A DNA stretch of 64,000 nt from an uncultured Eubacteriales bacterium (GCA_900319565.1 ONPC01000133.1:12323-76322), one strand, 5' to 3'; positions 1-64,000 are shown, counted from the stretch's first letter. Notes: generated by a model not told the origin, from the sequence alone. Translations and numbers: made by a program.

Positions 1-291
1 CCGAAGATGCTGGGAGGCATGGCAAAACTGCGTCTGAAGATCGACGCACAGACCGGTAAACTGACGCTCGACGATTACCGGATGGACTACGTGGTGACGC
101 ACTTTCAGTACGACCCGGCGATTGAACTGTTTTCCGGAATGACGGCGATACCGTGGAGCGATTACACGCGAAGCCGCGCATCACGGCACGGGCTGATCAG
201 CTGGGGAAAGAAGTTTTCCTATGATATGCTTGAGGAGATCATTCGGAACAACGGTCCGGTGACGAAGGAAGAAATCGAAAGGATTCCTTAA
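1..291 (+). CDS. 3' end of a hypothetical protein (N-terminus lies upstream of the window)
   Basis: Frame 1 is open from base 1 to the TAA at 289-291. The ORF track shows 94 aa from an internal Met. No family recognised from the visible residues. Confidence 0.4.
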   Translation, partial: PKMLGGMAKLRLKIDAQTGKLTLDDYRMDYVVTHFQYDPAIELFSGMTAIPWSDYTRSRASRHGLISWGKKFSYDMLEEIIRNNGPVTKEEIERIP

Positions 292-312
292 GGATTTCAA
301 AATAAAAATCCG

Positions 313-341
313 TTGAAATGAACATGAAAATATGGTAACAT
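313..341 (+). promoter_or_regulatory. Sigma-A-type promoter candidate for the xpaC-telA pair
   Basis: TTGAAA (313-318), 17-bp spacer, TAACAT (336-341), with TG at -15/-14. It overlaps the ORF-track ATG at 340, which favours the downstream start at 415. Confidence 0.5.
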
Positions 342-414
342 GTTAATGTGCGGTCGAATCGGCAGATTTCGACTCTGTAAGAATGCTTTTTACTATAAAG
401 GTGGTGAGTTTATC

Positions 415-2049
415 ATGGCTGACAAAATGAATCCGAATGACCTGGGCGACACAATACGTCGTTCTGTTGAGCAGGCGGTGAATACGATCAATTCGATGGT
501 CGGCCAGATAACCGGAACGACCCCAAATACAAATCAACAACAAGGCCGGCCGCAGAGTTTGGCGGCTCGCCGGAAGGCACAGGAGCAGCAGGCGGCACTT
601 AACGGACAGAATTCCGTCGCGCAGGCAGCGCAGCAGGTGCGAAATCAGTTTGATGCAGCGCCGAAGTATCCGGCGGTCTATTATCCGCAGCCCGGAGTTC
701 CGGGCGTGCAGTACACCGGACAGCCGGTTCAGCAGATGCCGGGACAGCCGATGCAGACGCTGCCGCAGGGACAGGTTCCCGGCGTGCAGCCGTACGTGAG
801 CCCTATGCAGCAACCGATGCAGCCGGGTGCGGTTCCGCGTCAAAATGTGCAGCAAAACTTTATGCAGCCGGTGCCACAAGCGGGCCAGGCGGGCTCTCCG
901 GGTCAGCGTGGACGCGGGGCGTTCGGAGGACGCGGCGGAGCGGGCGGCAACCAGAATGTAAATCAATATCCGATGGTGGAAACGAATACGCATATTAACG
1001 ATACGCGTTATCCCGATTATATGCGGACCAGCCGTCCGGCTCCGGTGCGCAGGGCGAACCAGCCGGCACAGCAGATGCGTGTGACACGTAAGGCGGACGC
1101 ATTTCCCGGTGAGGAAGACAACAACACGCGTAACGTAACGTTTCTGGTATTCGCCATTCTGTCCGGCATCTTTTCTTTCGGCATGCTCTCGGAGATCTTT
1201 GACGGAGAGGAGACCGTAGGCGGCGGGATAATAGGATTTGTGCTGGCTCTGGGGGTCTTCGGAGTGTTCCTTTTCCTGTTTATGCGCTCCAAGGCGAAGA
1301 AAAAACAATATGCACGGTTCCGCGAATATATCAAACGATATGCGACCCAGCCGCAGGTCTCGGTTCTCGAGATATCGGCGGCCATGGGCGTCGAGCCTTC
1401 CGTAGTCCGTGAAGACTGGAAGGCCATGATCGAACTCGGTGTGTTCCCGCAGGGGCATTTCGCGGCGGGCGAACAGGTGATCTACCTTTCGGATGCCGGC
1501 TACGAAAACTATATGAAGACCTACGGACTTTCGGAAGGAAGCGGAAAGGGGGCGGCCGGAGCATTGCCCGCGCCCGCAGCAGTAGAAGAAAAGAAGCACT
1601 CCCCGGAAGTCGAAAAGGCACTGGAACAGGGGCGCAGTTATCTGCTTCAGCTCCGTAATGAAAACGACGCGATCCCCGGTGAGGTGGTCAGCCGTAAGCT
1701 GGACAGCCTGGAGGATGTCTGCAAACGTATCTTCCGCGTGGTGGAAGACCATCCCGAGAAACTTCCGGAGATCCGGAAATTCATGGAATACTACATGCCG
1801 ACGACCTTGAAACTGGTGCATACGTACCGTGAGTTCGAAGATCAGAAGCTGGAGGGTGACAACATCACCCGTACGAAAAAAGATATCGAGGATACTCTTG
1901 ATATGATCAATGTGGCGTTTGAGAACCTGCTGAATGACCTGTTTAAGGATGCGGCAGTGGAAGCGTCCGCCGACATTTCGGTCCTGAATGCGCTGTTTGC
2001 GCAGGAAGGCCTTAAGGAAAAGGAATTTGAAGTGATTCCGAGAAAATAG
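415..2049 (+). CDS. xpaC: XpaC-like (5-bromo-4-chloroindolyl phosphate hydrolysis family) membrane protein with a long Q/P/G-rich N-terminal region
   Basis: ORF 340-2049. Preferred start is ATG 415, preceded by GGTGGTGAG (401-409). The protein has a Q/P/G-rich low-complexity region, then two hydrophobic helices (FLVFAILSGIFSFGML, IIGFVLALGVFGVFLFLF), then a helical C-terminus (KFMEYYMPTTLKLVHTYREFE). I recognise the C-terminus as XpaC family, which is classically paired with TelA. Confidence 0.65.
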   Translation: MADKMNPNDLGDTIRRSVEQAVNTINSMVGQITGTTPNTNQQQGRPQSLAARRKAQEQQAALNGQNSVAQAAQQVRNQFDAAPKYPAVYYPQPGVPGVQYTGQPVQQMPGQPMQTLPQGQVPGVQPYVSPMQQPMQPGAVPRQNVQQNFMQPVPQAGQAGSPGQRGRGAFGGRGGAGGNQNVNQYPMVETNTHINDTRYPDYMRTSRPAPVRRANQPAQQMRVTRKADAFPGEEDNNTRNVTFLVFAILSGIFSFGMLSEIFDGEETVGGGIIGFVLALGVFGVFLFLFMRSKAKKKQYARFREYIKRYATQPQVSVLEISAAMGVEPSVVREDWKAMIELGVFPQGHFAAGEQVIYLSDAGYENYMKTYGLSEGSGKGAAGALPAPAAVEEKKHSPEVEKALEQGRSYLLQLRNENDAIPGEVVSRKLDSLEDVCKRIFRVVEDHPEKLPEIRKFMEYYMPTTLKLVHTYREFEDQKLEGDNITRTKKDIEDTLDMINVAFENLLNDLFKDAAVEASADISVLNALFAQEGLKEKEFEVIPRK

Positions 2050-2085
2050 AAATAGCATGGCGAAACCGTGCGGATAGGAGTAGAT

Positions 2086-3306
2086 ATGGATGAAACTATG
2101 AAGCCTCAGGAGCAGGTAAAGGAAGCGGTTCAGGAGCAGGTGATCGAGACGATCGTGGCGGATGCGCCCGAGGCGCCCAGCCTTACATTGACCCCGTTTG
2201 ACTCACCCGAGACGAAGCCCGTTCTGGTCACAGATGCACAGAAGGAAGAGGAGCAGGTCGAGGATATGACCGCTGCGATCCTGTCTGAACAGGAACTGAA
2301 GCAGGTGGAGCAGTTCTCCAAGCAGATCGACTTGAAGGATACAAACTCTATCATGCAGTACGGTGCCGGAGCGCAGAAGAAGGTTGCGGATTTCTCTGAG
2401 GCAGCTTTGAATAACGTGCGCACGAAGGACCTCGGTGAGGTCGGCGGCATGCTGTCTTCCCTGGTTACCGAACTGAAGTCGTTCGACGTGAAGGAGAACG
2501 AGAAGGGCATCCGCGCATGGTTTAAGAGAAGCGCGAATAAAGTCGAGGCCATGAAGGCGAAGTACGCAAAGGCCGAGACAAATGTCAACAAGGTTTCCGA
2601 GTCTCTCGAGAAGCATCAGGTGACACTGCTTCGTGATGTTGCGATGCTGGACAACATGTACGCGACCAACCAGAACTATTATAAAGAACTGACCATGTAT
2701 ATCCTGGCCGGCAAAAAGCGCTTAGAGCGCGCTAAGAATGAAGAACTCGTCGCACTGAATGAGAAGGCAAAGCAGACCGGTCTGCCCGAGGATGCACAGG
2801 CTGCAAACGATTTTGCGGCGCTGATCAACCGCTTTGAGAAGAAACTCCACGACCTGGAACTGACCCGCGTGATCTCCATTCAGATGGGACCGCAGATCCG
2901 CCCGGTACAAAGCAACGATACAGTCATGAGCGAGAAGATCCAGTCCACACTGGTGAACACGATCCCGCTTTGGAAGAGCCAGATGGTCCTGGCGCTCGGC
3001 ATGAGCCACTCCATGGAAGCTGCTAAGGCACAGGGAGAGGTGACCGACATGACGAACGAACTGCTGAAGAAGAACGCAGAGATGCTGAAGATCTCTTCCA
3101 TCGAGACGGCGAAGGAATCCGAGCGCGGCATCGTTGAGATCGAGACGCTGCAGCAGACGAACCAGTCCTTGATCGATACGCTGGATGAGGTTATGCGCAT
3201 TCAGAACGAAGGCCGCGAGAAGCGTGCGGCTGCGGAGATCGAACTTCGTAAGATCGAGAACCAGATGAAGGAAAAACTGCTCGAGATGAGCACTCGCAAG
3301 CAGTAA
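2086..3306 (+). CDS. telA: TelA/KlaA-family toxic anion resistance protein
   Basis: ORF 2068-3306. Preferred start is ATG 2086 with AGGAG at 2076-2080. The protein is helical and coiled-coil rich, with IMQYGAGAQKKVADFSE and LVTELKSFD segments typical of TelA. It is adjacent to the xpaC-like gene. Confidence 0.8.
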   Translation: MDETMKPQEQVKEAVQEQVIETIVADAPEAPSLTLTPFDSPETKPVLVTDAQKEEEQVEDMTAAILSEQELKQVEQFSKQIDLKDTNSIMQYGAGAQKKVADFSEAALNNVRTKDLGEVGGMLSSLVTELKSFDVKENEKGIRAWFKRSANKVEAMKAKYAKAETNVNKVSESLEKHQVTLLRDVAMLDNMYATNQNYYKELTMYILAGKKRLERAKNEELVALNEKAKQTGLPEDAQAANDFAALINRFEKKLHDLELTRVISIQMGPQIRPVQSNDTVMSEKIQSTLVNTIPLWKSQMVLALGMSHSMEAAKAQGEVTDMTNELLKKNAEMLKISSIETAKESERGIVEIETLQQTNQSLIDTLDEVMRIQNEGREKRAAAEIELRKIENQMKEKLLEMSTRKQ

Positions 3307-3350
3307 AATATAAGACCGGGATCTTTCGAACCGGTAAAAAGTGCCGAAAG

Positions 3351-3382
3351 CGGCGCAGGAAAACTTCCTGTGCCGCTTTTTT
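3351..3382 (+). terminator. Rho-independent terminator after telA
   Basis: Stem CGGCGCAGG (3351-3359) pairs with CCTGTGCCG (3367-3375) with one G-U pair. It is followed by CTTTTTTC. Confidence 0.7.
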
Positions 3383-3920
3383 CTCGGCATTTTACACAAA
3401 TTGCAGGCGATTATTTCAGTAAATTTGATAGAAACACTTGATTCCGAGCGTAATAAATGCTATACTATGTATCAGCGAAGTGGATTTCCCCCCTAAATCC
3501 ATAAGATTATTACAAAAAAGGCCGAAAAGACAGCTTCTGATTTTGTATATATTGTCCAACCGGAACGGAAAAAAGCGGTTGGACGGGGAGGAACCAGTCC
3601 GAAATATGGGTTTTCTCTTGAAAAATAGAAAAAACCTATGATTTCCAAAGGAGTATCAAAGCAATAATTGGGAAGAAGCACGCAATAATTATAATGCGGA
3701 CAAAACGTGTTTGTTGTAAGATTATTACATAAATATGTGGAGTGTATCGCCTGTTTTTTGTGCGGTTAGCACAAAGCCATAAGGCGGGTTTTTGCATGCA
3801 TGACGATATCTGACGGAACCTACGTGACGGCGCCTTCCGCGCCGGGTTCTTTGCACGGTATGCATACAAAAGTCTAAAGTACGCTTTTCCATTGAAATGA
3901 TATACAGAGAGGAGCTATTT

Positions 3921-6900
3921 ATGAGAAACAGAAAGCAAAAGCAGCTGATCAAATGGGCGATCATTGGCGTGATTGTTGTTGCGTTTATCGTCTATTTGGC
4001 TTGGCCGAAGAGCATTCCGAACTACGAGAAGAAGTATGCTGACGTTGATATCGAAGCAGAAACCGCCAGACTGAGTGCCGAAGCCGCAAAAAAAGCTGCA
4101 GAAACTCAGACTAAGCGCGCGGATAACTACTCGATCTACAAGCTTAAGCTTGCAGATAAGAAGGCTGGCACTTCTGTGATCGACGTCGACCTGACGAAGT
4201 TCACGAACGGTAAGGACACCGCGATGGATACGATCGAAGGTGTTAAAGCGCTCGTAACTAAGGACGGCGGTTCCGTTGACCTTACTTTTGATGCGCCTGA
4301 GGAAGGTCTCTACACGATCTATGTAGAGTATTTCCCGCTCGGCGGACGCAAAGACGACACCTACGAATCGAGAGGCGTTGACCCTGAGCGCGCACTGTAT
4401 ATCTACAATGCGGAGACCGGAGAGTTCGAACTTCCGTTCCGCGGATGTGACGCATTTACATTTACCCGTATCTGGACAGACCGTGATCCGGTTAAAACGG
4501 ATAACCGCGGAAACGAGATCCGCCCGGTTCAGGCAGAGGCACCCCGTTGGGAGAGCGTAAGCCTTCACGACTACCAGGGCTACGAGAAATATCCCTATGA
4601 GTTCTATTTCAACAAGGGCGAGAACAAGATCCGCCTGAAGGCGACGAACGAGACAATGGCTATTCGCAAACTCGAACTTCGCCCGCTTGAGAAGACTCCC
4701 AGCTACGACGAATATCTGGCTGCCAACCCGGCATCCAAATTCTCTGAGAATCCCTCCGGTGAGATCCCTGTTATCCAGGGCGAGGATGCTCAGTATCGTT
4801 CCACCCCTTCTCTGTATCGTACATATGATCACTCATCTCCGAACACGGAACCCTATAACATTAAGAAGACTGTCTTCAACATGATCGGCGGAACACAGTG
4901 GCGTGTTGCCGGTGACTGGATCGAATGGGATTTCGAGGTTCCTCAGGATGGCTACTACGAGATCACGATCAAGGGACGTCAGTTCTACAACCGTGGTTAC
5001 GTGTCCAACCGTAAAGTCATGATCGACGGTGAGGTTCCTTTCGAGGAAGCAGCAGTTGTTGCATTCCCGTACTCCTCCGACTGGACCATGAAGACCATCG
5101 CGGATGCGGATGGAAATCCTTATAAGTTCGCCCTTACAAAAGGCAAGCACACGATCCGCCTCGAGGTAACCCTCGGCGACCTGGGCGACATTCTTAAGAG
5201 CATGGATGCGAGCGTAGCTCGTATGAACGAAGACTATCGTAAGATCATCGTCCTTACCGGTACGGAGCCGGATGTCTATCGTGACTACGGCATCGCCGAA
5301 GAGTTCCCGGAAGTTATCGAGGATATGAACCTTGAGTACAAGATCCTCTATAAGACCGTTGATGATCTGGTTAAGTATTCCGGTGAAAAAGGAACGCAGG
5401 TTGCATCGACCGAGAACCTCGCGATCATGCTGGAGCGTTTCGCTAAGAGACCTTCCCGTATCACAAAGGGCCTGGGGGGCTTCAAAGAGAGCGTAGCTCA
5501 GCTCGGAACCGATATCCTGACACTCTCCGAGCAGCAGCTCGATATCGACGCGATCTACATTACCGCACCGAACGCAGAAGTGCCGAAGGTTAAGAGCAAC
5601 TTCCTGGCAAATGCAATGCACGAGGTGCGCAGCTTCGTTGCTTCCTTTACGATCGACTACAATTCACTCGGTGATACCTATGGCTCAAACGAGGACCCGG
5701 TCAATGTATGGATCCTGACCGGTCGTGACCAGAGCCAGGTTCTGAAGAGCATGATCGATGACAACTTCACACCGAACCATCATATCAACGTTAACCTCAA
5801 GCTGGTTACCGCTGCAGCCCTGATGCCTGCAGTAGTTGCAGGTAACGGACCGGATATCGTTCTCACGACCGGCCAGGGCGACCCCGTCAACTATGCGATC
5901 CGTGGCGCAGCATACAACCTGGCAAACTTCCCCGATCTGGAGGAAGTAACCAAGAATTACCACGAGAGCGCACTTCTTCCTTATAGATATGATACGGAAG
6001 ACGAAGACGGAACCGTACACCCCGGTCTGTACGCGATCCCCGAGACACAGTACTATAACGTTATGTTCTACCGTACAGATGTCATGGAAGAGCTCGGGCT
6101 CAAAGCTCCGGATACATGGGATCAGCTCATTGCCATGCTCCCTGCGATCCAGAGTAAAAACCTGAACGTAGCGATCCCTTCCGTTGAGCGTATGATCGGC
6201 GGCCAGATGAACCCCGACCTTTCATCGTTCTTCGCTATGCTGTATCAGCACGGCGGCGTTCTCTACGATGAGAAGCATACGAAAGTCCTTTTGGATGAGC
6301 AGAAGGCGGTTGAAGCATTTGAAATGTATACCAAGTTCTTCACTCACTATAAGACACCGAGAAGCTACGACTTCTCGAACCGTTTCCGTTCCGGTGAGAT
6401 TCCTCTCGGTATGGCAGACTACAACACATACAACACTCTGGCGGTATTCGCGCCTGAGATCCGCGGCCTGTGGAAGTTCGGTCTGGTACCCGGAACCAAG
6501 CAGGAGAACGGAACGATCGACCACTCGACCGGTTGCTGGGGCCAGTGCTCCATGATGCTTTCCAGCGTTAAGGATCCTAATAAAGCATGGGAGTTCCTGA
6601 AGTGGTGGGCAGATCCTGATACGCAGGTTCGCTTCGGTCGTGAACTCGAGGCGGTTATGGGTGATGCAGCCCGTTACGCTACCGCAAACAAGACAGCATT
6701 CCCTAAGCTCGGATGGAGCAGCGAAGACCGTGATACCCTCATGGCTCAGTGGGAATGGGTTAAGTGTAACCCCGAAGTACCCGGCGGTTACTACACATCC
6801 CGTCATATCACCAACGCCGTTCGTGCAGTTGTAAACAGAAACGACGACGCGCGTGAGACATTGCTTGACTACACTCGCGATATTAACGATGAGATCGCGA

Positions 6901-6950
6901 AGAAACGTAAAGAGTTCGGACTTGACACCGGAAAGGAGGGAGATAAATAA
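3921..6950 (+). CDS. Giant membrane-anchored ABC substrate-binding protein (N-terminal TM, two CBM-like beta-sandwich segments, family-1 SBP domain)
   Basis: ORF 3897-6950. Preferred start is ATG 3921 with GGAG at 3911-3914. It has a TM helix (WAIIGVIVVAFIVYLAW). Two CBM6/35-like stretches follow (EGLYTIYVEYFP...GENKIRLKA and DGYYEITIKGRQ...GKHTIRLEV). The C-terminal ~420 aa are SBP-like. Two MalF/MalG-type permease genes follow directly. Confidence 0.75.
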   Translation: MRNRKQKQLIKWAIIGVIVVAFIVYLAWPKSIPNYEKKYADVDIEAETARLSAEAAKKAAETQTKRADNYSIYKLKLADKKAGTSVIDVDLTKFTNGKDTAMDTIEGVKALVTKDGGSVDLTFDAPEEGLYTIYVEYFPLGGRKDDTYESRGVDPERALYIYNAETGEFELPFRGCDAFTFTRIWTDRDPVKTDNRGNEIRPVQAEAPRWESVSLHDYQGYEKYPYEFYFNKGENKIRLKATNETMAIRKLELRPLEKTPSYDEYLAANPASKFSENPSGEIPVIQGEDAQYRSTPSLYRTYDHSSPNTEPYNIKKTVFNMIGGTQWRVAGDWIEWDFEVPQDGYYEITIKGRQFYNRGYVSNRKVMIDGEVPFEEAAVVAFPYSSDWTMKTIADADGNPYKFALTKGKHTIRLEVTLGDLGDILKSMDASVARMNEDYRKIIVLTGTEPDVYRDYGIAEEFPEVIEDMNLEYKILYKTVDDLVKYSGEKGTQVASTENLAIMLERFAKRPSRITKGLGGFKESVAQLGTDILTLSEQQLDIDAIYITAPNAEVPKVKSNFLANAMHEVRSFVASFTIDYNSLGDTYGSNEDPVNVWILTGRDQSQVLKSMIDDNFTPNHHINVNLKLVTAAALMPAVVAGNGPDIVLTTGQGDPVNYAIRGAAYNLANFPDLEEVTKNYHESALLPYRYDTEDEDGTVHPGLYAIPETQYYNVMFYRTDVMEELGLKAPDTWDQLIAMLPAIQSKNLNVAIPSVERMIGGQMNPDLSSFFAMLYQHGGVLYDEKHTKVLLDEQKAVEAFEMYTKFFTHYKTPRSYDFSNRFRSGEIPLGMADYNTYNTLAVFAPEIRGLWKFGLVPGTKQENGTIDHSTGCWGQCSMMLSSVKDPNKAWEFLKWWADPDTQVRFGRELEAVMGDAARYATANKTAFPKLGWSSEDRDTLMAQWEWVKCNPEVPGGYYTSRHITNAVRAVVNRNDDARETLLDYTRDINDEIAKKRKEFGLDTGKEGDK

Positions 6951-7883
6951 ATGAGTTTCGCCGGCTATAAGAGAAAGAAAATCAACCAGCTGAAATGGAC
7001 CTGGAAAGATGCCAAGAAACACAAGGTTTTATATCTCTTCCTGCTTCCGTATTTCGCGGTATTCACTCTGTTTACCGTTGCACCGGTTGTCGTATCCCTG
7101 GTCCTGAGTTTCACATACTACAACGTATTCGAAGCTCCCCGGTTCCACGGACTGACCAACTACATCAACCTGCTTCTTGCAGACGACATTTTCCTGACTG
7201 CGGTTAAGAACACATTCCTGCTCGCAGTTATCACAGGCCCGATCGGATACCTTGCATCCTTCATGTTTGCATGGTTCATCCACGAGCTTCCCAGATACGT
7301 TCGTGCAGTTGCCGTTTTGGTATTCTACGCACCTTCGATCGCAGGCGGCGCATTCATTATCTGGTCCCTCATCTTCAGTGGAGATAGCAAGGGTTACCTG
7401 AACGCCATCCTGGTTGAAACAGGTATCATGAGCAGCCCGATCCTGTGGCTTACCGATACCCGGTACATGATGCCCGTAGTCATTATCGTAGTACTTTGGA
7501 TGTCTCTCGGTGCCGGCTTCCTTTCATTCGTTGCCGGACTTCAGACAGTTGATGCCGCTCAGTATGAAGCGGGCTACGTTGACGGTATTAAAAACCGTTG
7601 GCAGGAGCTTTGGTACATCACCCTCCCGAACATGAAAGGTATGTTGATGTTCGGTGCCGTTATGGCGATCACACAGTCCTTTGGTGTCGGCGATGTTACC
7701 CAGCAGCTCTGCGGTATGCCCAGTACCGACTACGCCGTACATACGGCAGTTAACCACCTGGTCGACTACGGTACGCTTCGTTTTGAAATGGGTTACGCAT
7801 CAGCGATCGCGACGATCCTGTTCCTGTCGATGTTCTTATGTAATAAAGCTGTACAGTCTCTGCTCCGCAGAGTCGGTCAGTAG
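6951..7883 (+). CDS. Carbohydrate ABC transporter permease (MalF/LplB-like)
   Basis: Polytopic hydrophobic profile. EAA-loop motif YEAGYVDGIKNRWQELWYITLPNM. The start abuts the SBP stop codon. Confidence 0.85.
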   Translation: MSFAGYKRKKINQLKWTWKDAKKHKVLYLFLLPYFAVFTLFTVAPVVVSLVLSFTYYNVFEAPRFHGLTNYINLLLADDIFLTAVKNTFLLAVITGPIGYLASFMFAWFIHELPRYVRAVAVLVFYAPSIAGGAFIIWSLIFSGDSKGYLNAILVETGIMSSPILWLTDTRYMMPVVIIVVLWMSLGAGFLSFVAGLQTVDAAQYEAGYVDGIKNRWQELWYITLPNMKGMLMFGAVMAITQSFGVGDVTQQLCGMPSTDYAVHTAVNHLVDYGTLRFEMGYASAIATILFLSMFLCNKAVQSLLRRVGQ

Positions 7884-7901
7884 GAAGGAGGATCGTGAAT
7901 C

Positions 7902-8789
7902 GTGGCTACTACTAAAACTAAAGTCAAAAAAGGACGTATTCGTGAAGGACGTAAGCCGAACCGTTCCATCGGCGGCGATATATTCGTCTACTTCGTACTG
8001 ATCCTCTTCGGCGCATTCTTCGTATTCCCGTTGATCTACGCGATCAACAACTCGTTGAAGCCGCTGAACGAAATTTTCATGTATCCGCCGAAGCTGTTCG
8101 TGCAGAACCCGACGACGGATAACTTCTCCGATCTGTTCCTGCTCATGGGACAGTCCTGGGTACCGTTTTCCAGATACATCTTCAATACGGTATTCATGAC
8201 ACTCCTCGGTACGGTTGGACACATCCTGTTCGCATCCATGGGTGCTTACGCGCTGTCCAAATACCGTTTCCCCGGAAGCCGGTTCCTGTTCTCGCTGGTT
8301 GTTACGACCCTTATGTTCTCTACATACGTAACCGCCATCCCGAACTTCATTATCCTCAGTAAGTTGCACATGATCGATACACCTTTAGCGATCATCATCC
8401 CTGCATGGGGCTCCCCGATCGGTTTCTTCCTGATCAAGCAGTTCATGGATACCATTCCGGACACCTTGATCGAAGCAGCAAAGATCGACGGTGCAAAAGA
8501 AGGACGTATTTTCTGGCGTATCGTCATGCCGATCATTCGTCCGGCATGGCTCACAGCTATGATCTTCTCCATTCAGGCACTGTGGAATAACGGCGGTGGT
8601 TCGTTCATCTACGCCGAGGAACTCAAAGGTCTTCCCGCAGCACTTGGTCAGATCACTGCCGGTGGTGTCGCAAGACAGGGTGCCGGTAACGCTGCAACCG
8701 TTGTTATGATGATCGTTCCGATCTTAGCCTTCATTTTGACACAGAGTAACATCATCGAAACGATGGCTAATTCCGGTATTAAGGACTAA
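7902..8789 (+). CDS. Carbohydrate ABC transporter permease (MalG/LplC-like)
   Basis: GTG start at 7902 downstream of GGAAGGAGGA (7883-7892). EAA-loop motif LIEAAKIDGAKEGRIFWRIVMPIIRP. Six-TM-type profile. Confidence 0.85.
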   Translation: MATTKTKVKKGRIREGRKPNRSIGGDIFVYFVLILFGAFFVFPLIYAINNSLKPLNEIFMYPPKLFVQNPTTDNFSDLFLLMGQSWVPFSRYIFNTVFMTLLGTVGHILFASMGAYALSKYRFPGSRFLFSLVVTTLMFSTYVTAIPNFIILSKLHMIDTPLAIIIPAWGSPIGFFLIKQFMDTIPDTLIEAAKIDGAKEGRIFWRIVMPIIRPAWLTAMIFSIQALWNNGGGSFIYAEELKGLPAALGQITAGGVARQGAGNAATVVMMIVPILAFILTQSNIIETMANSGIKD

Positions 8790-8802
8790 GGGGGTGCTGA
8801 GA

Positions 8803-10338
8803 GTGAGAAAATTAAAGAAATTCGGTTCTCTTCTCGCGGCCACCGCGATCGCAGTGACTGGAATATTTACTACCCCGTCCGACGCGGTGTTTGCGGATGA
8901 TGCAAACACTACCTATAGTTACACCTATGATATCTGGGGAGAAATGCAGAGTTCTCCGGATGCATACCGCCCGACAAAACATATCAGTGGTGATATGTTT
9001 GAGTTCGAACAGGAAGACGGCAGCATGGTTGCGAAGAATTTCGTAGAACCGCAAGGCCAGTTTATCCGCGGTAATAAGATCTATGTTTGCGACACCGGTA
9101 ACAACCGAATCGTCGAGATCGCTTTTGACGGTAAGGAATACAAAGGTGTTCGTGAGATCAAGGAATTCTTCGGTGAGGATGGCGAATCCCTGACCCTGAA
9201 TAAACCTTATGATATCTTCGTTACAGACAACGAAGAGATGATCATTTCCGATTACGGAAACGAGCGTGTGCTCCATGTAGATAAAGAAGCTAAACTGATC
9301 AAGATGATGACCGTTCCGGACGTTACACCGTTCAACGATGAAACCGACGCGAGAAAGTTCCAGCCTCAGAAACTGATCATGGACACCGCAGGCCGTATCT
9401 ATGTACAGGCCGAAAAGATCAACAAAGGTCTTTTGGAATTCGATACGGAAGGTAACTTTACACAGTATGTAGGTGCCAGCCCCGTAACCTTTAACATGAT
9501 CGACTACATCTGGCGTTTCTTCATGACGGAAGCACAGATCGCAGCTCAGCCCAAGTTCGTTCCTACCGAGTACAACAACGTAGCGATCGACAGCGAAGGT
9601 TTCATGTATGTTACATTGGCCACGTTCGATGATAACAAATACCTAACGGCAAATCCGGTCCGCCGCCTCAACAGCACCGGTTCGGATATTCTGGTTCGTA
9701 ATGGTAACGATCCGCCTTGCGGCGACCTTAAGTGGGACAATGCCGGCGGTTACAACGGACCTTCCCATTTCTATGATGTCGTAACATTCGACAACAACTC
9801 TTACTGCACGATCGACCAGACCCGTGGACGTATCTTTGCATATGACTTCCAGGGTAATCTGCTTTATGCATTCGGCGGCATCGGTAACCGTCTCGGCTAC
9901 TTCCGTAAGCCGGTTGCGATCGATCGTATGGGCGACAGCCTGTTTGTAATGGATGCGCAGTATTCCAATATCACTGTATTCGAGCTTACGGAATTCGGTG
10001 AATTGATCAACAAAGCACTTCGTGAATATCAGAACGCGGATTATGATAAGTCTGCAGAATACTGGAACAATGTTCTTCGTCTGAATGGTAACTACGATCT
10101 GGCTTACATCGGAGTAGGCCGTGCACTTCTCCGCCAGGAGAAATACGCTGAGGCTATGGATTACTTCAAGGCAAAGCGTGATCGAAGAAACTACTCAAAG
10201 GCATTTGAACAGTATCGTAAGGAACAGATCGAAGATCATATCGGTGATCTGGTGAAGGCGTTGATCGTAGTTCTGATCGGTGTATGGCTGATCAAGAAAG
10301 TACGTAAAATTCAGAGGGAGGTTAGAGAATGCGATTAA
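8803..10338 (+). CDS. Secreted NHL-repeat beta-propeller plus TPR protein with a C-terminal TM anchor
   Basis: ORF 8794-10338. Preferred start is GTG 8803, 8 nt after AAGGGGG. It has a signal peptide (MRKLKKFGSLLAATAIAVTG...VFA). About six NHL-like blades are visible (GNKIYVCDTGNNRIVEI, IISDYGNERVLHV, GRIYVQAE, GFMYVTLA, GRIFAYDFQGNLLYAFGG, DSLFVMDAQYSNITVF). A TPR-like segment and a terminal hydrophobic helix (ALIVVLIGVWLI) follow. Confidence 0.7.
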   Translation: MRKLKKFGSLLAATAIAVTGIFTTPSDAVFADDANTTYSYTYDIWGEMQSSPDAYRPTKHISGDMFEFEQEDGSMVAKNFVEPQGQFIRGNKIYVCDTGNNRIVEIAFDGKEYKGVREIKEFFGEDGESLTLNKPYDIFVTDNEEMIISDYGNERVLHVDKEAKLIKMMTVPDVTPFNDETDARKFQPQKLIMDTAGRIYVQAEKINKGLLEFDTEGNFTQYVGASPVTFNMIDYIWRFFMTEAQIAAQPKFVPTEYNNVAIDSEGFMYVTLATFDDNKYLTANPVRRLNSTGSDILVRNGNDPPCGDLKWDNAGGYNGPSHFYDVVTFDNNSYCTIDQTRGRIFAYDFQGNLLYAFGGIGNRLGYFRKPVAIDRMGDSLFVMDAQYSNITVFELTEFGELINKALREYQNADYDKSAEYWNNVLRLNGNYDLAYIGVGRALLRQEKYAEAMDYFKAKRDRRNYSKAFEQYRKEQIEDHIGDLVKALIVVLIGVWLIKKVRKIQREVRECD

Positions 10339-11006
10339 AGAAAATTAAGTTTTCGTCGTTGATCAGCAAAGAATGGCTGACGCACTTCGGAAAAACTCTT
10401 AAGTATTCATTGTATGTTATCTTCCATCCCTTTGATGGTTTTTGGGATCTGACTCATGAAAAGAGAGGATCCGTCGGCGCAGCGAACTTTTTGGTTTTCC
10501 TGTATCTGCTTTTGAATATACTTCGATTGCAGTTCACAAGTTTCCTGGTTCGAAACATCAATCTGAGCCGTATCAACATGTGGGTCGAGATCGCATCCGT
10601 TATCGCACCGATCCTTCTTTGGTGTGTATCTAACTGGGGCTTCACAACTCTCATGGATGGTAAAGGACGACTGAAGGAAGTTTACATGGGAACGGCTTAC
10701 GCCCTGACCCCCATGATCATCATCGGATATCCGAACATGATCCTCAGTAACTTCCTCACGATCGAGGAGATCACGTTCTATTCCTTCTTTGATACGCTCT
10801 CCCTGATCTGGTTTGTAGCTCTGGTTTTGGCCGCTATGATGATGATCCACGATTACTCATTGACTAAGACGGTTTTCTCCAGTGTTCTTACATTGGTCGG
10901 AATGGCAGTCATCGTATTCATTCTGGTTGTATTCTTCAGTTTGATCAGTGATGGTATTGCATACTTTGTTTCCTTGTATCAGGAAATACAGTTCCGGTTC
11001 TATTAA
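10329..11006 (+). CDS. Yip1-family-like polytopic membrane protein
   Basis: 225 aa with five hydrophobic helices. It overlaps the upstream gene by 10 nt. The Yip1 assignment comes from recalled family architecture and from recurrent annotation of this gene next to DUF5696 genes. It was not verified by search. Confidence 0.5.
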   Translation: MRLKKIKFSSLISKEWLTHFGKTLKYSLYVIFHPFDGFWDLTHEKRGSVGAANFLVFLYLLLNILRLQFTSFLVRNINLSRINMWVEIASVIAPILLWCVSNWGFTTLMDGKGRLKEVYMGTAYALTPMIIIGYPNMILSNFLTIEEITFYSFFDTLSLIWFVALVLAAMMMIHDYSLTKTVFSSVLTLVGMAVIVFILVVFFSLISDGIAYFVSLYQEIQFRFY

Positions 11007-11039
11007 AACGTAGTTTGTGAGAAAGGAGGACTAGATCCA

Positions 11040-13622
11040 ATGAAAAAAATCATCAAGACCGCGGGAATGTTACTGCTCTCCGCGACGATGATGTTTGGGG
11101 TAACGGCGTGTGAAAAAAGCGTTCCCGGTATGAAGGCTGAGATTTATGAACATCAAGGCCCTGCAGAAGGCGAAACGGAACAACCCGTCGTGATCTCCAA
11201 TGATTATCTGGAAATGACATTCGATCCTGCCACAACTGCGTTTGACCTTTTGGTGAAAAGCACAGGACAGAAATGGCATTCATGTGCGATCGATCCGGAT
11301 AGTGATCCCGTAGCTACTGCCGATTTCAAAAAGACCATGGCGTCAAATATTGTAATCGAGTTCAGTTCTATTCAGGGTGATACAAAACCGTATAACACAA
11401 TGAAGCACAGCGTCGACAACATGTACTACAAGGTTGAATCCGATGATAAATCCGTCACGGTTAAGTACACGATCGGCGAACTTACGAAAACTTACTTCAT
11501 TCCAATCGTAGCGAATGAAGAAGAGATGCAGGTATTTTTCGATCAGCTTACTGCAAAGGATCAACGTTTTGTTAAAAACATCTATCGTTTATACGATATC
11601 AATAAGCTGCAGAAAACAGATAACAAGGACGACCTGTTAACTAAGTACCCGAAGCTTGCAGAAGAAAAGCTTTACATTCTGCGTGACGGCCAGCCGGCTT
11701 ATCAGCTGCAGAAACTCGAAGATATGCTCAGTGAACTCGGATTTACCGAGGATGACTACAGAGCACAGGCTGAGGAGTATGGTATTTCCGTAGACAGCGG
11801 CGATAAGCCTACCTTTAACGTAACGGTTAAGTATACGCTGGATGGTGATACGCTCCTGGTTGAAGTTCCTATGAACGAGCTTCGCTATCCGAAGGATAAC
11901 CCGATGACCCGTTTAAAGATCCTTCCTTATTTCGGATGCGGATCTTCTAAGGACGAAGGATTTTTGTTCGTCCCCGATGGTCCCGGATCTTTGATCAACT
12001 TTAACAACAATAAGACTCAGCAGATCCTGTATTATTCGAATATGTATGGTTGGGATGTCGCTCAGACACGTACTGCCGTCGTAAACGATAACCAGTGCCA
12101 TCTGCCGGTATTCGGTATCAGCAACAACGGCCAGTCATTTATCTGCGCTATGGAGGACGGAGTTCCTTACGCAGCGATCGAAGCGGATATCGCAGGTCGT
12201 GTAACAAATACCAGAAACTATGTATGTGCAAACTACCAGATCTGTCACAGTGAGAAACTGGATGTACAGGGTAAGGTCAGCGGTAACATGTACATGTATG
12301 AGGATTCACTTCCTCAGGATGAAGTCATTCGCCAGCGTTACATCTTCTGTCAGGAAGACGGTTATGTTGATATGGCGAAGACCTATCGTAAATACCTCCA
12401 GGAAAAATATCCTGAGTACATGAAGAAGATCGAAACTGCACAGGTTCCGATGACTGTAGATATTCTCGGTTCTATTGAGATCCTGAAGCAGATCGCAGGT
12501 ATTCCTACAAAGACACCGGAAGCTCTGACTACCTATAAGGAAGCCGCAGCATTGATCGCTGAGATGGCTGACGAAAACAAGTGGTCGGACATCAATGTGC
12601 GTTATCTCGGATGGTTCAACGGCGGCGTTCTGAATGCAGCTGCTACCGATATCCGGTTGATTGGCGCTTTGGGCGGAAAGAGCAGCCTGAAGAAGGTAGT
12701 TTCCACCGCTCAGGAAAAGGGCTTTGACATCTATCTGGATGGTGAAGTTCAGTTCGTATACGGCAACAAGATGTTCGATGGTTATACCAGAAACGGTGAT
12801 ACCGCGAAACTTGTAAACCGTGAGTATGTAAAACTGTATGATTTCTCTCCGGTATGGTTCGGACAGTTGAAAGACAAAGATTACTATTGGCTTGCAAGAC
12901 CTTCCGTAACCCTTGAGATGATGGATAACATCGCTGAGTACGCCGGAAAGATCGGAACCAATAACTATTCATTCGGCAGCGTCGGTAATAAGCTGGGTGC
13001 GGATTACAACTACAAACACCCCGTATCCCGTAATGAAACACTGAATATGCAGGCCGAGAAGATCAAGGAACTCGTTGACGGCGGTGCTAAGGTCATCGTG
13101 GACGGCGGAAACTTCATGCCTTCCATTTATGCAAATGTTCTTGTGAACATTCCGGTACAGAGCCAGAAAATGAGCATCCTGGATGCACAGATACCTTTCT
13201 ACGGAATGGTATTCCACGGTTCCAAACAGATCATGGGTAAGGCAATCAACCTTGCTTCTGATTATACCAACAATCTCCTGGCTTCCATCGAAAACGGATG
13301 TGGTCTCTACTTCGTATTTATGGATGAATCCACTGTAACTCTTCAGGAAACGGATTACACCAAGTATTACGGAGCGGAATACAGCAAGTGGAAGAAAGAA
13401 GCGAGTGAGCTGTACCGTAAGATCCAGATCGATCTTGGATCCACATATAATCAGTATATTGTAGATCATAAGATCGTTAGAGACGGCCTCAACTATACCG
13501 AGTATGAGGACGGCGCCGGAAACAGAACGCGTGTATACGTAAACTACAATTCGTATGACGAAACGGCTGACGGTGTGACGGTTCCTGCGCACAGCTTCAC
13601 AGTAACGAAAGGAGGTAACTAA
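11040..13622 (+). CDS. Large lipoprotein, DUF5696-like (uncharacterised, possibly glycoside-hydrolase-like)
   Basis: Lipoprotein signal with lipobox (MMFGVTAC). 860 aa with no other TM. The DUF5696 assignment comes from recall of the conserved NHL / Yip1 / DUF5696 neighbourhood in Firmicute sugar loci. Confidence 0.5.
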   Translation: MKKIIKTAGMLLLSATMMFGVTACEKSVPGMKAEIYEHQGPAEGETEQPVVISNDYLEMTFDPATTAFDLLVKSTGQKWHSCAIDPDSDPVATADFKKTMASNIVIEFSSIQGDTKPYNTMKHSVDNMYYKVESDDKSVTVKYTIGELTKTYFIPIVANEEEMQVFFDQLTAKDQRFVKNIYRLYDINKLQKTDNKDDLLTKYPKLAEEKLYILRDGQPAYQLQKLEDMLSELGFTEDDYRAQAEEYGISVDSGDKPTFNVTVKYTLDGDTLLVEVPMNELRYPKDNPMTRLKILPYFGCGSSKDEGFLFVPDGPGSLINFNNNKTQQILYYSNMYGWDVAQTRTAVVNDNQCHLPVFGISNNGQSFICAMEDGVPYAAIEADIAGRVTNTRNYVCANYQICHSEKLDVQGKVSGNMYMYEDSLPQDEVIRQRYIFCQEDGYVDMAKTYRKYLQEKYPEYMKKIETAQVPMTVDILGSIEILKQIAGIPTKTPEALTTYKEAAALIAEMADENKWSDINVRYLGWFNGGVLNAAATDIRLIGALGGKSSLKKVVSTAQEKGFDIYLDGEVQFVYGNKMFDGYTRNGDTAKLVNREYVKLYDFSPVWFGQLKDKDYYWLARPSVTLEMMDNIAEYAGKIGTNNYSFGSVGNKLGADYNYKHPVSRNETLNMQAEKIKELVDGGAKVIVDGGNFMPSIYANVLVNIPVQSQKMSILDAQIPFYGMVFHGSKQIMGKAINLASDYTNNLLASIENGCGLYFVFMDESTVTLQETDYTKYYGAEYSKWKKEASELYRKIQIDLGSTYNQYIVDHKIVRDGLNYTEYEDGAGNRTRVYVNYNSYDETADGVTVPAHSFTVTKGGN

Positions 13623-13624
13623 GG

Positions 13625-14590
13625 ATGGCGGAAAATAATGCTGCACCTGAGAGTGTTCAGGTTGTGAACGTGCCGAATACAAAGCGGCGCGGAAGTTCCA
13701 TGGCAAAACGTAACGCGATCGCGGGTTTCCTCTGGACGCTTCCTTTTACGATCGGTTTCATCGCTTTCATGCTGATACCGATGTTTGAGTCGGCCTACAT
13801 GGCCTTCAGTAAAGTAACGATCGATATTCAAAATCACTCATATGTAAAGGAATGGATCGGATTAAAGAACTTCGATTATATTCTGAATGTAGACCCTAAC
13901 TACAAACGGACTCTGCTTGAGTCTCTCGGTAACATGGGATTACAGATCGTAGCGGTTTTGATCTTCAGTTACTTCGTAGCATTCCTGTTAAATCAGGAGT
14001 TTAAGGGCAGAGCATTTGTTAGAGCCGTGTTCTTCTTACCGGTTATTCTTTCTTCCGGTATCCTGTTGAACCTCGATACGAATAACTCCCTTCTTAAAGG
14101 CATGACGGAACTCATTAAGGAGTCCAATAATGCCGCTTCCCGTATCACCGGTGTTTTGGAGGATGTCCTGGCTTCCGGTAACGGACGGCTCAGTGACCTG
14201 ATGCAGACCATCTTTGATCTCGTAAACAGCGTTTACGACATCGCAATCGCATCCGGTATCCAGATCATCATATTCCTTTCCGGTTTACAGACCATCCCGA
14301 ACAGCATGTATGAGGCTTCTAAGATGGAAGGATGTACCGGATGGGAGAGTTTCTGGAAGATCACCTTCCCGATGACCAGTTCCTTGATCATCGTAAATGT
14401 TGTCTATTCGATCATCGACTTCTGTACACGCTCGGATAACGGAGTCATGTCAATGGTGAAAGCACAGATGCTTCAGAGAATGGATTACGGTCTGACATCT
14501 GCTATGGCATGGTTATATTTCGCCTGCATCGCCGCGATCGTTGGTTTGGTAACATTTATTATTTCTAAGTGGGTATACTATTATGAGTAA
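13625..14590 (+). CDS. Carbohydrate ABC transporter permease (MalF-like), second system
   Basis: ATG 13625 lies 9 nt after GGAGG (13611-13615). Polytopic profile. EAA-loop MYEASKMEGCTGWESFWKITFPM. Confidence 0.8.
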   Translation: MAENNAAPESVQVVNVPNTKRRGSSMAKRNAIAGFLWTLPFTIGFIAFMLIPMFESAYMAFSKVTIDIQNHSYVKEWIGLKNFDYILNVDPNYKRTLLESLGNMGLQIVAVLIFSYFVAFLLNQEFKGRAFVRAVFFLPVILSSGILLNLDTNNSLLKGMTELIKESNNAASRITGVLEDVLASGNGRLSDLMQTIFDLVNSVYDIAIASGIQIIIFLSGLQTIPNSMYEASKMEGCTGWESFWKITFPMTSSLIIVNVVYSIIDFCTRSDNGVMSMVKAQMLQRMDYGLTSAMAWLYFACIAAIVGLVTFIISKWVYYYE

Positions 14591-15599
14591 AGAGAAAGAA
14601 ATCAAATTGGGAACGCAGATGTCTTACTGGGAGAGAAACCGTTTATCACACGGTTATCTGCTCCGTAAGAGTATCCGCAAATGGGCCATCAGCATTTTCC
14701 GAGCTGTGCTGTTATTCGGTCTGTGTTTCCTGATCGTTCAACCGCTGTTAAACAAGCTTTCCGTAAGCTTCATGGAAGAGCGTGATCTCTATGACTCGAC
14801 CATTATCTCGATACCTCGTCACTTTACGACGGCTAACTACAAACTCGTTACGGAATTGATCGAATATTGGAAGGCACTCATTAACACAACTTGGGTTTCC
14901 CTGCTTTCCTCGATCCTTCAGATCATATCCTGTACCATGATCGGATATGGCTTCGCAAGATACAAATTCCCGTTCAAGAATTTCCTGTTTGCTTGCGTTA
15001 TGCTTACGATCATCATCCCGCCGCAGACCATCATGAGCTCATTGTATCTGCACTTCCAGTTCTTTGATTTCGTTGATTTCTTCGGCATCTTCAAAATGAT
15101 CACCGGCAAGAACATTACTTCTGTCAGCCTGATCGGTAACGGTGTCGCTTACTTCATGCTTGCGGCTACCGGTATGGCACTTCGTAGCGGCCTGTACATC
15201 TTCATGTTGCGTCAGTACTTCCGTGGAGTTCCGAAGGAACTTGAGGAAGCGGCTTACGTAGATGGCTGCGGTAAGATCCGTACATTCATTCAGATCATGC
15301 TTCCGGATGCAAGACCGATGCTTACTTCTGTTTTCCTGTTCTCACTCGTATGGCAGTGGACGGATAACTTCTACAGCACCCTGTTCTTCCGTAAGATCAC
15401 ACTGCTTACAGACCACCTCGGAACCATTCCCGAGAAACTGTTGCAGCGTAGTGGTACCAACACACCGCCGGCTACGGCATATGGTCAGATGATGACTGCT
15501 ACAGGTATGTTGATCACCATCGCTCCTCTGCTTATTCTTTATCTGTTTGCTCAGAAAGGCTTCGTTGAAAGCTTGAGCCAGACCGGTATTAAGATGTAA
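14583..15599 (+). CDS. Carbohydrate ABC transporter permease (MalG-like), second system
   Basis: Overlaps the upstream permease by 8 nt. EAA-loop LEEAAYVDGCGKIRTFIQIMLPDARP. Confidence 0.8.
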   Translation: MSKEKEIKLGTQMSYWERNRLSHGYLLRKSIRKWAISIFRAVLLFGLCFLIVQPLLNKLSVSFMEERDLYDSTIISIPRHFTTANYKLVTELIEYWKALINTTWVSLLSSILQIISCTMIGYGFARYKFPFKNFLFACVMLTIIIPPQTIMSSLYLHFQFFDFVDFFGIFKMITGKNITSVSLIGNGVAYFMLAATGMALRSGLYIFMLRQYFRGVPKELEEAAYVDGCGKIRTFIQIMLPDARPMLTSVFLFSLVWQWTDNFYSTLFFRKITLLTDHLGTIPEKLLQRSGTNTPPATAYGQMMTATGMLITIAPLLILYLFAQKGFVESLSQTGIKM

Positions 15600-15668
15600 G
15601 AGGCAGCAAAACTCAATTTTGTGCAACATCCCATAAGGGGTTAAGCAATAAATAATAGGAGGTAAACT

Positions 15669-17192
15669 ATGAGAAAGTTTCAAAAAGCAACAGCACTCGC
15701 ACTTTCATCTGCTTTGGCTCTGACTGCACTTGCAGGATGTGACAAGAAGAAAGACGACGAGACCACAAAGGCCAATGAAGGCAACACCACAGCTGCGGCT
15801 AAGCCTACAGAGGGAACTAAGCCTGCTGAGACTAAGGCTACACCTGTCGAGACTACAGCAGCCCCGACAACACAGGCTCCGGTAACCGGTACGGAAGCTA
15901 AGCTTCAGGCTCTCGAAGCAAAGGGCGTTGACCTTAAGGGACGCGATGTAAGAATCGTTAACTGGTGGGAAGGCGAACCCCAGGAGCCGAAGAACACCTA
16001 CGAGGAAGATCTTCTTGCTTATCGTAACAGAATTCAGGATACGTTCAAGTTTAAGATCCACACCGATAACATCGGTGGTTGGGGCGAGAGCTACACCACG
16101 CAGCTTTCTTCTTCCATCACTGCAGGTGAGCCGATTGGCCAGATCTGTGTATTGGATGCAGGTTGGGTTGCAGGTCTTATGAACAACAAGATGTTCGCTC
16201 CCCTTGATACACTCAGCAACCTTGATTTTAGTGCTGAGAAGTGGAACAAGGGTGTTCTCGAGGCAGTTTCCTTTGCAGGACATATCTATGGTATGGCTGT
16301 AGACCACGAGCCTCGTGGCGGTATCTTCTTTAACAAGAGACTCCTTCAGGAAGCTGGTTACGGCGCTGATGATCTCTACGATTTCCAGAAGGACGGAAAG
16401 TGGACATGGTCCAAGTTCGAAGAAGTTCTGAAGGCTTGTACGAGAGATAAGGACGGCGACGGTGAGATCGATACTTGGGGTATGGTTAACTTCAACAGTG
16501 ACTACTTCTCGATCGCTATTTACTCTTCAGGCGCACAGTTCGTATCTAAGGATAAGGACGGACATTTCGTAAACGAGATGACCACCCAGAAGTTCCTGGA
16601 TGCTCTTACCTGGGCTAACGACATGTGGCAGAAGTATGCTGAGCCGCAGCCTGCTGATTCCGATTGGGATTACTTCAAGCAGTGCTTTGCAAAGGGCGAA
16701 GCTGCTATGCGTGTAACTGAGGAATATGCTAAGTCCGAGTTCAAAGATCAGTTGACCGATGAGTGGGGCTTCGTATGCTTCCCTTGCCCGGATGGACAGG
16801 AGATCCTTTGCTACGATAAGGAAAACGTTCTGTTTATTCCTTCTTCTTACAGCAATGACGAAGCTAACGAGATCGCTCTTGCTTACGATCTGTTCACCGA
16901 TCCGGCTCCGGGTTACGAAGACGGTGAGGCTTGGAAGGAAGCTTACTACGGCGCATACGTAGATTCCAGAGCTGTTGATGAGACTCTTAACATGATGAAG
17001 AGAGGCAAGAACATTAAGAACCGTATGGATAGCTATGTAGCAGGTCTTAGTGATACCCTTGGTTCCGGATTTATCTGGGACATCGCTGGTGGCGCTGTAA
17101 CTCCTGCAGAAGCTGTTGAAGCTAAGAAGGGCGCATGGGATCAGGTTATCGCTGATCAGAACGCAGCTCTTGACGTTCTCAAGGCTCAGTAA
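15669..17192 (+). CDS. ABC substrate-binding lipoprotein (family-1 SBP), second system
   Basis: Lipobox LTALAGC, a T/A/P-rich linker, then an SBP-like domain. GGAGG lies upstream of ATG 15669. Confidence 0.8.
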   Translation: MRKFQKATALALSSALALTALAGCDKKKDDETTKANEGNTTAAAKPTEGTKPAETKATPVETTAAPTTQAPVTGTEAKLQALEAKGVDLKGRDVRIVNWWEGEPQEPKNTYEEDLLAYRNRIQDTFKFKIHTDNIGGWGESYTTQLSSSITAGEPIGQICVLDAGWVAGLMNNKMFAPLDTLSNLDFSAEKWNKGVLEAVSFAGHIYGMAVDHEPRGGIFFNKRLLQEAGYGADDLYDFQKDGKWTWSKFEEVLKACTRDKDGDGEIDTWGMVNFNSDYFSIAIYSSGAQFVSKDKDGHFVNEMTTQKFLDALTWANDMWQKYAEPQPADSDWDYFKQCFAKGEAAMRVTEEYAKSEFKDQLTDEWGFVCFPCPDGQEILCYDKENVLFIPSSYSNDEANEIALAYDLFTDPAPGYEDGEAWKEAYYGAYVDSRAVDETLNMMKRGKNIKNRMDSYVAGLSDTLGSGFIWDIAGGAVTPAEAVEAKKGAWDQVIADQNAALDVLKAQ

Positions 17193-17246
17193 TGGACTGA
17201 CAACCTGTGAAAACAGGAAATTATAATGCCGTAAGGCATTGATGTG

Positions 17247-17285
17247 GAGGCCTTCTCTGATTTCAGAGAGGGCCTCTGCTGTTAT
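17247..17285 (+). terminator. Hairpin / partial terminator after the SBP gene
   Basis: GAGGCCTTCTCTGA (17247-17260) pairs with TCAGAGAGGGCCTC (17263-17276), followed by a U-containing tract (TGCTGTTATT). It lies inside the ORF-track N-terminal extension of the GH3 gene, which supports the 17299 start. Confidence 0.4.
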
Positions 17286-17298
17286 TGGAGGATTTACG

Positions 17299-19452
17299 AT
17301 GAAAAACAAGACAGCAAATGAAATCTTTGCGAAACGGGCGCGCGAACTGGTCGCACAGATGACGACACAGGAGAAGGTGTTCCAGACCCTGCATGGCGCC
17401 GCGCAAATCGAACGTCTGGGTATCCCGGCCTATAACTACTGGAATGAAGCACTGCATGGCGTAGCCAGAGCCGGAGTTGCGACGGTATTCCCGCAGGCCA
17501 TCGGACTGGCTGCGACCTTCGATGAATCGTTTCTCGAGCAGGTTGCGGACACCATATCTACAGAGGGCCGCGGAAAATATAAGATGCAAAGTGAACACGG
17601 AGATCGGGATATCTATAAAGGTCTGACCTTCTGGTCACCGAATGTGAATATTTTCCGTGATCCCAGGTGGGGCCGCGGCCATGAGACGTTGGGAGAGGAC
17701 CCGTACCTTTCGTCCCGACTCGGCACCGGTTTCGTTCACGGAATTCAGGGACATGACGAGACGTATCTGAAAGCAGCAGCCTGCGCGAAGCATTTTGCTG
17801 TCCATTCCGGCCCGGAGGATATACGGCACAGTTTTAACGCAGAGGTCAGCGAGCAGGATCTGCGTGAGACCTATCTGCCTGCTTTTAAAACGCTGGTAGA
17901 AGAGGCTGACGTTGAGATCGTGATGGGCGCATACAACCGTACCAACGGAGAACCTTGCTGCGGAAGCAAGCGTTTACTGGTCGACATTCTGCGTGGAGAG
18001 TGGGGGTTTGAAGGGCACGTGACCAGTGACTGTTGGGCCATTCGGGATTTCCATGAACATCATAAGGTCACGGACAATGCAGTCGAATCAGTTGCACTCG
18101 CCATGAACCGCGGCTGTGATCTGAACTGCGGCAACATCTATGTGAACCTGCTGCAGGCAGTACAGGACGGACTGGTCTCCGAGGAGACGTTAGACACTGC
18201 AGTTACGCGGCTTTTGACGACCCGGATGAAGCTGGGACTGTTTGATCCTGAGGAAAAAGTGCCTTATGCATCCATTGGCTACGATCAGGTCGACTCCGTG
18301 AAAAACCGGGCGCTGAACCTGAAGGCGGCAGAGAAATGTGTCGTTTTGCTTAAGAATGAGAAAGGACTGCTTCCGTTAAAGAAAGAAACCATTCATACCA
18401 TCGGCGTGATCGGACCGAACGCGGATAATCGTAAAGCCTTAGTGGGTAACTATGAAGGAACTGCGTCCCGTTATATCACGATTTTGGAAGGTATCCAGGA
18501 TTATGTAGGAGATACAGTCCGGGTGCGTTATTCCGAGGGCTGCCATCTGTGCCGTGAAAAGGTGCAGAACCTTGCGGCCGGGCCTGACCGTATGGCAGAA
18601 GTGAAGGCAGTCTGTGAGGAGAGTGACGTTGTCATCGCGTGCATGGGTCTGGACGCCGGCCTCGAAGGAGAGGAAGGCGATCAGGGCAATCAGTTCGCCA
18701 GCGGAGATAAGCCGAACCTGAACCTGCCCGGAATTCAGGAGGATGTTCTTAAGATCCTTGTGGAGTCCGGAAAACCTGTGGTCCTGGTGATCCTGTCCGG
18801 AAGCGCGCTCGCCGTGAACTACGCAGATGAAAACATCCCTGCGATCCTGCAGGGCTGGTATCCCGGAGCGCAGGGTGGTAAAGCGATCGCGAAGATCCTG
18901 TTCGGCGATGCCTGTCCGGAAGGAAAACTGCCCATCACATTCTATCGCTCCACGGAGGAATTGCCCGCGTTCACCGATTACAACATGAAGGGACGCACCT
19001 ATCGGTACATGAAGAACGAGGCTCTGTATCCTTTCGGTTACGGCCTGTCCTACACGACGTTTGAGATGTCGGCCGGTGTTTCCGCTGCCGAGATCCGGCC
19101 CGATTCGTGCATCACCGTGACCGCAACCGTCGAAAACACCGGTGCCTTTGACAGTAACTATACGCTGCAGGCGTACGTGAAATATGTCGACGGGGATGCG
19201 TCTGCGCCGAACTGCCAGCTAAAGGGAATCCGTAAAGTGGCTCTGAAAGCGGGAGAGAAGAAGACTGTTACTCTGAACCTTCCGGCAAACGCTTTTGCCC
19301 TGTATGACGCAGAAGGAAAACTCGTTCTTAATCGCGGTGCATATAAGCTTTTCGTCGGCGACAGCCAGCCGGATAGCCGCAGCGCAAAACTGACCGGAAA
19401 GACTCCGGTATGTTTTGATCTGGCATATAATGGAGAGAATACAGAGATCTGA
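17299..19452 (+). CDS. Glycoside hydrolase family 3 (beta-xylosidase/beta-glucosidase type)
   Basis: ORF 17239-19452. Preferred start is ATG 17299 with GGAGGA at 17287-17292. Motifs YNYWNEALHGV, KHFAVHSGPE and GHVTSDCWAI (nucleophile Asp region). Confidence 0.85.
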   Translation: MKNKTANEIFAKRARELVAQMTTQEKVFQTLHGAAQIERLGIPAYNYWNEALHGVARAGVATVFPQAIGLAATFDESFLEQVADTISTEGRGKYKMQSEHGDRDIYKGLTFWSPNVNIFRDPRWGRGHETLGEDPYLSSRLGTGFVHGIQGHDETYLKAAACAKHFAVHSGPEDIRHSFNAEVSEQDLRETYLPAFKTLVEEADVEIVMGAYNRTNGEPCCGSKRLLVDILRGEWGFEGHVTSDCWAIRDFHEHHKVTDNAVESVALAMNRGCDLNCGNIYVNLLQAVQDGLVSEETLDTAVTRLLTTRMKLGLFDPEEKVPYASIGYDQVDSVKNRALNLKAAEKCVVLLKNEKGLLPLKKETIHTIGVIGPNADNRKALVGNYEGTASRYITILEGIQDYVGDTVRVRYSEGCHLCREKVQNLAAGPDRMAEVKAVCEESDVVIACMGLDAGLEGEEGDQGNQFASGDKPNLNLPGIQEDVLKILVESGKPVVLVILSGSALAVNYADENIPAILQGWYPGAQGGKAIAKILFGDACPEGKLPITFYRSTEELPAFTDYNMKGRTYRYMKNEALYPFGYGLSYTTFEMSAGVSAAEIRPDSCITVTATVENTGAFDSNYTLQAYVKYVDGDASAPNCQLKGIRKVALKAGEKKTVTLNLPANAFALYDAEGKLVLNRGAYKLFVGDSQPDSRSAKLTGKTPVCFDLAYNGENTEI

Positions 19453-19503
19453 GTTGTGACCGGACCTGTGTATTCCCAAAATACGAAGTGATAAAAAGTC
19501 TGA

Positions 19504-19541
19504 GCCCCCGGGGCGAAACGTAAATGTTTCGCCCCGGGGGC
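19504..19541. terminator. Strong GC-rich hairpin between convergent GH3 and araC-type genes (bidirectional terminator)
   Basis: Perfect 16-bp stem GCCCCCGGGGCGAAAC (19504-19519) / GTTTCGCCCCGGGGGC (19526-19541). An A-run upstream gives a U-tract on the minus strand. Confidence 0.7.
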
Positions 19542-19579
19542 CCGGTCATTTAGGATATAGAATGGTTTTCGCTTAAAAC

Positions 19580-20473
19580 TCAGACCGTGTTGCTCTCGCC
19601 ATCCGGCCGGTTGTACATGTTCTTAAACTCGGTCGGCGTGCATTTCTTCGTGCTTTTGAACACGCGGTTAAACGTGGAGATGCTTGAGAACCCGGACTGG
19701 ATGGCGACGTCCGTGATGGTCATGGACGGATCCAAAAGCAGGCGTTCCGCCTCCTTTACCTTACGCTGGTTCAGGTAGTCGTAGAAACTCTGGTTCGTGT
19801 ACTGCTTAAACAGACGTGAGAAGTGGAACTTGCTGAAACCGGCTACGCGGGCAATGTCCTCCAGTGAGATATCCTCGGTAAAGTTTTTGTCGATGTAGTC
19901 GAAGATGATGTTGAATTTGTAGATATACTCCATCTGCTTACGGCCGCGGACCTCCGGGAAGTTTCCGGTGTTCGAATAGATGAATTTGCGGCCGATGATG
20001 ACATTCATCTCCAGGATCTTTGCATAGATGGAAGCCGCCTTCAGCGGAAGCGGTGGGTCGGAGAAATATTCCTCCTCGATCTCGAGCATGATGCGTTTCA
20101 GGGAGTCGTGAATGTCAGGTGCATTTTCCGGAGTCAGAAGACGGGTCCGGTTTGTAATCCGGATGATCTTCTCGAAATCCCACAGATTGTTGATGATCGC
20201 AAAGTCGAACTGCAGGATCAGGCGTACACCGCTTTTCGGGGCAATGAGCTGGTGCAGCTCCCCCGGCGGGATGCAGATGATATCAAACGGGTTCAGGTGG
20301 TATTCCACGCGGTCAATGATAACCGTGTAGTCGTTCTCGATGGGCATGATAAACTCGAATCCTGTGTGCCAGTGGACCGGATAGTTTTCCGATATGTCGT
20401 TGCGATAGAGCAGGATCGAGTTTGAATTGTTGTATTTAATGGTCTCAAAGATACCATTTAAGTTTTCGATCAT
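19580..20473 (-). CDS. AraC-family transcriptional regulator (cupin sensor plus double HTH)
   Basis: N-terminal cupin-like YPVHWHTGFEFIMP. C-terminal ISLEDIARVAGFSKFHFSRLFKQ...ITDVAIQSGFSSISTFNRVFK. GGGAGG RBS upstream of the ATG (complement of 20471-20473). Confidence 0.9.
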   Translation of the reverse strand: MIENLNGIFETIKYNNSNSILLYRNDISENYPVHWHTGFEFIMPIENDYTVIIDRVEYHLNPFDIICIPPGELHQLIAPKSGVRLILQFDFAIINNLWDFEKIIRITNRTRLLTPENAPDIHDSLKRIMLEIEEEYFSDPPLPLKAASIYAKILEMNVIIGRKFIYSNTGNFPEVRGRKQMEYIYKFNIIFDYIDKNFTEDISLEDIARVAGFSKFHFSRLFKQYTNQSFYDYLNQRKVKEAERLLLDPSMTITDVAIQSGFSSISTFNRVFKSTKKCTPTEFKNMYNRPDGESNTV

Positions 20474-20941
20474 TGTAAACCTCCCGGGGGTAGTGCAGCG
20501 CCGCTTACACAGAGGCTGCTGCGATGTGAAGCCGGCCCTCTTCCGAAGGGCATGTGGCGACGGAACCTTTTTTCAGACCGATCCAAACCGTAAAAAGCAA
20601 TTAATGAACAACCTGCACAGGGGCAGGCGGTCGTGTATACTTTGGTGGATCTCAGTCACTTAATCATGATTTTACACTATTTTGCATGACTTGTAAAGAG
20701 ATAATCTGAGGAACAATACTCTGATTTGATAAACAAAACACAAGATATGAGTAGCGTTTATTGTGATATTGACCGGAAGACGTCAGTTTCCGCGAAAAAA
20801 ACCGCAATAATTGAGCAATACAAGCGAAGAAATGAAAAGCATTTCATAAAAAACCGATGTATAATAGAGGCAAAGTGAATAGGTGTGTGGTGTTCTGCCT
20901 GTGAGAGCCTAAATGGGCAGGAGCGCCAACAGGAGGTCTCT

Positions 20942-22969
20942 ATGGAGTATACCGAAGCTTGGCTGAAGTATCGGTGTCTTTCTCTGAGCAGGCAGCAGTG
21001 CGAGGAGAAACTGTACAACAGCTTAATTTCATATGCAGTCACGTCAGAGGAGGGGTTGAAAGAGTCCCCTTGTTTTGCTATGTTGATCTCGGAGTTCGAG
21101 CAGGGTGTGGAATCACTGCTGGGATCGCGTCCCTGCCGTGTTTATGATGGCTCTGAAACGCTGCGATTTGCCGTAGATCCGACGTTTGGAACGCAGGACG
21201 CATATTTGATCGATTTTACACAAAAGGACGGATTTGGCGCAGTTACGGCGCATGACGCGAAAGGCCTGCTCTATGGCGTGTTCCGTTTGTTGCAGCTCGT
21301 GGCGACCGGACAGACTCTGGCCGGCTTAAAACAGACCTGTATTCCGTCGAACCCGCTTCGTATGTTGAACCACTGGGATAACATGGACGGCTCCATCGAG
21401 CGCGGTTATTCCGGCCGTTCGTTCTTCTTTGCGGACGATCAGGTCCTGGTGAACGAGCGCACCCGCGCATACGCGCGACTCGTAGCGTCGGTCGGCATCA
21501 ACGCCGTCGTGATCAACAACGTAAACGTAAGAAGTGCCGCGACCTATCTGATCACGGACCGCTACTTTGATAAAGTACGCGCACTGTCCGAGATCTTTGA
21601 CGAATATGGCATTTCCCTGTATTTAAGTTTGAATTTTGCCGCTCCGATCGAACTGGGAGGTCTGGAGGTTTCCGACCCTCTCGATCCGGGCGTAATAAAC
21701 TGGTGGAAAGAGAAGATGGCAGAGGTCTACGCCGCGGTTCCGAAGCTTGGAGGCTTTTTGGTAAAGGCCGACAGCGAAGGCCGTCCCGGCCCGTTCACCT
21801 ACGGCCGCGACCATGCGGACGGAGCGAACATGCTTGCCCGCGCGGTGCAGCCCTATGGCGGACGCATTATCTGGCGCTGTTTCGTATACAACTGCCGCCA
21901 GGATTGGCGTGACACGAAAACGGATCGCGCACGTTCCGGCTACGATAATTTCATGCCGCTCGACGGACGCTTCCTGGACAATGTCATCCTGCAGATCAAA
22001 AACGGTCCCATGGACTTCCAGGTGCGTGAGCCTGTGCACCCGCTGTTCGGCGGCCTGATGCATACCAACCAGATGCTGGAGGTTCAGATCGCACAGGAAT
22101 ACACCGGACAGCAGAAGCATGTCTGCTATCTGCTTCCGATGTTTAAACAGATCCTGGATTTCAAAACCTACATGCCCGGGCATGAGGACGCGACTGTTGC
22201 GGACATCATCAGCACCCGTGCTCTTAAGAACGCGAACGGCGGTATCGCCGCAGTCGCGAACACGGGTAACGATGAAAACTGGACGGGGCACGATCTCGCC
22301 GCGGCAAACCTGTACGGCTTCGGCCGGCTGGCGTTTGACACGACCGTCGATCCGGAAAGCGTGGCACGCGAGTGGGCGCAGCTGACATTTGCCGGAAGCA
22401 CGCAGGAAGCCATCGACGCGATCGTCGACATCCTGATGCGCTCCTGGCCGGCGTACGAGAAATACACATCGCCGCTGGGCATCGGCTGGATGGTGAACCC
22501 GAACCACCACTACGGACCGAATGTGGAAGGCTACGAGTTCGACCGCTGGGGCACGTATCACCGTGCGAACTGGCGCGGCATCGGCGTGGACCGCACCACG
22601 AAGGGCACCGGTTACACGATGCAGTATCGCGAACCGAATGCCTCCATGTATGAGAACGTGGAGACTTGCCCGGAGGAACTGCTTTTGTTCTTCCATTTTA
22701 TCCCGTACGACTATGTGCTGAAGACCGGAAAGACGCTGATCCAGCATATCTACGACACGCATTTCGAGGGCGCGCAGGAAGCGGAAGGCTTTCTGGACAC
22801 CTGGAAGAAACTCGAAGGGCAGATCGAGGATAAAGAAGCCTACGAGCGTGTGCTGGAGCGCCTTACGATCCAGGCAGACAGCGCCGTGGAGTGGCGCGAC
22901 CGGATCAATACCTACTTCTACCGGCGCTGCGGCGTTTCGGATCAGAAGGGACGCAAGATCTACGAATAA
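20942..22969 (+). CDS. aguA: Alpha-glucuronidase, glycoside hydrolase family 67
   Basis: ORF 20885-22969. Preferred start is ATG 20942 with AGGAGG at 20931-20936. Motifs NHWDNMDGSIERGYSG, FLVKADSEGRPGP and EYTGQQKH. Confidence 0.9.
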   Translation: MEYTEAWLKYRCLSLSRQQCEEKLYNSLISYAVTSEEGLKESPCFAMLISEFEQGVESLLGSRPCRVYDGSETLRFAVDPTFGTQDAYLIDFTQKDGFGAVTAHDAKGLLYGVFRLLQLVATGQTLAGLKQTCIPSNPLRMLNHWDNMDGSIERGYSGRSFFFADDQVLVNERTRAYARLVASVGINAVVINNVNVRSAATYLITDRYFDKVRALSEIFDEYGISLYLSLNFAAPIELGGLEVSDPLDPGVINWWKEKMAEVYAAVPKLGGFLVKADSEGRPGPFTYGRDHADGANMLARAVQPYGGRIIWRCFVYNCRQDWRDTKTDRARSGYDNFMPLDGRFLDNVILQIKNGPMDFQVREPVHPLFGGLMHTNQMLEVQIAQEYTGQQKHVCYLLPMFKQILDFKTYMPGHEDATVADIISTRALKNANGGIAAVANTGNDENWTGHDLAAANLYGFGRLAFDTTVDPESVAREWAQLTFAGSTQEAIDAIVDILMRSWPAYEKYTSPLGIGWMVNPNHHYGPNVEGYEFDRWGTYHRANWRGIGVDRTTKGTGYTMQYREPNASMYENVETCPEELLLFFHFIPYDYVLKTGKTLIQHIYDTHFEGAQEAEGFLDTWKKLEGQIEDKEAYERVLERLTIQADSAVEWRDRINTYFYRRCGVSDQKGRKIYE

Positions 22970-23078
22970 AGAAATAAACGGATCTGCCGTCGGTGCTTAG
23001 CACCTTGTGCAGAACGGTATTTACGGGTGACAGACCACGATACAACAGGCACTGTCACAGGAAAGGATAGTATTTATT

Positions 23079-24155
23079 ATGGAAATGACACTTCGCTGGT
23101 ATGGCAGCAAAAATGACAGTGTGACTCTGAAGCAGATCCGGCAGATCCCCGGAGTGGTGGGCGTTATCTCTGCCCTTCATGACATTCCGGTAGGCATCGC
23201 ATGGACCTACGAGGAGGTCAAGGCGCTTAAGGATGAAGTCGAGGCAGCCGGTCTGCGACTCGTCGGCATCGAGAGCATCAACGTCCATGAGGATATCAAG
23301 CTCGGAGATCCGAAGACCCGCGACATGTATATCGAGAACTATTGCAAGTCCCTGGAGGCTGTCGGAAAGAACGGCATCCACCTGGTTTGCTACAATTTCA
23401 TGCCGATCTTCGACTGGACGCGCACCGATCTGGCCATGCCGCTTCCGGACGGTTCGAACGCACTGGCGTACGATGAGAACGTGATCGCAGGCATTGACCC
23501 GAACGACATGTTCGAGCGCATGGAAAAAGAGAGCGGCGGCTTCGTGCTTCCCGGTTGGGAACCGAACCGTAAAGATGAGATCAAAGAGCTGTTCGAGCGT
23601 TATAAGGGCATGACGGCTGAGCGCCTGATGGAGAATTTCAAATATTTCCTGGACGGCATCATGCCGACCTGTGAGAAATATCAGATCAAGATGGCGGTGC
23701 ATCCGGATGATCCTGCATGGAGCGTTTTCGGCCTGCCCCGCATCGTGACCAGCGAGGAGAGACTGCTTCAGATCGCATCTCTTAATCCGAGCATTTACAA
23801 TGGCTTCACTTTCTGTACGGGAAGCTTGGGCAGCAATCGCGAGAACGATCTGCCGAAGATCATCCGAAATCCGAAGATCGCAGAGCGCATCCATTTCGCG
23901 CATCTCCGCAACATCAAGTTCGAGGATGAGGGCGTGTTCCATGAGAGTTCACACCTGTCGTCGGATGGTTCCTTCGATATGTATGAGATCATGAAGGCTC
24001 TGTCGGACATGGGCTTTGACGGCGTGGTACGTCCGGACCATGGACGCATGATCTGGGACGAACAGGCACGTCCGGGTTATGGTCTGTATGACCGTGCGCT
24101 CGGCGTAGCATACATGAACGGCCTGTGGGAAGCGATCAAAAAGAGTGAGAAATAA
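23079..24155 (+). CDS. uxuA: Mannonate dehydratase
   Basis: N-terminus MEMTLRWYG. 358 aa with a xylose-isomerase-like TIM-barrel pattern (HPDDP) typical of UxuA. Confidence 0.9.
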   Translation: MEMTLRWYGSKNDSVTLKQIRQIPGVVGVISALHDIPVGIAWTYEEVKALKDEVEAAGLRLVGIESINVHEDIKLGDPKTRDMYIENYCKSLEAVGKNGIHLVCYNFMPIFDWTRTDLAMPLPDGSNALAYDENVIAGIDPNDMFERMEKESGGFVLPGWEPNRKDEIKELFERYKGMTAERLMENFKYFLDGIMPTCEKYQIKMAVHPDDPAWSVFGLPRIVTSEERLLQIASLNPSIYNGFTFCTGSLGSNRENDLPKIIRNPKIAERIHFAHLRNIKFEDEGVFHESSHLSSDGSFDMYEIMKALSDMGFDGVVRPDHGRMIWDEQARPGYGLYDRALGVAYMNGLWEAIKKSEK

Positions 24156-24164
24156 GGAGAGATC

Positions 24165-25814
24165 ATGAGACTTTCAGATTTGAACGAAGTGACGGACGAC
24201 GTCCGAAAGCAGTGGGAGAGTAAAGGGTATAAGCTTTCCACGTTTGATCGCGCGGCGGTCACTAAGCGGACGAAAGAGGCACCTACGTGGCTGCATTTCG
24301 GCGCGGGCAATATCTTCCGCGCATTCCCGGCTGCCTTCGCGCAGGATATGTTGGAGGCGGGCCGGATGGACACTGGCATTATCGCCTGTGAAGGCTTTGA
24401 CTACGATATCATCGGTAAGGCATACGCTCCGTATGACAACCGCAGTTTGCTGGTTACTTTGAAGAGCAATGGTTCCCTGGAAAAACGGGTGATCGATTCG
24501 GTCGTAGAATCATTGACCGCGAACCCTGCCATACCCGAGGACATGGAGCGCCTGCTTGCGATCTTCGAGGCACCTTCGTTACAGATGGTGAGCTTTACCA
24601 TTACCGAGAAGGGCTATGCGATCACACGCGGCGACGGAAGTTTGCTTCCGGTCGTAGAGGCGGATTTTGCCGCAGCCGAAGCGGGAGAACTGACCGTTCC
24701 GAAGCATTTGATGGGACTGCTTACCTACCTGCTGTATCAGCGCTTTAAGGCCGGTAAGAAGCCTGTGGCCATGGTGAGCATGGATAACTGCTCCCACAAC
24801 GGCGATAAGCTGAAGAGCGCGATCGTGGCATACGCGAAGCGCTGGGCATACGCGAAGATCGTTCCTGCAGAGTTCCTGGCTTATGTCGAGGATCCTGCGC
24901 AGGTTTCCTTCCCTTGGAGCATGATCGATAAGATCACGCCCCGGCCGGACGCACAGGTCGTTCGCATGCTGGAAGAGGACGGCTTCGAGGATACTGACAT
25001 CATCATCACGGATAAAAAGACCTACACCGCGCCCTTTGTAAACGCCGAGGAGACGCAGTACCTGGTCATCGAGGATACATTTCCCGCGGGACGCCCTGCA
25101 TTCGAAAAGGCAGGCGTGCTGTTCACAAAACGTGAGACGGTGGACCGGGTCGAAAAGATGAAGGTCTGCACCTGCTTAAACCCGCTGCACACATCGTTAG
25201 CCATCTTCGGATGCCTGCTTTCCTACACCAGCATCCATGCAGAGATGAAGGATGTGCATCTGGTTTCACTGATCAAACAGTTGGGCTACAAGGAAGGCAT
25301 GCCGGTCGTTGTGGATCCGGGCATCATCCGCCCGAAGGATTTTATCGACGCAGTTATCGAGCAGCGCCTGCCGAATCCTTTCATGCCGGATACGCCGCAG
25401 CGTATCGCGACGGATACTTCGCAGAAGATCCCGATCCGTTTCGGTGAAACATTGAAGGCCTATGTTAAGAAGAACGATACCGAGAGCCTGAAGAACCTCG
25501 TGGCGCTTCCGTTGACGCTCGCGGCATATGCCCGTTACCTGATGGGTATCGATGACGGCGGTCAGGCATTCATTCCGAGCCCGGATCCGCTCTTGGAACG
25601 CCTTCAGAGCCTCGTAGCGCCGCTTAAACTCGCTACGTCGGATACTCCGGCAGTCATGCCGAAAGAGGTCTGCAGAGCGCTCTACAGCGATACGTCGATC
25701 TTTGTCGTAGACCTGTATCAGATCGGCCTGGGAGAGAAAATCGAAGGTTATCTGTCGGAGATGCTGCAGGGTCCCGGCTCTGTAAGAAAGACACTGAAGA
25801 AATACTTCGGATAG
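24165..25814 (+). CDS. uxuB: Mannitol-dehydrogenase-family oxidoreductase, likely fructuronate reductase (D-mannonate oxidoreductase)
   Basis: N-terminal Rossmann motif HFGAGNIFRAF, plus SMDNCSHNGDKL. It follows uxuA by 9 nt. Substrate specificity is inferred from context only. Confidence 0.7.
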   Translation: MRLSDLNEVTDDVRKQWESKGYKLSTFDRAAVTKRTKEAPTWLHFGAGNIFRAFPAAFAQDMLEAGRMDTGIIACEGFDYDIIGKAYAPYDNRSLLVTLKSNGSLEKRVIDSVVESLTANPAIPEDMERLLAIFEAPSLQMVSFTITEKGYAITRGDGSLLPVVEADFAAAEAGELTVPKHLMGLLTYLLYQRFKAGKKPVAMVSMDNCSHNGDKLKSAIVAYAKRWAYAKIVPAEFLAYVEDPAQVSFPWSMIDKITPRPDAQVVRMLEEDGFEDTDIIITDKKTYTAPFVNAEETQYLVIEDTFPAGRPAFEKAGVLFTKRETVDRVEKMKVCTCLNPLHTSLAIFGCLLSYTSIHAEMKDVHLVSLIKQLGYKEGMPVVVDPGIIRPKDFIDAVIEQRLPNPFMPDTPQRIATDTSQKIPIRFGETLKAYVKKNDTESLKNLVALPLTLAAYARYLMGIDDGGQAFIPSPDPLLERLQSLVAPLKLATSDTPAVMPKEVCRALYSDTSIFVVDLYQIGLGEKIEGYLSEMLQGPGSVRKTLKKYFG

Positions 25815-25833
25815 ATTTTGAGAAAACAACGAA

Positions 25834-25866
25834 ACGGGGCTGCCATGCAGGGCAGTCCCGTTTTTG
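25834..25866 (+). terminator. Rho-independent terminator after uxuB
   Basis: ACGGGGCTGCC (25834-25844) pairs with GGCAGTCCCGT (25851-25861), followed by TTTTT. Confidence 0.75.
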
Positions 25867-25960
25867 CGTACCGGTGTTTCCGAGCAAATATGTTTCTGCC
25901 CGGGCTACGCGCCTTTGCAGCGTGGCAAAAGCGTAAGGGAAATGTGAACCTGAAGCACAG

Positions 25961-26004
25961 AAAAAGGACCTGGAGAAAACGATCGCTCGTTTTTCCACAG
26001 GTCC
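25961..26004 (-). terminator. Rho-independent terminator of small surface-protein gene 1
   Basis: On the minus strand: stem GGACCTGTGGAAAAACGA / TCGTTTTCTCCAGGTCC (one mismatch), followed by TTTTT (complement of 25961-25965). Confidence 0.6.
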
Positions 26005-26031
26005 TTTCTGTCACATATTCAATTGTAGGAA

Positions 26032-26520
26032 TTAAGCTTCTCTTTTACGAAGTACAACCAGAGCTGCGCAGGAAGCCAGAGCCATGATAACGATCGCGGT
26101 GATCGGAGTAGCATCGCCTGCAGAAGCGCCTGCTGCCGGAACGATCACAACGCTCTTAACCTTCATGTTGTTGTAGAAGTTAACGTTCGGAGTGTCACCG
26201 AGAGCTGCTTTAACTTCAGCGATGTCCCAGGTGTACTCGAAAGTATCTTCAACAGCAGGGTTGGTGGTCAGGGTAACGGTGTAAGCCGCTGCAACTTCCC
26301 AGCTGCCGGATTTGCACAGACCGCCGACGCCCCAGTTGGTGATATCGCCCTTGTCGTCATTTGCTCTTCTGACTGTAACCTTTAAGGTTCCGCCTGCATA
26401 GGAGCTCAGATCCACAGTGCCGTTGTCAGTCATTCCCAGATCTACGTCATCTGCGAAAACTACGGTTGCCATAGCCATAACCATGATGGCTGCGAGTAAC
26501 AGAGATAAGAATTTCTTCAT
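26032..26520 (-). CDS. Small secreted protein with a C-terminal GDATPI-TM-RKREA anchor-like tail (paralog 1)
   Basis: ORF 26032-26562. Preferred start is the ATG complementary to 26518-26520, with a GGGGGAA RBS. Signal peptide MKKFLSLLLAAIMVMAMATVVFA. C-terminus AGDATPITAIVIMALASCAALVVLRKREA. Confidence 0.75.
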   Translation of the reverse strand: MKKFLSLLLAAIMVMAMATVVFADDVDLGMTDNGTVDLSSYAGGTLKVTVRRANDDKGDITNWGVGGLCKSGSWEVAAAYTVTLTTNPAVEDTFEYTWDIAEVKAALGDTPNVNFYNNMKVKSVVIVPAAGASAGDATPITAIVIMALASCAALVVLRKREA

Positions 26521-26570
26521 GAGAAAATTCCCCCTTGATTGTATTTGTGACGCCCAAATCACATGTAATT

Positions 26571-26599
26571 ATTGTATCATATAATAAACGAAAAAGCAA
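26571..26599 (-). promoter_or_regulatory. Promoter candidate for surface-protein gene 1
   Basis: Minus strand: TTGCTT (complement of 26594-26599), 17-bp spacer, TACAAT (complement of 26571-26576), with TG at -15/-14. Confidence 0.5.
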
Positions 26600-26757
26600 G
26601 TTCCTTTTTGAAAATATATTGGGAAATCCACTTAAGGGCGGACATAAATGCAGAATTGACAGATAATGCACGAACAAGTCGTAATTTTGCAACATAATGC
26701 ATGATAAATTGAAGATCCTCCGGGAATCGTCTTGCAGCCGGGATAGGTCGGCCGAAT

Positions 26758-26793
26758 CAAAAAGGACCCGCACCATTTGGTGCAGGTCCTTTT
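26758..26793 (-). terminator. Rho-independent terminator of small surface-protein gene 2
   Basis: 14-bp stem AAAGGACCCGCACC / GGTGCAGGTCCTTT (one mismatch), with a U-tract on the minus strand. Confidence 0.65.
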
Positions 26794-26828
26794 ATTCGTT
26801 ACGTTCAGATCGGATCCGATCCGTTCGA

Positions 26829-27368
26829 TTATGCCTCCTTCTTACGAAGAACCGTTACTGCTGCGCAGGAAAGAGCAGCGATAACTGCGAGTGCTACGAT
26901 CGGGGTAGCGTCGCCGGTAGGAGCACCGGAACCAAGAACGATCTTTGTAGGAACGATGCCGTTCCAGCAGTTGAGAACGAGGCCGTCGCCACCTGCTGCC
27001 ATCATAGCCTTGAGATCAGCTACGGTGTAGGTAACTTCCGATGTCTCGCCGTCTGCCTTGAAGTCGCCCGGATAAGGCGCCTGTGTTCCGGCTACGGAGT
27101 GATCCCACCACTTATAATCTGCTGCGGTGCTGTCGTTGGTGCACCAGCAGAAACCGGGATCGGCTGCAAAGTGATCCTTAACACTGATCGTGATCACAAC
27201 AGTTTCGTTGTCTGCATGACCGTCGAATACGGTGTTGTTGATAATAACGAAGTTGTCGTTACCTTCTTCAACTGCGATCGAGGTACCGTCAAATGTGCTG
27301 CCGAATACTGCACACGCCATGCACATAACCATGGCAAATGTCAAAACGACTGCGGTAAATTTCTTCAT
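26829..27368 (-). CDS. Small secreted protein with a C-terminal GDATPI-TM-RKKEA anchor-like tail (paralog 2)
   Basis: ORF 26829-27668. Preferred start is the ATG complementary to 27366-27368, with a GGAGG RBS. Signal peptide MKKFTAVVLTFAMVMCMACAVFG. C-terminus APTGDATPIVALAVIAALSCAAVTVLRKKEA. Confidence 0.75.
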   Translation of the reverse strand: MKKFTAVVLTFAMVMCMACAVFGSTFDGTSIAVEEGNDNFVIINNTVFDGHADNETVVITISVKDHFAADPGFCWCTNDSTAADYKWWDHSVAGTQAPYPGDFKADGETSEVTYTVADLKAMMAAGGDGLVLNCWNGIVPTKIVLGSGAPTGDATPIVALAVIAALSCAAVTVLRKKEA

Positions 27369-27416
27369 CCTGATTAACCTCCAAACATATATTTCGATAG
27401 ATTTACCGATGTCTGT

Positions 27417-27445
27417 ATTATAGCACTTCCTCGCCTTTGGTTCAA
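27417..27445 (-). promoter_or_regulatory. Near-consensus promoter for surface-protein gene 2
   Basis: Minus strand: TTGAAC (complement of 27440-27445), 17-bp spacer, TATAAT (complement of 27417-27422), with extended -10 TGc. Confidence 0.6.
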
Positions 27446-27456
27446 TAGGTTTCCTC

Positions 27457-27485
27457 TTGTAAGATTTCCCGTTATTTGCTATAAT
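27457..27485 (+). promoter_or_regulatory. Promoter candidate for the DUF2142-like / flippase operon (back-to-back with the previous promoter)
   Basis: TTGTAA (27457-27462), 17-bp spacer, TATAAT (27480-27485), with extended -10 TGc. Confidence 0.5.
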
Positions 27486-27564
27486 TGGAGCATGATTTGC
27501 GCATGAAACGCGCTTTTCCAGAATTAGAAAGTCGTGTCCGGAAGGTCCGGAACCGGAGGAAGAT

Positions 27565-29199
27565 ATGTTGAAGAACAAAAAGTTGGTTGCGTTTTGTCTG
27601 ATCGGGTTGTTTGCACTCGTTATGATCGCATGTGGGCTGAAGAGCCGGATCCTTCCGCTGGAACACATGCGGAGAGTTCAGGCGTTCTATATCCTGGTCG
27701 TGCTCGCCGGAATCACGGTCACAAGCGTGCTGGCATATAAAGTTTTTCGAACGAAAGATAAAACCGATGCGACAGACGAAGCAAAAAAGCCCCGGGTGAC
27801 CGAGAAACGTTTTTTCACGCTGGCTCTGGTCTGGGGACTGCTGTATATGATCGTATTTCCCCCGCTGGCCGTTCCCGATGAAAACTATCATTACGCGCAG
27901 GCATACTATTTCTCCAACTGTGTGCTGGCGCCTTCGAAGAACATTAAAAATGATAAAGGTACATTCCCGCAGATGCGTCCGACGGATGCGGATGTGATCC
28001 ACTATTTTAACTGCCCGCGCCCGGGTGTGGATGATTATGTTCATCTCTTCGCCGGCGCATCGCTTTTTGCCTCCGGCTCCGAGCAGAACGACCTGGTTCC
28101 GCACGAGCGCGCGGAGGCTCTGGGAGGTGTTTTTTGGGCTTACCTGCCGCAGACCGTGGCCATAACCGTTGGCCGTGTGCTCCACCTGGGCGGCCTCTGG
28201 ACATTCTATCTGGCACGTCTGTTTAATCTCGCAGCCTTCCTGATCCTGCTTCGCTTTGCGCTGTATTGGATCCCGTTTGGCAAAAACACCCTCGGCGTGA
28301 TCGCGATCCTGCCCATGACGATGCACCTCTGTGCGTCCCTGAGCTACGATGCGACCATTCTGGGCCTGTCCTTCTTCTTTACGGCAAAAGTCCTGCAACT
28401 GGCGTATCAGGTGGAGACCGTCACACGAAAGGATATGGCAGTCCTGACCGTATCCATGTCGCTTCTGGCTCCGATCAAAGTGATCTACGTCCTGATGGCA
28501 TTCCTATGCTTCCTGATCCCTCAGGCGAAATTCAAGAGCCGCAAACGTTTCCTCACCTGCGCTGGCGTGATGGCGGGCGTAGTGTTCCTGATCTTCCTTT
28601 TGGTCAATATTCCCCGCTTGATCCCGTATCTGGAGGAATCGAACCTGACACTGGAATATGCAAACGGAGCGGATTGCTACACGCTCGCCGAGCTGATCAA
28701 AAATCCCGTTCGCACCGTCGGGATCTTATTTAACACGATTCGTGTTTACGGAAGTGACCATTTTACCCGGATGTTCGGTGAGATGCTGGGCTGGCTGGAG
28801 ATCCGCATCCCGCTTCTCGTGATCATCCCGATGATGCTGCTTCTGGCGCTGACGACCGCCGTTACGCCGAATGAGCCGAATGTGCGCATCGAAAAGAAAA
28901 ACCGTGTGATCAGCATTTTCGTGATCGCCGGTGTGATCCTCATGGCTATTTTTTCCATGCTGGCGGCGTGGACCCCGGCCGGCAGCCCCGTGGCGGAAGG
29001 CGTGCAGGGACGTTACTATCTGCCCATTCTGCCCATGGCAGTTTTGTGTGCGCGCAACCGTCTGATCGAGATCAAAAAGGATCCTCGTGACGGTATCTGT
29101 CTGGCATTCTGCCTGTTCCATATCATTGCCCTGACATCGGCGATCGAAGTGATCGTCAGTCGTATGGGATATAACATAGTCGACGGTTTCCTCGACTGA
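27565..29199 (+). CDS. Polytopic membrane protein, DUF2142-like / GT-C-fold glycosyltransferase-like
   Basis: GGAGGA (27555-27560) precedes ATG 27565. At least 10 hydrophobic helices. The extracytoplasmic loop motif VPDENYHYAQAYY after the second helix is one I associate with DUF2142. Not verified by search. Confidence 0.5.
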   Translation: MLKNKKLVAFCLIGLFALVMIACGLKSRILPLEHMRRVQAFYILVVLAGITVTSVLAYKVFRTKDKTDATDEAKKPRVTEKRFFTLALVWGLLYMIVFPPLAVPDENYHYAQAYYFSNCVLAPSKNIKNDKGTFPQMRPTDADVIHYFNCPRPGVDDYVHLFAGASLFASGSEQNDLVPHERAEALGGVFWAYLPQTVAITVGRVLHLGGLWTFYLARLFNLAAFLILLRFALYWIPFGKNTLGVIAILPMTMHLCASLSYDATILGLSFFFTAKVLQLAYQVETVTRKDMAVLTVSMSLLAPIKVIYVLMAFLCFLIPQAKFKSRKRFLTCAGVMAGVVFLIFLLVNIPRLIPYLEESNLTLEYANGADCYTLAELIKNPVRTVGILFNTIRVYGSDHFTRMFGEMLGWLEIRIPLLVIIPMMLLLALTTAVTPNEPNVRIEKKNRVISIFVIAGVILMAIFSMLAAWTPAGSPVAEGVQGRYYLPILPMAVLCARNRLIEIKKDPRDGICLAFCLFHIIALTSAIEVIVSRMGYNIVDGFLD

Positions 29200-29213
29200 C
29201 CGTGAGGAGAAAC

Positions 29214-30473
29214 ATGAACCCTTCCACAACGAAAAAAACTTTGATCTGGATCACGATCTCCGGATTTTTATATGCGTGCATCGCGCTGATCCTGCCCATG
29301 GTCACGACGCGCCTGATCGGCGCGGACGCCGGCGAGGCGGCAGGAAAAGCGGCGGGCGGCGCCGTGGCCGACACGATCAATATCAGTCAGGTATTGATCA
29401 CCATCGGCCTTTTTTCGGTGCGTACCTTCCAGGTCTCGGACGACCGGGATACGTTTTCCTTCTCGAAAGCGTTCTCCTTCCGGTTGTGGACGGTGGCTGC
29501 GATGGCGGTCGCTTCGGCCGTATGGATCGCGTTCGGAGGGTATTCGGAGGATAAGCTTAAGCTTCTGATCCTGATGCTCCTGTTTAAGATGACGGAAGCA
29601 TTTTCCGATCTCTTCGAAGGAACCTTCCAGCGCGAGAACCGTTTCTACGTGGCGGGTCGTATCCTGACCGTGCAGAACTCCCTGGCCATTCTGGGCTACG
29701 TGACGACGCTGGCGCTCACGAAGGATCCGGTTGTGTCTCTGTTGGTCACGGACATTTTGTATGCATTGATCGTGTTCGGGGTGCACCCGCGGTTCCTGAA
29801 CAAACCGCTTTCGGCCTACCGACCGAAGCTTTTCACAAAAGATATGCGGGTCATGCTCCTCATGTGCCTGCCCGCATTTATGAACGCCTTCCTGCTGGTC
29901 TACCTGGATAACTGCGCGAAGTTCGAAGTCGCGAAGACCGGCGGCGACGGCATCCTGATGGAATTTACCGCACTGTTTCTGTGCGTTTTCGTGATCAATC
30001 TCTTTGCGGGCTTCTTCCTGAAAACAATGCTCAAAGAGATCGCCGACTGTTACAATCAGAAGGATAAGCGTAAGATGCTGCGCCTGATCCGCAACCTCAT
30101 CCTGGTCATCCTGGCGCTGACCTTATGCGGCCTGGCGGTCGCCGAGACCATTGGCCTGCCGATCCTGGGTGCCTTCTACGCCATGGATCTGTCGAACTAT
30201 CACCTGGAACTGGGGCTGGCGCTTCTGGCCGGCGGCATCAACGCAGTGAATTCCCTCCTTCTGAATGTGCTCATCATCATGCGCCGCCAGCTGGCCACCC
30301 TGGTCTGCACCATTGCCTGCGCAGCCGTAGCTTTCTTCACGATGCCGGTCTTCGTTACGAAGATGTCCGTTCTGATGGGCGGCGCCCTGGGCTACCTGGT
30401 TATCGTATCGGTATTATTTGTGCTCTACGGAGGCCTCGCCGTAACTGGCCTGAAGAGGATAAACAAGGGTTGA
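29214..30473 (+). CDS. MOP-superfamily (Wzx-like) oligosaccharide/polysaccharide flippase
   Basis: ORF 29202-30473. Preferred start is ATG 29214 after GAGGAGA. About 12 TM helices spread across the whole length. It starts 15 nt after the stop of the upstream membrane protein. Confidence 0.5.
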   Translation: MNPSTTKKTLIWITISGFLYACIALILPMVTTRLIGADAGEAAGKAAGGAVADTINISQVLITIGLFSVRTFQVSDDRDTFSFSKAFSFRLWTVAAMAVASAVWIAFGGYSEDKLKLLILMLLFKMTEAFSDLFEGTFQRENRFYVAGRILTVQNSLAILGYVTTLALTKDPVVSLLVTDILYALIVFGVHPRFLNKPLSAYRPKLFTKDMRVMLLMCLPAFMNAFLLVYLDNCAKFEVAKTGGDGILMEFTALFLCVFVINLFAGFFLKTMLKEIADCYNQKDKRKMLRLIRNLILVILALTLCGLAVAETIGLPILGAFYAMDLSNYHLELGLALLAGGINAVNSLLLNVLIIMRRQLATLVCTIACAAVAFFTMPVFVTKMSVLMGGALGYLVIVSVLFVLYGGLAVTGLKRINKG

Positions 30474-30510
30474 TGATCAATTCATGGTTTGAATGTCTGA
30501 TATATATTAT

Positions 30511-30547
30511 TACGAGCCCGGCTTAATGCCGGGCTCGTAGCGTTTTG
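30511..30547. terminator. Bidirectional terminator between the flippase gene and prs
   Basis: Perfect 12-bp stem TACGAGCCCGGC / GCCGGGCTCGTA with loop TTAAT. GCGTTTT lies downstream on the plus strand and an AT-rich tract lies on the other side. Confidence 0.7.
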
Positions 30548-30586
30548 GTCCGTATATAGTTTTTTGTGGATCGGTTGTGGTTTTGT

Positions 30587-31768
30587 TTACGCTAAATTCG
30601 GATCCTCTTTATACCGTGCGAGCAACCGGTTGATGCGCTCGGTCGGGTTTAAGAGATCGTGGATGCTGGCGTTGTGGTTCAGGTGATCGATCAGCATCGC
30701 GATGTATTTGCTCAAATCGACGGATACATAGTAGGGACGGGAGAGAAGCTCCGGCGTCTGGTAGATCAGGTTCGTCGTGTAGATGCGGTCAATGACGCCC
30801 TGCTCGTACGCGTTGTCGAATTTCGCCAGGCCGTTGGTGAACAGGCCGAAGGTCGATACGCCGAATACGCGGCGGGCTTTGCGGCGCTTCAGCTCGCGTG
30901 CCACATCCAGGATGCTGTCGCCGGAGGAGATCATGTCATCGACGATGACCACGTCCTGACCGGTAACGTCTGAACCGAGGAATTCGTGTGCCACGATCGG
31001 GTTACGTCCGTCCACGACCTTCGAGTAGTCGCGGCGCTTGTAGAACATGCCCATGTCGACACCGAGACGGTTCGCGTAGTGGATGGCGCGGCGGGTACCG
31101 CCTTCATCCGGGCTGATGACCATCAGGTGCTCGGGATCGATCGTGAGATCCTTCTCGGTTTTCAAAAGTGCTTTGATAAATTGGTAGATGCAGGGCACAT
31201 CCTCGAATGAAACGAGCGGGATGGCGTTCTGTACACGGGAGTCGTGGGCATCGAAGGTAATGATGTTGGAGACGCCCATATTGACCAGTTCCTTCAGTGC
31301 GATGGCGCAGTCCAGAGACTCGCGGCCGCTGCGCTTATCCTGACGGCTTTCGTACAGGAACGGCATGATGACCGTGATACGGCGAGCCTTACCGCCGATG
31401 GCGGCGATCATACGCTTCAGATCCTGGAAGTGATCATCCGGTGACATGTGGTTCACATGTCCGCACAGTGAGTAGGTCAGGCTGTAGTTGCAGACGTCCA
31501 CCATGAGGTAGATATCGTCGCCGCGGACCGAGGCGTTGATCACGCCCTTTGCTTCACCGGTGCCGAAACGCGGCGCGGAAGCTTCGATGATGAATGAAGG
31601 TTTTTCATAGCCTGCAAACGAGATCGTGTGGGCCTGCTCATGCTCGCGTTCCATGCGCTGACGCGCCAGATGCGCGTCGACCTGCTTACCTAAGGCTTCG
31701 CAGCTCTTGAGCGGAATGAGACCCAAAGGTCCGATGGGAATTGCACTGGACAGAAGTTCGGATGCCAT
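30587..31768 (-). CDS. prs: Ribose-phosphate pyrophosphokinase (long form, 393 aa)
   Basis: Motifs YESRQDKRSGRES, FDAHD and the PRPP loop VVIVDDMISSGDSI. GGGAGGA RBS. Confidence 0.8.
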   Translation of the reverse strand: MASELLSSAIPIGPLGLIPLKSCEALGKQVDAHLARQRMEREHEQAHTISFAGYEKPSFIIEASAPRFGTGEAKGVINASVRGDDIYLMVDVCNYSLTYSLCGHVNHMSPDDHFQDLKRMIAAIGGKARRITVIMPFLYESRQDKRSGRESLDCAIALKELVNMGVSNIITFDAHDSRVQNAIPLVSFEDVPCIYQFIKALLKTEKDLTIDPEHLMVISPDEGGTRRAIHYANRLGVDMGMFYKRRDYSKVVDGRNPIVAHEFLGSDVTGQDVVIVDDMISSGDSILDVARELKRRKARRVFGVSTFGLFTNGLAKFDNAYEQGVIDRIYTTNLIYQTPELLSRPYYVSVDLSKYIAMLIDHLNHNASIHDLLNPTERINRLLARYKEDPNLA

Positions 31769-31888
31769 AATAATCCTCCCGATATGAATTTTGCTGAAAA
31801 ACGGGACGTGCCCGCGTGGTGGGAAATAAAGGATATGTTCGCGAAGGACGGACGGTCGGAATGGACACAGATCCCCTTCGGCGTTAAC

Positions 31889-31917
31889 ATATTAGCACTT
31901 TCCCAAGGGCGTGTCAA
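31889..31917 (-). promoter_or_regulatory. Consensus-like promoter for prs, overlapping the stop codon of the upstream dnaI-like gene
   Basis: Minus strand: TTGACA (complement of 31912-31917), 17-bp spacer, TAATAT (complement of 31889-31894). Confidence 0.6.
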
Positions 31918-32930
31918 GACCGACCGAGGGAATGACGCACATTAAAATCCACACCGTCCGTGGTGCACAGATGTGTGTACGGGGCGGAAGTGATGCGGTC
32001 GACCACGCGTTCCGTGTAAGTCCTGCGCAGTTGGTCCGGCGTATGGTTCGACGTCAGAATGGTGCTTTTGCGGCGAACCAGGCGTTCATTGATCAGACGG
32101 AAGAAATACGAGGAGGTGTGCGCCGTCTCCGGCTCGGTCCCCAGATCGTCAATGATCATAAGATCACAGTCCGTCATCATTTTTGCCTTCTCGTTTTCGA
32201 AGGTGTCGTCATCTTCTTCATCCTTAAACGCCCAGGTGTCCTGCCTCAGAATGGTAAATGCATCTGTGGCGGACAGGTACAGGACGGAGTAACCGCGGTC
32301 CATGACCCGGCGGGCAATGCAGCTTGCGAGGAAGGTCTTACCGGTTCCGGTGTTGCCTGTGAGCAGGAGACTGGATGCGTCATCCGCAGTGAAATCCTCC
32401 GCGTAGGACTTGCAGTAATCCACGATCTGCTCCATGATGTCGCGCACGCTCCAGCCGTTTTTTGCTTTGATGTGCTCCGGATACAGGCTCATGTCCAGCT
32501 TGTCGAAATTCTGCTGATCCAGGGCCGAAAGGTTGGAGTAGCGGTAGAGCAGCGAGATGAGCAGCTGGCGGCTGCACGAACAGGGTTTGCCGTCCGTGTA
32601 TCCGGTGTCCTTACAGATCGGGCAGTGAACATAGGGCTCAAGGTAATCCTCGGGCAGGCCGTTTTGTATAAGAAGTTCTTTTTTACGGCGCGCCAGATCC
32701 TGGAGCTGCGAACTGAGGCGGGCCTGCGCATCGGCACCGTATGCCGAGCCGCCCAGAGCCGCGCGCGCGGCCTGCGCGGAGAGCTGAGCCTGTTCGGCTG
32801 TCAGTTCCCGATATCCTGCGACGTTCTCATATACATGGGAACGTCGCTCGTTTTCGATCCGGACATTTTCGTTGCGGAGAAGAGAATAGTGGCGTTCGAT
32901 CGCATTATTGATCTCGTTCGGATAACTCAT
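31914..32930 (-). CDS. DnaI/DnaC-type replicative helicase loader (AAA+ ATPase)
   Basis: N-terminal Cys cluster CPICKDTGY...CSC. Walker A GNTGTGKTFL. Walker B LMIIDDLG. 4-nt overlap with the upstream dnaD-like gene. Confidence 0.8.
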   Translation of the reverse strand: MSYPNEINNAIERHYSLLRNENVRIENERRSHVYENVAGYRELTAEQAQLSAQAARAALGGSAYGADAQARLSSQLQDLARRKKELLIQNGLPEDYLEPYVHCPICKDTGYTDGKPCSCSRQLLISLLYRYSNLSALDQQNFDKLDMSLYPEHIKAKNGWSVRDIMEQIVDYCKSYAEDFTADDASSLLLTGNTGTGKTFLASCIARRVMDRGYSVLYLSATDAFTILRQDTWAFKDEEDDDTFENEKAKMMTDCDLMIIDDLGTEPETAHTSSYFFRLINERLVRRKSTILTSNHTPDQLRRTYTERVVDRITSAPYTHLCTTDGVDFNVRHSLGRS

Positions 32931-34285
32931 GCATTCACCTTCTCTTTCAGTTTTTTATAGATCGCCTCGTTGGCGTGCTGGTTGTAGTCGTAATCATGCT
33001 GCGGAAAATCGTTGAAGTCTTTCCGTGCGGCTTTCGGGCGTGCAGCGGTAGCTGCAGCTTTCGTTTCGTTGCGGTGCGCTTCGTCCGCCGCCTGGATTTC
33101 GAACAGGGTGCGAAGACCCGCTTTATTCCAGTTGCTGAGGATCACGTTGTAGTAATGCAGGATCGAGAGGGGGTCACCGGTCGAAATGGCCTGCAGCTGT
33201 TTGCTGCGTGTACGGTCACAGGCTTCCAGAAGGATCTCGTCGGAAGAAGAACCGAAGGTCTCACGCCAGCTGTGGACGGAATTGATCTCGCCGATGGTCG
33301 GTTTCGCAGCGTCCAGCCCCAGTTTCGAGAAAATGATCTTCGTGAACGCGGAGTCTTCCTCTGTGTAGAGCGGATCCGTCTCAAAACGATGGGCATAGGT
33401 CAGGGTCAGAAAATCCGAGACCAGCTTACGCACATCGTTCGTGTGCTGCGGGATCTCATCCTTCAAGGCTTCGTAGATCTCATCTGAGGTCTCTTTGAAG
33501 GTATCGAACTTAAGAACCGGTTCGGATCGTTTCAGAGTCTTTTTCGACTTATACTTCTGGCAGTAGTCTGCAATGGCGAGAACGGCTTCTTCGTCCTGCT
33601 CGAAACGGCGGAAGATCTCCAACAGGATATCCACCTGAGGCCGTTTGAGTTCCCGGTCCATAAGCGACGGACCCTGCAGTGTCTGCATCAGAATCTTAAA
33701 ACGGGGATCCGACTCCAGTTTCAGGAGCAGATCGGACTGCTGCCGGGGCACGAAGGAAACGGCAGCGTCCTCGAGACCGTAACGCAAGGGTTTGCGCTCT
33801 TCGGCGAACACGGCTTCCTGCATCGCGGGCCGCGATTCTTCAGGCACGGGCGCCTGCGCCGGTGTAGCCGGAGCGGCAGGCTTCGCGGCCGTCTCGGCAG
33901 GCTCCGACGGTGTCTCGACATCTTTCAGCGTCATCTGCATCTGGCCGTCTTCGTCGTCCTCGAAGATCAGCATCTTCTCACGGCGCGGAAGTACCGGAAG
34001 CAGGGTGATCGAAGACAGACGCGTCCCTTTCTGCTCCAGGGAGATGAGCCCGTTATCTGCCCAATAGTGCAGGGCATAGCAAAGTGAAGTGCGGCTGGTG
34101 CCCAGTGCTTCCTCCATCTCCTTAAGGCCGATCGAAGCGCCGCCCGAAGCGGAAAGCGCGTTCAGAAGATAGAGATAGGTTTTAAGGCAGAGAGCGTCTG
34201 CCGTCATCATGTAGTCTGTGATAAAAGTGCGCGGCAGCTGGACCGTATCCGGCTGCATGCGGTTGTTTACAGGTATCTGTGCCAT
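32927..34285 (-). CDS. DnaD-domain replication initiation / helicase-loading protein (B. subtilis DnaB/DnaD-like)
   Basis: N-terminal winged-helix-like region. A/P-rich linker. C-terminal DnaD-domain-like ILHYYNVILSNWNKAGLRT. Operonic with the loader ATPase. Confidence 0.65.
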   Translation of the reverse strand: MAQIPVNNRMQPDTVQLPRTFITDYMMTADALCLKTYLYLLNALSASGGASIGLKEMEEALGTSRTSLCYALHYWADNGLISLEQKGTRLSSITLLPVLPRREKMLIFEDDEDGQMQMTLKDVETPSEPAETAAKPAAPATPAQAPVPEESRPAMQEAVFAEERKPLRYGLEDAAVSFVPRQQSDLLLKLESDPRFKILMQTLQGPSLMDRELKRPQVDILLEIFRRFEQDEEAVLAIADYCQKYKSKKTLKRSEPVLKFDTFKETSDEIYEALKDEIPQHTNDVRKLVSDFLTLTYAHRFETDPLYTEEDSAFTKIIFSKLGLDAAKPTIGEINSVHSWRETFGSSSDEILLEACDRTRSKQLQAISTGDPLSILHYYNVILSNWNKAGLRTLFEIQAADEAHRNETKAAATAARPKAARKDFNDFPQHDYDYNQHANEAIYKKLKEKVNA

Positions 34286-34349
34286 AACATCTTAATCCCC
34301 TAATTCTATGTGATCGGTGACGCCCTTCACCGATTACACTCTACGATGA

Positions 34350-34378
34350 ATTCTAACACAAATCGGGTACTTTGTTAA
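34350..34378 (-). promoter_or_regulatory. Promoter candidate for the dnaD-like / dnaI-like operon
   Basis: Minus strand: TTAACA (complement of 34373-34378), 17-bp spacer, TAGAAT (complement of 34350-34355), with extended -10 TGt. Confidence 0.5.
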
Positions 34379-34436
34379 GGCAAAAGAGGCATTTTCCGAG
34401 GGCGATACGGCCGGTTTTCTTAAGTTCGTTTTGCAC

Positions 34437-34610
34437 TGTGGATAGTGTGGAAAAAGTGGAAAAAAACATTGGCCACCTTCGGGTAAAACGGCGGAAACCT
34501 TGATACTTCGGAGACTTTTCAAGGGGGGAGACCATCGGACTCCCGTCAACAAATAATCCACATTTTCCACGGCGGCCGCGTCGGCATTCGCCTGTGGAAA
34601 ATGTGGATAA
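34437..34610. promoter_or_regulatory. Cluster of seven DnaA-box-like 9-mers arranged as abutting tandems
   Basis: Scored against TTATCCACA. 34602-34610 is perfect (TGTGGATAA on the plus strand). One mismatch: 34437-34445, 34446-34454, 34554-34562 and 34593-34601. Two mismatches: 34455-34463 and 34563-34571. The boxes sit as a triplet and two doublets with no spacing between them. Confidence 0.6.
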
Positions 34611-34630
34611 AAGAGAGCACAAAAGGTGCG

Positions 34631-36031
34631 TTATTTTTCGGAAAGTAAGTAATCACCGAACTCGTGAATGTTTCCGCTGCCACTCATGGTTATCAACAAA
34701 TCGCCGTTGATATCCTGTTTGAGAAGGAAATTCTTCATATCGTCAAATGTCGGACAATAGTGCGCATCGACCCCGTTTTTTTGCAACGCTTCGCACAGAA
34801 GTTCGGAGCTTACGCCCAGGGTGTCGGTCTCGCGCGCGGGGTACAGTTTCATGAGCACCACGTGGTCGGCCAGGGACAGCGCCTGCACGAATTCGTTGAA
34901 GAACTGCTTCGTGCGGGAGTAGGTGTGGGGCTGGAACAGTGCCCAGATCTGACGGTGCGGGAAGTTCACCGCGGCCTTTAAGGTCGCCTCGATCTCCTGC
35001 GGGTGGTGTGCGTAATCGTCATAGAGCATGCCGCCGTTGAACGGCCCCTTTTTCTCGAAGCGCGCGCCAGCGCCGGTGTACTCCGCGATCGCGGGAACGA
35101 TCGTCTCGGGGCGGATGCCCATCAGCAGCGCTGTTACGATGGCGGAGAGACAATTGCCCACGTTGTGGATGCCCGGCACGGAGAGCTGGACGTGCATCAG
35201 CCGCATGGCGCAGCCCTTCTTGCATACGTCGAATTCGTAGTAGGGCGTGCCCGGGATCAGGGCAATGTTTTCCGCGTGGTAATCCGCGTTTTTGTCGTTC
35301 ATATTATAGGTAACGACGCGGCACGGAAGGCCGGCCGTAAGTTCGCCGAGGTTTTTGATGGCGTAGTCGATGACCACGGCGCCTTCGGCAGGAACATTTT
35401 CCATGTATTTGCGGAAGGAGTTACGGACGTCGTCCATATCCTTAAAGAAGTCCATGTGCTCCGCCTCGATGTTGAGAACGATCTCATACAGAGGGTACAG
35501 GTAGTGGAAACTGTTGGTGTACTCGCAGGCCTCCGCCAGGAAGACGGGGCTCTTGCCGCAGCGAACGGTGCCGCCGATCTTCGGAAGTTCGCTGCCCACG
35601 GTGATGGTCGGGTCCAATCCGGCTGCCAGCAGGATGTGGGACATGATCGAGGTGGTCGTGGTCTTGCCGTGCGTTCCGGCCACACCGACCGAGACCGGAT
35701 ATTCGCGCATGATCTGCCCTAACAGTTCGCCGCGGGTCAGCATGGGAATGTTCATTTCGGCCGCCTTCGCAAATTCCGGATTATCCGGGTGGATGGCTGC
35801 GTTGTAGACCAGCAGGCCGACATCCTCGGTGATGTGGGAGGCGTCGTGTCCGATCCACACCTGAAAACCTAAGTTTTTCAGATAGTTGGTTTCGATGCTT
35901 TCGGCCCGGTCCGAACCGGTTACGTGAAAGCCTTTTTCTCTGAGTATAAACGCCAGTCCGCTCATGCTCATTCCGCCGATGCCGATGAAATGAACGTGGC
36001 AGGGTTTTTCTGAATCAATCTGAAATGACAT
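34631..36031 (-). CDS. murC: UDP-N-acetylmuramate--L-alanine ligase
   Basis: ORF 34631-36121. Preferred start is the ATG complementary to 36029-36031 (MSFQIDSEK), with an AGGAAAGG RBS. Motifs GIGGMSMSGLA and GTHGKTTTTS. Confidence 0.9.
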   Translation of the reverse strand: MSFQIDSEKPCHVHFIGIGGMSMSGLAFILREKGFHVTGSDRAESIETNYLKNLGFQVWIGHDASHITEDVGLLVYNAAIHPDNPEFAKAAEMNIPMLTRGELLGQIMREYPVSVGVAGTHGKTTTTSIMSHILLAAGLDPTITVGSELPKIGGTVRCGKSPVFLAEACEYTNSFHYLYPLYEIVLNIEAEHMDFFKDMDDVRNSFRKYMENVPAEGAVVIDYAIKNLGELTAGLPCRVVTYNMNDKNADYHAENIALIPGTPYYEFDVCKKGCAMRLMHVQLSVPGIHNVGNCLSAIVTALLMGIRPETIVPAIAEYTGAGARFEKKGPFNGGMLYDDYAHHPQEIEATLKAAVNFPHRQIWALFQPHTYSRTKQFFNEFVQALSLADHVVLMKLYPARETDTLGVSSELLCEALQKNGVDAHYCPTFDDMKNFLLKQDINGDLLITMSGSGNIHEFGDYLLSEK

Positions 36032-36219
36032 GGTAGTAAGCCTTTCCTGAAACTGCAGGGGGCATGCCGGGTCTGCAGTATGTGATAAATAATAAATTAA
36101 GTATAGCGCAAACCACGCCAAAGTTCAAGATGAGGCGACATTTTCCGCGGAAAAACGGGGCGGTTTATTACGAAGTATTAATTCTTGTTTACTCTTTCCT
36201 TAAGGTTTGCTACAGGTGG

Positions 36220-36311
36220 TTGTCGGCGGAAAATGCGTTTGATATAATAGTTATAGTTGGATAAATGGGGCACGTTTTTGCCTTTACGTACGCATGCGGA
36301 TGCGGTATAAT
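36220..36311 (+). promoter_or_regulatory. Two candidate promoters upstream of the zinc-ribbon/TIR gene array
   Basis: P1: TTGTCG (36220-36225), 17 bp, TATAAT (36243-36248), with TGa extended -10. P2: TTTACG (36283-36288), 17 bp, TATAAT (36306-36311). I cannot say which of the two is used. Confidence 0.45.
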
Positions 36312-36369
36312 ATAAAGCATAAGCGGGTCGAATAGGAAAGAGTCAAAACGAGACGAGGAGGAGCCCGAA

Positions 36370-37149
36370 ATGTTCGTGTTAAATTGCAAAAGGTGCGGGG
36401 CACCGCTGGATATAATTGAGGGGGCACGTGTTTGTACATGTAAACGCTGCGGCAGCTCCCAGACGTTACCAGAATTCGGAAACACGGACTCGGATGCTCT
36501 GCTTCTGTTACAGGAAGCGGAAGCTGCGTGGAAACAACTGGCGCAAAGTGATTTTGCTGCGGATAGTCAAGAATTACGGGAACTGGCACAGAAATATGAG
36601 CAGATCGTGTCAGATCCGCCGATGGTCGCTTCCGATGCAGCAGGAGATTCAGCGGGATATACATTGACCGAAAAATGTGCAAATAAGGCAGTTTATTGCC
36701 GCTATCTCGGAGCAGTCTCCGATCTGAAAAGATCGGAGGATCCGGAGGCAGAAGAAAATGCATATGACTATTTGGTATCGCTGGGAGACTACGAAGACGC
36801 GGAACGGATCCTGGATGCATACAGATATAAAATGCTTCGGACAGAGAAAGAAAAAAAGAACCGAAAGCAGAATGAATACAAGGGACTGGGGTGGTTTATG
36901 CTGGCTCTTGCTGCGTTTTCGCTGGCCTTCGGTATCTTCGTGGGATTCACGAACAAAAATAACAGGGGCGGTTTTGGCTATTTTCTCGGGAGTATGGTGC
37001 AGGCGACACTTTTAATGATGGTTATTCTCTGCATCCCCGTCGCACTGTATTTGATTGGGGATCGAATCGCAAAATGGGTAAATACCACGAGAGAAGAGTA
37101 TGAGGAATTCGAATCGGATGATGATCCGGAGGAGGAAGGCAAATGGTAG
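36370..37149 (+). CDS. Zinc-ribbon protein with one LGDYEDA-type repeat and two C-terminal TM helices (array member 1, no TIR)
   Basis: GGAGGAG RBS. Head MFVLNCKRCGAPL...CTCKRCGSSQTLP. LGDYEDA at 36781-36801. Hydrophobic helices GWFMLALAAFSLAFGIFVGF and ATLLMMVILCIPVALYLI. Confidence 0.8.
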   Translation: MFVLNCKRCGAPLDIIEGARVCTCKRCGSSQTLPEFGNTDSDALLLLQEAEAAWKQLAQSDFAADSQELRELAQKYEQIVSDPPMVASDAAGDSAGYTLTEKCANKAVYCRYLGAVSDLKRSEDPEAEENAYDYLVSLGDYEDAERILDAYRYKMLRTEKEKKNRKQNEYKGLGWFMLALAAFSLAFGIFVGFTNKNNRGGFGYFLGSMVQATLLMMVILCIPVALYLIGDRIAKWVNTTREEYEEFESDDDPEEEGKW

Positions 37150-39179
37150 TTTATAACTGTAAAATGTGCGGAGCTCCGCTGAATATCGAAGAGGGAATGA
37201 CCGTATGTGAATGTGAATACTGCGGGACCAGGCAGAGCCTTCCGAAGATCGGGGACGAAAAGAGGCTGGCGCAGATCAATCGCGCGAACTACTTCCGCCA
37301 GAATGGTGAGTTTGAACGTGCCGAGAGGATCTATGAAGAACTGATCGAAAACCTGGATGCAGCGGGTCATCTTGCCGCGGATCCGGCACAGAACTCCGGC
37401 TCCGCTTCGGCATCCGGTGATATCGCCGGGGCGCAGGAGGCTTGGGCTGCGATCCAAGAGGCAGATGCGGACCTGTTCTGGTCGCTGGCGCTGTGCCGCT
37501 ACGGCATCGAATATGTGACAGATCCGGTCACAGGAAGGAAGATCCCGACCTGCCGGATGTTGCAGTATAAAAACATCCTGGACGACGATGACTATCGCCG
37601 TGCTGTTTCCCATGCGGATTATGCGCAGAAGGAACTGATCATGTCCGAAGCGCGCTATATATCAAATATACAGAAGGGCATCCTCGAGATCTCCCGGAAG
37701 GAAGAACCGTACGATGTGTTCATTTGCTATAAGGAAAGCGACGATCAGGGTACCCGGATGAAAGACAGCGTTCTGGCACAGGATATGTATTATCAGCTGA
37801 TCCGCGAAGGCTATAAGGTGTTTTTCGCGCGTGTGACGCTGGAGGGAAAACTGGGCACGGAGTACGAGCCCTATATCTTTGCTGCCCTGAATTCGGCGAA
37901 GGTCATGATCGTGCTGGGTACGAAAAAGGAACACTTTGAGGCGACCTGGGTGAAAAACGAATGGATGCGGTATCTGGCCCTGATGCGGGATGACCGTAAA
38001 CGTCGCCTGATCCCGGCGTACCAGGACATGGATCCGTACGACCTGCCGGAGGCGCTTTCGATGTTTCAGGCACAGGATATGTCCAAACTGGGCTTCATGC
38101 AGGACATCCTGGCGGTGATCCAAAACATGGATCAGGAGGAACGTGAAAAAACATCGGCTCGCCGTGAAACGCTGGTCGTTTCGGATGTGACGGAGACAGC
38201 GCCGCTGCTGCGCCGAATCGGCTATTTTCTCGAAGACGGCGAATTCGACCGGGCAGAGCAGTACTGCGACCGCGTGCTGAACCTGGATCCGGAGTGCGCG
38301 TGGGCCTACGTATACTCCATTATGGTCGAAAAGAAGGTACATACGCTCGAGGAACTGGAGCAGGTTTGTGACTATGACGGTATGACCGCCGATGACAACT
38401 ATAAAAAGGCGATCCGTTTTGCGGATCCGGAACTGAAGGAAAAACTGAAGCGCATTGACCAGCAGATGATCTACAACGATGCGGTAAACAAAATGCAGCA
38501 TCCGGAGGATGTCGCGCATTTTCCGGAGACGGTTCCGGAGTTTCGCAGCATTCCGGGCTTTAAGGATGCCGACCAGAGACTGCTGGAATGCGTTGCTATG
38601 AAGCGGAATCTTTCGGAGCAGATGTTTGCGGAAGCAGAGCGGGATCTGGAGCGCCTGATGAGGGATGTGCATAAGTATCCTTCACCGTTTCGGGAACTGG
38701 CGGGAAGATATGCGCTGATCGCGAAAATGAAACCGGATCCGGAACTGGATGAAATGGAGAGACAGAATATGGCTCTCTGGAGTAAGACCAGTGAGGAGAA
38801 GGTGATGGAATGTCGATATATCGCTGCGGTCACCGAACTGAAACGCGCGGCGCGTCCGGAGGAGGTCAATATAGCCTATATTCATTTGAGGGAATTAGGC
38901 GATTATAAGGATGCGCAAGCCCTGGTGAAACAGCATAAGGCCGAAAGCAAAGAAAAAGAGAAGCAGAGGCAGAAAGCCGAAGAGGATTACCTGCGTGAGC
39001 GCGCGTTGAGCGGTTCGGGCGGAGGCCGCCGCAGTTTCGCGAGTGAGTTAGGAGCGAAAAGCATTATTACGACCATACTGGGTATTATCGCGATTATTAT
39101 CATAATCATCGGATTAGTAACCGGCAATCTTACAATAGGTGCCCTTCTGGAAAGTTTTCTCGAAACGGACTGGGATTAA
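37143..39179 (+). CDS. Zinc-ribbon / TIR-domain protein with a C-terminal TM anchor (array member 2)
   Basis: The start ATG overlaps the stop of member 1 (ATGGTAG). Head MVVYNCKMCGAPL...CECEYCGTRQSLP. TIR-like region ~37707-38130 (DVFICYKESDD, VFFARVTLEGKLGTEYEPYIFAAL, WVKNEW). C-terminal helix IITTILGIIAIIIIIIGLV. Confidence 0.85.
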   Translation: MVVYNCKMCGAPLNIEEGMTVCECEYCGTRQSLPKIGDEKRLAQINRANYFRQNGEFERAERIYEELIENLDAAGHLAADPAQNSGSASASGDIAGAQEAWAAIQEADADLFWSLALCRYGIEYVTDPVTGRKIPTCRMLQYKNILDDDDYRRAVSHADYAQKELIMSEARYISNIQKGILEISRKEEPYDVFICYKESDDQGTRMKDSVLAQDMYYQLIREGYKVFFARVTLEGKLGTEYEPYIFAALNSAKVMIVLGTKKEHFEATWVKNEWMRYLALMRDDRKRRLIPAYQDMDPYDLPEALSMFQAQDMSKLGFMQDILAVIQNMDQEEREKTSARRETLVVSDVTETAPLLRRIGYFLEDGEFDRAEQYCDRVLNLDPECAWAYVYSIMVEKKVHTLEELEQVCDYDGMTADDNYKKAIRFADPELKEKLKRIDQQMIYNDAVNKMQHPEDVAHFPETVPEFRSIPGFKDADQRLLECVAMKRNLSEQMFAEAERDLERLMRDVHKYPSPFRELAGRYALIAKMKPDPELDEMERQNMALWSKTSEEKVMECRYIAAVTELKRAARPEEVNIAYIHLRELGDYKDAQALVKQHKAESKEKEKQRQKAEEDYLRERALSGSGGGRRSFASELGAKSIITTILGIIAIIIIIIGLVTGNLTIGALLESFLETDWD

Positions 39180-39237
39180 CAAATGAGCGCTCCCTTTATA
39201 TGACTGCGTAGTTTTAAGAGGGCAGAGAGGATAAATA

Positions 39238-41295
39238 ATGGCTGTATATACATGTAAAATGTGCGGAGGAAAACTGAAGCCGGAAGAAGGCTCGGCCATC
39301 TGCACCTGTGAATACTGTAAGACGAGGCAGACGCTGCCGCTGATCGATGACGAACAGGCGGCGAACCGCATTAACCGCGCGCATCATTTCCGCCAGCTCG
39401 GCGAGTTTGATAAAGCGGCGGATACTTATACGGAGATGATCGCGATCGAAGGCGGCTCAGGCATGAGTTTGAGCCACGTGGACCCGGAACTGTTCTGGTC
39501 GCTGGCGCTGTGCCGTTACGGCATCGAGTATGTCAACGATCCGGTGACGCATCAGGGAGTCGCGACCTGTCATCGCGTGCAGTATAAGAGCATTTTGGAC
39601 GACGCGGATTACCTGCAGGCCCTGGACAATGCGGACCCGCTGCGCCGCGCTTACTACGAGCAGGAGGCGCAGTATATCGCGTCGGTCCAGAAGCGGATTC
39701 TGGAGATATCGGAGCGAGAGGAGCCGTTCGATGTCTTTTTGTGCTACAAAGAGACGGATGCGGAAGGAAAACGTACGAAGGACAGCGTCCTGGCGCAGGA
39801 GATGTATTATCAGCTGATGAAGGATGGGTTTAAGGTATTTTTCGCCCGGATCACCCTGGAAGGGAAGCTCGGGACCGAATATGAACCCTACATTTTTGCT
39901 GCGCTCCATTCGGCGCGGACCATGGTCGTGATCGGTACCGATCCGGCCTACTTTTCTGCGCCCTGGGTGAAAAACGAGTGGGCTCGTTTCCTTGCGGTCA
40001 TGAAGGAGGAGGGCTTCCGCTCTTTGATCGTGGCCTATAAGGACATGAACCCGTACGATATCCCGGATGCGCTTTCGATGTATCCGGCGCAGGACATGGG
40101 AGAACTGGGCTTTTTGCAGGATCTGACGCGCGGTATCCGTAAATTGTCGAATAAGGAAGAGGAGCTTCAAAACAAAAACCGCGCCCGGGAAACCGTTGTG
40201 ATCACATCCAACACCAACGTGGAGCCGTTGCTCAAACGCATCGGCTTGTTCATGGAGGACGGCGATTATACGAGCGCCATGGAGTATTGTGAAAAGACGT
40301 TGGACATTTACCCGGAATGCGCGCAGGCCTACCTGTACCTGGTTTTGGCGAAACGGAAGATAAAGACCGCGGAGCAACTTAGCGAATCAAAAGAAGAATT
40401 CGACCTTCTGGGCGATCGGGATTTTCAGAAGGTGCTTCGCTTCGGGGATGAAGACTGCAAAAGGAAAATGCTGCAGTTGGTTCGTGAAAAAGAATACAGT
40501 GCCACTGTCGGGCGGTATGACCGGTTTTTGATGGTCGAACTGAAAAAAGGGTGGAACCCGCCGGAGCAGATTCGGGACCTGATCGACCGTTTCCGCCAAA
40601 TGGACGGTTATAAGGACAGCGATGCGATCATAGAAAGACTGGAGAGGAAATATACACTCAGTCGGATCTATGGGGCGGCTGAAGAACTGAGAAACGCACA
40701 GACGAAGGATGAACTGGCGGCGGCCGCAGCCGGAATCCGTGAGATCGAAGATCTCCGAAACGATCCGGAATTTCAGGCGATCTTTGACTATCCGGACCCG
40801 GAAGAAGCTTATAATAGGGCATTGAAATTGATGGAAGACTATAAGGAGCCGGAGGAAAACCTCAAAGCTGCCCGGATGTTTGCTTACCTGGCGGATTACA
40901 GAGATTCCCCCCGTTTGCTGAACAAATGCATCAAAATGATCCAATATACAGAAGCAACGAATGCAATAAACGGCAACACGGTTGCCGACTGCTTCAAAGC
41001 GATCTATTTGTTTAATTCCCTGGGGGATTTTGAGGATGCTCCTCAGAAGGCCGTCGCCGCAAAAGAAAAATGGCAGGAATTGGTCTATTCCACGGCGGTG
41101 AATACGATGGAATGCGCCCGGGAACCCGAAAGTTTCGAGAAAGCTATCGCTATGTTTGAATCCCTCGGGGACTACAATGATTCCGCGAAAAAAACCGAAG
41201 AGGCGAAAAAAAGCCTGAAAAAAATGATACGGAAGATCAACAAAAAAGGAGTCGACCCCAAAGGCGGCGATTTTATGATGAAAAAGTGGCTGTAA
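39238..41295 (+). CDS. Zinc-ribbon / TIR-domain protein, no TM, with four or more LGDYKDA-type repeats (array member 3)
   Basis: GAGAGGA RBS. Head MAVYTCKMCGGKL...CTCEYCKTRQTLP. TIR-like region ~39724-40146 (DVFLCYKETDAEG, VFFARITLEGKLGTEYEPYIFAAL, WVKNEW). Repeats at 40606-40620, 40888-40908, 41020-41040 and 41164-41184. Confidence 0.85.
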   Translation: MAVYTCKMCGGKLKPEEGSAICTCEYCKTRQTLPLIDDEQAANRINRAHHFRQLGEFDKAADTYTEMIAIEGGSGMSLSHVDPELFWSLALCRYGIEYVNDPVTHQGVATCHRVQYKSILDDADYLQALDNADPLRRAYYEQEAQYIASVQKRILEISEREEPFDVFLCYKETDAEGKRTKDSVLAQEMYYQLMKDGFKVFFARITLEGKLGTEYEPYIFAALHSARTMVVIGTDPAYFSAPWVKNEWARFLAVMKEEGFRSLIVAYKDMNPYDIPDALSMYPAQDMGELGFLQDLTRGIRKLSNKEEELQNKNRARETVVITSNTNVEPLLKRIGLFMEDGDYTSAMEYCEKTLDIYPECAQAYLYLVLAKRKIKTAEQLSESKEEFDLLGDRDFQKVLRFGDEDCKRKMLQLVREKEYSATVGRYDRFLMVELKKGWNPPEQIRDLIDRFRQMDGYKDSDAIIERLERKYTLSRIYGAAEELRNAQTKDELAAAAAGIREIEDLRNDPEFQAIFDYPDPEEAYNRALKLMEDYKEPEENLKAARMFAYLADYRDSPRLLNKCIKMIQYTEATNAINGNTVADCFKAIYLFNSLGDFEDAPQKAVAAKEKWQELVYSTAVNTMECAREPESFEKAIAMFESLGDYNDSAKKTEEAKKSLKKMIRKINKKGVDPKGGDFMMKKWL

Positions 41296-41310
41296 TTCTG
41301 TGCTGAAGTC

Positions 41311-41339
41311 TTTTCAAATCTTAAACAATGTGCTATAAT
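41311..41339 (+). promoter_or_regulatory. Internal promoter candidate for array member 4
   Basis: TTTTCA (41311-41316), 17 bp, TATAAT (41334-41339), with extended -10 TGc. Confidence 0.45.
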
Positions 41340-41418
41340 AACAGACAGATGGAATATCGGAATCCAATATGTGCGAAAACGAGAAAGATCGAGACAAAAC
41401 GTAAAGGAGATATACACC

Positions 41419-42990
41419 TTGGCTGTAATGAATTGTAAGATGTGCGGAGCCCCATTGTTCGTTATGGATGGTATGCGCACACGTGAATGCACGAATTGTA
41501 AAACGCTGCAGACAGTTCCGATGACGATATCGAATGAAAACCTGGATCTGGTGAATCGGGCAAACTCGTTCCGCCAGAGCGGTGATTACGATAAAGCGGC
41601 AAAGATCTATAAAGAATTACTTACACGTGAACAGGACCCGGATCTCTATTGGGGTCTGGTTTTGTGTCGCTATGGCGTTCAGTATGTCGACGATCCGGCG
41701 AGCGGTCGTAAGATTCCGGACTGTCATAATCCGCAGTACCAAAGCATTCTTGCGGACGACAACTATCTTCGTGCGACCGAGATCGCCACGACGGAGCAGT
41801 ATGAACTGATCTCAGAGGAAGCCCGCATCATCGCGGCCATCCAGAAGCGGCACTTGCAGGAGGTAAATGCGCGCGAGGCGGATGAAGCCCGTATGCTTAC
41901 GGACGGCTCCGACCGCTTCCCGGGTGAGGAACCGGGAGATTCTGCATTTTCCGCTGCCTCCGACGAAGAGGCGGGTTCCGTATCCTTGCTTCCGGCTGTT
42001 TTAGGTAAGCGTAAACTGGTCGATCCGGAGATGGCAGAGGCGGATCGTATCTTAGCCCGCGGCCTTCTGGATACCCGATCCCTGAATAACCTGGCGAACC
42101 GCTATGAGAAGATGGCGGCAGCACGCCCGAAGCCCGGAGACAGCAAGGAAGTCCGGGCGGCTTTAGAGGAGCGGCGTGTAGAGTGCCTGGAGAAAGCAAG
42201 AGAATGTCGATACCGCTCCGCGAATATGCTTCTGGAAGCTAACGGCAACGCGGAAAGCATGCTGAATGCTTCCAACACGTTTGCCCAGCTTGAGTATTAT
42301 AAAGATTCCAAACAGCTGATGCTGAACTGCATGGACCGTGCGCTAGATAAGACGCGCCGGATCCAGGATCGGCTTACGAGCGCTACCGTGCAGGACCGCC
42401 GGCTTTTGGCGGATCTGTCCGTGCGCTATAAGGAACTGATCGAAGAAGAAGTGCCGGAGAGCGTTCCGGAGGAGATCCGGAAGATGCTCAACCGGAGCAA
42501 ACGTGAGTTTTCCATCCGGGCCAATGAATGCGACTACCTGATCGCCCTCATTGACATGGAGAACTCGAAGGATCCGGAGATCCTGCGTACGGCAGAGGAC
42601 ACCTTCCGCAATCTGGGTAAGTTCCGTGATGCCTCCAAGCGCATGGATGAGGCACACAAAAAATCAATGTCGGCTGCCTATGAGCGTGCGGAGCAGGCCA
42701 TGAAATGGGCCTACGAACCGGAGCAGTTCGAGGAGGCGGCAATGCTGTTCGAGGAACTCGGCGAATACCGTGACTGCGTACTGCAGGCTTCTGTCTGCCG
42801 TAAGAAGGCTGTCCGTAAGGAGATGAAGCACATCAGCAACCGGCGCTGGCATCTGATCGTTGCAGCAGTGGCGGTGACCATTGTCCTGATCGTAGCGCTT
42901 CTGGTGTGGATCCAGCCCGAACTGCCCGTTTGGATCGGCGTATTCTTAGGCGTCGGTTATCTGTGGAAACGTATTCTGGAAGTATTATAA
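41419..42990 (+). CDS. Zinc-ribbon protein with the conserved Cys/aromatic linker, TIR replaced by an acidic low-complexity segment, LGxYRD repeats and a C-terminal TM (array member 4)
   Basis: ORF 41371-42990. Preferred start is TTG 41419, 9 nt after AAGGAG (41404-41409). That gives (M)AVMNCKMCGAPL, collinear with the paralog N-termini. Repeats at 42289-42309, 42613-42633 and 42757-42777. C-terminal helices LIVAAVAVTIVLIVALLVWI and VWIGVFLGVGYLW. Confidence 0.75.
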   Translation: MAVMNCKMCGAPLFVMDGMRTRECTNCKTLQTVPMTISNENLDLVNRANSFRQSGDYDKAAKIYKELLTREQDPDLYWGLVLCRYGVQYVDDPASGRKIPDCHNPQYQSILADDNYLRATEIATTEQYELISEEARIIAAIQKRHLQEVNAREADEARMLTDGSDRFPGEEPGDSAFSAASDEEAGSVSLLPAVLGKRKLVDPEMAEADRILARGLLDTRSLNNLANRYEKMAAARPKPGDSKEVRAALEERRVECLEKARECRYRSANMLLEANGNAESMLNASNTFAQLEYYKDSKQLMLNCMDRALDKTRRIQDRLTSATVQDRRLLADLSVRYKELIEEEVPESVPEEIRKMLNRSKREFSIRANECDYLIALIDMENSKDPEILRTAEDTFRNLGKFRDASKRMDEAHKKSMSAAYERAEQAMKWAYEPEQFEEAAMLFEELGEYRDCVLQASVCRKKAVRKEMKHISNRRWHLIVAAVAVTIVLIVALLVWIQPELPVWIGVFLGVGYLWKRILEVL

Positions 42991-43089
42991 AAAACGCATG
43001 CCCAAGGCCTTCGCGGCATTTGGGCATCTTATGGTTCGTCTGTTTTTGAGGGAAGGGCCTCAAACAATATAGATCAAAGGAGTGATTTT

Positions 43090-44364
43090 GTGATTAAGAA
43101 AGAAATGATCGCTATGCTTCTCGCAGGGGGACAGGGAAGCCGCCTCGGAGTTCTTACCTCCAAGGTCGCCAAACCGGCGGTGGCATTCGGCGGAAAGTAC
43201 CGTATCATCGATTTTCCGCTGAGTAACTGTATCAACTCGGGTATCGATACAGTCGGCGTGCTGACGCAGTATCAGCCGCTTCGTTTGAACACCCATATCG
43301 GAATCGGTATTCCGTGGGATCTGGACCGCAACGTGGGCGGCGTATCCATTCTGCCCCCGTACGAAAAGAGCACCAACAGCGAGTGGTATACCGGTACGGC
43401 CAATGCCATCTATCAGAACATCGATTATATCGACAGTTACAATCCGGATTATGTGCTGATCCTTTCGGGTGACCACATTTATAAGATGGATTACGAAGTG
43501 ATGCTGGATTACCATAAATCGAATAATGCCGCGCTTACGATCGCGACCATGCCCGTTCCGCTTTCGGAGGCGAGCCGCTTCGGTATCGTGATCACCGATG
43601 AGAACGGACGGATCCGTGAGTTCGAGGAGAAGCCGGCGAACCCGCGCAGCAACTTAGCGTCCATGGGTATCTATATCTTCACATGGTCGGTGCTTCGTGA
43701 GGCACTTCTCGCGCAGAAGGACGTTCCGAACTGCGACTTCGGTAAGCATGTCATTCCGTACTGCCATGAGCGCGGCGAGCGTATCTTCGCCTATGAGTAC
43801 AATGGCTACTGGAAGGATGTCGGAACGCTCGGTTCCTACTGGGAAGCAAATATGGAACTGATCGATATCGTACCGGTATTCAATCTCTACGAAGAGTTCT
43901 GGAAGATCTACACCCGTACGGATTCATTGCCCCCGCAGTACATCGCGGGCAATGCGCACGTGGAGCGGTCGCTTCTCGGTGAGGGCAGCGAGATCTACGG
44001 CGAGGTCTACAGCAGCGTTATCGGCGCGGATGTGGTGGTCGAGGAGGGCGCTGTGGTGCGCGACTCCATCATCATGCAGGGCGCAGTGATTGGCGCGGGA
44101 ACGCACCTCGAGAAGTGCATCATCGCTGAGGGTACCGTGATCGGTAAGAACTGTGATCTCGGCGTTGGCGAGTACGCCGAAAGCAAACTGGATAAGAAAG
44201 TCTATGTTTTCGACCTCGTGACCATCGGTGAGAATTCCGTCGTACCGGACGGCGTTCGCGTTGGCAAAAACACTGCGATCTCCGGCGTTACGACTGCCGA
44301 GGATTACCCGGACGGCGCTCTGGAGAGCGGCGGTTACATCATAAAGGCAGGTGGTAAGGTATGA
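43090..44364 (+). CDS. glgC: Glucose-1-phosphate adenylyltransferase
   Basis: GTG start after AAGGAG. Motifs [10 protein letters not shown] and [11 protein letters not shown]-terminal left-handed beta-helix repeats. Confidence 0.9.
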
Positions 44365-45485
44365 GAGCGATCGGTATTATTTTAGCAGGCGGAAATAACA
44401 AACGCATGAATGAACTGTCGCAGAAGCGTGCCGTTGCGGCCATGCCCATCGCCGGCAGTTACAGAAGCATCGATTTTGCACTGAGTAACATGACGAACTC
44501 CCACATCAATAAGGTGGCCGTCATCACCCAGTACAACTCCCGTTCCCTGAACGAGCATTTGAATTCCTCCAAATGGTGGAACTTCGGACGTAAGCAGGGC
44601 GGACTGTTCATCTACAACCCCATGATCACCATGGATAACGGAAACTGGTATCGCGGAACCGCGGACAGTATGTACCAGAATTTGAACTATCTGAAGAACA
44701 GCCACGAGCCGTACGCAGTCATCGCATCCGGCGACGGAATTTATAAACTTGACTACAACGCGGTTTTGGAATATCATATCCAGAAGAAAGCGGACATCAC
44801 CGTCGTTTGTAAGGATCTCGATCCGCAGAAGGAAGACCTGACCCGTTTCGGTCTGGTCCGTCTGGCAGATGACAACCGCATCCTGGACTTCGAGGAGAAG
44901 CCCATGGTGCCGAGTTACAACACCGCTTCCTGCGGCATCTATATCGTCCGCAGACGTCAGCTCATCGAGCTTCTGGAGCGCTGCGCGGCAGAGGATCGTT
45001 ACGATTTCGTGAATGACATCCTGATCCGCTATAAGAACCTGAAGCGCATCTACGCGTATAAGATCGATACCTACTGGAGCAGCATTTCCAGCGTTCGTTC
45101 GTACTACAACACGAACATGGATTTCCTGAAGCCGGAGATCCGGAAGTATTTCTTCCGTGAGTACCCGGACGTTTACTCGAAGGTAGACGACAACCCGCCG
45201 GCGAAGTACAACCCCGGTTCGGCGGTTCACAACAGCCTGGTTTCCAGCGGCTGCATCATCAATGGTGTGGTGGAGAACAGCGTGCTGTTTAAGAAGGTTT
45301 TCGTGGGCAATAACTGCGTGATCAAAAACTCGATCATCCTGAACGATGTTTACATCGGGGACAATACAGTCATCGAGAACTGCATCGTGGAGAGTCGCGA
45401 TACGATCCGCGCGAACACGACCTACATCGGCGATCCGAATGATATCAAGATCGTCGTTGAGAAGAACGAAAGATACTCGCTGTAG
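44361..45485 (+). CDS. glgD: Glucose-1-phosphate adenylyltransferase regulatory subunit GlgD
   Basis: 4-nt overlap with glgC. N-terminus [10 protein letters not shown], a degenerate form of the GlgC motif. This is the Firmicute glgC-glgD arrangement. Confidence 0.85.
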
Positions 45486-45605
45486 CCTTAGTTTATAAGG
45501 CCTGCGGGCAGAAAAAAGAACAGGATGGTTTGCGTAGGCAAACCTCGGCGCACGGAGGCTGCTTTTTCTTGCAGCCTCCCTCGTGCGTTTATAACAAGGA
45601 GTAAT

Positions 45606-46166
45606 ATGTACATTATCATCGGACTGGGTAACCCGGAGAACAAATACGTGGGAACACGTCATAACATGGGATTTGACGTGGTGGACCGCCTGGCGTATCA
45701 GCACAATATCACCATGGATACGGTGAAGCATAAGGCCACGCTGGGTAAGGGCGTGATCGGCGGACAGAAGGTCCTGCTGGCGAAGCCGCTGACCTACATG
45801 AACTTAAGCGGTGAGAGCGTGCGCGCCCTGGTCGACTTCTATAAGGTGACACCGGCGGATATTATCGTGGCCTATGATGATATCGCGCTGGATTTGGGTC
45901 GCATCCGCGTTCGTGAAAAGGGCAGCGCGGGCGGACATAACGGAATGAAGAGCATTATCCAGCATCTGGGCACGCAGGAGTTTATCCGTGTTCGGGTCGG
46001 CGTCGGTGAGAAACCGGCGCGCATGGATCTGGCGGACTACGTCCTGTCCCGGTTTAAGAGCGACGAGATGCCTCTGGTGCGTGAGGGCGTGGTCGATGCA
46101 GCGAGCGCGATCGAGCTCATCCTGGAGCAGGGCGCGCCGGCGGCCATGAACCGCTATAACGGTTAG
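45606..46166 (+). CDS. pth: Peptidyl-tRNA hydrolase
   Basis: ORF 45525-46166. Preferred start is ATG 45606 after AAGGAG. Motif MYIIIGLGNPENKYVGTRHNMGF. Confidence 0.9.
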   Translation: MYIIIGLGNPENKYVGTRHNMGFDVVDRLAYQHNITMDTVKHKATLGKGVIGGQKVLLAKPLTYMNLSGESVRALVDFYKVTPADIIVAYDDIALDLGRIRVREKGSAGGHNGMKSIIQHLGTQEFIRVRVGVGEKPARMDLADYVLSRFKSDEMPLVREGVVDAASAIELILEQGAPAAMNRYNG

Positions 46167-46175
46167 AGGTGAAAC

Positions 46176-49100
46176 ATGCAGTATAAACAGACCTATTTCA
46201 GTCCGCTTCCCGAGACGGCGGCTTTTGAGGAACTGCTCGACGTTTTGAAGAAGCAGGGCGGCCCCATCCTGGCCGGTGGCTGTGTGGAGTCGCAGAAGGT
46301 CGATCTGATGCAGATGCTGGGCCGGAGCGCACAGGAGAAAAACGGTGCATCCTGGCAGGTCGTGGTCACGTACAACGAACTGCGGGCGAAAGAGATCTAT
46401 GAAGATTACCGACTGTTCACGGACAGTGTCTACCTGTTTCCCGGTAAGGACGTGATCTTCTTTCAGTCGGACCTGCAGGGGAAGCAGATCCTGCGAAACC
46501 GCCTGTCCGTTCTGGAAGCCATCGGTGACCCGAAGCGGGAGGGCGGCGTGATCGTGACGACCATGCGGGCCATGATGAACGTCATGGGCGATCCCGAGGC
46601 CTTATTCAGCGCGGCGCTCACGATCCGCGTGGGAGACGAGGTCTCCTATCCCGAACTGGCGGAAAAACTGGTGCTGTTAGGGTACGAAAAGACCGGTCAG
46701 GTCGAAAGCCCCGGCCAGTTTGCGATCCGCGGCGGCATCATGGACGTGTATTCATTGACCGCGGAATATCCTATCCGAATGGAACTGTGGGGCGACGAGA
46801 TCGACTCATTGCGTAGTTTCGATGTCGAGAGCCAGCGGGCGGTCCTGACCTTAGAGGAGGCACGGATCTTCCCGGCGACGGAGTTCGTGCTGACGGAAAA
46901 GCAAGTAAAGAAGGGCCTTTCGGCAGTACAGAAGGAGGCCGACGCGGCGGCGCCTGGCTCGACAGCGCGCGACGACGCGTTTCGCTTCATCGAGCAGATG
47001 GAGTACCTGCCCGCATTCGCCCAAATGGACGCATATATCCCGTACTTTTTGTCGAAGAAGTTGCATTTTGCGGACTTCTTCGAAGAGTCGGACGTACAAT
47101 GGATCATCGATGAGGCGCAGCTCCTCAACGAGAGCGCCACGGGCATAGAAACGGAATATCTGGAGAGCGTTAAGAACCGTCTGGAGAAGGGGTACCTCCT
47201 TCCGGGACAGACGGGGCTTTTGCATGAGAAAAAATTGGTGTTTCGGCGGCTGTACGGGCCGCGGACGGTGTGCGTGAGCACGCTGGATTCCGCGCCGAAG
47301 GGCCTGATCCGCCACGCCGTGTCTTTTCACGTTCAGACCATCCATACCTATAAGAACGGACAGGAGATCCTGTTTAAGGATCTACAGAAATACCATAAAG
47401 ACAAGTTCCGCGTCGTGCTTCTGTGCGGCTCGAAGACCCGCGCCATGCGCCTGGCAGACCAGCTGTCGCAGGAGGAGCTCCTCGCATACTATAAGGAAGC
47501 TCCGACCGAGCAGGTCTACCCCGGCGAGATCTGCGTGACCGTGGGCAGCCTGCACGGAGGCTTTGCCTACCCGCAGGTGCAGTTCGTGTTGATCACGGAG
47601 AGTGACATGGTCCGCGAACAGCGGAAGGTGAAGCGGAAGCAGACGCAGTATAAAGGAAAGAAGATCAGCGACCTGTCCCAGCTGTCCATCGGCGACTATG
47701 TCGTCCATGAGAAGTACGGCCTGGGCATCTACCGCGGCATTTCCCGTCAGGAAGACCAGGGCGTTTTGCGTGACTACATACAGATCACCTACGATCAGGG
47801 TGGTCAGCTCTACGTGCTCATGCAGAACCTGGACCAGATCATGAAATATTCCGGCGGCGGGGACGGAGAGCATAAACCGAAACTGAATAAACTGGGCAAT
47901 GTAACGGCCTGGAAGAAGACGCGTCAGAAGGTGCAGACGCACGTCGAGAATCTGGCGCGCGAACTGGTGCTTTTGTACCATGCGCGGGACAATGGCAGTG
48001 GCTATGCCTACGGGCCCGACACGGTCTGGCAGAAAGAGTTTGAGGAGATGTTCCCCTACGAGGAGACGCCGGATCAGCTTGAGGCCATCGAACAGACGAA
48101 GGCCGACATGGAGAGCCCGAAGATCATGGACCGCCTGATCTGCGGCGACGTGGGTTACGGCAAGACCGAGGTCGCGCTGCGCGCTGCGTTTAAAGCGGTA
48201 CAGGACGGCAAACAGGTCGCCTATCTGGTGCCCACGACCATTCTGGCTTCCCAGCATTTTGCGACGTTTAAGCAGCGCCTGAAGGACTACCCGGTGCGGG
48301 TCGACATGCTGTCCCGCTTCTGCACACCGCTGCAGGTGAAGGATACATTGACCAATTTAAAGAAGGGTCTGGTCGATATCGTCATCGGTACCCACCGCAT
48401 CCTTTCTTCGGACGTACAATTTAAGGATCTGGGTCTGCTCGTCATCGACGAGGAGCAGCGCTTCGGTGTGGCACATAAGGAGCGCATAAAGCAGATGAAA
48501 CAGCAGGTGGACGTGCTGACATTGACCGCAACACCCATCCCGCGTACGCTGCACATGAGCCTGATCGGCGTCCGCGACATGTCGGTGCTGACGCAGGCGC
48601 CCAGCGACCGCGTGCCCATCCAGACCTATGTCTGCGAGTACCAGGACGAACTGGTGCGCGAGGCCATAAACCGCGAACTGGCGCGCGACGGCCAGGTCTA
48701 CTATGTGTATAACCGCGTCCAGGACATAGACACGTTCACGGACGGCATCCGGAAACTGGTGCCGGATGCTTCGGTAGCGTACGCCCACGGGCAGATGCCG
48801 AAGGCGGCCCTGGAGCAGATCATGATGGATTTCATCAACGGCGAGATCAAGGTCCTGGTTTCGACGACCATCATCGAGACCGGTCTCGATATATCCAATG
48901 TCAATACGATCATTATCCACGATTCGGACCGTTTCGGTCTGTCCCAGCTGTACCAGCTGCGCGGCCGCGTGGGGCGTTCGAACCGCATGGCGTACGCGTT
49001 CATTATGTACCGGCGGGATAAGATCCTGAAGGAGGAGGCACAGAAGCGCCTGCAGGCCATCCGCGAGTTTACGGAGCTGGGCTCCGGTGTGAAGATCGCG

Positions 49101-49739
49101 CTGCGGGATCTGGAGATCCGCGGCGCAGGAAACCTTCTGGGCGCGGAGCAGTCCGGCCACATGCAGGAGGTCGGCTACGATCTGTATTGTAAGATGCTTT
49201 CGGAGGCTGTGGAGGCTCTGGCCGCGGAGAACGGCGAGGTCGTTGCAGCGCCCCGCATCCCCTCCTTTGAGACTACGGTGAACTTCATGATCGAAGCTTA
49301 CATTCCGGAGGAATACATCCATAACGAGAGCACGCGCCTCGAGGTCTATAAGAAGATCGCGACTATCGAGGGCGACGAAGACTGCATGGATATGCAGGAC
49401 GAACTCACCGATCGTTTCGGCGACATCCCCCAGCCGGTGCTTTTGCTGCTGGAGATCGCAAAGGTGAAGGCTCTGGCGCACGCCGCCTATATCGAGGAAC
49501 TCTCGGGCAATGCTCTCCAACTGAAGGCAAAACTGTTCACCGAGGGACCGGCGATCGACGGCATGAAGGCGACCGAGGTGCTGTCGGAGAACCGCAGAAC
49601 CATGAAATATGTCGGCGGAAAGAACCCGTTTTTCGTGTGGGAACCGCAAAAAAAGGTGAAAATGTCGCCGGAAGAGATCCTTCAGGAGGCAAAAACCTTT
49701 ATCGACGCAATAAATTGCTTGCTAGAACCCACGGCGTGA
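46176..49739 (+). CDS. mfd: Transcription-repair coupling factor
   Basis: 1187 aa. Walker A GDVGYGKTEVA, DEEQRFG box, helicase C motifs, and pth-mfd synteny. Confidence 0.95.
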   Translation: MQYKQTYFSPLPETAAFEELLDVLKKQGGPILAGGCVESQKVDLMQMLGRSAQEKNGASWQVVVTYNELRAKEIYEDYRLFTDSVYLFPGKDVIFFQSDLQGKQILRNRLSVLEAIGDPKREGGVIVTTMRAMMNVMGDPEALFSAALTIRVGDEVSYPELAEKLVLLGYEKTGQVESPGQFAIRGGIMDVYSLTAEYPIRMELWGDEIDSLRSFDVESQRAVLTLEEARIFPATEFVLTEKQVKKGLSAVQKEADAAAPGSTARDDAFRFIEQMEYLPAFAQMDAYIPYFLSKKLHFADFFEESDVQWIIDEAQLLNESATGIETEYLESVKNRLEKGYLLPGQTGLLHEKKLVFRRLYGPRTVCVSTLDSAPKGLIRHAVSFHVQTIHTYKNGQEILFKDLQKYHKDKFRVVLLCGSKTRAMRLADQLSQEELLAYYKEAPTEQVYPGEICVTVGSLHGGFAYPQVQFVLITESDMVREQRKVKRKQTQYKGKKISDLSQLSIGDYVVHEKYGLGIYRGISRQEDQGVLRDYIQITYDQGGQLYVLMQNLDQIMKYSGGGDGEHKPKLNKLGNVTAWKKTRQKVQTHVENLARELVLLYHARDNGSGYAYGPDTVWQKEFEEMFPYEETPDQLEAIEQTKADMESPKIMDRLICGDVGYGKTEVALRAAFKAVQDGKQVAYLVPTTILASQHFATFKQRLKDYPVRVDMLSRFCTPLQVKDTLTNLKKGLVDIVIGTHRILSSDVQFKDLGLLVIDEEQRFGVAHKERIKQMKQQVDVLTLTATPIPRTLHMSLIGVRDMSVLTQAPSDRVPIQTYVCEYQDELVREAINRELARDGQVYYVYNRVQDIDTFTDGIRKLVPDASVAYAHGQMPKAALEQIMMDFINGEIKVLVSTTIIETGLDISNVNTIIIHDSDRFGLSQLYQLRGRVGRSNRMAYAFIMYRRDKILKEEAQKRLQAIREFTELGSGVKIALRDLEIRGAGNLLGAEQSGHMQEVGYDLYCKMLSEAVEALAAENGEVVAAPRIPSFETTVNFMIEAYIPEEYIHNESTRLEVYKKIATIEGDEDCMDMQDELTDRFGDIPQPVLLLLEIAKVKALAHAAYIEELSGNALQLKAKLFTEGPAIDGMKATEVLSENRRTMKYVGGKNPFFVWEPQKKVKMSPEEILQEAKTFIDAINCLLEPTA

Positions 49740-49861
49740 TATATAATAATACAAGGGTCTGCGGAAAGTAAGTAAACGCAGATGGGGGCACGGCGTTAAA
49801 TACGTGTGGCCGGAAAAACAAAAGACACGCGTCGCGCGATCGTGATGCGCAGGAGGAGAAT

Positions 49862-51298
49862 ATGAGGTTTAAAAAGGGATTGGCGGTTTTAACCGCTTCT
49901 GTCATGACACTGTCCGCTTTGAGCGGCTGCTCGAATAAAGTCAGCAAGGATAAGTTTTCCACGACGGTCGGCGCGACCTACGGCGACCAGAAGATCTATT
50001 TGGAGGAGTTTCAGTTCTATACGAAATTGTATCAGCCGCAATTTGATCAGAGTGAAATACCCATGTTACAATATTGGTATGGGCTTCTTCCTCAGAATAT
50101 GAGTCTGGAGCAACTCTACAGCGAAAAGGTTGAGATGTCTAACGGCCATTACATGACTCCTACTCAGATGCTGAAGGAGTACGTAGTGAAAGTGGTTTAT
50201 CAGACCCGTGTTCTGAACGATTATGCTAAGGAAAACGGAATTACACTGTCCGATGACGACCAAAAGAAGATTGATGAAAAAGTCAAGGAATACACCGAAG
50301 GGGACAGTAAATACCTGCTAGAAGGAACAACTGTTTCCGAGGAAACGATCAAGCGTATATTAACGGAGAACGCGCTGGCTCAGAAAGCCCACGAAAAATT
50401 GGGCGAAGGCTATGACAAAACCGTGGACCGGGAGCTTTTCCGTGTGGCTAAAGCATACTATTTCACGGTGGACAAGGACTCGGATGATAAGACCGACGAG
50501 AAGAGCCGTGCAGAGGCAGTCTATTCGGAATTTAAGAGCAAGTTTGAAGAAGCGGGAAAGAAGATCGAGAGTGTAGATCTCAAAGCGATCAAAGATAAAT
50601 TCACGGATGCGGAAGGAACCGAGAACAGACTCCAGACGCTTTTATCTGAGGATGTAACGATCTTTGTCGGTGCCGTAGCTGCCGAGGAAGCCGAAAAAGA
50701 ACACGAAGAACATGAAGAGGGTGACGGACACGATCATGAACACGAGAGCACGGTGACCCAACTGCAGAAGGAAGCGGCGGCTATGGCTGCGGGCGACTAT
50801 AAACTGATCGATGATACAAACGCTTATTACATCGTGTATCTGAGTGAAACAGATAACGAAAAGTCGACACAGCAAAAGATCGACGCTGAATACGAGAAAC
50901 GTAAAGAAGCGAAGTTTGCAGAGAACTATGCAGAACTTTTGAAGACGGCTCCGGAGATCAAGGTCAACAATACCAACTACGATGCAAATATCGTATACAG
51001 CGCGATCGAATATCCTACACAGCCTACGGAACCAGAAACCACACCGGGGGCGACCGAAGCAGTGACCACGACGGCGGCGCCGACCACTGAGGTGGCTACG
51101 ACGGAGGATACGACCACGACGGAAGCATTGACTACAGAGGAAGCTACGGAGGCGGCGACTGAGGAAGGCGAGACGGAAGCCGGCACAGAGGAAGCTACGG
51201 AGGCAGCGACAGCGGAAGGCGAGACGGAAGCCGGCACAGAGGAAGCTACAGAGGCAGCGACAGCGGAAGGCGAGACGGAAGCTCCCGCACAGAATTGA
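49862..51298 (+). CDS. Lipoprotein (possible SurA/PrsA-like chaperone N-domain) with an acidic T/E/A-rich repeat tail
   Basis: Lipobox LSALSGC. No parvulin motif recognised. The C-terminus carries three copies of EEATEAAT(A/E)EGETEAGT. Confidence 0.6.
   Translation: MRFKKGLAVLTASVMTLSALSGCSNKVSKDKFSTTVGATYGDQKIYLEEFQFYTKLYQPQFDQSEIPMLQYWYGLLPQNMSLEQLYSEKVEMSNGHYMTPTQMLKEYVVKVVYQTRVLNDYAKENGITLSDDDQKKIDEKVKEYTEGDSKYLLEGTTVSEETIKRILTENALAQKAHEKLGEGYDKTVDRELFRVAKAYYFTVDKDSDDKTDEKSRAEAVYSEFKSKFEEAGKKIESVDLKAIKDKFTDAEGTENRLQTLLSEDVTIFVGAVAAEEAEKEHEEHEEGDGHDHEHESTVTQLQKEAAAMAAGDYKLIDDTNAYYIVYLSETDNEKSTQQKIDAEYEKRKEAKFAENYAELLKTAPEIKVNNTNYDANIVYSAIEYPTQPTEPETTPGATEAVTTTAAPTTEVATTEDTTTTEALTTEEATEAATEEGETEAGTEEATEAATAEGETEAGTEEATEAATAEGETEAPAQN
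51137..51284 (+). repeat. Three near-identical 51-bp tandem repeats inside the lipoprotein gene
   Basis: Units start at 51137, 51188 and 51239 (GAGGAAGCTACGGAGGC(G/A)GCGAC...GGCGAGACGGAAGCCGGCACA). Only a few substitutions separate the copies. Confidence 0.85.
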
Positions 51299-51380
51299 TG
51301 CAACGCAGATACATTCCCTTAAAATGTCCGATTTGTAAGGCTTTTTCGCTATTTTCCAACGGAAAACTTAGCGGAAATAC

Positions 51381-51409
51381 TTGAATGCATAGGGAATGTA
51401 TGCTATAAT
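51381..51409 (+). promoter_or_regulatory. Strong promoter for hup
   Basis: TTGAAT (51381-51386), 17 bp, TATAAT (51404-51409), with extended -10 TGc. Confidence 0.65.
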
Positions 51410-51470
51410 AACGTGCGTATGGGCGTGAAAGTGCTTTCACGTACAAAAAATACAATTGGAGGAATGTTCC

Positions 51471-51746
51471 ATGAATAAGAAAGAATTAGTAGCTGCAGTT
51501 GCAGCAAAGAGCGAATTGTCTCAGAAGGATGCCGAGAAGGCTTTAAAGGCTGTTTTTGATGTTGTTACCGCAGAGCTCGTAGCAGGCCAGAAGGTTGCTG
51601 TTCCCGGCTTCGGTACTTTCGAAGTAGCTCATAAGGAAGCTAGAACCGGCCGTAACCCTAAGACGAAGGAAACCATCAAGATCGCAGCTTCCAACGCAGC
51701 TAAGTTCAAGGCAGCTAAGGCTCTGAAGGATTCTCTGAACGCTTAA
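51471..51746 (+). CDS. hup: HU-family DNA-binding protein
   Basis: ATG 51471 after GGAGGAA. MNKKELVAAVA...GFGTFEVAHKEARTGRNPKT. Confidence 0.95.
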   Translation: MNKKELVAAVAAKSELSQKDAEKALKAVFDVVTAELVAGQKVAVPGFGTFEVAHKEARTGRNPKTKETIKIAASNAAKFKAAKALKDSLNA

Positions 51747-52012
51747 TGAGATTAGACAAATATTTAAAGGTTTCCCGTCTGATCAAACGGAGGACCGTGG
51801 CGAACGAAGCCTGCGATGCAGGCCGTGTCAGCATTAACGGCAAGGTTGCAAAAGCTTCACAGGAAGTGAAGGCCGGTGACATCCTCTCGATCGGATTCGG
51901 ACAGAAAATCGTGGAAGTCGAGGTTTTGGAAGTCACTGAGGTCGTTCGTAAGGATGAAGCTAAGGAAATGTTCCGTTTGATCCAGTCGAACCAAGGTGAG
52001 ACAAAAGCTTGA
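51746..52012 (+). CDS. S4-domain RNA-binding protein (YabO/Hsp15-like)
   Basis: The start overlaps the hup stop (TAATG). MRLDKYLKVSRLIKRRTVA is an S4 motif. Confidence 0.8.
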   Translation: MRLDKYLKVSRLIKRRTVANEACDAGRVSINGKVAKASQEVKAGDILSIGFGQKIVEVEVLEVTEVVRKDEAKEMFRLIQSNQGETKA

Positions 52013-52017
52013 TCTAT

Positions 52018-52054
52018 AAAGCCTCTGCAGGCGGTGCCTGCAGAGGCTTTTTTA
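52018..52054 (+). terminator. Rho-independent terminator after the hup-S4 pair
   Basis: Perfect 15-bp stem AAAGCCTCTGCAGGC / GCCTGCAGAGGCTTT with loop GGT, followed by TTT. Confidence 0.85.
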
Positions 52055-52257
52055 TGTTTTTACGAAAGAAAAGCAGGGCAGGGCAGTGGCCGGTGTCTGT
52101 ATTTTGGGCGCATTTTCCGAAAAAAACACTATATGTAGCGAAAAATATGATGAAACTACTTGAATTTACGGGAATGTTGCTTTATACTGAAAGAGAAGTT
52201 TGTTGAAATTACGCTGTTGGGCGGAAATGTTACGAAAACGAAAGGAGGGCATGTGCC

Positions 52258-52638
52258 ATGGCGAACAACAAGCGCCGCAAGCGTCATAAGAGATCCGGAA
52301 TGCGCAAACTGCCGCTTCTGATCGTTGCCGTCGTAGCCGTGATCCTCAGCGTAACACTCTATTCGCAACGGGAGAACCTGCTGCACAAATCGTCCGTGCA
52401 GGACGAACGCATTCGCGACCTGGAGATGCAGATCCAAAAGGAGGAGATCCGTCGGGCTCAGATCCTGGATTACGAGAACTACGTGAATTCGCCGCAGTTT
52501 GTCGAGGATAAGGCCCGCGAGAAGTTCGGCCTGGTCTACGATGACGAAGTGATCATCCGCGAAGGAAAAGAAAAAGAGTGGGTGGAACCGCCGACCGAAG
52601 CCGAGAGCGACGCAAATGTCGGAACACCGGCACAGTAA
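52258..52638 (+). CDS. Septum formation initiator family protein (FtsB/DivIC-like)
   Basis: Basic N-terminus, a single TM (LPLLIVAVVAVILSVTLY), then a coiled coil. It sits after the S4 gene as in the Firmicute yabO-divIC region. Confidence 0.6.
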   Translation: MANNKRRKRHKRSGMRKLPLLIVAVVAVILSVTLYSQRENLLHKSSVQDERIRDLEMQIQKEEIRRAQILDYENYVNSPQFVEDKAREKFGLVYDDEVIIREGKEKEWVEPPTEAESDANVGTPAQ

Positions 52639-52806
52639 TACGGATTATGCGCACGGAAACGGGACGTGTGTCATGATAGATCAACGAGAAAACCTTTTGA
52701 CGGAGCTGCCATATCAGTGCATGGTCACTGTGCGGCGGCTCCGTTTGTGCATCGAATAGGACCAGAAACATTGATTTTATGCGTGAAAAGATATAAAATA
52801 ATAGCG

Positions 52807-52835
52807 TTGACACATATCGCTGACTGTGCTATAAT
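52807..52835 (+). promoter_or_regulatory. Consensus sigma-A promoter for the ArsB/NhaD-type transporter operon
   Basis: TTGACA (52807-52812), 17 bp, TATAAT (52830-52835), with extended -10 TGc. Confidence 0.7.
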
Positions 52836-52873
52836 CACACCTGTTTTTCAATAAAACAAAAAGAGGCATATCT

Positions 52874-54226
52874 ATGACCATAGCGCAGTTTTTTGCGGTA
52901 CTTATATTTCTCGGAATGTTCATCATGATCATTCTGGATAAAATCGAACGACATTATGTAGCGCTCGGCAGCGCCCTGCTGATGCTTGTCCTCACCTTCG
53001 GCTTATGCTTGCAGGATGGGGCGGCCATTCTGCGAACACTCGCGTTCGGAGACTTTTTCAAACGCGATTTCTGGTATCAGGTCGAGGAGAGTGAGAGCGC
53101 CGGCATCAACTGGGCCACGATCCTGTTCATCGCCGGCATGATGCTGATGGTTGAAGGCATGGCGCGTTCCGGCTTCTTCCGTTGGTTGTGCATGAAGATC
53201 GCCTTCCTGGTAAAATGCAGAACGGTTCCGATCTTTATCACATTTACGATCATGGCGGCCGTGCTGTCCATGTTCATCGACAGTATAACGGTCATCCTGT
53301 TCCTTGCGGCGGTGACGGTCGAACTTGCGAAACTCTTGAAATTCCATCCGGTCCCGATGATATTGGCAGAGATCTTCTGCGCGAACTTAGGCGGCAGCGC
53401 CACGATGTGCGGAGACCCGCCGAACATCATCATCGGTACATCGCTGGGCTTCTCGTTCTTTGACTTTTTGACGAACACCGGCCTGGTGGCGGGCATTAGC
53501 CTCGTCGTATCCGTGCTCTTCCTGTACTTTGCATTCCGCAAGGAATTGAACGCGGGGCAGGGGGCGAAAGTCGACCTCGCTGACCTTCCGAAACCGTCGG
53601 AAGCAATCCGTGATAAAAAAGACTTTGTGATCAGCAGCATCATCTTCGGCATCGCGGTTTTGCTTTTGATCACACATTCCATGACACACCTTACGGTCGC
53701 GACCATCGGCCTGATGGTCGGTGGCGTTACACTTCTGGTGTCGGGAAAACATGCAGTTCGACTGCTTAAGAAGCTCGATTACAAGACGTTGCTGTTCTTC
53801 ATCGGTTTGTTTGTTGTCGTCAGCGGCCTGGAAGAAACGCAGATTCTGGAACAGATCGCCCGCTTTATCGAGAATATCAGCGGCGGTAATATACGACTGA
53901 TGATCGTTATCATCATGTGGATATCCGCGATCGCCAGTGCTTTTGTGGACAATATCCCCTTTGCAGCGACGATGGTGCCGGTCATCAAAAATCTGTCCGA
54001 GGCCTCCGGGATACCGGTCGCTACGCTGGCCTGGACATTGGCCATCGGAACGGACATAGGCGGAAGCGCGACGCCGATCGGAGCCTCTGCAAATGTTGTC
54101 GGAACCGCCGTTTCGGTTAAGAACGGCTATCCGATCAGCTGGGGGCGGTATTGCAGGAAACTGGTTCCTGCAACGATCATCGTTTTGCTCATTTCGACAG
54201 TATACCTATTCATTCGGTTCACTTGA
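52874..54226 (+). CDS. ArsB/NhaD-superfamily (citrate-transporter-like) permease
   Basis: 450 aa and polytopic throughout. Architecture and sequence feel resemble the ArsB/NhaD family. Substrate unknown. Confidence 0.55.
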   Translation: MTIAQFFAVLIFLGMFIMIILDKIERHYVALGSALLMLVLTFGLCLQDGAAILRTLAFGDFFKRDFWYQVEESESAGINWATILFIAGMMLMVEGMARSGFFRWLCMKIAFLVKCRTVPIFITFTIMAAVLSMFIDSITVILFLAAVTVELAKLLKFHPVPMILAEIFCANLGGSATMCGDPPNIIIGTSLGFSFFDFLTNTGLVAGISLVVSVLFLYFAFRKELNAGQGAKVDLADLPKPSEAIRDKKDFVISSIIFGIAVLLLITHSMTHLTVATIGLMVGGVTLLVSGKHAVRLLKKLDYKTLLFFIGLFVVVSGLEETQILEQIARFIENISGGNIRLMIVIIMWISAIASAFVDNIPFAATMVPVIKNLSEASGIPVATLAWTLAIGTDIGGSATPIGASANVVGTAVSVKNGYPISWGRYCRKLVPATIIVLLISTVYLFIRFT

Positions 54227-54241
54227 TGAAAAGGAGGTTTT

Positions 54242-54841
54242 ATGTCTCAGTTCATTATTTCGGTCGGCCGTGAGTTCGGAAGCGGCGGCCGGGTCATCGC
54301 GGAAGCATTGGCCGCGCGGTTTAATGTGCCTTTATATGACCGCCATTTGATCACGAAGATCGCGGAAGAAATGGGCATGACAGAAGAGCAGGTGGAGAAA
54401 TACAACGAGGTTCCGAAACTCAAATTTCTCTCCCGTACGGTCAATGGATATAGCAATTCGATCGAAGATCACATCGCCGACATGCAGTTTGAGATCCTGG
54501 AGGAGAAGGCGAAGAGCGGAGAGTCCTTCGTTGTGGTCGGAAGATGCTCCGAGATGAAGTTGAAGAAGTATCCGGCACTGATCTCGCTGTTTATCCACGG
54601 CGACATGGGCGTGAAGATCGACCGTGTCATGCGGGTCTACAACCTAGACCAGGACGAGGCGAAAAAACTGATCCTGAAGAAAGACAAAAAAAGAAAGCGC
54701 TACCACGACGATCATTGCGAAGGCAAATGGGGCGACTCCCGCTTCTATGATCTGTCGATCAATAGTTCGCGGCTCGGCATCGATACGACCGTGGATGTGC
54801 TGGAAGCGTATATAAAGACACGTATAGAAGCGATGGAGTAA
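54242..54841 (+). CDS. Cytidylate-kinase-like family protein
   Basis: N-terminus ISVGREFGSGGRVIAEALAARFNVPLYDRHLI is characteristic of the cytidylate-kinase-like family. Confidence 0.65.
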   Translation: MSQFIISVGREFGSGGRVIAEALAARFNVPLYDRHLITKIAEEMGMTEEQVEKYNEVPKLKFLSRTVNGYSNSIEDHIADMQFEILEEKAKSGESFVVVGRCSEMKLKKYPALISLFIHGDMGVKIDRVMRVYNLDQDEAKKLILKKDKKRKRYHDDHCEGKWGDSRFYDLSINSSRLGIDTTVDVLEAYIKTRIEAME

Positions 54842-54916
54842 ATGGATTGATCACATGGTACAGGAAGTACTAACACGTTTGCTACTGTTTTTTCAATTGT
54901 TCTCAAGGGAAAGATT

Positions 54917-55411
54917 ATGGGAGAAAAAATGAAATCTTTATTTGCCGAACAAATCATTCCATATGTTGGAAATGAATCTTTTAAGTTTGGGATGAGCAAG
55001 CAAGAAGTGATAAAGGCAATAAAGGCTGAGAGGTTGAGTTATCGTGAATGGATAGATCCTCATAAAGGCTGTACACCAGAGGTGCCTTGGAAGTATGTTG
55101 AAGTGGAAAATAGTATCACTTTTTGTTTTGTAGAAGATACTCTTTTTGAGATCGTATTTGAAAACACGTATGAGGGCGTGCTTCCCAATGGAATCGGTAT
55201 AGGAATGAGCATGGAGGAGGCACTTCAGAGGGATTCATCTATATCATTCAATGACGAGGATGAAGACTACGTATCCAAAGAAGGATACTGGATAGAGGAT
55301 GACATTTTTTCCGGAAAGGTTGTTTCTATTACTGTATTTGTTCCTCAAGCAGAAGATGCACAGGCGTTTTTTTCATACAAATGGGTCTCGGATTATAAGG
55401 TTACAAAATGA
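54917..55411 (+). CDS. Hypothetical cytoplasmic protein (AT-rich orphan)
   Basis: Clean ORF with no TM or signal peptide. The alternative start is ATG 54929. No family recognised. Followed by a strong terminator. Confidence 0.55.
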   Translation: MGEKMKSLFAEQIIPYVGNESFKFGMSKQEVIKAIKAERLSYREWIDPHKGCTPEVPWKYVEVENSITFCFVEDTLFEIVFENTYEGVLPNGIGIGMSMEEALQRDSSISFNDEDEDYVSKEGYWIEDDIFSGKVVSITVFVPQAEDAQAFFSYKWVSDYKVTK

Positions 55412-55457
55412 ACCTATCATAGAAGAGAGGACACTCTTGGTAATCTGGTATTTAATC

Positions 55458-55493
55458 AAGAAGCCGTCGGTGGCATGCCACCGACGGCTTCTT
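55458..55493. terminator. Perfect 36-nt palindrome; bidirectional terminator between the orphan ORF and rubrerythrin
   Basis: AAGAAGCCGTCGGTGGCA / TGCCACCGACGGCTTCTT. Confidence 0.8.
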
Positions 55494-55522
55494 ATATAAT
55501 CCAATAGAATTTCTTTGATCGA

Positions 55523-56068
55523 TCAGCTGAAGTAACGATCCAGGAAGCCCTGGAATGCCTTGCCGTGACGAGCCTCGTCCTTCGCCATCTCATGAACGGT
55601 GTCATGGATCGCGTCAAGGTTCAGCTTCTTCGCGCGCATAGCCAGATCGAGTTTACCTGCGGTAGCGCCGTTTTCAGCGGCAACACGCTTCTGAAGGTTC
55701 TCCTTCGTGCTGGAGCTGACAACTTCGCCGAGAAGCTCTGCAAACTTTGCAGCGTGCTCAGCCTCTTCGTAAGCGGCTTTCTCCCAATACATGCCGATCT
55801 CTGCGTAACCTTCACGGAATGCTGCTCTCGCCATAGCCAGGTACATACCTACCTCGGTGCATTCGCCGGTGAAATTATCACGCAGGTCTTTGATGATGTC
55901 GTCGGGTGTGTTCACCTTGCCGATGCCGATCTCGTGCTCGCAAGCCCAGGACATCTCTTCTACCAGTTCTTTGAATTTTTCTGCAGGTGCCATGCAGATA
56001 GGACACTTCTCGGGCGGAGTGTCGCCTTCGTAAACATATCCGCAGATCTCACATACAAATTTAGCCAT
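55523..56068 (-). CDS. rbr: Reverse rubrerythrin (N-terminal rubredoxin-like, C-terminal diiron ferritin-like domain)
   Basis: ORF 55523-56149. Preferred start is the ATG complementary to 56066-56068, with a [29 protein letters not shown], then E-x-x-H motifs ([18 protein letters not shown]). Confidence 0.85.
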
Positions 56069-56184
56069 AATTGACCTCCCTTTTCTTCCTCGGCCCGGTA
56101 CATATGCTTCGGTCATGGAGCCGGGAATTGATTTTTTTATTTTAAACACGATCCTCGAAATCTTAGAAAGATAATGTTTCGATT

Positions 56185-56213
56185 ATAATAGCATAAACCG
56201 AGTGATAAGTCAA
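56185..56213 (-). promoter_or_regulatory. Promoter candidate for rubrerythrin
   Basis: Minus strand: TTGACT (complement of 56208-56213), 17 bp, TATTAT (complement of 56185-56190). Confidence 0.5.
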
Positions 56214-56424
56214 TGCTTTCGTGTCCGTTCCGCCCCACATTTCGGGTGGGTTTCCCGCCGGTTATGGAAGCAGGAGAAAGATCGCTTCATCCGCATGGAG
56301 AGGGGAATAGACACTTGCGGGAAGTACATTCTTCATGTATAATATAAAAGCCCGAATTCGGGTCAAAATGCGCCTTTAGCGGATTCTGTACGACCGAAAT
56401 ATGCGCGCAGAAATAGGGATGATC

Positions 56425-59400
56425 ATGACAAAAGCAATGTGGACGGACCTGTTCCGTGAGATACGAAGAAGTCGCGCGCGTTTCTGGTCGCTGTTTGCGA
56501 TCGTGGCGCTCGGCGTGGCTTTTTTCTCCGGCGTTCGCGCGAGTGAGCCGGATATGCGAATATCGCTGGATCGTTATTATGACACGCAGTCGTTTATGGA
56601 CGTGCGTGTTCTTTCCGACCTCGGAATGACGCAGGAGGATATCGATGATCTGCTGGCACTGGACTGCGTGGATCAAGCCGAAGGCATCTACGAACTGGAA
56701 GTGATGGCTTCGTTGCCGCGGCGTATAAAAGACGGAGAAACGAAAGACATCGCGTCTGCCGGTACGAAAGAGGAAGAGCAGATCGAGGCTTCGGTGCTTC
56801 TGATCAGCAGCACCGGACAGGTCAACAAACCCTACCTTACACAGGGATGCCTGCCGGAAACGTCGGGCGAATGCCTGATCGATTTTGCGATGGCAGAGAA
56901 CCTGGGAGTTCAGATCGGGGATACACTGAAACTGTCCTCCGGTGAGCGCGGACAGAGCCTCTCCGGGACTTCCCTTACGACGGATGAACTGGCTGTATGC
57001 GGAATATGCAAGGTTCCGGCCTATCTGGATCTGGAGCGTGGCAGCGGAAAACTCGGCGACGGACAGATCGACTATATCGTGCTTCCGTCGCGTGAAACAT
57101 TTACCGCGGAGGCTTACTACGAAGTGGCACTGACACTGACGGGCGCCGCGGCCATGCAGACCGGCAGCGAAGAGTATGAGGCCTACGTGGAGGAATGTAC
57201 ACAGCAGGTGAATGCGCTGGCCTCCCATGCGTGCGAACGCCGCGTTATGGAAATAAAAGAGCAGGCGCTTCAGGATGCATTTGCCGCCGAGGAATACAAA
57301 TCGGCTTACGAAGTGCAGCGGGCGGTGGCGCTTGCAGAGGCGAAACAGAAGGCGTACGAAGCAGGATACGAGGCGGAATACGCAAAGACGCGGGAGGAAA
57401 ATTTCAGTACGGTCTATGAGGAATGGAAGGCCGAATACCGCAAGCAGCTCCACGACCAGATGCTGGAGGAGCAGCGTGCGAGCATGGATCCGGAGCAGTG
57501 GAACCCGGCCGGCCTGATCGCTTTCGAGACCGAATTTCCCACGTGGTTTGCGGGGATGGAGAGCCAGCTGTTCGAGCGCTTCAGTGAGCAGTACGACGCC
57601 GATTTCGCCGGCCGTTTTAAAGAGGAATTTGATACCGCCTGGAAGGAAGAATATGAGCCTGTATTCGATGAGACGTTCCGGGAGCAGTTTGATGAATATT
57701 TTACGAAGATCGCGAAGGAGAAGATCGATAAAGAAGTTAAGATGCCGTCCTGGTATGTGCTGGATCGTTCTTCCGTAGCCGCGCATGCTTCGTTTTTGCA
57801 GGATGCGAAGCGGATCGGAAAGATCGGCCTCGTATTTCCGCTGCTTTTTTTCTTCGTGGCGGCGCTGGTCTCCATGACCACTATGACGCGCATGATCGAA
57901 GAGTCCCGCCTGATGATCGGAACAGAGAAAGCGCTGGGCTACACCGGGCTTTCGATCGCCGGAAAATACATTTTCTACGCGCTGTTTGCGACGCTCGGCG
58001 GCAGCGTGGCCGGCTTTTTGTTCGGCGAGAAGATCTTCCCCTATGTCATCATCAAGGCGTATTACATGCTATACACCGGAATTCCGGTGCTCGCGATGCC
58101 ATACCATGCCTCTTACGCGCTCTCTGCGACCGCTATGGCCGTTTTTTGCATCTTCGGCGGACTGTTTGCCGTCTGCGTGCGAAATATGTGTTCTGTGCCC
58201 GCTAAGCTCATGCGGCCGCCGGCGCCCAAGCCCGGCAAACGCATCCTTTTGGAGCGCATTGCCCCGTTGTGGCAGCGTTTGAGCTTCGCACAGAAAGCCA
58301 GCGCGCGCAACGTGTTCCGTTATAAAAAGCGCATGTTCATGACCGTCTTCGGCATCGGCGGCTGCATGGGCCTGCTTTTGGTGGGCTTCGGCCTGCGGGA
58401 TTCGATCCTGGACATCGCGAAGTACCAGTACCGCGAGATCTTCCGTTACGACGCGGTCGCGGTCACGGACCGAAAGAATACGACGCAGGCGGAGTGGCAG
58501 GCATTTACCGATCACCTTAAAGAGACGGAAGGCATCACCGACTACAAGTTCATCCATTCGGAATACCTGGATGTGGCGTCGGAGCATGCGCGCCGTGAGG
58601 CCCAGCTCCTGGTTCCTGAAAACGCGGATCAACTGCGCCTGTTCTTCGACATGCGTGACCGCAAGACCAAAAAGCCCGTGGAGTTTCCGGAGACGAAAGG
58701 TCATGTCGCGGTCAATGAAAAACTGGCGCGCATGCTGGATCTGAAGGCGGGGGATACCCTGCGGATCTATACCGATGAGGTCAGATACAAAGAAGTTACG
58801 ATTGACAGTATCTATGAAAACTATATTCTGCACTATGTTTGCATGAACCCTGAGACCTATGTTTCGATCTTCGGTGAAACGCCGGACTACACCACGCTGT
58901 GGATGAAGACGAACGATACAAGTGAGGCGTTTGAGACGGATCTGGCCGCCGGCCTTTTGGAGCACCCGGCCTGTCTGGGCGTGTCCATGACTACGGCGCT
59001 GCAGACGAAGATCGACCGGATGCTTAAGAGCCTGAACCTGGTGGTCGTGGTCCTGATCGTATCCGCCGGCCTTCTGGCCTTCGTCGTGCTGTACAATCTG
59101 AATAATATCAATATCACGGAGCGCCGCCGCGAGATGGCGACGATCAAGGTGCTCGGTTTCTTCGACGGCGAGGTCGCGGCCTATGTCTACCGCGACAGTG
59201 TCCTGCTGACGCTGTTCGGATGCATTTTCGGCGTGATCTGCGGATTTCTGCTGCACCGCTTCGTGATTGAAACGGTGGAGATCGACCTGATGATGTTCGG
59301 ACGCCGAATCTCCTTTATGAGCGTGGTCTTCAGCATTCTGCTGACGATCGCATTTTCCGTGATGGTCCAGCTTATGATGTATCGGAAACTAAAAAAGATC

Positions 59401-59433
59401 GACATGGTCGAATCGTTAAAGAGCGTAGAATAA
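56425..59433 (+). CDS. FtsX/MacB-type ABC transporter permease with two FtsX modules and a large acidic insert
   Basis: ORF 56401-59433. The start is uncertain among 56401, 56419 and 56425. There is an N-terminal TM, then an extracytoplasmic domain, then an E/A/Y/F-rich segment of roughly 200 aa. Two 3-4-helix FtsX bundles follow. Confidence 0.75.
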   Translation: MTKAMWTDLFREIRRSRARFWSLFAIVALGVAFFSGVRASEPDMRISLDRYYDTQSFMDVRVLSDLGMTQEDIDDLLALDCVDQAEGIYELEVMASLPRRIKDGETKDIASAGTKEEEQIEASVLLISSTGQVNKPYLTQGCLPETSGECLIDFAMAENLGVQIGDTLKLSSGERGQSLSGTSLTTDELAVCGICKVPAYLDLERGSGKLGDGQIDYIVLPSRETFTAEAYYEVALTLTGAAAMQTGSEEYEAYVEECTQQVNALASHACERRVMEIKEQALQDAFAAEEYKSAYEVQRAVALAEAKQKAYEAGYEAEYAKTREENFSTVYEEWKAEYRKQLHDQMLEEQRASMDPEQWNPAGLIAFETEFPTWFAGMESQLFERFSEQYDADFAGRFKEEFDTAWKEEYEPVFDETFREQFDEYFTKIAKEKIDKEVKMPSWYVLDRSSVAAHASFLQDAKRIGKIGLVFPLLFFFVAALVSMTTMTRMIEESRLMIGTEKALGYTGLSIAGKYIFYALFATLGGSVAGFLFGEKIFPYVIIKAYYMLYTGIPVLAMPYHASYALSATAMAVFCIFGGLFAVCVRNMCSVPAKLMRPPAPKPGKRILLERIAPLWQRLSFAQKASARNVFRYKKRMFMTVFGIGGCMGLLLVGFGLRDSILDIAKYQYREIFRYDAVAVTDRKNTTQAEWQAFTDHLKETEGITDYKFIHSEYLDVASEHARREAQLLVPENADQLRLFFDMRDRKTKKPVEFPETKGHVAVNEKLARMLDLKAGDTLRIYTDEVRYKEVTIDSIYENYILHYVCMNPETYVSIFGETPDYTTLWMKTNDTSEAFETDLAAGLLEHPACLGVSMTTALQTKIDRMLKSLNLVVVVLIVSAGLLAFVVLYNLNNINITERRREMATIKVLGFFDGEVAAYVYRDSVLLTLFGCIFGVICGFLLHRFVIETVEIDLMMFGRRISFMSVVFSILLTIAFSVMVQLMMYRKLKKIDMVESLKSVE

Positions 59434-59538
59434 ATGGATAGAATTTGAACTTTTTCTTACTATTTCGTGAAGTCAAAGACAAAGCCTGCCTTTTATGTTA
59501 TAATGATCTTGTGAGAATTATCGGGAGGTAGAGTGAAT

Positions 59539-60306
59539 ATGTCGAAATACGCCGTGATCACAGGCGCATCCAGCGGGATCGGCGCCGAGTTTGCGAAACA
59601 GCTGTCTGAGCTTGGATACGAGACCATTCTGGTCGCTCGCCGGACCGAGCGTCTACGCAGCCTGCAGGCCGAACTGGCCAGCCCGTCAAAGACGGTAAAG
59701 GCGGATCTGTCCACACGCAGGGGATGTGCGCGCGTGATGGATGCGATCGAGGATCTGAACGTGGAGGTCTTCATCAATTGTGCCGGTTTCGGGGATGCCG
59801 GACGTTTTACGGAGACAGACGAAGAAAAAGAATTCTCCATGGTAGATGTTAATATCAAGGCCGTTCATTACTTCACGAAACGTATGCTGAAAAACTTTCG
59901 CGAGGAACGGCAGGGTAAGGGATATCTTTTGAATGTGGCTTCTTCGGCAGGACTGTTGCCGGCGGGCCCTTATATGGCGACTTATTATGCGACGAAGGCT
60001 TACGTGACCAGCCTGACACGCGCGGTCGCTTATGAGATGAAGCAGGACAAAAGTCCGGTCTACGTCGGCTGTCTGTGCCCCGGACCGGTGGATACAGAGT
60101 TTAACGACGTGGCCAATGTTTCCTTCACGCTTCCCGGCATTTCCGCGAAAGCGTGCGTTTCCTATGCGATCCAAAAGATGTTTCGTAAGAAGACAGTCAT
60201 TGTCCCGACGCTGCGCATGAAAGCTGCAGTGATAGCGGGGCGGCTTCTGCCGCAGGGCGTGGTCATCCCCCTGACAGCGCGCCAGCAGAAGAAAAAACTA
60301 GGATAG
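59539..60306 (+). CDS. Short-chain dehydrogenase/reductase (SDR)
   Basis: TGASSGIG cofactor motif and YYATK catalytic motif. ATG 59539 lies 10 nt after GGGAGG (GTG 59533 is the alternative start). Confidence 0.85.
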   Translation: MSKYAVITGASSGIGAEFAKQLSELGYETILVARRTERLRSLQAELASPSKTVKADLSTRRGCARVMDAIEDLNVEVFINCAGFGDAGRFTETDEEKEFSMVDVNIKAVHYFTKRMLKNFREERQGKGYLLNVASSAGLLPAGPYMATYYATKAYVTSLTRAVAYEMKQDKSPVYVGCLCPGPVDTEFNDVANVSFTLPGISAKACVSYAIQKMFRKKTVIVPTLRMKAAVIAGRLLPQGVVIPLTARQQKKKLG

Positions 60307-60345
60307 GTTCGCTGCGCGAACCTTATACAAGGAGGGTATCAATTA

Positions 60346-60996
60346 ATGGCGGAAAACCATAACGAGGCGGATGAGTGGAAGACCATCATGTTTCTCTATA
60401 ATTCCGCATTGAAGCAGGTGAACGCGAAGATCGAGATCCTGAACGAGGAGTTCATCAACGTGCACAACTATAACCCCATCGAGCACGTAAAGACGCGTAT
60501 CAAATCTGCGGAAAGCATTGTAAAAAAACTGAAAAAACAGGGCCATGACGTGACCATCGAAAACATGGTGCGTTATGTCCACGACATAGCCGGTATCCGG
60601 ATCATCTGCTCCTTCACGTCGGACATCTATAAGATCGCCGATATGATCAGCAACCAGAACGACGTTCGCGTTCTGATCATTAAGAATTACATCGATAATC
60701 CGAAGCCCAACGGCTACAAGAGTTACCACATGGTGGTGTCGGTTCCGATCTATCTGTCGGACGGCCCCGTAGAGACGAAGGTGGAGATCCAGATCCGTAC
60801 CATCGCGATGGACTTCTGGGCCAGCCTCGAACATAAGATCTACTACAAGTACGAGGGCAATGCGCCCGATCATATCCAGAACGAGCTCTACGAGTGCGCG
60901 ACCATGATCAACATGCTGGATAACCGTATGTTCCTCTTGAATGAGGAGATCAAAAAAAACGACGCGAAAAATGCGACATTGCAGGGTTCTGCGTAA
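60346..60996 (+). CDS. Small alarmone synthetase (RelA/SpoT-domain GTP pyrophosphokinase, RelP/RelQ type)
   Basis: Motifs HDIAGIRIICSF, NGYKSYHMVV and EIQIRTIAMDFWASLEHK. 216 aa, single domain. Confidence 0.85.
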   Translation: MAENHNEADEWKTIMFLYNSALKQVNAKIEILNEEFINVHNYNPIEHVKTRIKSAESIVKKLKKQGHDVTIENMVRYVHDIAGIRIICSFTSDIYKIADMISNQNDVRVLIIKNYIDNPKPNGYKSYHMVVSVPIYLSDGPVETKVEIQIRTIAMDFWASLEHKIYYKYEGNAPDHIQNELYECATMINMLDNRMFLLNEEIKKNDAKNATLQGSA

Positions 60997-61067
60997 GCCG
61001 CAGTCGGTGCGGAACGGGAGCCGTTCCGGGATCGGTCTGCGACGCGTTTATCATTGAATAACATGGT

Positions 61068-61100
61068 GTGCAGTCGCGTATAAGTGGCTGCACATTTTTA
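61068..61100 (+). terminator. Rho-independent terminator after the alarmone synthetase gene
   Basis: GTGCAGTCGC (61068-61077) pairs with GTGGCTGCAC (61084-61093) with two G-U pairs, followed by ATTTTTA. Confidence 0.55.
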
Positions 61101-61130
61101 GTGGCATGGGAGGAAACCTGCATGCCGAGC

Positions 61131-61237
61131 ATCTACCGATGCCCCGGTCACGGGAAACGAAGAAGCGGTCCGGAAAGGACCATATCTACCGATGACCTGG
61201 GTCACGGGAAACGAAGAAGCAGTCCGGAAAGGACATT
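61131..61237 (+). repeat. Tandem duplication of a ~53-bp element in the copA leader
   Basis: Unit A is 61131-61183 and unit B is 61184-61237. Both read ATCTACCGATG..GGTCACGGGAAACGAAGAAGC.GTCCGGAAAGGAC. The copies differ by a few substitutions and one indel. Confidence 0.85.
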
Positions 61238-61284
61238 TACACCGCGAGCCGGCGCGTGTACGATCCGGCGTAATGGGAGTTACT

Positions 61285-63558
61285 ATGAAAGAAGCACATT
61301 TTACGGTCACGGGAATGTCCTGCGCTGCCTGCAGGGCTGCCGTGACGCGCGCGTCTTCCCGGGTGGAGGGCGTGACGGCGGTCGATGTTGACCTGCTGGG
61401 CGGGCGCATGAAGGCGCAGTACGATGATAATCTGACCACTCCGGAGGCGATCGCAAAAGCGGTCTGCGCCGCCGGTTACGGCGCACAGGAGTACGATCCA
61501 CGTGAAAACACCGGGCGCAAACTGTGGGAAAAACGAAAGAAACAAAGCGAGGAGGAGATCGCTTCGCTGCGATCGAGGCTGGTCATCTCACTGATCCTGC
61601 TGGTCCCTCTGATGTATCTGTCCATGGGCAGGCACTTCGGAATCGGCCTGCCGGACATCTCTGTCGGCGGCCATGACTGGCCCATTGACCTCATGCTTTT
61701 GCCGCTTCTTGCCGCTCCGATCCTGTGGAAGAACCGGAAGTTCTTCACGTCTGGCTTCGGCGCCATGCTCCACCGAAATCCGAACATGGACTCCCTGGTT
61801 GCGCTCGGCAGTGCAGCGTCGCTGGTATTTGCAACTTATTCATATGTGCGTCTGATCCTCGCCGTTGTCGGGGATGACATGATGATGCGCGACCATTATG
61901 CGCATTCCCTGTATTTTGAGTCGGCGGCTATGATCCCGGCTCTGGTAACGCTTGGAAAATATCTCGAGGCACGATCGAAGCAGAAGACGACGGATGCGAT
62001 CGGCAGCCTGGCACAACTGGCTCCGAAGACGGCGGTCGTTTTGCGTGACGGTGAGGAGGTTGAGATCGCGGCCGATGATATTCTCCTCGGCGACATTTTG
62101 GTCGTGCGTCCCGGCGATATCCTGGCTGTGGACGGCGAGATCGTGTCCGGCAGCGGTTCCATGGATGAATCATCGATCACCGGTGAAAGCATTCCGGTCG
62201 AAAAGACCGTGGGGGATCCTGTCACGTCCGGAACGCGTAATCAAAACGGTTCGTTCCGGTTTCGCGCAACGCGTGTCGGTACGGATACGACATTGTCCCA
62301 AATCATACAGCTGGTGGACGATGCCATCGGAACGAAGGCGCCGATCGCCCGTATGGCGGACCGAATCGCCGGTATTTTTGTGCCGGTCGTGATCGGGATC
62401 GCCGTCCTGACTGCCGCGATCTGGCTGATCTGCGGGCAGGATGCGGCATTTGCCGTTCGATGCGCGGTTTCCGTGCTGGTGATCTCATGCCCCTGCGCCC
62501 TGGGACTGGCGACACCTGTCGCCATCATGGTCTCCACGGGGCATGCGGCGAAAGAAGGAATTTTGGTGAAATCCGCGCAGGCGCTGGAACTGCTGGGACG
62601 CATAGATACCGTCGCTTTAGATAAGACGGGAACGCTGACCACCGGACAGATCTCTGTCGTTTCGGTCCTGCCTGCCGAAGGGATCGCAAAGGAGCAGCTG
62701 CTGGCGGTCGCGGATATGCTGGAACGCGGCAGCGAACACCCTCTGGGGCAGGCGGTCTGCCGTTATACAAAAGAACAAAACATCGTCGGAAAGACACCGG
62801 ATCACTTTGAAAGTGTTGCCGGCGGAGGCGTTATTGCAAGTGATACTGGGGCGGCTTATCTGGCGGGAAGCGAACGCTTCTTGAAGGAACGAATCCCGAA
62901 CCTGTCTCTCCCGGAGCAGACCATCGGGCAGCTGGCTCGAGAGGGACGCACACCGGTCCTTTTTGCGCGGGAAGACGGACGTTATCTGGGACTCATGGCT
63001 CTGGCGGACACACCGCGCGAGACTTCAGCGGCCGCGATCGCGCAACTGAAGGACATGGGAATCCGGGTGGCCATGCTGACCGGCGACCGACCGGAAACGG
63101 CCCGTTTTATCGCAGATCAGGTCGGTGTGACGGAAGTATTTGCCGGACTCCTTCCGCAGGATAAAGAGCGGGCAATATCACAGCTGCAGGAGAAAGGACG
63201 GCTCGTAGCCATGACCGGCGATGGTGTCAATGATGCGCCCGCATTGACCCGTGCGGATGTGGGGATCGCCATCGGCGCCGGCACGGATGTTGCTGTTGAC
63301 GCTGCGGACATCGTGCTCGTGAAGAATTCTCTCGACGATGTTGCGAAGGCCATCCGGCTCGGGCGCAAGACCATTTCGAACATTCACTTGAGCCTGTTTT
63401 GGGCGTTCATTTATAATGTGATCGGCATACCGATCGCAGCCGGCGCCCTCTATCCGGCTTTCGGCCTGCTCTTAAGTCCGATGATCGGTTCAGCGGCCAT
63501 GAGCCTGTCATCCGTCAGCGTGGTATTGAATGCGCTGCGGCTCCGGAAGCAATCGTGA
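61285..63558 (+). CDS. copA: Copper-translocating P1B-type ATPase
   Basis: ORF 61192-63558. Preferred start is ATG 61285 after GGGAG. HMA motif GMSCAAC, the CPC transmembrane motif (SCPCALGLATP), DKTGTLT and GDGVNDAP. Confidence 0.9.
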   Translation: MKEAHFTVTGMSCAACRAAVTRASSRVEGVTAVDVDLLGGRMKAQYDDNLTTPEAIAKAVCAAGYGAQEYDPRENTGRKLWEKRKKQSEEEIASLRSRLVISLILLVPLMYLSMGRHFGIGLPDISVGGHDWPIDLMLLPLLAAPILWKNRKFFTSGFGAMLHRNPNMDSLVALGSAASLVFATYSYVRLILAVVGDDMMMRDHYAHSLYFESAAMIPALVTLGKYLEARSKQKTTDAIGSLAQLAPKTAVVLRDGEEVEIAADDILLGDILVVRPGDILAVDGEIVSGSGSMDESSITGESIPVEKTVGDPVTSGTRNQNGSFRFRATRVGTDTTLSQIIQLVDDAIGTKAPIARMADRIAGIFVPVVIGIAVLTAAIWLICGQDAAFAVRCAVSVLVISCPCALGLATPVAIMVSTGHAAKEGILVKSAQALELLGRIDTVALDKTGTLTTGQISVVSVLPAEGIAKEQLLAVADMLERGSEHPLGQAVCRYTKEQNIVGKTPDHFESVAGGGVIASDTGAAYLAGSERFLKERIPNLSLPEQTIGQLAREGRTPVLFAREDGRYLGLMALADTPRETSAAAIAQLKDMGIRVAMLTGDRPETARFIADQVGVTEVFAGLLPQDKERAISQLQEKGRLVAMTGDGVNDAPALTRADVGIAIGAGTDVAVDAADIVLVKNSLDDVAKAIRLGRKTISNIHLSLFWAFIYNVIGIPIAAGALYPAFGLLLSPMIGSAAMSLSSVSVVLNALRLRKQS

Positions 63559-64000
63559 CCACGATTCATTTCGCTCTTTTTTCTATTTCACTTCTTAGCG
63601 GCATTCAGTCTTCCGCCGCATATTTCAATTCCCATTGAGACAATTGAAGACTCTTTTACGCGCATTCGGCCCAAACGGGCTGGATGCGCGTAAGGAAGCA
63701 AGCTTGGGTGGAGCGCTCTTACGCGCAAAACAAGCGAAACGGCGAAACTGGCTTGCTATCATCAAAATGGCTTCTATGTCGGAGAGAACCTGATCACGAC
63801 GTTTGAAACATCACAAAGCCAGATCAGTTCCAAACTTATAAAGGAAATGATAGAACAATACTTACTATAAACAGAGAACTTGACCGAAAAATAAAAACCA
63901 AAGATTTTTCTAATAATCCATTGCCCCCAATAATCTGAATTGCTATATCATGTACCTGGCCTGATTACGACAACGCGAGGTTCACCATTAAGAGGTAACT

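Follow-up and report, generated by a model that had tools for sequence, protein, structure and literature searches.

TIR domains are an immunity currency common to bacteria, plants and animals. To our knowledge, every functionally characterised bacterial TIR is catalytic, and all characterised bacterial TIR systems (Thoeris, CBASS, Pycsar, SPARTA, retrons and NLR-like) are cytosolic and sensor-coupled. Single-protein loci of E. coli that combine TIR with TM or TIR with TPR protect against phage in a manner dependent on the TIR active site, and TM and LRR features seem to be absent from bacterial TIR systems (PMC11350192). In the BcTir/Tpr system of Bacillus cereus, TIR and TPR act together in anti-phage defence, with NADase activity assigned to the N-terminus of the TPR protein (bioRxiv 10.1101/2023.05.26.542521). 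Here we describe a tandem array of TIR proteins and TIR-less paralogues from a rumen Lachnospiraceae genome.

Four paralogous ORFs between murC and glgCD

The window, by which we mean the whole 64-kb stretch of DNA that was analysed, contains four adjacent + strand ORFs (O1-O4), all of which had been recognised in a first-pass annotation. Their placement between murC and glgCD was borne out by three Mur ligase Pfam domains in murC and, for glgC and glgD, by NTP_transferase matches on the syntenic genes of two congener loci (L045/L046). The neighbouring genes (prs, dnaC/dnaD-like genes, murC, glgC, glgD, pth and mfd) are housekeeping genes. No MGE, tRNA or defence genes were found within the 64-kb window, the Rfam scan returned no family there, and there were no flanking repeats, nor any tRNA or Rfam marker, to mark the array as an insertion. 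Likewise, and as first annotated, no ThsA, CD-NTase, cyclase, Ago/APAZ, RT or STAND gene was present in or beside the array.

O1 (36370..37149, + strand, 259 aa; ORF, alignment and hydropathy) is a TIR-less paralogue with the RBS GAGGAGGAG upstream of its ATG at 36370. Two sigma-70-like promoter matches lie upstream on the same strand (36220-36248 and 36283-36311, + strand), each fitting the consensus at 10/12 positions by pattern only. The protein is composed of a zinc-ribbon head (aa 1-34), a single GDYxDA-type repeat and a C-terminal two-helix membrane hairpin predicted by hydropathy scan (aa 172-235, with segments at aa 172-195 and 202-235; 36883-37074, + strand), and its stop codon overlaps the start of O2 (ATGGTAG).

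O2 (37143..39179, + strand, 678 aa; Pfam TIR_2, hydropathy and an AF2 model with mean pLDDT 82) is a tail-anchored TIR protein. Its head module (aa 1-190; 37143..37712, + strand) is predicted by a head-only AF2 model (pLDDT 83, pTM 0.79) to run from the zinc ribbon (aa 1-34) through TPR-like helices and a variable, low-confidence insert (aa 77-105) to a beta-hairpin (aa 122-137, the LCRYGIEYV..DP..K.PTC block) and a long connecting helix (aa 160-186). Invariant head residues include C24, C27, R52, W113, C118, G121 and Y124. A fold search of PDB and BFVD gave nothing significant for the head, with weak TPR and small zinc-ribbon matches only, so that the head could not be placed in any known sensor fold; a PDB sequence search with the family profile returned designed or consensus TPR proteins only. 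The head is followed by the TIR domain (aa 191-335; 37713..38147, + strand; Pfam, AF2 and Foldseek), a TPR/alpha-helical repeat region (aa 353-623; 38199..39011, + strand; weak Pfam TPR, AF2 helices) with GDYKDA-type motifs at aa 464 and 579, and a predicted C-terminal transmembrane segment (aa 636-674; 39048..39164, + strand), seen as a hydrophobic stretch at aa 634-673 in the hydropathy scan and modelled by AF2 as helices 636-660 and 665-674. RR before this anchor and the acidic tail ETDWD after it are consistent with an N-in topology. Only about 5-20 residues extend beyond the anchor, too few for a TLR-like ectodomain.

O3 (39238..41295, + strand, 685 aa; ORF, Pfam, alignment and hydropathy) is a soluble TIR paralogue made up of a head (aa 1-164), a TIR domain (aa 165-310; nt 39730-40167) and C-terminal helical repeats. 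Hydropathy scanning detected no TM segment in O3, in agreement with the initial report of hydrophobic ends on O1, O2 and O4 only. O4 (41419..42990, + strand, 523 aa; ORF, alignment and hydropathy) is again TIR-less: behind its head (aa 1-160) an acidic linker takes the place of the TIR, then come helical repeats of the GxYRD type, and hydropathy predicts a membrane hairpin at the C-terminus (aa 475-512; 42841-42954, + strand). O4 starts at TTG with AAGGAG just upstream, and there is a longer alternative GTG start at 41371. A promoter-like site (41311..41339, + strand; TTTTCA-17-TATAAT with an extended TG, pattern only) suggests that O4 may also have its own transcription.

All motifs originally quoted for a shared zinc-ribbon head were seen in the alignment, except that O4 lacks one of the five Cys, and tblastn within the window gave matches far beyond chance. 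By this measure O2 is 46% identical to O3 over 510 aa (E 1e-146) and 41% identical to O4 over 182 aa (E 9e-38). The heads of O1 and O2 share 58% identity over 38 aa (E 4e-11), and the C-terminus of O1 also matches the C-terminal repeats of O2 (E 3e-10).

The TIR domains proposed for O2 and O3 held up as well. Pfam TIR_2 (PF13676) matched O2 at aa 192-315 (40.1 bits, E 6e-10) and O3 at aa 166-277 (35.8 bits, E 1e-8), both above its gathering score of 28 bits; no Pfam TIR match was obtained in O1 or O4. In the AF2 model, aa 192-335 of O2 show the alternating strands and helices of the flavodoxin-like TIR fold, and Foldseek related this domain with probability 1.0 to the TIR domains of SPARTA TIR-APAZ, TRIF, MAL and TcpB. 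The WVKNEW of O2 aligns with the WCLMEL motif of flax L6, whose catalytic Glu we take to be E135, and the Glu of the WxxxE motif where helix alpha-C begins, a feature of catalytic TIRs, is present as E273 in O2 (GAA codon at 37959-37961) and E247 in O3 (codon at 39976-39978). W269, N272, E273 and W274 (O2 numbering) are invariant across 70 sequences; the whole core is strongly conserved, however, and invariance of the Glu alone is therefore weak evidence for catalysis. The sole experimental result on the family is a negative NADase assay: for the isolated TIR of Eubacterium eligens EUBELI_RS07950, a family member with 35% identity to O2 over head and TIR (E 2e-74), the in vitro product entry is 'None' (PMC9092222 Table S2).

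Inheritance and selection of the array

The array arose in situ by tandem duplication within one gene family, has been passed on vertically and has gained and lost copies. It was present at murC|glgC in 7/7 congeneric genomes examined, with 3-5 copies each and all ORFs intact, and the copies of the genus form one clade, split into an O2-type and an O3-type. The four genes do not form a multi-component system; they are paralogues of a single family, grown by in-situ duplication. Nor is the array a variable island between murC and glgC, given its presence in all seven congeners, and this fixation at a housekeeping locus goes part of the way towards contradicting the defence interpretation of the first-pass annotation. 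No match to the family was found among GenBank phages or PLSDB plasmids, and IMG/VR yielded two loci only among 2.9 million contigs; on these grounds a phage- or plasmid-borne origin was rejected. Fixed in the seven congeners, free of MGE and defence genes throughout the window and unmatched in phages or plasmids, the locus lacks the features of a mobile defence island. A Vallitaleaceae locus (L006), in which murC and glgCD are ~7 kb apart with unrelated genes between them, was uninformative about the origin of the array.

The array genes evolve under purifying selection, with dN/dS values of 0.07-0.22 as compared with 0.013-0.04 for murC, glgC and glgD. They are 4-6 times less constrained than these three genes, and values in this range indicate that they are functional. 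O2 orthologues in the congeners are 60-90% identical (dN/dS 0.13-0.18), with the TIR the most constrained domain (omega 0.07-0.14) and the repeat region the least constrained part (omega 0.18-0.23). O3 orthologues are 60-88% identical, with omega of 0.04-0.06 for the TIR and 0.19-0.32 for the C-terminal part. All domain-level omega values were below 0.35, with no sign of diversifying selection at this resolution. We also noted that dS was uneven across domains, a hint of recombination or gene conversion from which we conclude nothing, since dS of dnaD was high too.

O1 and O4 are TIR-less derivatives, seen only in this lineage and still kept by selection. An O1-type gene was found in only two of the congener loci (L002 and L046), as a 375-aa form in which more of the head is kept. 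An O4-type gene is the last in the array in every congener, and O4 is under purifying selection (omega 0.07-0.15). Full-length orthologues of O4 (8 clusters) do not extend outside this lineage; all further matches are limited to the O4 head, and every one of them carries a TIR.

A family of membrane-associated TIR proteins in Clostridia

The family to which the array belongs is a large group of N-in membrane-associated TIR proteins with an invariant cytoplasmic core. A search with O2 aa 1-340 against 1.84 billion representatives (E<=1e-30) gave at least 3,608 clusters at 50% identity, so far seen only in Clostridia of gut and rumen, with cores 57-71% identical to O2 and lengths of 467 to 3073 aa. 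These proteins are annotated only as 'TIR domain-containing protein', and the searchable literature yielded no account of the family. The fixed core consists of zinc ribbon, TPR-like helices, beta-hairpin, long helix, TIR and TPR/alpha-solenoid repeats. The zinc-ribbon head had been described as sensor-like, but it is not a diversifying sensor: conservation in the family is highest in this head and the TIR, and the two are always coupled. Variation lies in the C-terminal repeats and, among relatives, in the ectodomains. About two-thirds of the collected relatives (254/382) have a TM helix with 150 aa or more beyond it, and their ectodomains include DUF6273 (C-lectin-like), RCC1-like, SH3_3, Lectin_C and Flg_new domains as well as LRR_5/LRR_8 (in P0266, P0271 and P0323).

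The position of the TIR bears on a further reading, export of the TIR as an effector against the animal host or competitors, comparable to the Tcp/BtpA class or secreted NADase toxins. Pathogen TIR proteins are known to interfere with host TLR signalling, and this precedent and the gut and rumen habitat speak in favour. We nevertheless regard export as scarcely credible, as no signal peptide and no nearby secretion-system or immunity genes were detected, and the N-terminal Cys4 zinc ribbon and positive-inside anchors put the TIR in the cytoplasm.

In 10/10 contexts outside the genus, an SPFH/Band_7_1 gene and a gene for a ~233-aa 4TM protein lie directly upstream of the TIR gene. The Band_7_1 partner there carries zinc ribbons, the ~233-aa 4TM partner has no Pfam or NCBIfam match, and neither PADLOC nor NCBIfam recognised the SPFH, 4TM or ~250-aa partner proteins. 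No pspA was seen in the sampled SPFH-4TM-TIR operons. One protein with both TIR and Band_7_1 (P0198) was rejected as a functional fusion, since by sequence it looks like neighbouring genes joined by a deletion, and was therefore used only as evidence of adjacency. The SPFH and 4TM partners are both absent from the 64-kb window and from the six congeneric loci. The family thus has its own usual partner set elsewhere, SPFH/Band_7_1 and 4TM, a correction to the first-pass annotation. Some contexts outside the genus adjoin BREX, Cas9, HEPN, Fic/VbhA or site-specific recombinases; the array itself has a housekeeping locus.

The missing partners, two copies without TIR and one without a membrane anchor could be taken as signs of a decaying remnant of a once-complete SPFH-4TM-TIR system, in which the domain loss of O1 and O4 would be erosion. 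This reading is disfavoured, and we think it very unlikely, because all ORFs are intact in seven genomes, O4-type genes are kept as the last gene of every array, and dN/dS is 0.07-0.22 for every gene (0.07-0.15 for O4, 0.04-0.14 for the TIR domains).

The ectodomains and the Band_7_1 partner also allow a non-immune reading, to which we give appreciable though tentative weight. The family would then serve envelope signalling or scaffolding, either as outside-in receptors and adaptors or as a sub-membrane structure with SPFH microdomains; its TIR would be mainly an oligomerisation scaffold, comparable to animal TLR adaptors, or a maker of a physiological second messenger, and the ectodomain-less copies in the window would be adaptor-like members. 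The ectodomains are adhesion and carbohydrate-binding modules typical of Firmicutes surfaces, and the partner is of the Band_7_1 plus zinc-ribbon type that Bacillus couples to PspA in membrane-stress handling (PMC11237479). The NADase inactivity of the only family TIR tested, the fixed chromosomal locus among housekeeping genes in all seven congeners, the absence of the family from phage and plasmid collections and the very strong conservation of the cytoplasmic core across families of Clostridia point in the same direction. Copy-number flux and divergence faster than that of housekeeping genes fit conflict genes better, however, as does the location of some relatives beside BREX, Cas9, HEPN or recombinases. 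The invariance of the catalytic-position Glu and the WxxxE motif likewise argues against a purely structural TIR, all bacterial TIRs that we know to be characterised being catalytic.

Proposed mechanism and comparison with known systems

The reading we prefer, with a probability of roughly 40%, is that the locus encodes a TIR assembly just below the membrane whose clustering would set off NAD+ cleavage and which, upon an envelope trigger, would cause growth arrest or abortive infection. O1-O4 would co-assemble under the membrane via their shared heads and helical repeats, with the anchored copies tethering the soluble O3 and the TIR-less copies serving to anchor or regulate the assembly. Monomeric TIR domains would be inactive, in keeping with other bacterial TIR proteins, and would cleave NAD+ once clustered, leading to NAD+ depletion or to a cADPR-type signal. 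The weakest step is the trigger, which may be phage attack or some other event at the envelope or near the membrane, with growth arrest or abortive infection as the outcome. Counted against this reading are the lack, in O1-O4, of an ectodomain and of the SPFH/4TM partners, both usual among relatives, the negative EUBELI_RS07950 assay, the housekeeping locus, the absence of phage and plasmid matches, the mere two loci in IMG/VR and the absence of a PADLOC match. A defence role for the array is plausible, with only circumstantial support on one side and, on the other, the inactivity of the tested family TIR as an NADase in vitro (PMC9092222 Table S2). What the first-pass annotation observed was confirmed, and its interpretation as an undescribed TIR-based conflict or defence system is partly supported.

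That no described system can be named for the array, as first claimed, was upheld, with no family description in the literature searched and no match for O1-O4 in PADLOC-DB; PADLOC-DB, NCBIfam and PHROGs scans gave nothing usable. No CD-NTase, pyrimidine cyclase or SAVED/STING/cNMP domain indicative of CBASS or Pycsar was detected in O1-O4 or their neighbours (Pfam, PADLOC). No RT or NTPase domain of retron or STAND (Avs, bNACHT) systems was found, and NCBIfam Retron_TIR, which has a cut-off of 600 bits, reached only 18.7 bits and covered just the TIR part.

The array is similar to Thoeris (ThsA with at least one ThsB) in having adjacent TIR paralogues that retain the catalytic Glu motif. This likeness raises the possibility that the array encodes TIR sensor paralogues, comparable to multiple thsB, whose nucleotide signal would act on an effector from another part of the genome; weak partial matches of the TIR region to the NCBIfam models for Thoeris type III ThcB4 and retron-TIR (E ~4e-4 to 6e-4) are in line with it. 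We consider this improbable. Both matches are far below curated cut-offs (19.5 bits against 220 for ThcB4), no ThsB model in PADLOC-DB matched O1-O4, and no ThsA effector (SIR2/SLOG, Macro or TM types) is adjacent to the array; none of the 17 related loci listed has a ThsA-like gene (SIR2, SLOG, Macro) within 10 kb, and the 64-kb window does not contain one. Moreover, known Thoeris systems have no unlinked effectors, and the O proteins are 3-4 times the size of ThsB and carry their own head, repeats and anchors, with O2-O4 of 520-685 aa and the TIR internal.

The best structural neighbours of the O2 TIR are SPARTA TIR-APAZ proteins (8isy_B, 8qlp; 3.1-3.5 A over ~147 columns, probability 1.0), but at only 15-18% identity. 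The SPARTA TIR is inactive until oligomerised, the same activation logic as that proposed here for the array. Only the TIR superposes (~147 of ~420-450 target residues), however, and unlike SPARTA the array has no APAZ or short Argonaute match or partner.

The operons of the family resemble the B. subtilis ydjFGH-type psp operon, in which a Band_7/SPFH and zinc-ribbon protein (called YdjL in PMC11237479) occurs with membrane partners: outside the genus, the TIR gene shares an operon with genes for a zinc-ribbon Band_7_1 protein and a small multi-TM protein, and in Bacillus a Band-7 protein with a zinc ribbon is coupled to PspA. In contrast to that operon, the sampled family operons have no pspA and the window has no such partner at all. 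Mentions of 'TIR' in that paper refer to CesT/Tir chaperones, not TIR domains, and a 2026 TIR-atlas preprint concerns TIR-STING-like amoeba genes that are not relevant here.

Like animal TLRs and TIR adaptors, the relatives join a cytoplasmic TIR through a single TM helix to an LRR, lectin or propeller domain outside the cell, and the window copies, lacking an ectodomain, resemble membrane-tethered or soluble TLR adaptors by architectural analogy only. Read jointly, the array and its relatives might be a bacterial counterpart of Toll-like receptor signalling, which we judge unlikely. Thousands of single-pass receptors of gut Clostridia, organised with the SPFH scaffold and 4TM partner, would sense phage adsorption, contact between cells, host glycans or the like through their LRR, C-lectin, propeller or SH3 domains outside the cell, and their cytoplasmic zinc-ribbon-TIR core would convert this into an NAD+-derived output, and O1-O4 would be membrane-tethered or soluble TIR adaptors or regulators of this outside-in signal. 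Unlike in TLRs, the chain order of the family is inverted, with the TIR N-terminal, and homology is confined to the TIR fold.

If the TIR is an inducible NADase, as our preferred sub-membrane assembly supposes, gut commensals would have in this family a major NAD+ sink or signal source that has gone unrecognised, and bacteria a new way of coupling the surface to the cytoplasm for immunity or signalling. The array is a natural dissection of the family, with anchored, soluble and TIR-less versions together, which makes assembly and regulation testable.

Among TIR systems with TPR repeats, BcTir/Tpr can be compared by architecture; it differs from O2 and O3 in being two proteins, with no zinc-ribbon head and no membrane anchor. 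The E. coli TIR-I to TIR-XII set (PMC11350192) is like O2 in joining TIR with TPR repeats, an anchor or both in one polypeptide and like the array in having no ThsA, CD-NTase or Ago partner, a likeness of architecture. Compared with these loci, the present family has a unique zinc-ribbon/TPR/beta-hairpin head N-terminal to the TIR, long helical repeats and usually a large ectodomain, is tandemly expanded in the array and is found so far only in Clostridia. Contrary to the statement in that study, relatives of O2 have both TM and LRR. Whereas the characterised bacterial TIR systems we know of act in the cytosol, this family has its TIR directly beneath the membrane, usually under an extracellular binding domain and beside an SPFH scaffold.

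Four paralogues between murC and glgC

The array lies in the gene order prs, dnaC-like, dnaD-like, murC, array, glgC, glgD, pth, mfd and consists of four zinc-ribbon ORFs on the + strand, O1 (36370-37149, 259 aa), O2 (37143-39179, 678 aa), O3 (39238-41295, 685 aa) and O4 (41419-42990, 523 aa). The first-pass annotation had placed four ORFs at these coordinates between murC and glgC/glgD; all four were present, both flanks were found, and every motif it had quoted was visible in an O1-O4 alignment. The O2 start overlaps the O1 stop codon (ATGGTAG), while O4 begins with a TTG codon with AAGGAG ahead and has a paralogue-like N-terminus, MAVMNCK. The assignment of a TIR domain to O2 and O3 only was borne out by Pfam TIR_2, which scored above the gathering score in these two and not in O1 or O4. 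Hydrophobic C-terminal segments were likewise present in O1, O2 and O4 and absent from O3.

By sequence comparison, O1-O4 are unambiguously paralogues. O2 is 46% identical to O3 over 510 aa (E 1e-146) and 41% identical to O4 over 182 aa (E 9e-38). Its head (the N-terminal zinc ribbon, TPR-like helices and beta-hairpin) is 58% identical to O1 over 38 aa (E 4e-11), and the O1 C-terminus also matches the O2 C-terminal repeats. O1 retains the zinc ribbon, one repeat and a membrane hairpin; the O1-type gene in two congeneric loci, L002 and L046, encodes 375 aa, with more of the head retained. In the alignment, O4 has a low-similarity acidic linker where the TIR stands in O2 and O3. Full-length O4 relatives come from the same lineage only (8 clusters), and all other O4 matches are to the head only, every one in a TIR-bearing protein. 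O1 and O4 are TIR-less derivatives. Separately, the DNA of the LCRYGIEYV block is 89% identical over 64 nt between O2 (37468-37531) and O3 (39485-39548), compared with 46% for the proteins overall. Either the block is strongly constrained, or the two paralogues may have undergone local gene conversion. In orthologue comparisons, dS was uneven from domain to domain.

The TIR core and its Clostridial family

In the AF2 model of O2 (pLDDT 82; for the head alone, pLDDT 83 and pTM 0.79), the zinc ribbon is followed by TPR-like helical hairpins, which contain a variable insert, by a beta-hairpin made by the LCRYGIEYV..DP block and by a long helix. The TIR (aa 192-335) comes next; beyond it, a disordered linker leads to TPR/alpha-helical repeats, in which the motif GDYKD[AS] recurs, and the C-terminus is formed by a TM helix. 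The TIR superposes on SPARTA TIR-APAZ, TRIF, MAL and TcpB (probability 1.0); for the head, no significant structural neighbour was found in PDB or BFVD. The O2 motif W269-V-K-N-E273-W is invariant across 70 diverse relatives. Among PDB sequences the best match is the flax L6 TIR, in which E135 is the catalytic residue and WCLMEL is the stretch that aligns with this motif. Given this alignment, E273 of O2 and E247 of O3 occupy the catalytic-Glu position.

A homology search with O2 gave at least 8,000 matches. Among the best 120 of these, all with E<1e-140, the first ~480 residues are common and the C-termini differ. When O2 aa 1-340 was scanned against 1.84 billion cluster representatives (cut-off E<=1e-30), 3,608 proteins of 467-3073 aa were obtained, with N-terminal matches and 57-71% identity to O2 in the core (head plus TIR). 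Existing names of family members read 'TIR domain-containing protein', and the named sources are Lachnospiraceae, Oscillospiraceae, Ruminococcus, Lachnospira and 'Clostridia'. The array, which had been proposed to be a four-component undescribed defence system, is better seen as a set of paralogues, specific to this lineage, from one very large Clostridial TIR family.

For an architecture tally, 382 relatives were collected. A TM helix is followed by at least 150 residues in 254 of them and by 40-150 residues in 31; a further 29 are tail-anchored as is O2, and 63, part of which may be fragments, are without a TM helix as is O3. The regions after the TM helix contain DUF6273, RCC1-like propellers or SH3_3 and, in the longest relatives, BspA-type LRR_5/LRR_8, C-type lectin or Listeria-Bacteroides repeats. 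Six relatives (P0266, P0271, P0323, P0010, P0059 and P0117) have a cytoplasmic TIR, one TM helix and an extracellular domain, the kinds represented being BspA-type LRR, C-type lectin, Listeria-Bacteroides repeats, RCC1-like propellers or DUF6273. The commonest ectodomain is DUF6273 (PF19789; for example in P0010, P0059, P0241 and P0369), which is C-type-lectin-like and has been described as a receptor-binding domain hypermutated by diversity-generating retroelements (DGR) in gut phages (PMC10743442). K/R-rich stretches preceding the TM helix, together with the Cys4 zinc ribbon, indicate an N-in, C-out topology, so that in the typical member a TM helix connects the zinc-ribbon-TIR core in the cytoplasm to a binding domain outside the cell. 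Collectively, these proteins are a single family, with membrane anchoring, a cytoplasmic TIR core that is conserved and a Glu at the catalytic position, and O1-O4, without an ectodomain, are minority forms of it. One relative, P0198 (575 aa), has TIR and Band_7_1 in a single protein; this probably arose by a deletion that joined two neighbouring genes, or else through misassembly.

In-situ expansion and genomic context

The window MurC is 97-100% identical to that of MAGs RGIG8251, RGIG7058, RGIG7558, RGIG7973 and UBA1201, a protein-level match that assigns the source to a rumen lineage of Lachnospiraceae. Variable presence of the array between murC and glgC, raised in the first-pass annotation, did not hold, as all seven congeneric genomes covering the interval carry it there, with three (L001, L005, L021), four (window, L045) or five copies (L002, L046). 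The last array gene is O4-type in all seven. In an NJ tree of cores, the genus copies form one clade split into O2-type and O3-type, with additional O2-type duplicates in some species, which shows in-situ duplication and loss and not repeated acquisition. Array genes are 60-90% identical to congeners at the amino acid level (dN/dS 0.07-0.22), compared with 97-99% for MurC, GlgC and GlgD (0.013-0.04) and about 81-83% for the DnaD-like protein (0.10-0.13). Constraint is strongest in the TIR (omega 0.04-0.14) and weakest in the C-terminal repeats (0.18-0.32), with omega above 1 in no array-gene domain. These low values indicate that selection maintains all copies, including the TIR-less O4. The array has expanded in situ, with domain loss and under purifying selection.

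Outside the genus, a Band_7_1/SPFH gene, in most cases with several zinc ribbons, and a ~233-aa 4TM gene lie directly upstream of the family gene in 10/10 contexts (L028:4646-10595, L032:5445-11069, L034:7359-12064, L035:8005-12601, L037:7432-14575, L039 and L041-L044), and often a further copy of the family gene, or a gene for a conserved protein of ~200-250 aa, is close by. The 4TM genes are homologous to each other and had no Pfam, NCBIfam or PADLOC match; this SPFH-4TM-TIR operon of other Clostridia appears undescribed. Neither partner was found in the 64-kb window or the congeneric loci, and the array is at a stable housekeeping locus without the family's usual SPFH and 4TM partners. Co-localisation of homologues with defence genes, a check named in the first-pass annotation, holds for some cassettes elsewhere, with BREX and conjugation genes (L037), Cas9 (L044) or a HEPN protein (L035) as neighbours, and not for the window, the rest of which has no tRNA, Rfam match, MGE or defence gene. 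Next to other cassettes are an integrase or resolvase (L041, L043) and, in L028, a Fic/VbhA pair. The family had no match in GenBank phages or PLSDB plasmids and occurs on 2 contigs only in IMG/VR.

In a Vallitaleaceae locus (L006:3000-10000), murC and glgCD are also ~7 kb apart, with unrelated small genes between, and this interval may repeatedly have taken up genes particular to one lineage. Apart from the array, the window holds housekeeping genes and genes for the use of xylan and uronates. It has a large cluster for xylan/glucuronate utilisation (3897-25814), which fits a rumen fibre degrader and whose products are a 1017-aa solute-binding-domain protein, DUF5696 (860 aa), GH3, GH67 alpha-glucuronidase, a further SBP and an enzyme of the mannitol dehydrogenase family. 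A pair associated with membrane stress, an XpaC-like protein (Halogen_Hydrol domain, 569 aa) and TelA (toxic anion resistance, 412 aa), is encoded side by side at 340-3306; it lies 33 kb away from the array, to which it has no evident connection. The 478-aa product of 49862-51298 begins like a lipoprotein, had no Pfam match and ends in a tail of near-perfect acidic T/E/A-rich repeats (EATEAATEEGETEAGTE...).

Possible roles of the family

The array genes are uncharacterised, and no known system matches them. PADLOC models matched neither the TIR proteins nor the SPFH/4TM partners, and no description of the family or the operon was found in the searchable literature. The isolated TIR domain of Eubacterium eligens EUBELI_RS07950 gave in-vitro products listed as 'None' (Weagley et al., PMC9092222, Table S2), on which account metagenomic family members were predicted 'Inactive' (Table S1). 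EUBELI_RS07950 has the head and TIR as in O2 (35% identity, E 2e-74). Its source, Lachnospira/Eubacterium eligens ATCC 27750, and Ruminococcus sp. YRD2003 (WP_081349232.1) are among the cultured bacteria that carry the family. We infer that the paralogues assemble beneath the membrane via their common head and repeats, where the TIRs would act as clustering-dependent NAD+ hydrolases or cyclases and the TIR-less O1 and O4 as anchors or regulators. The inactivity of the isolated EUBELI_RS07950 TIR is consistent with such clustering dependence. SPARTA, among other bacterial TIR systems, needs oligomerisation.

In E. coli, single-protein TIR+TM and TIR+TPR loci can block phages in a TIR-active-site-dependent manner (PMC11350192, Nature Communications), and we place the probability of a conflict role, such as envelope-linked phage surveillance, at roughly 0.4-0.45. 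In the B. subtilis ydj operon, a Band-7 and zinc-ribbon protein is coupled to PspA (PMC11237479); non-immune envelope signalling or scaffolding is a somewhat less likely function of the family.

The main interest lies in the family-level architecture (TIR, TM, LRR/lectin ectodomain and SPFH operon), not in this array. According to a 2024 survey of E. coli TIR systems, those of bacteria seem to be without TM and LRR features (PMC11350192), whereas family relatives have both. Their cytoplasmic TIR, TM helix and extracellular LRR/lectin-type domains resemble the domain logic of TLRs.
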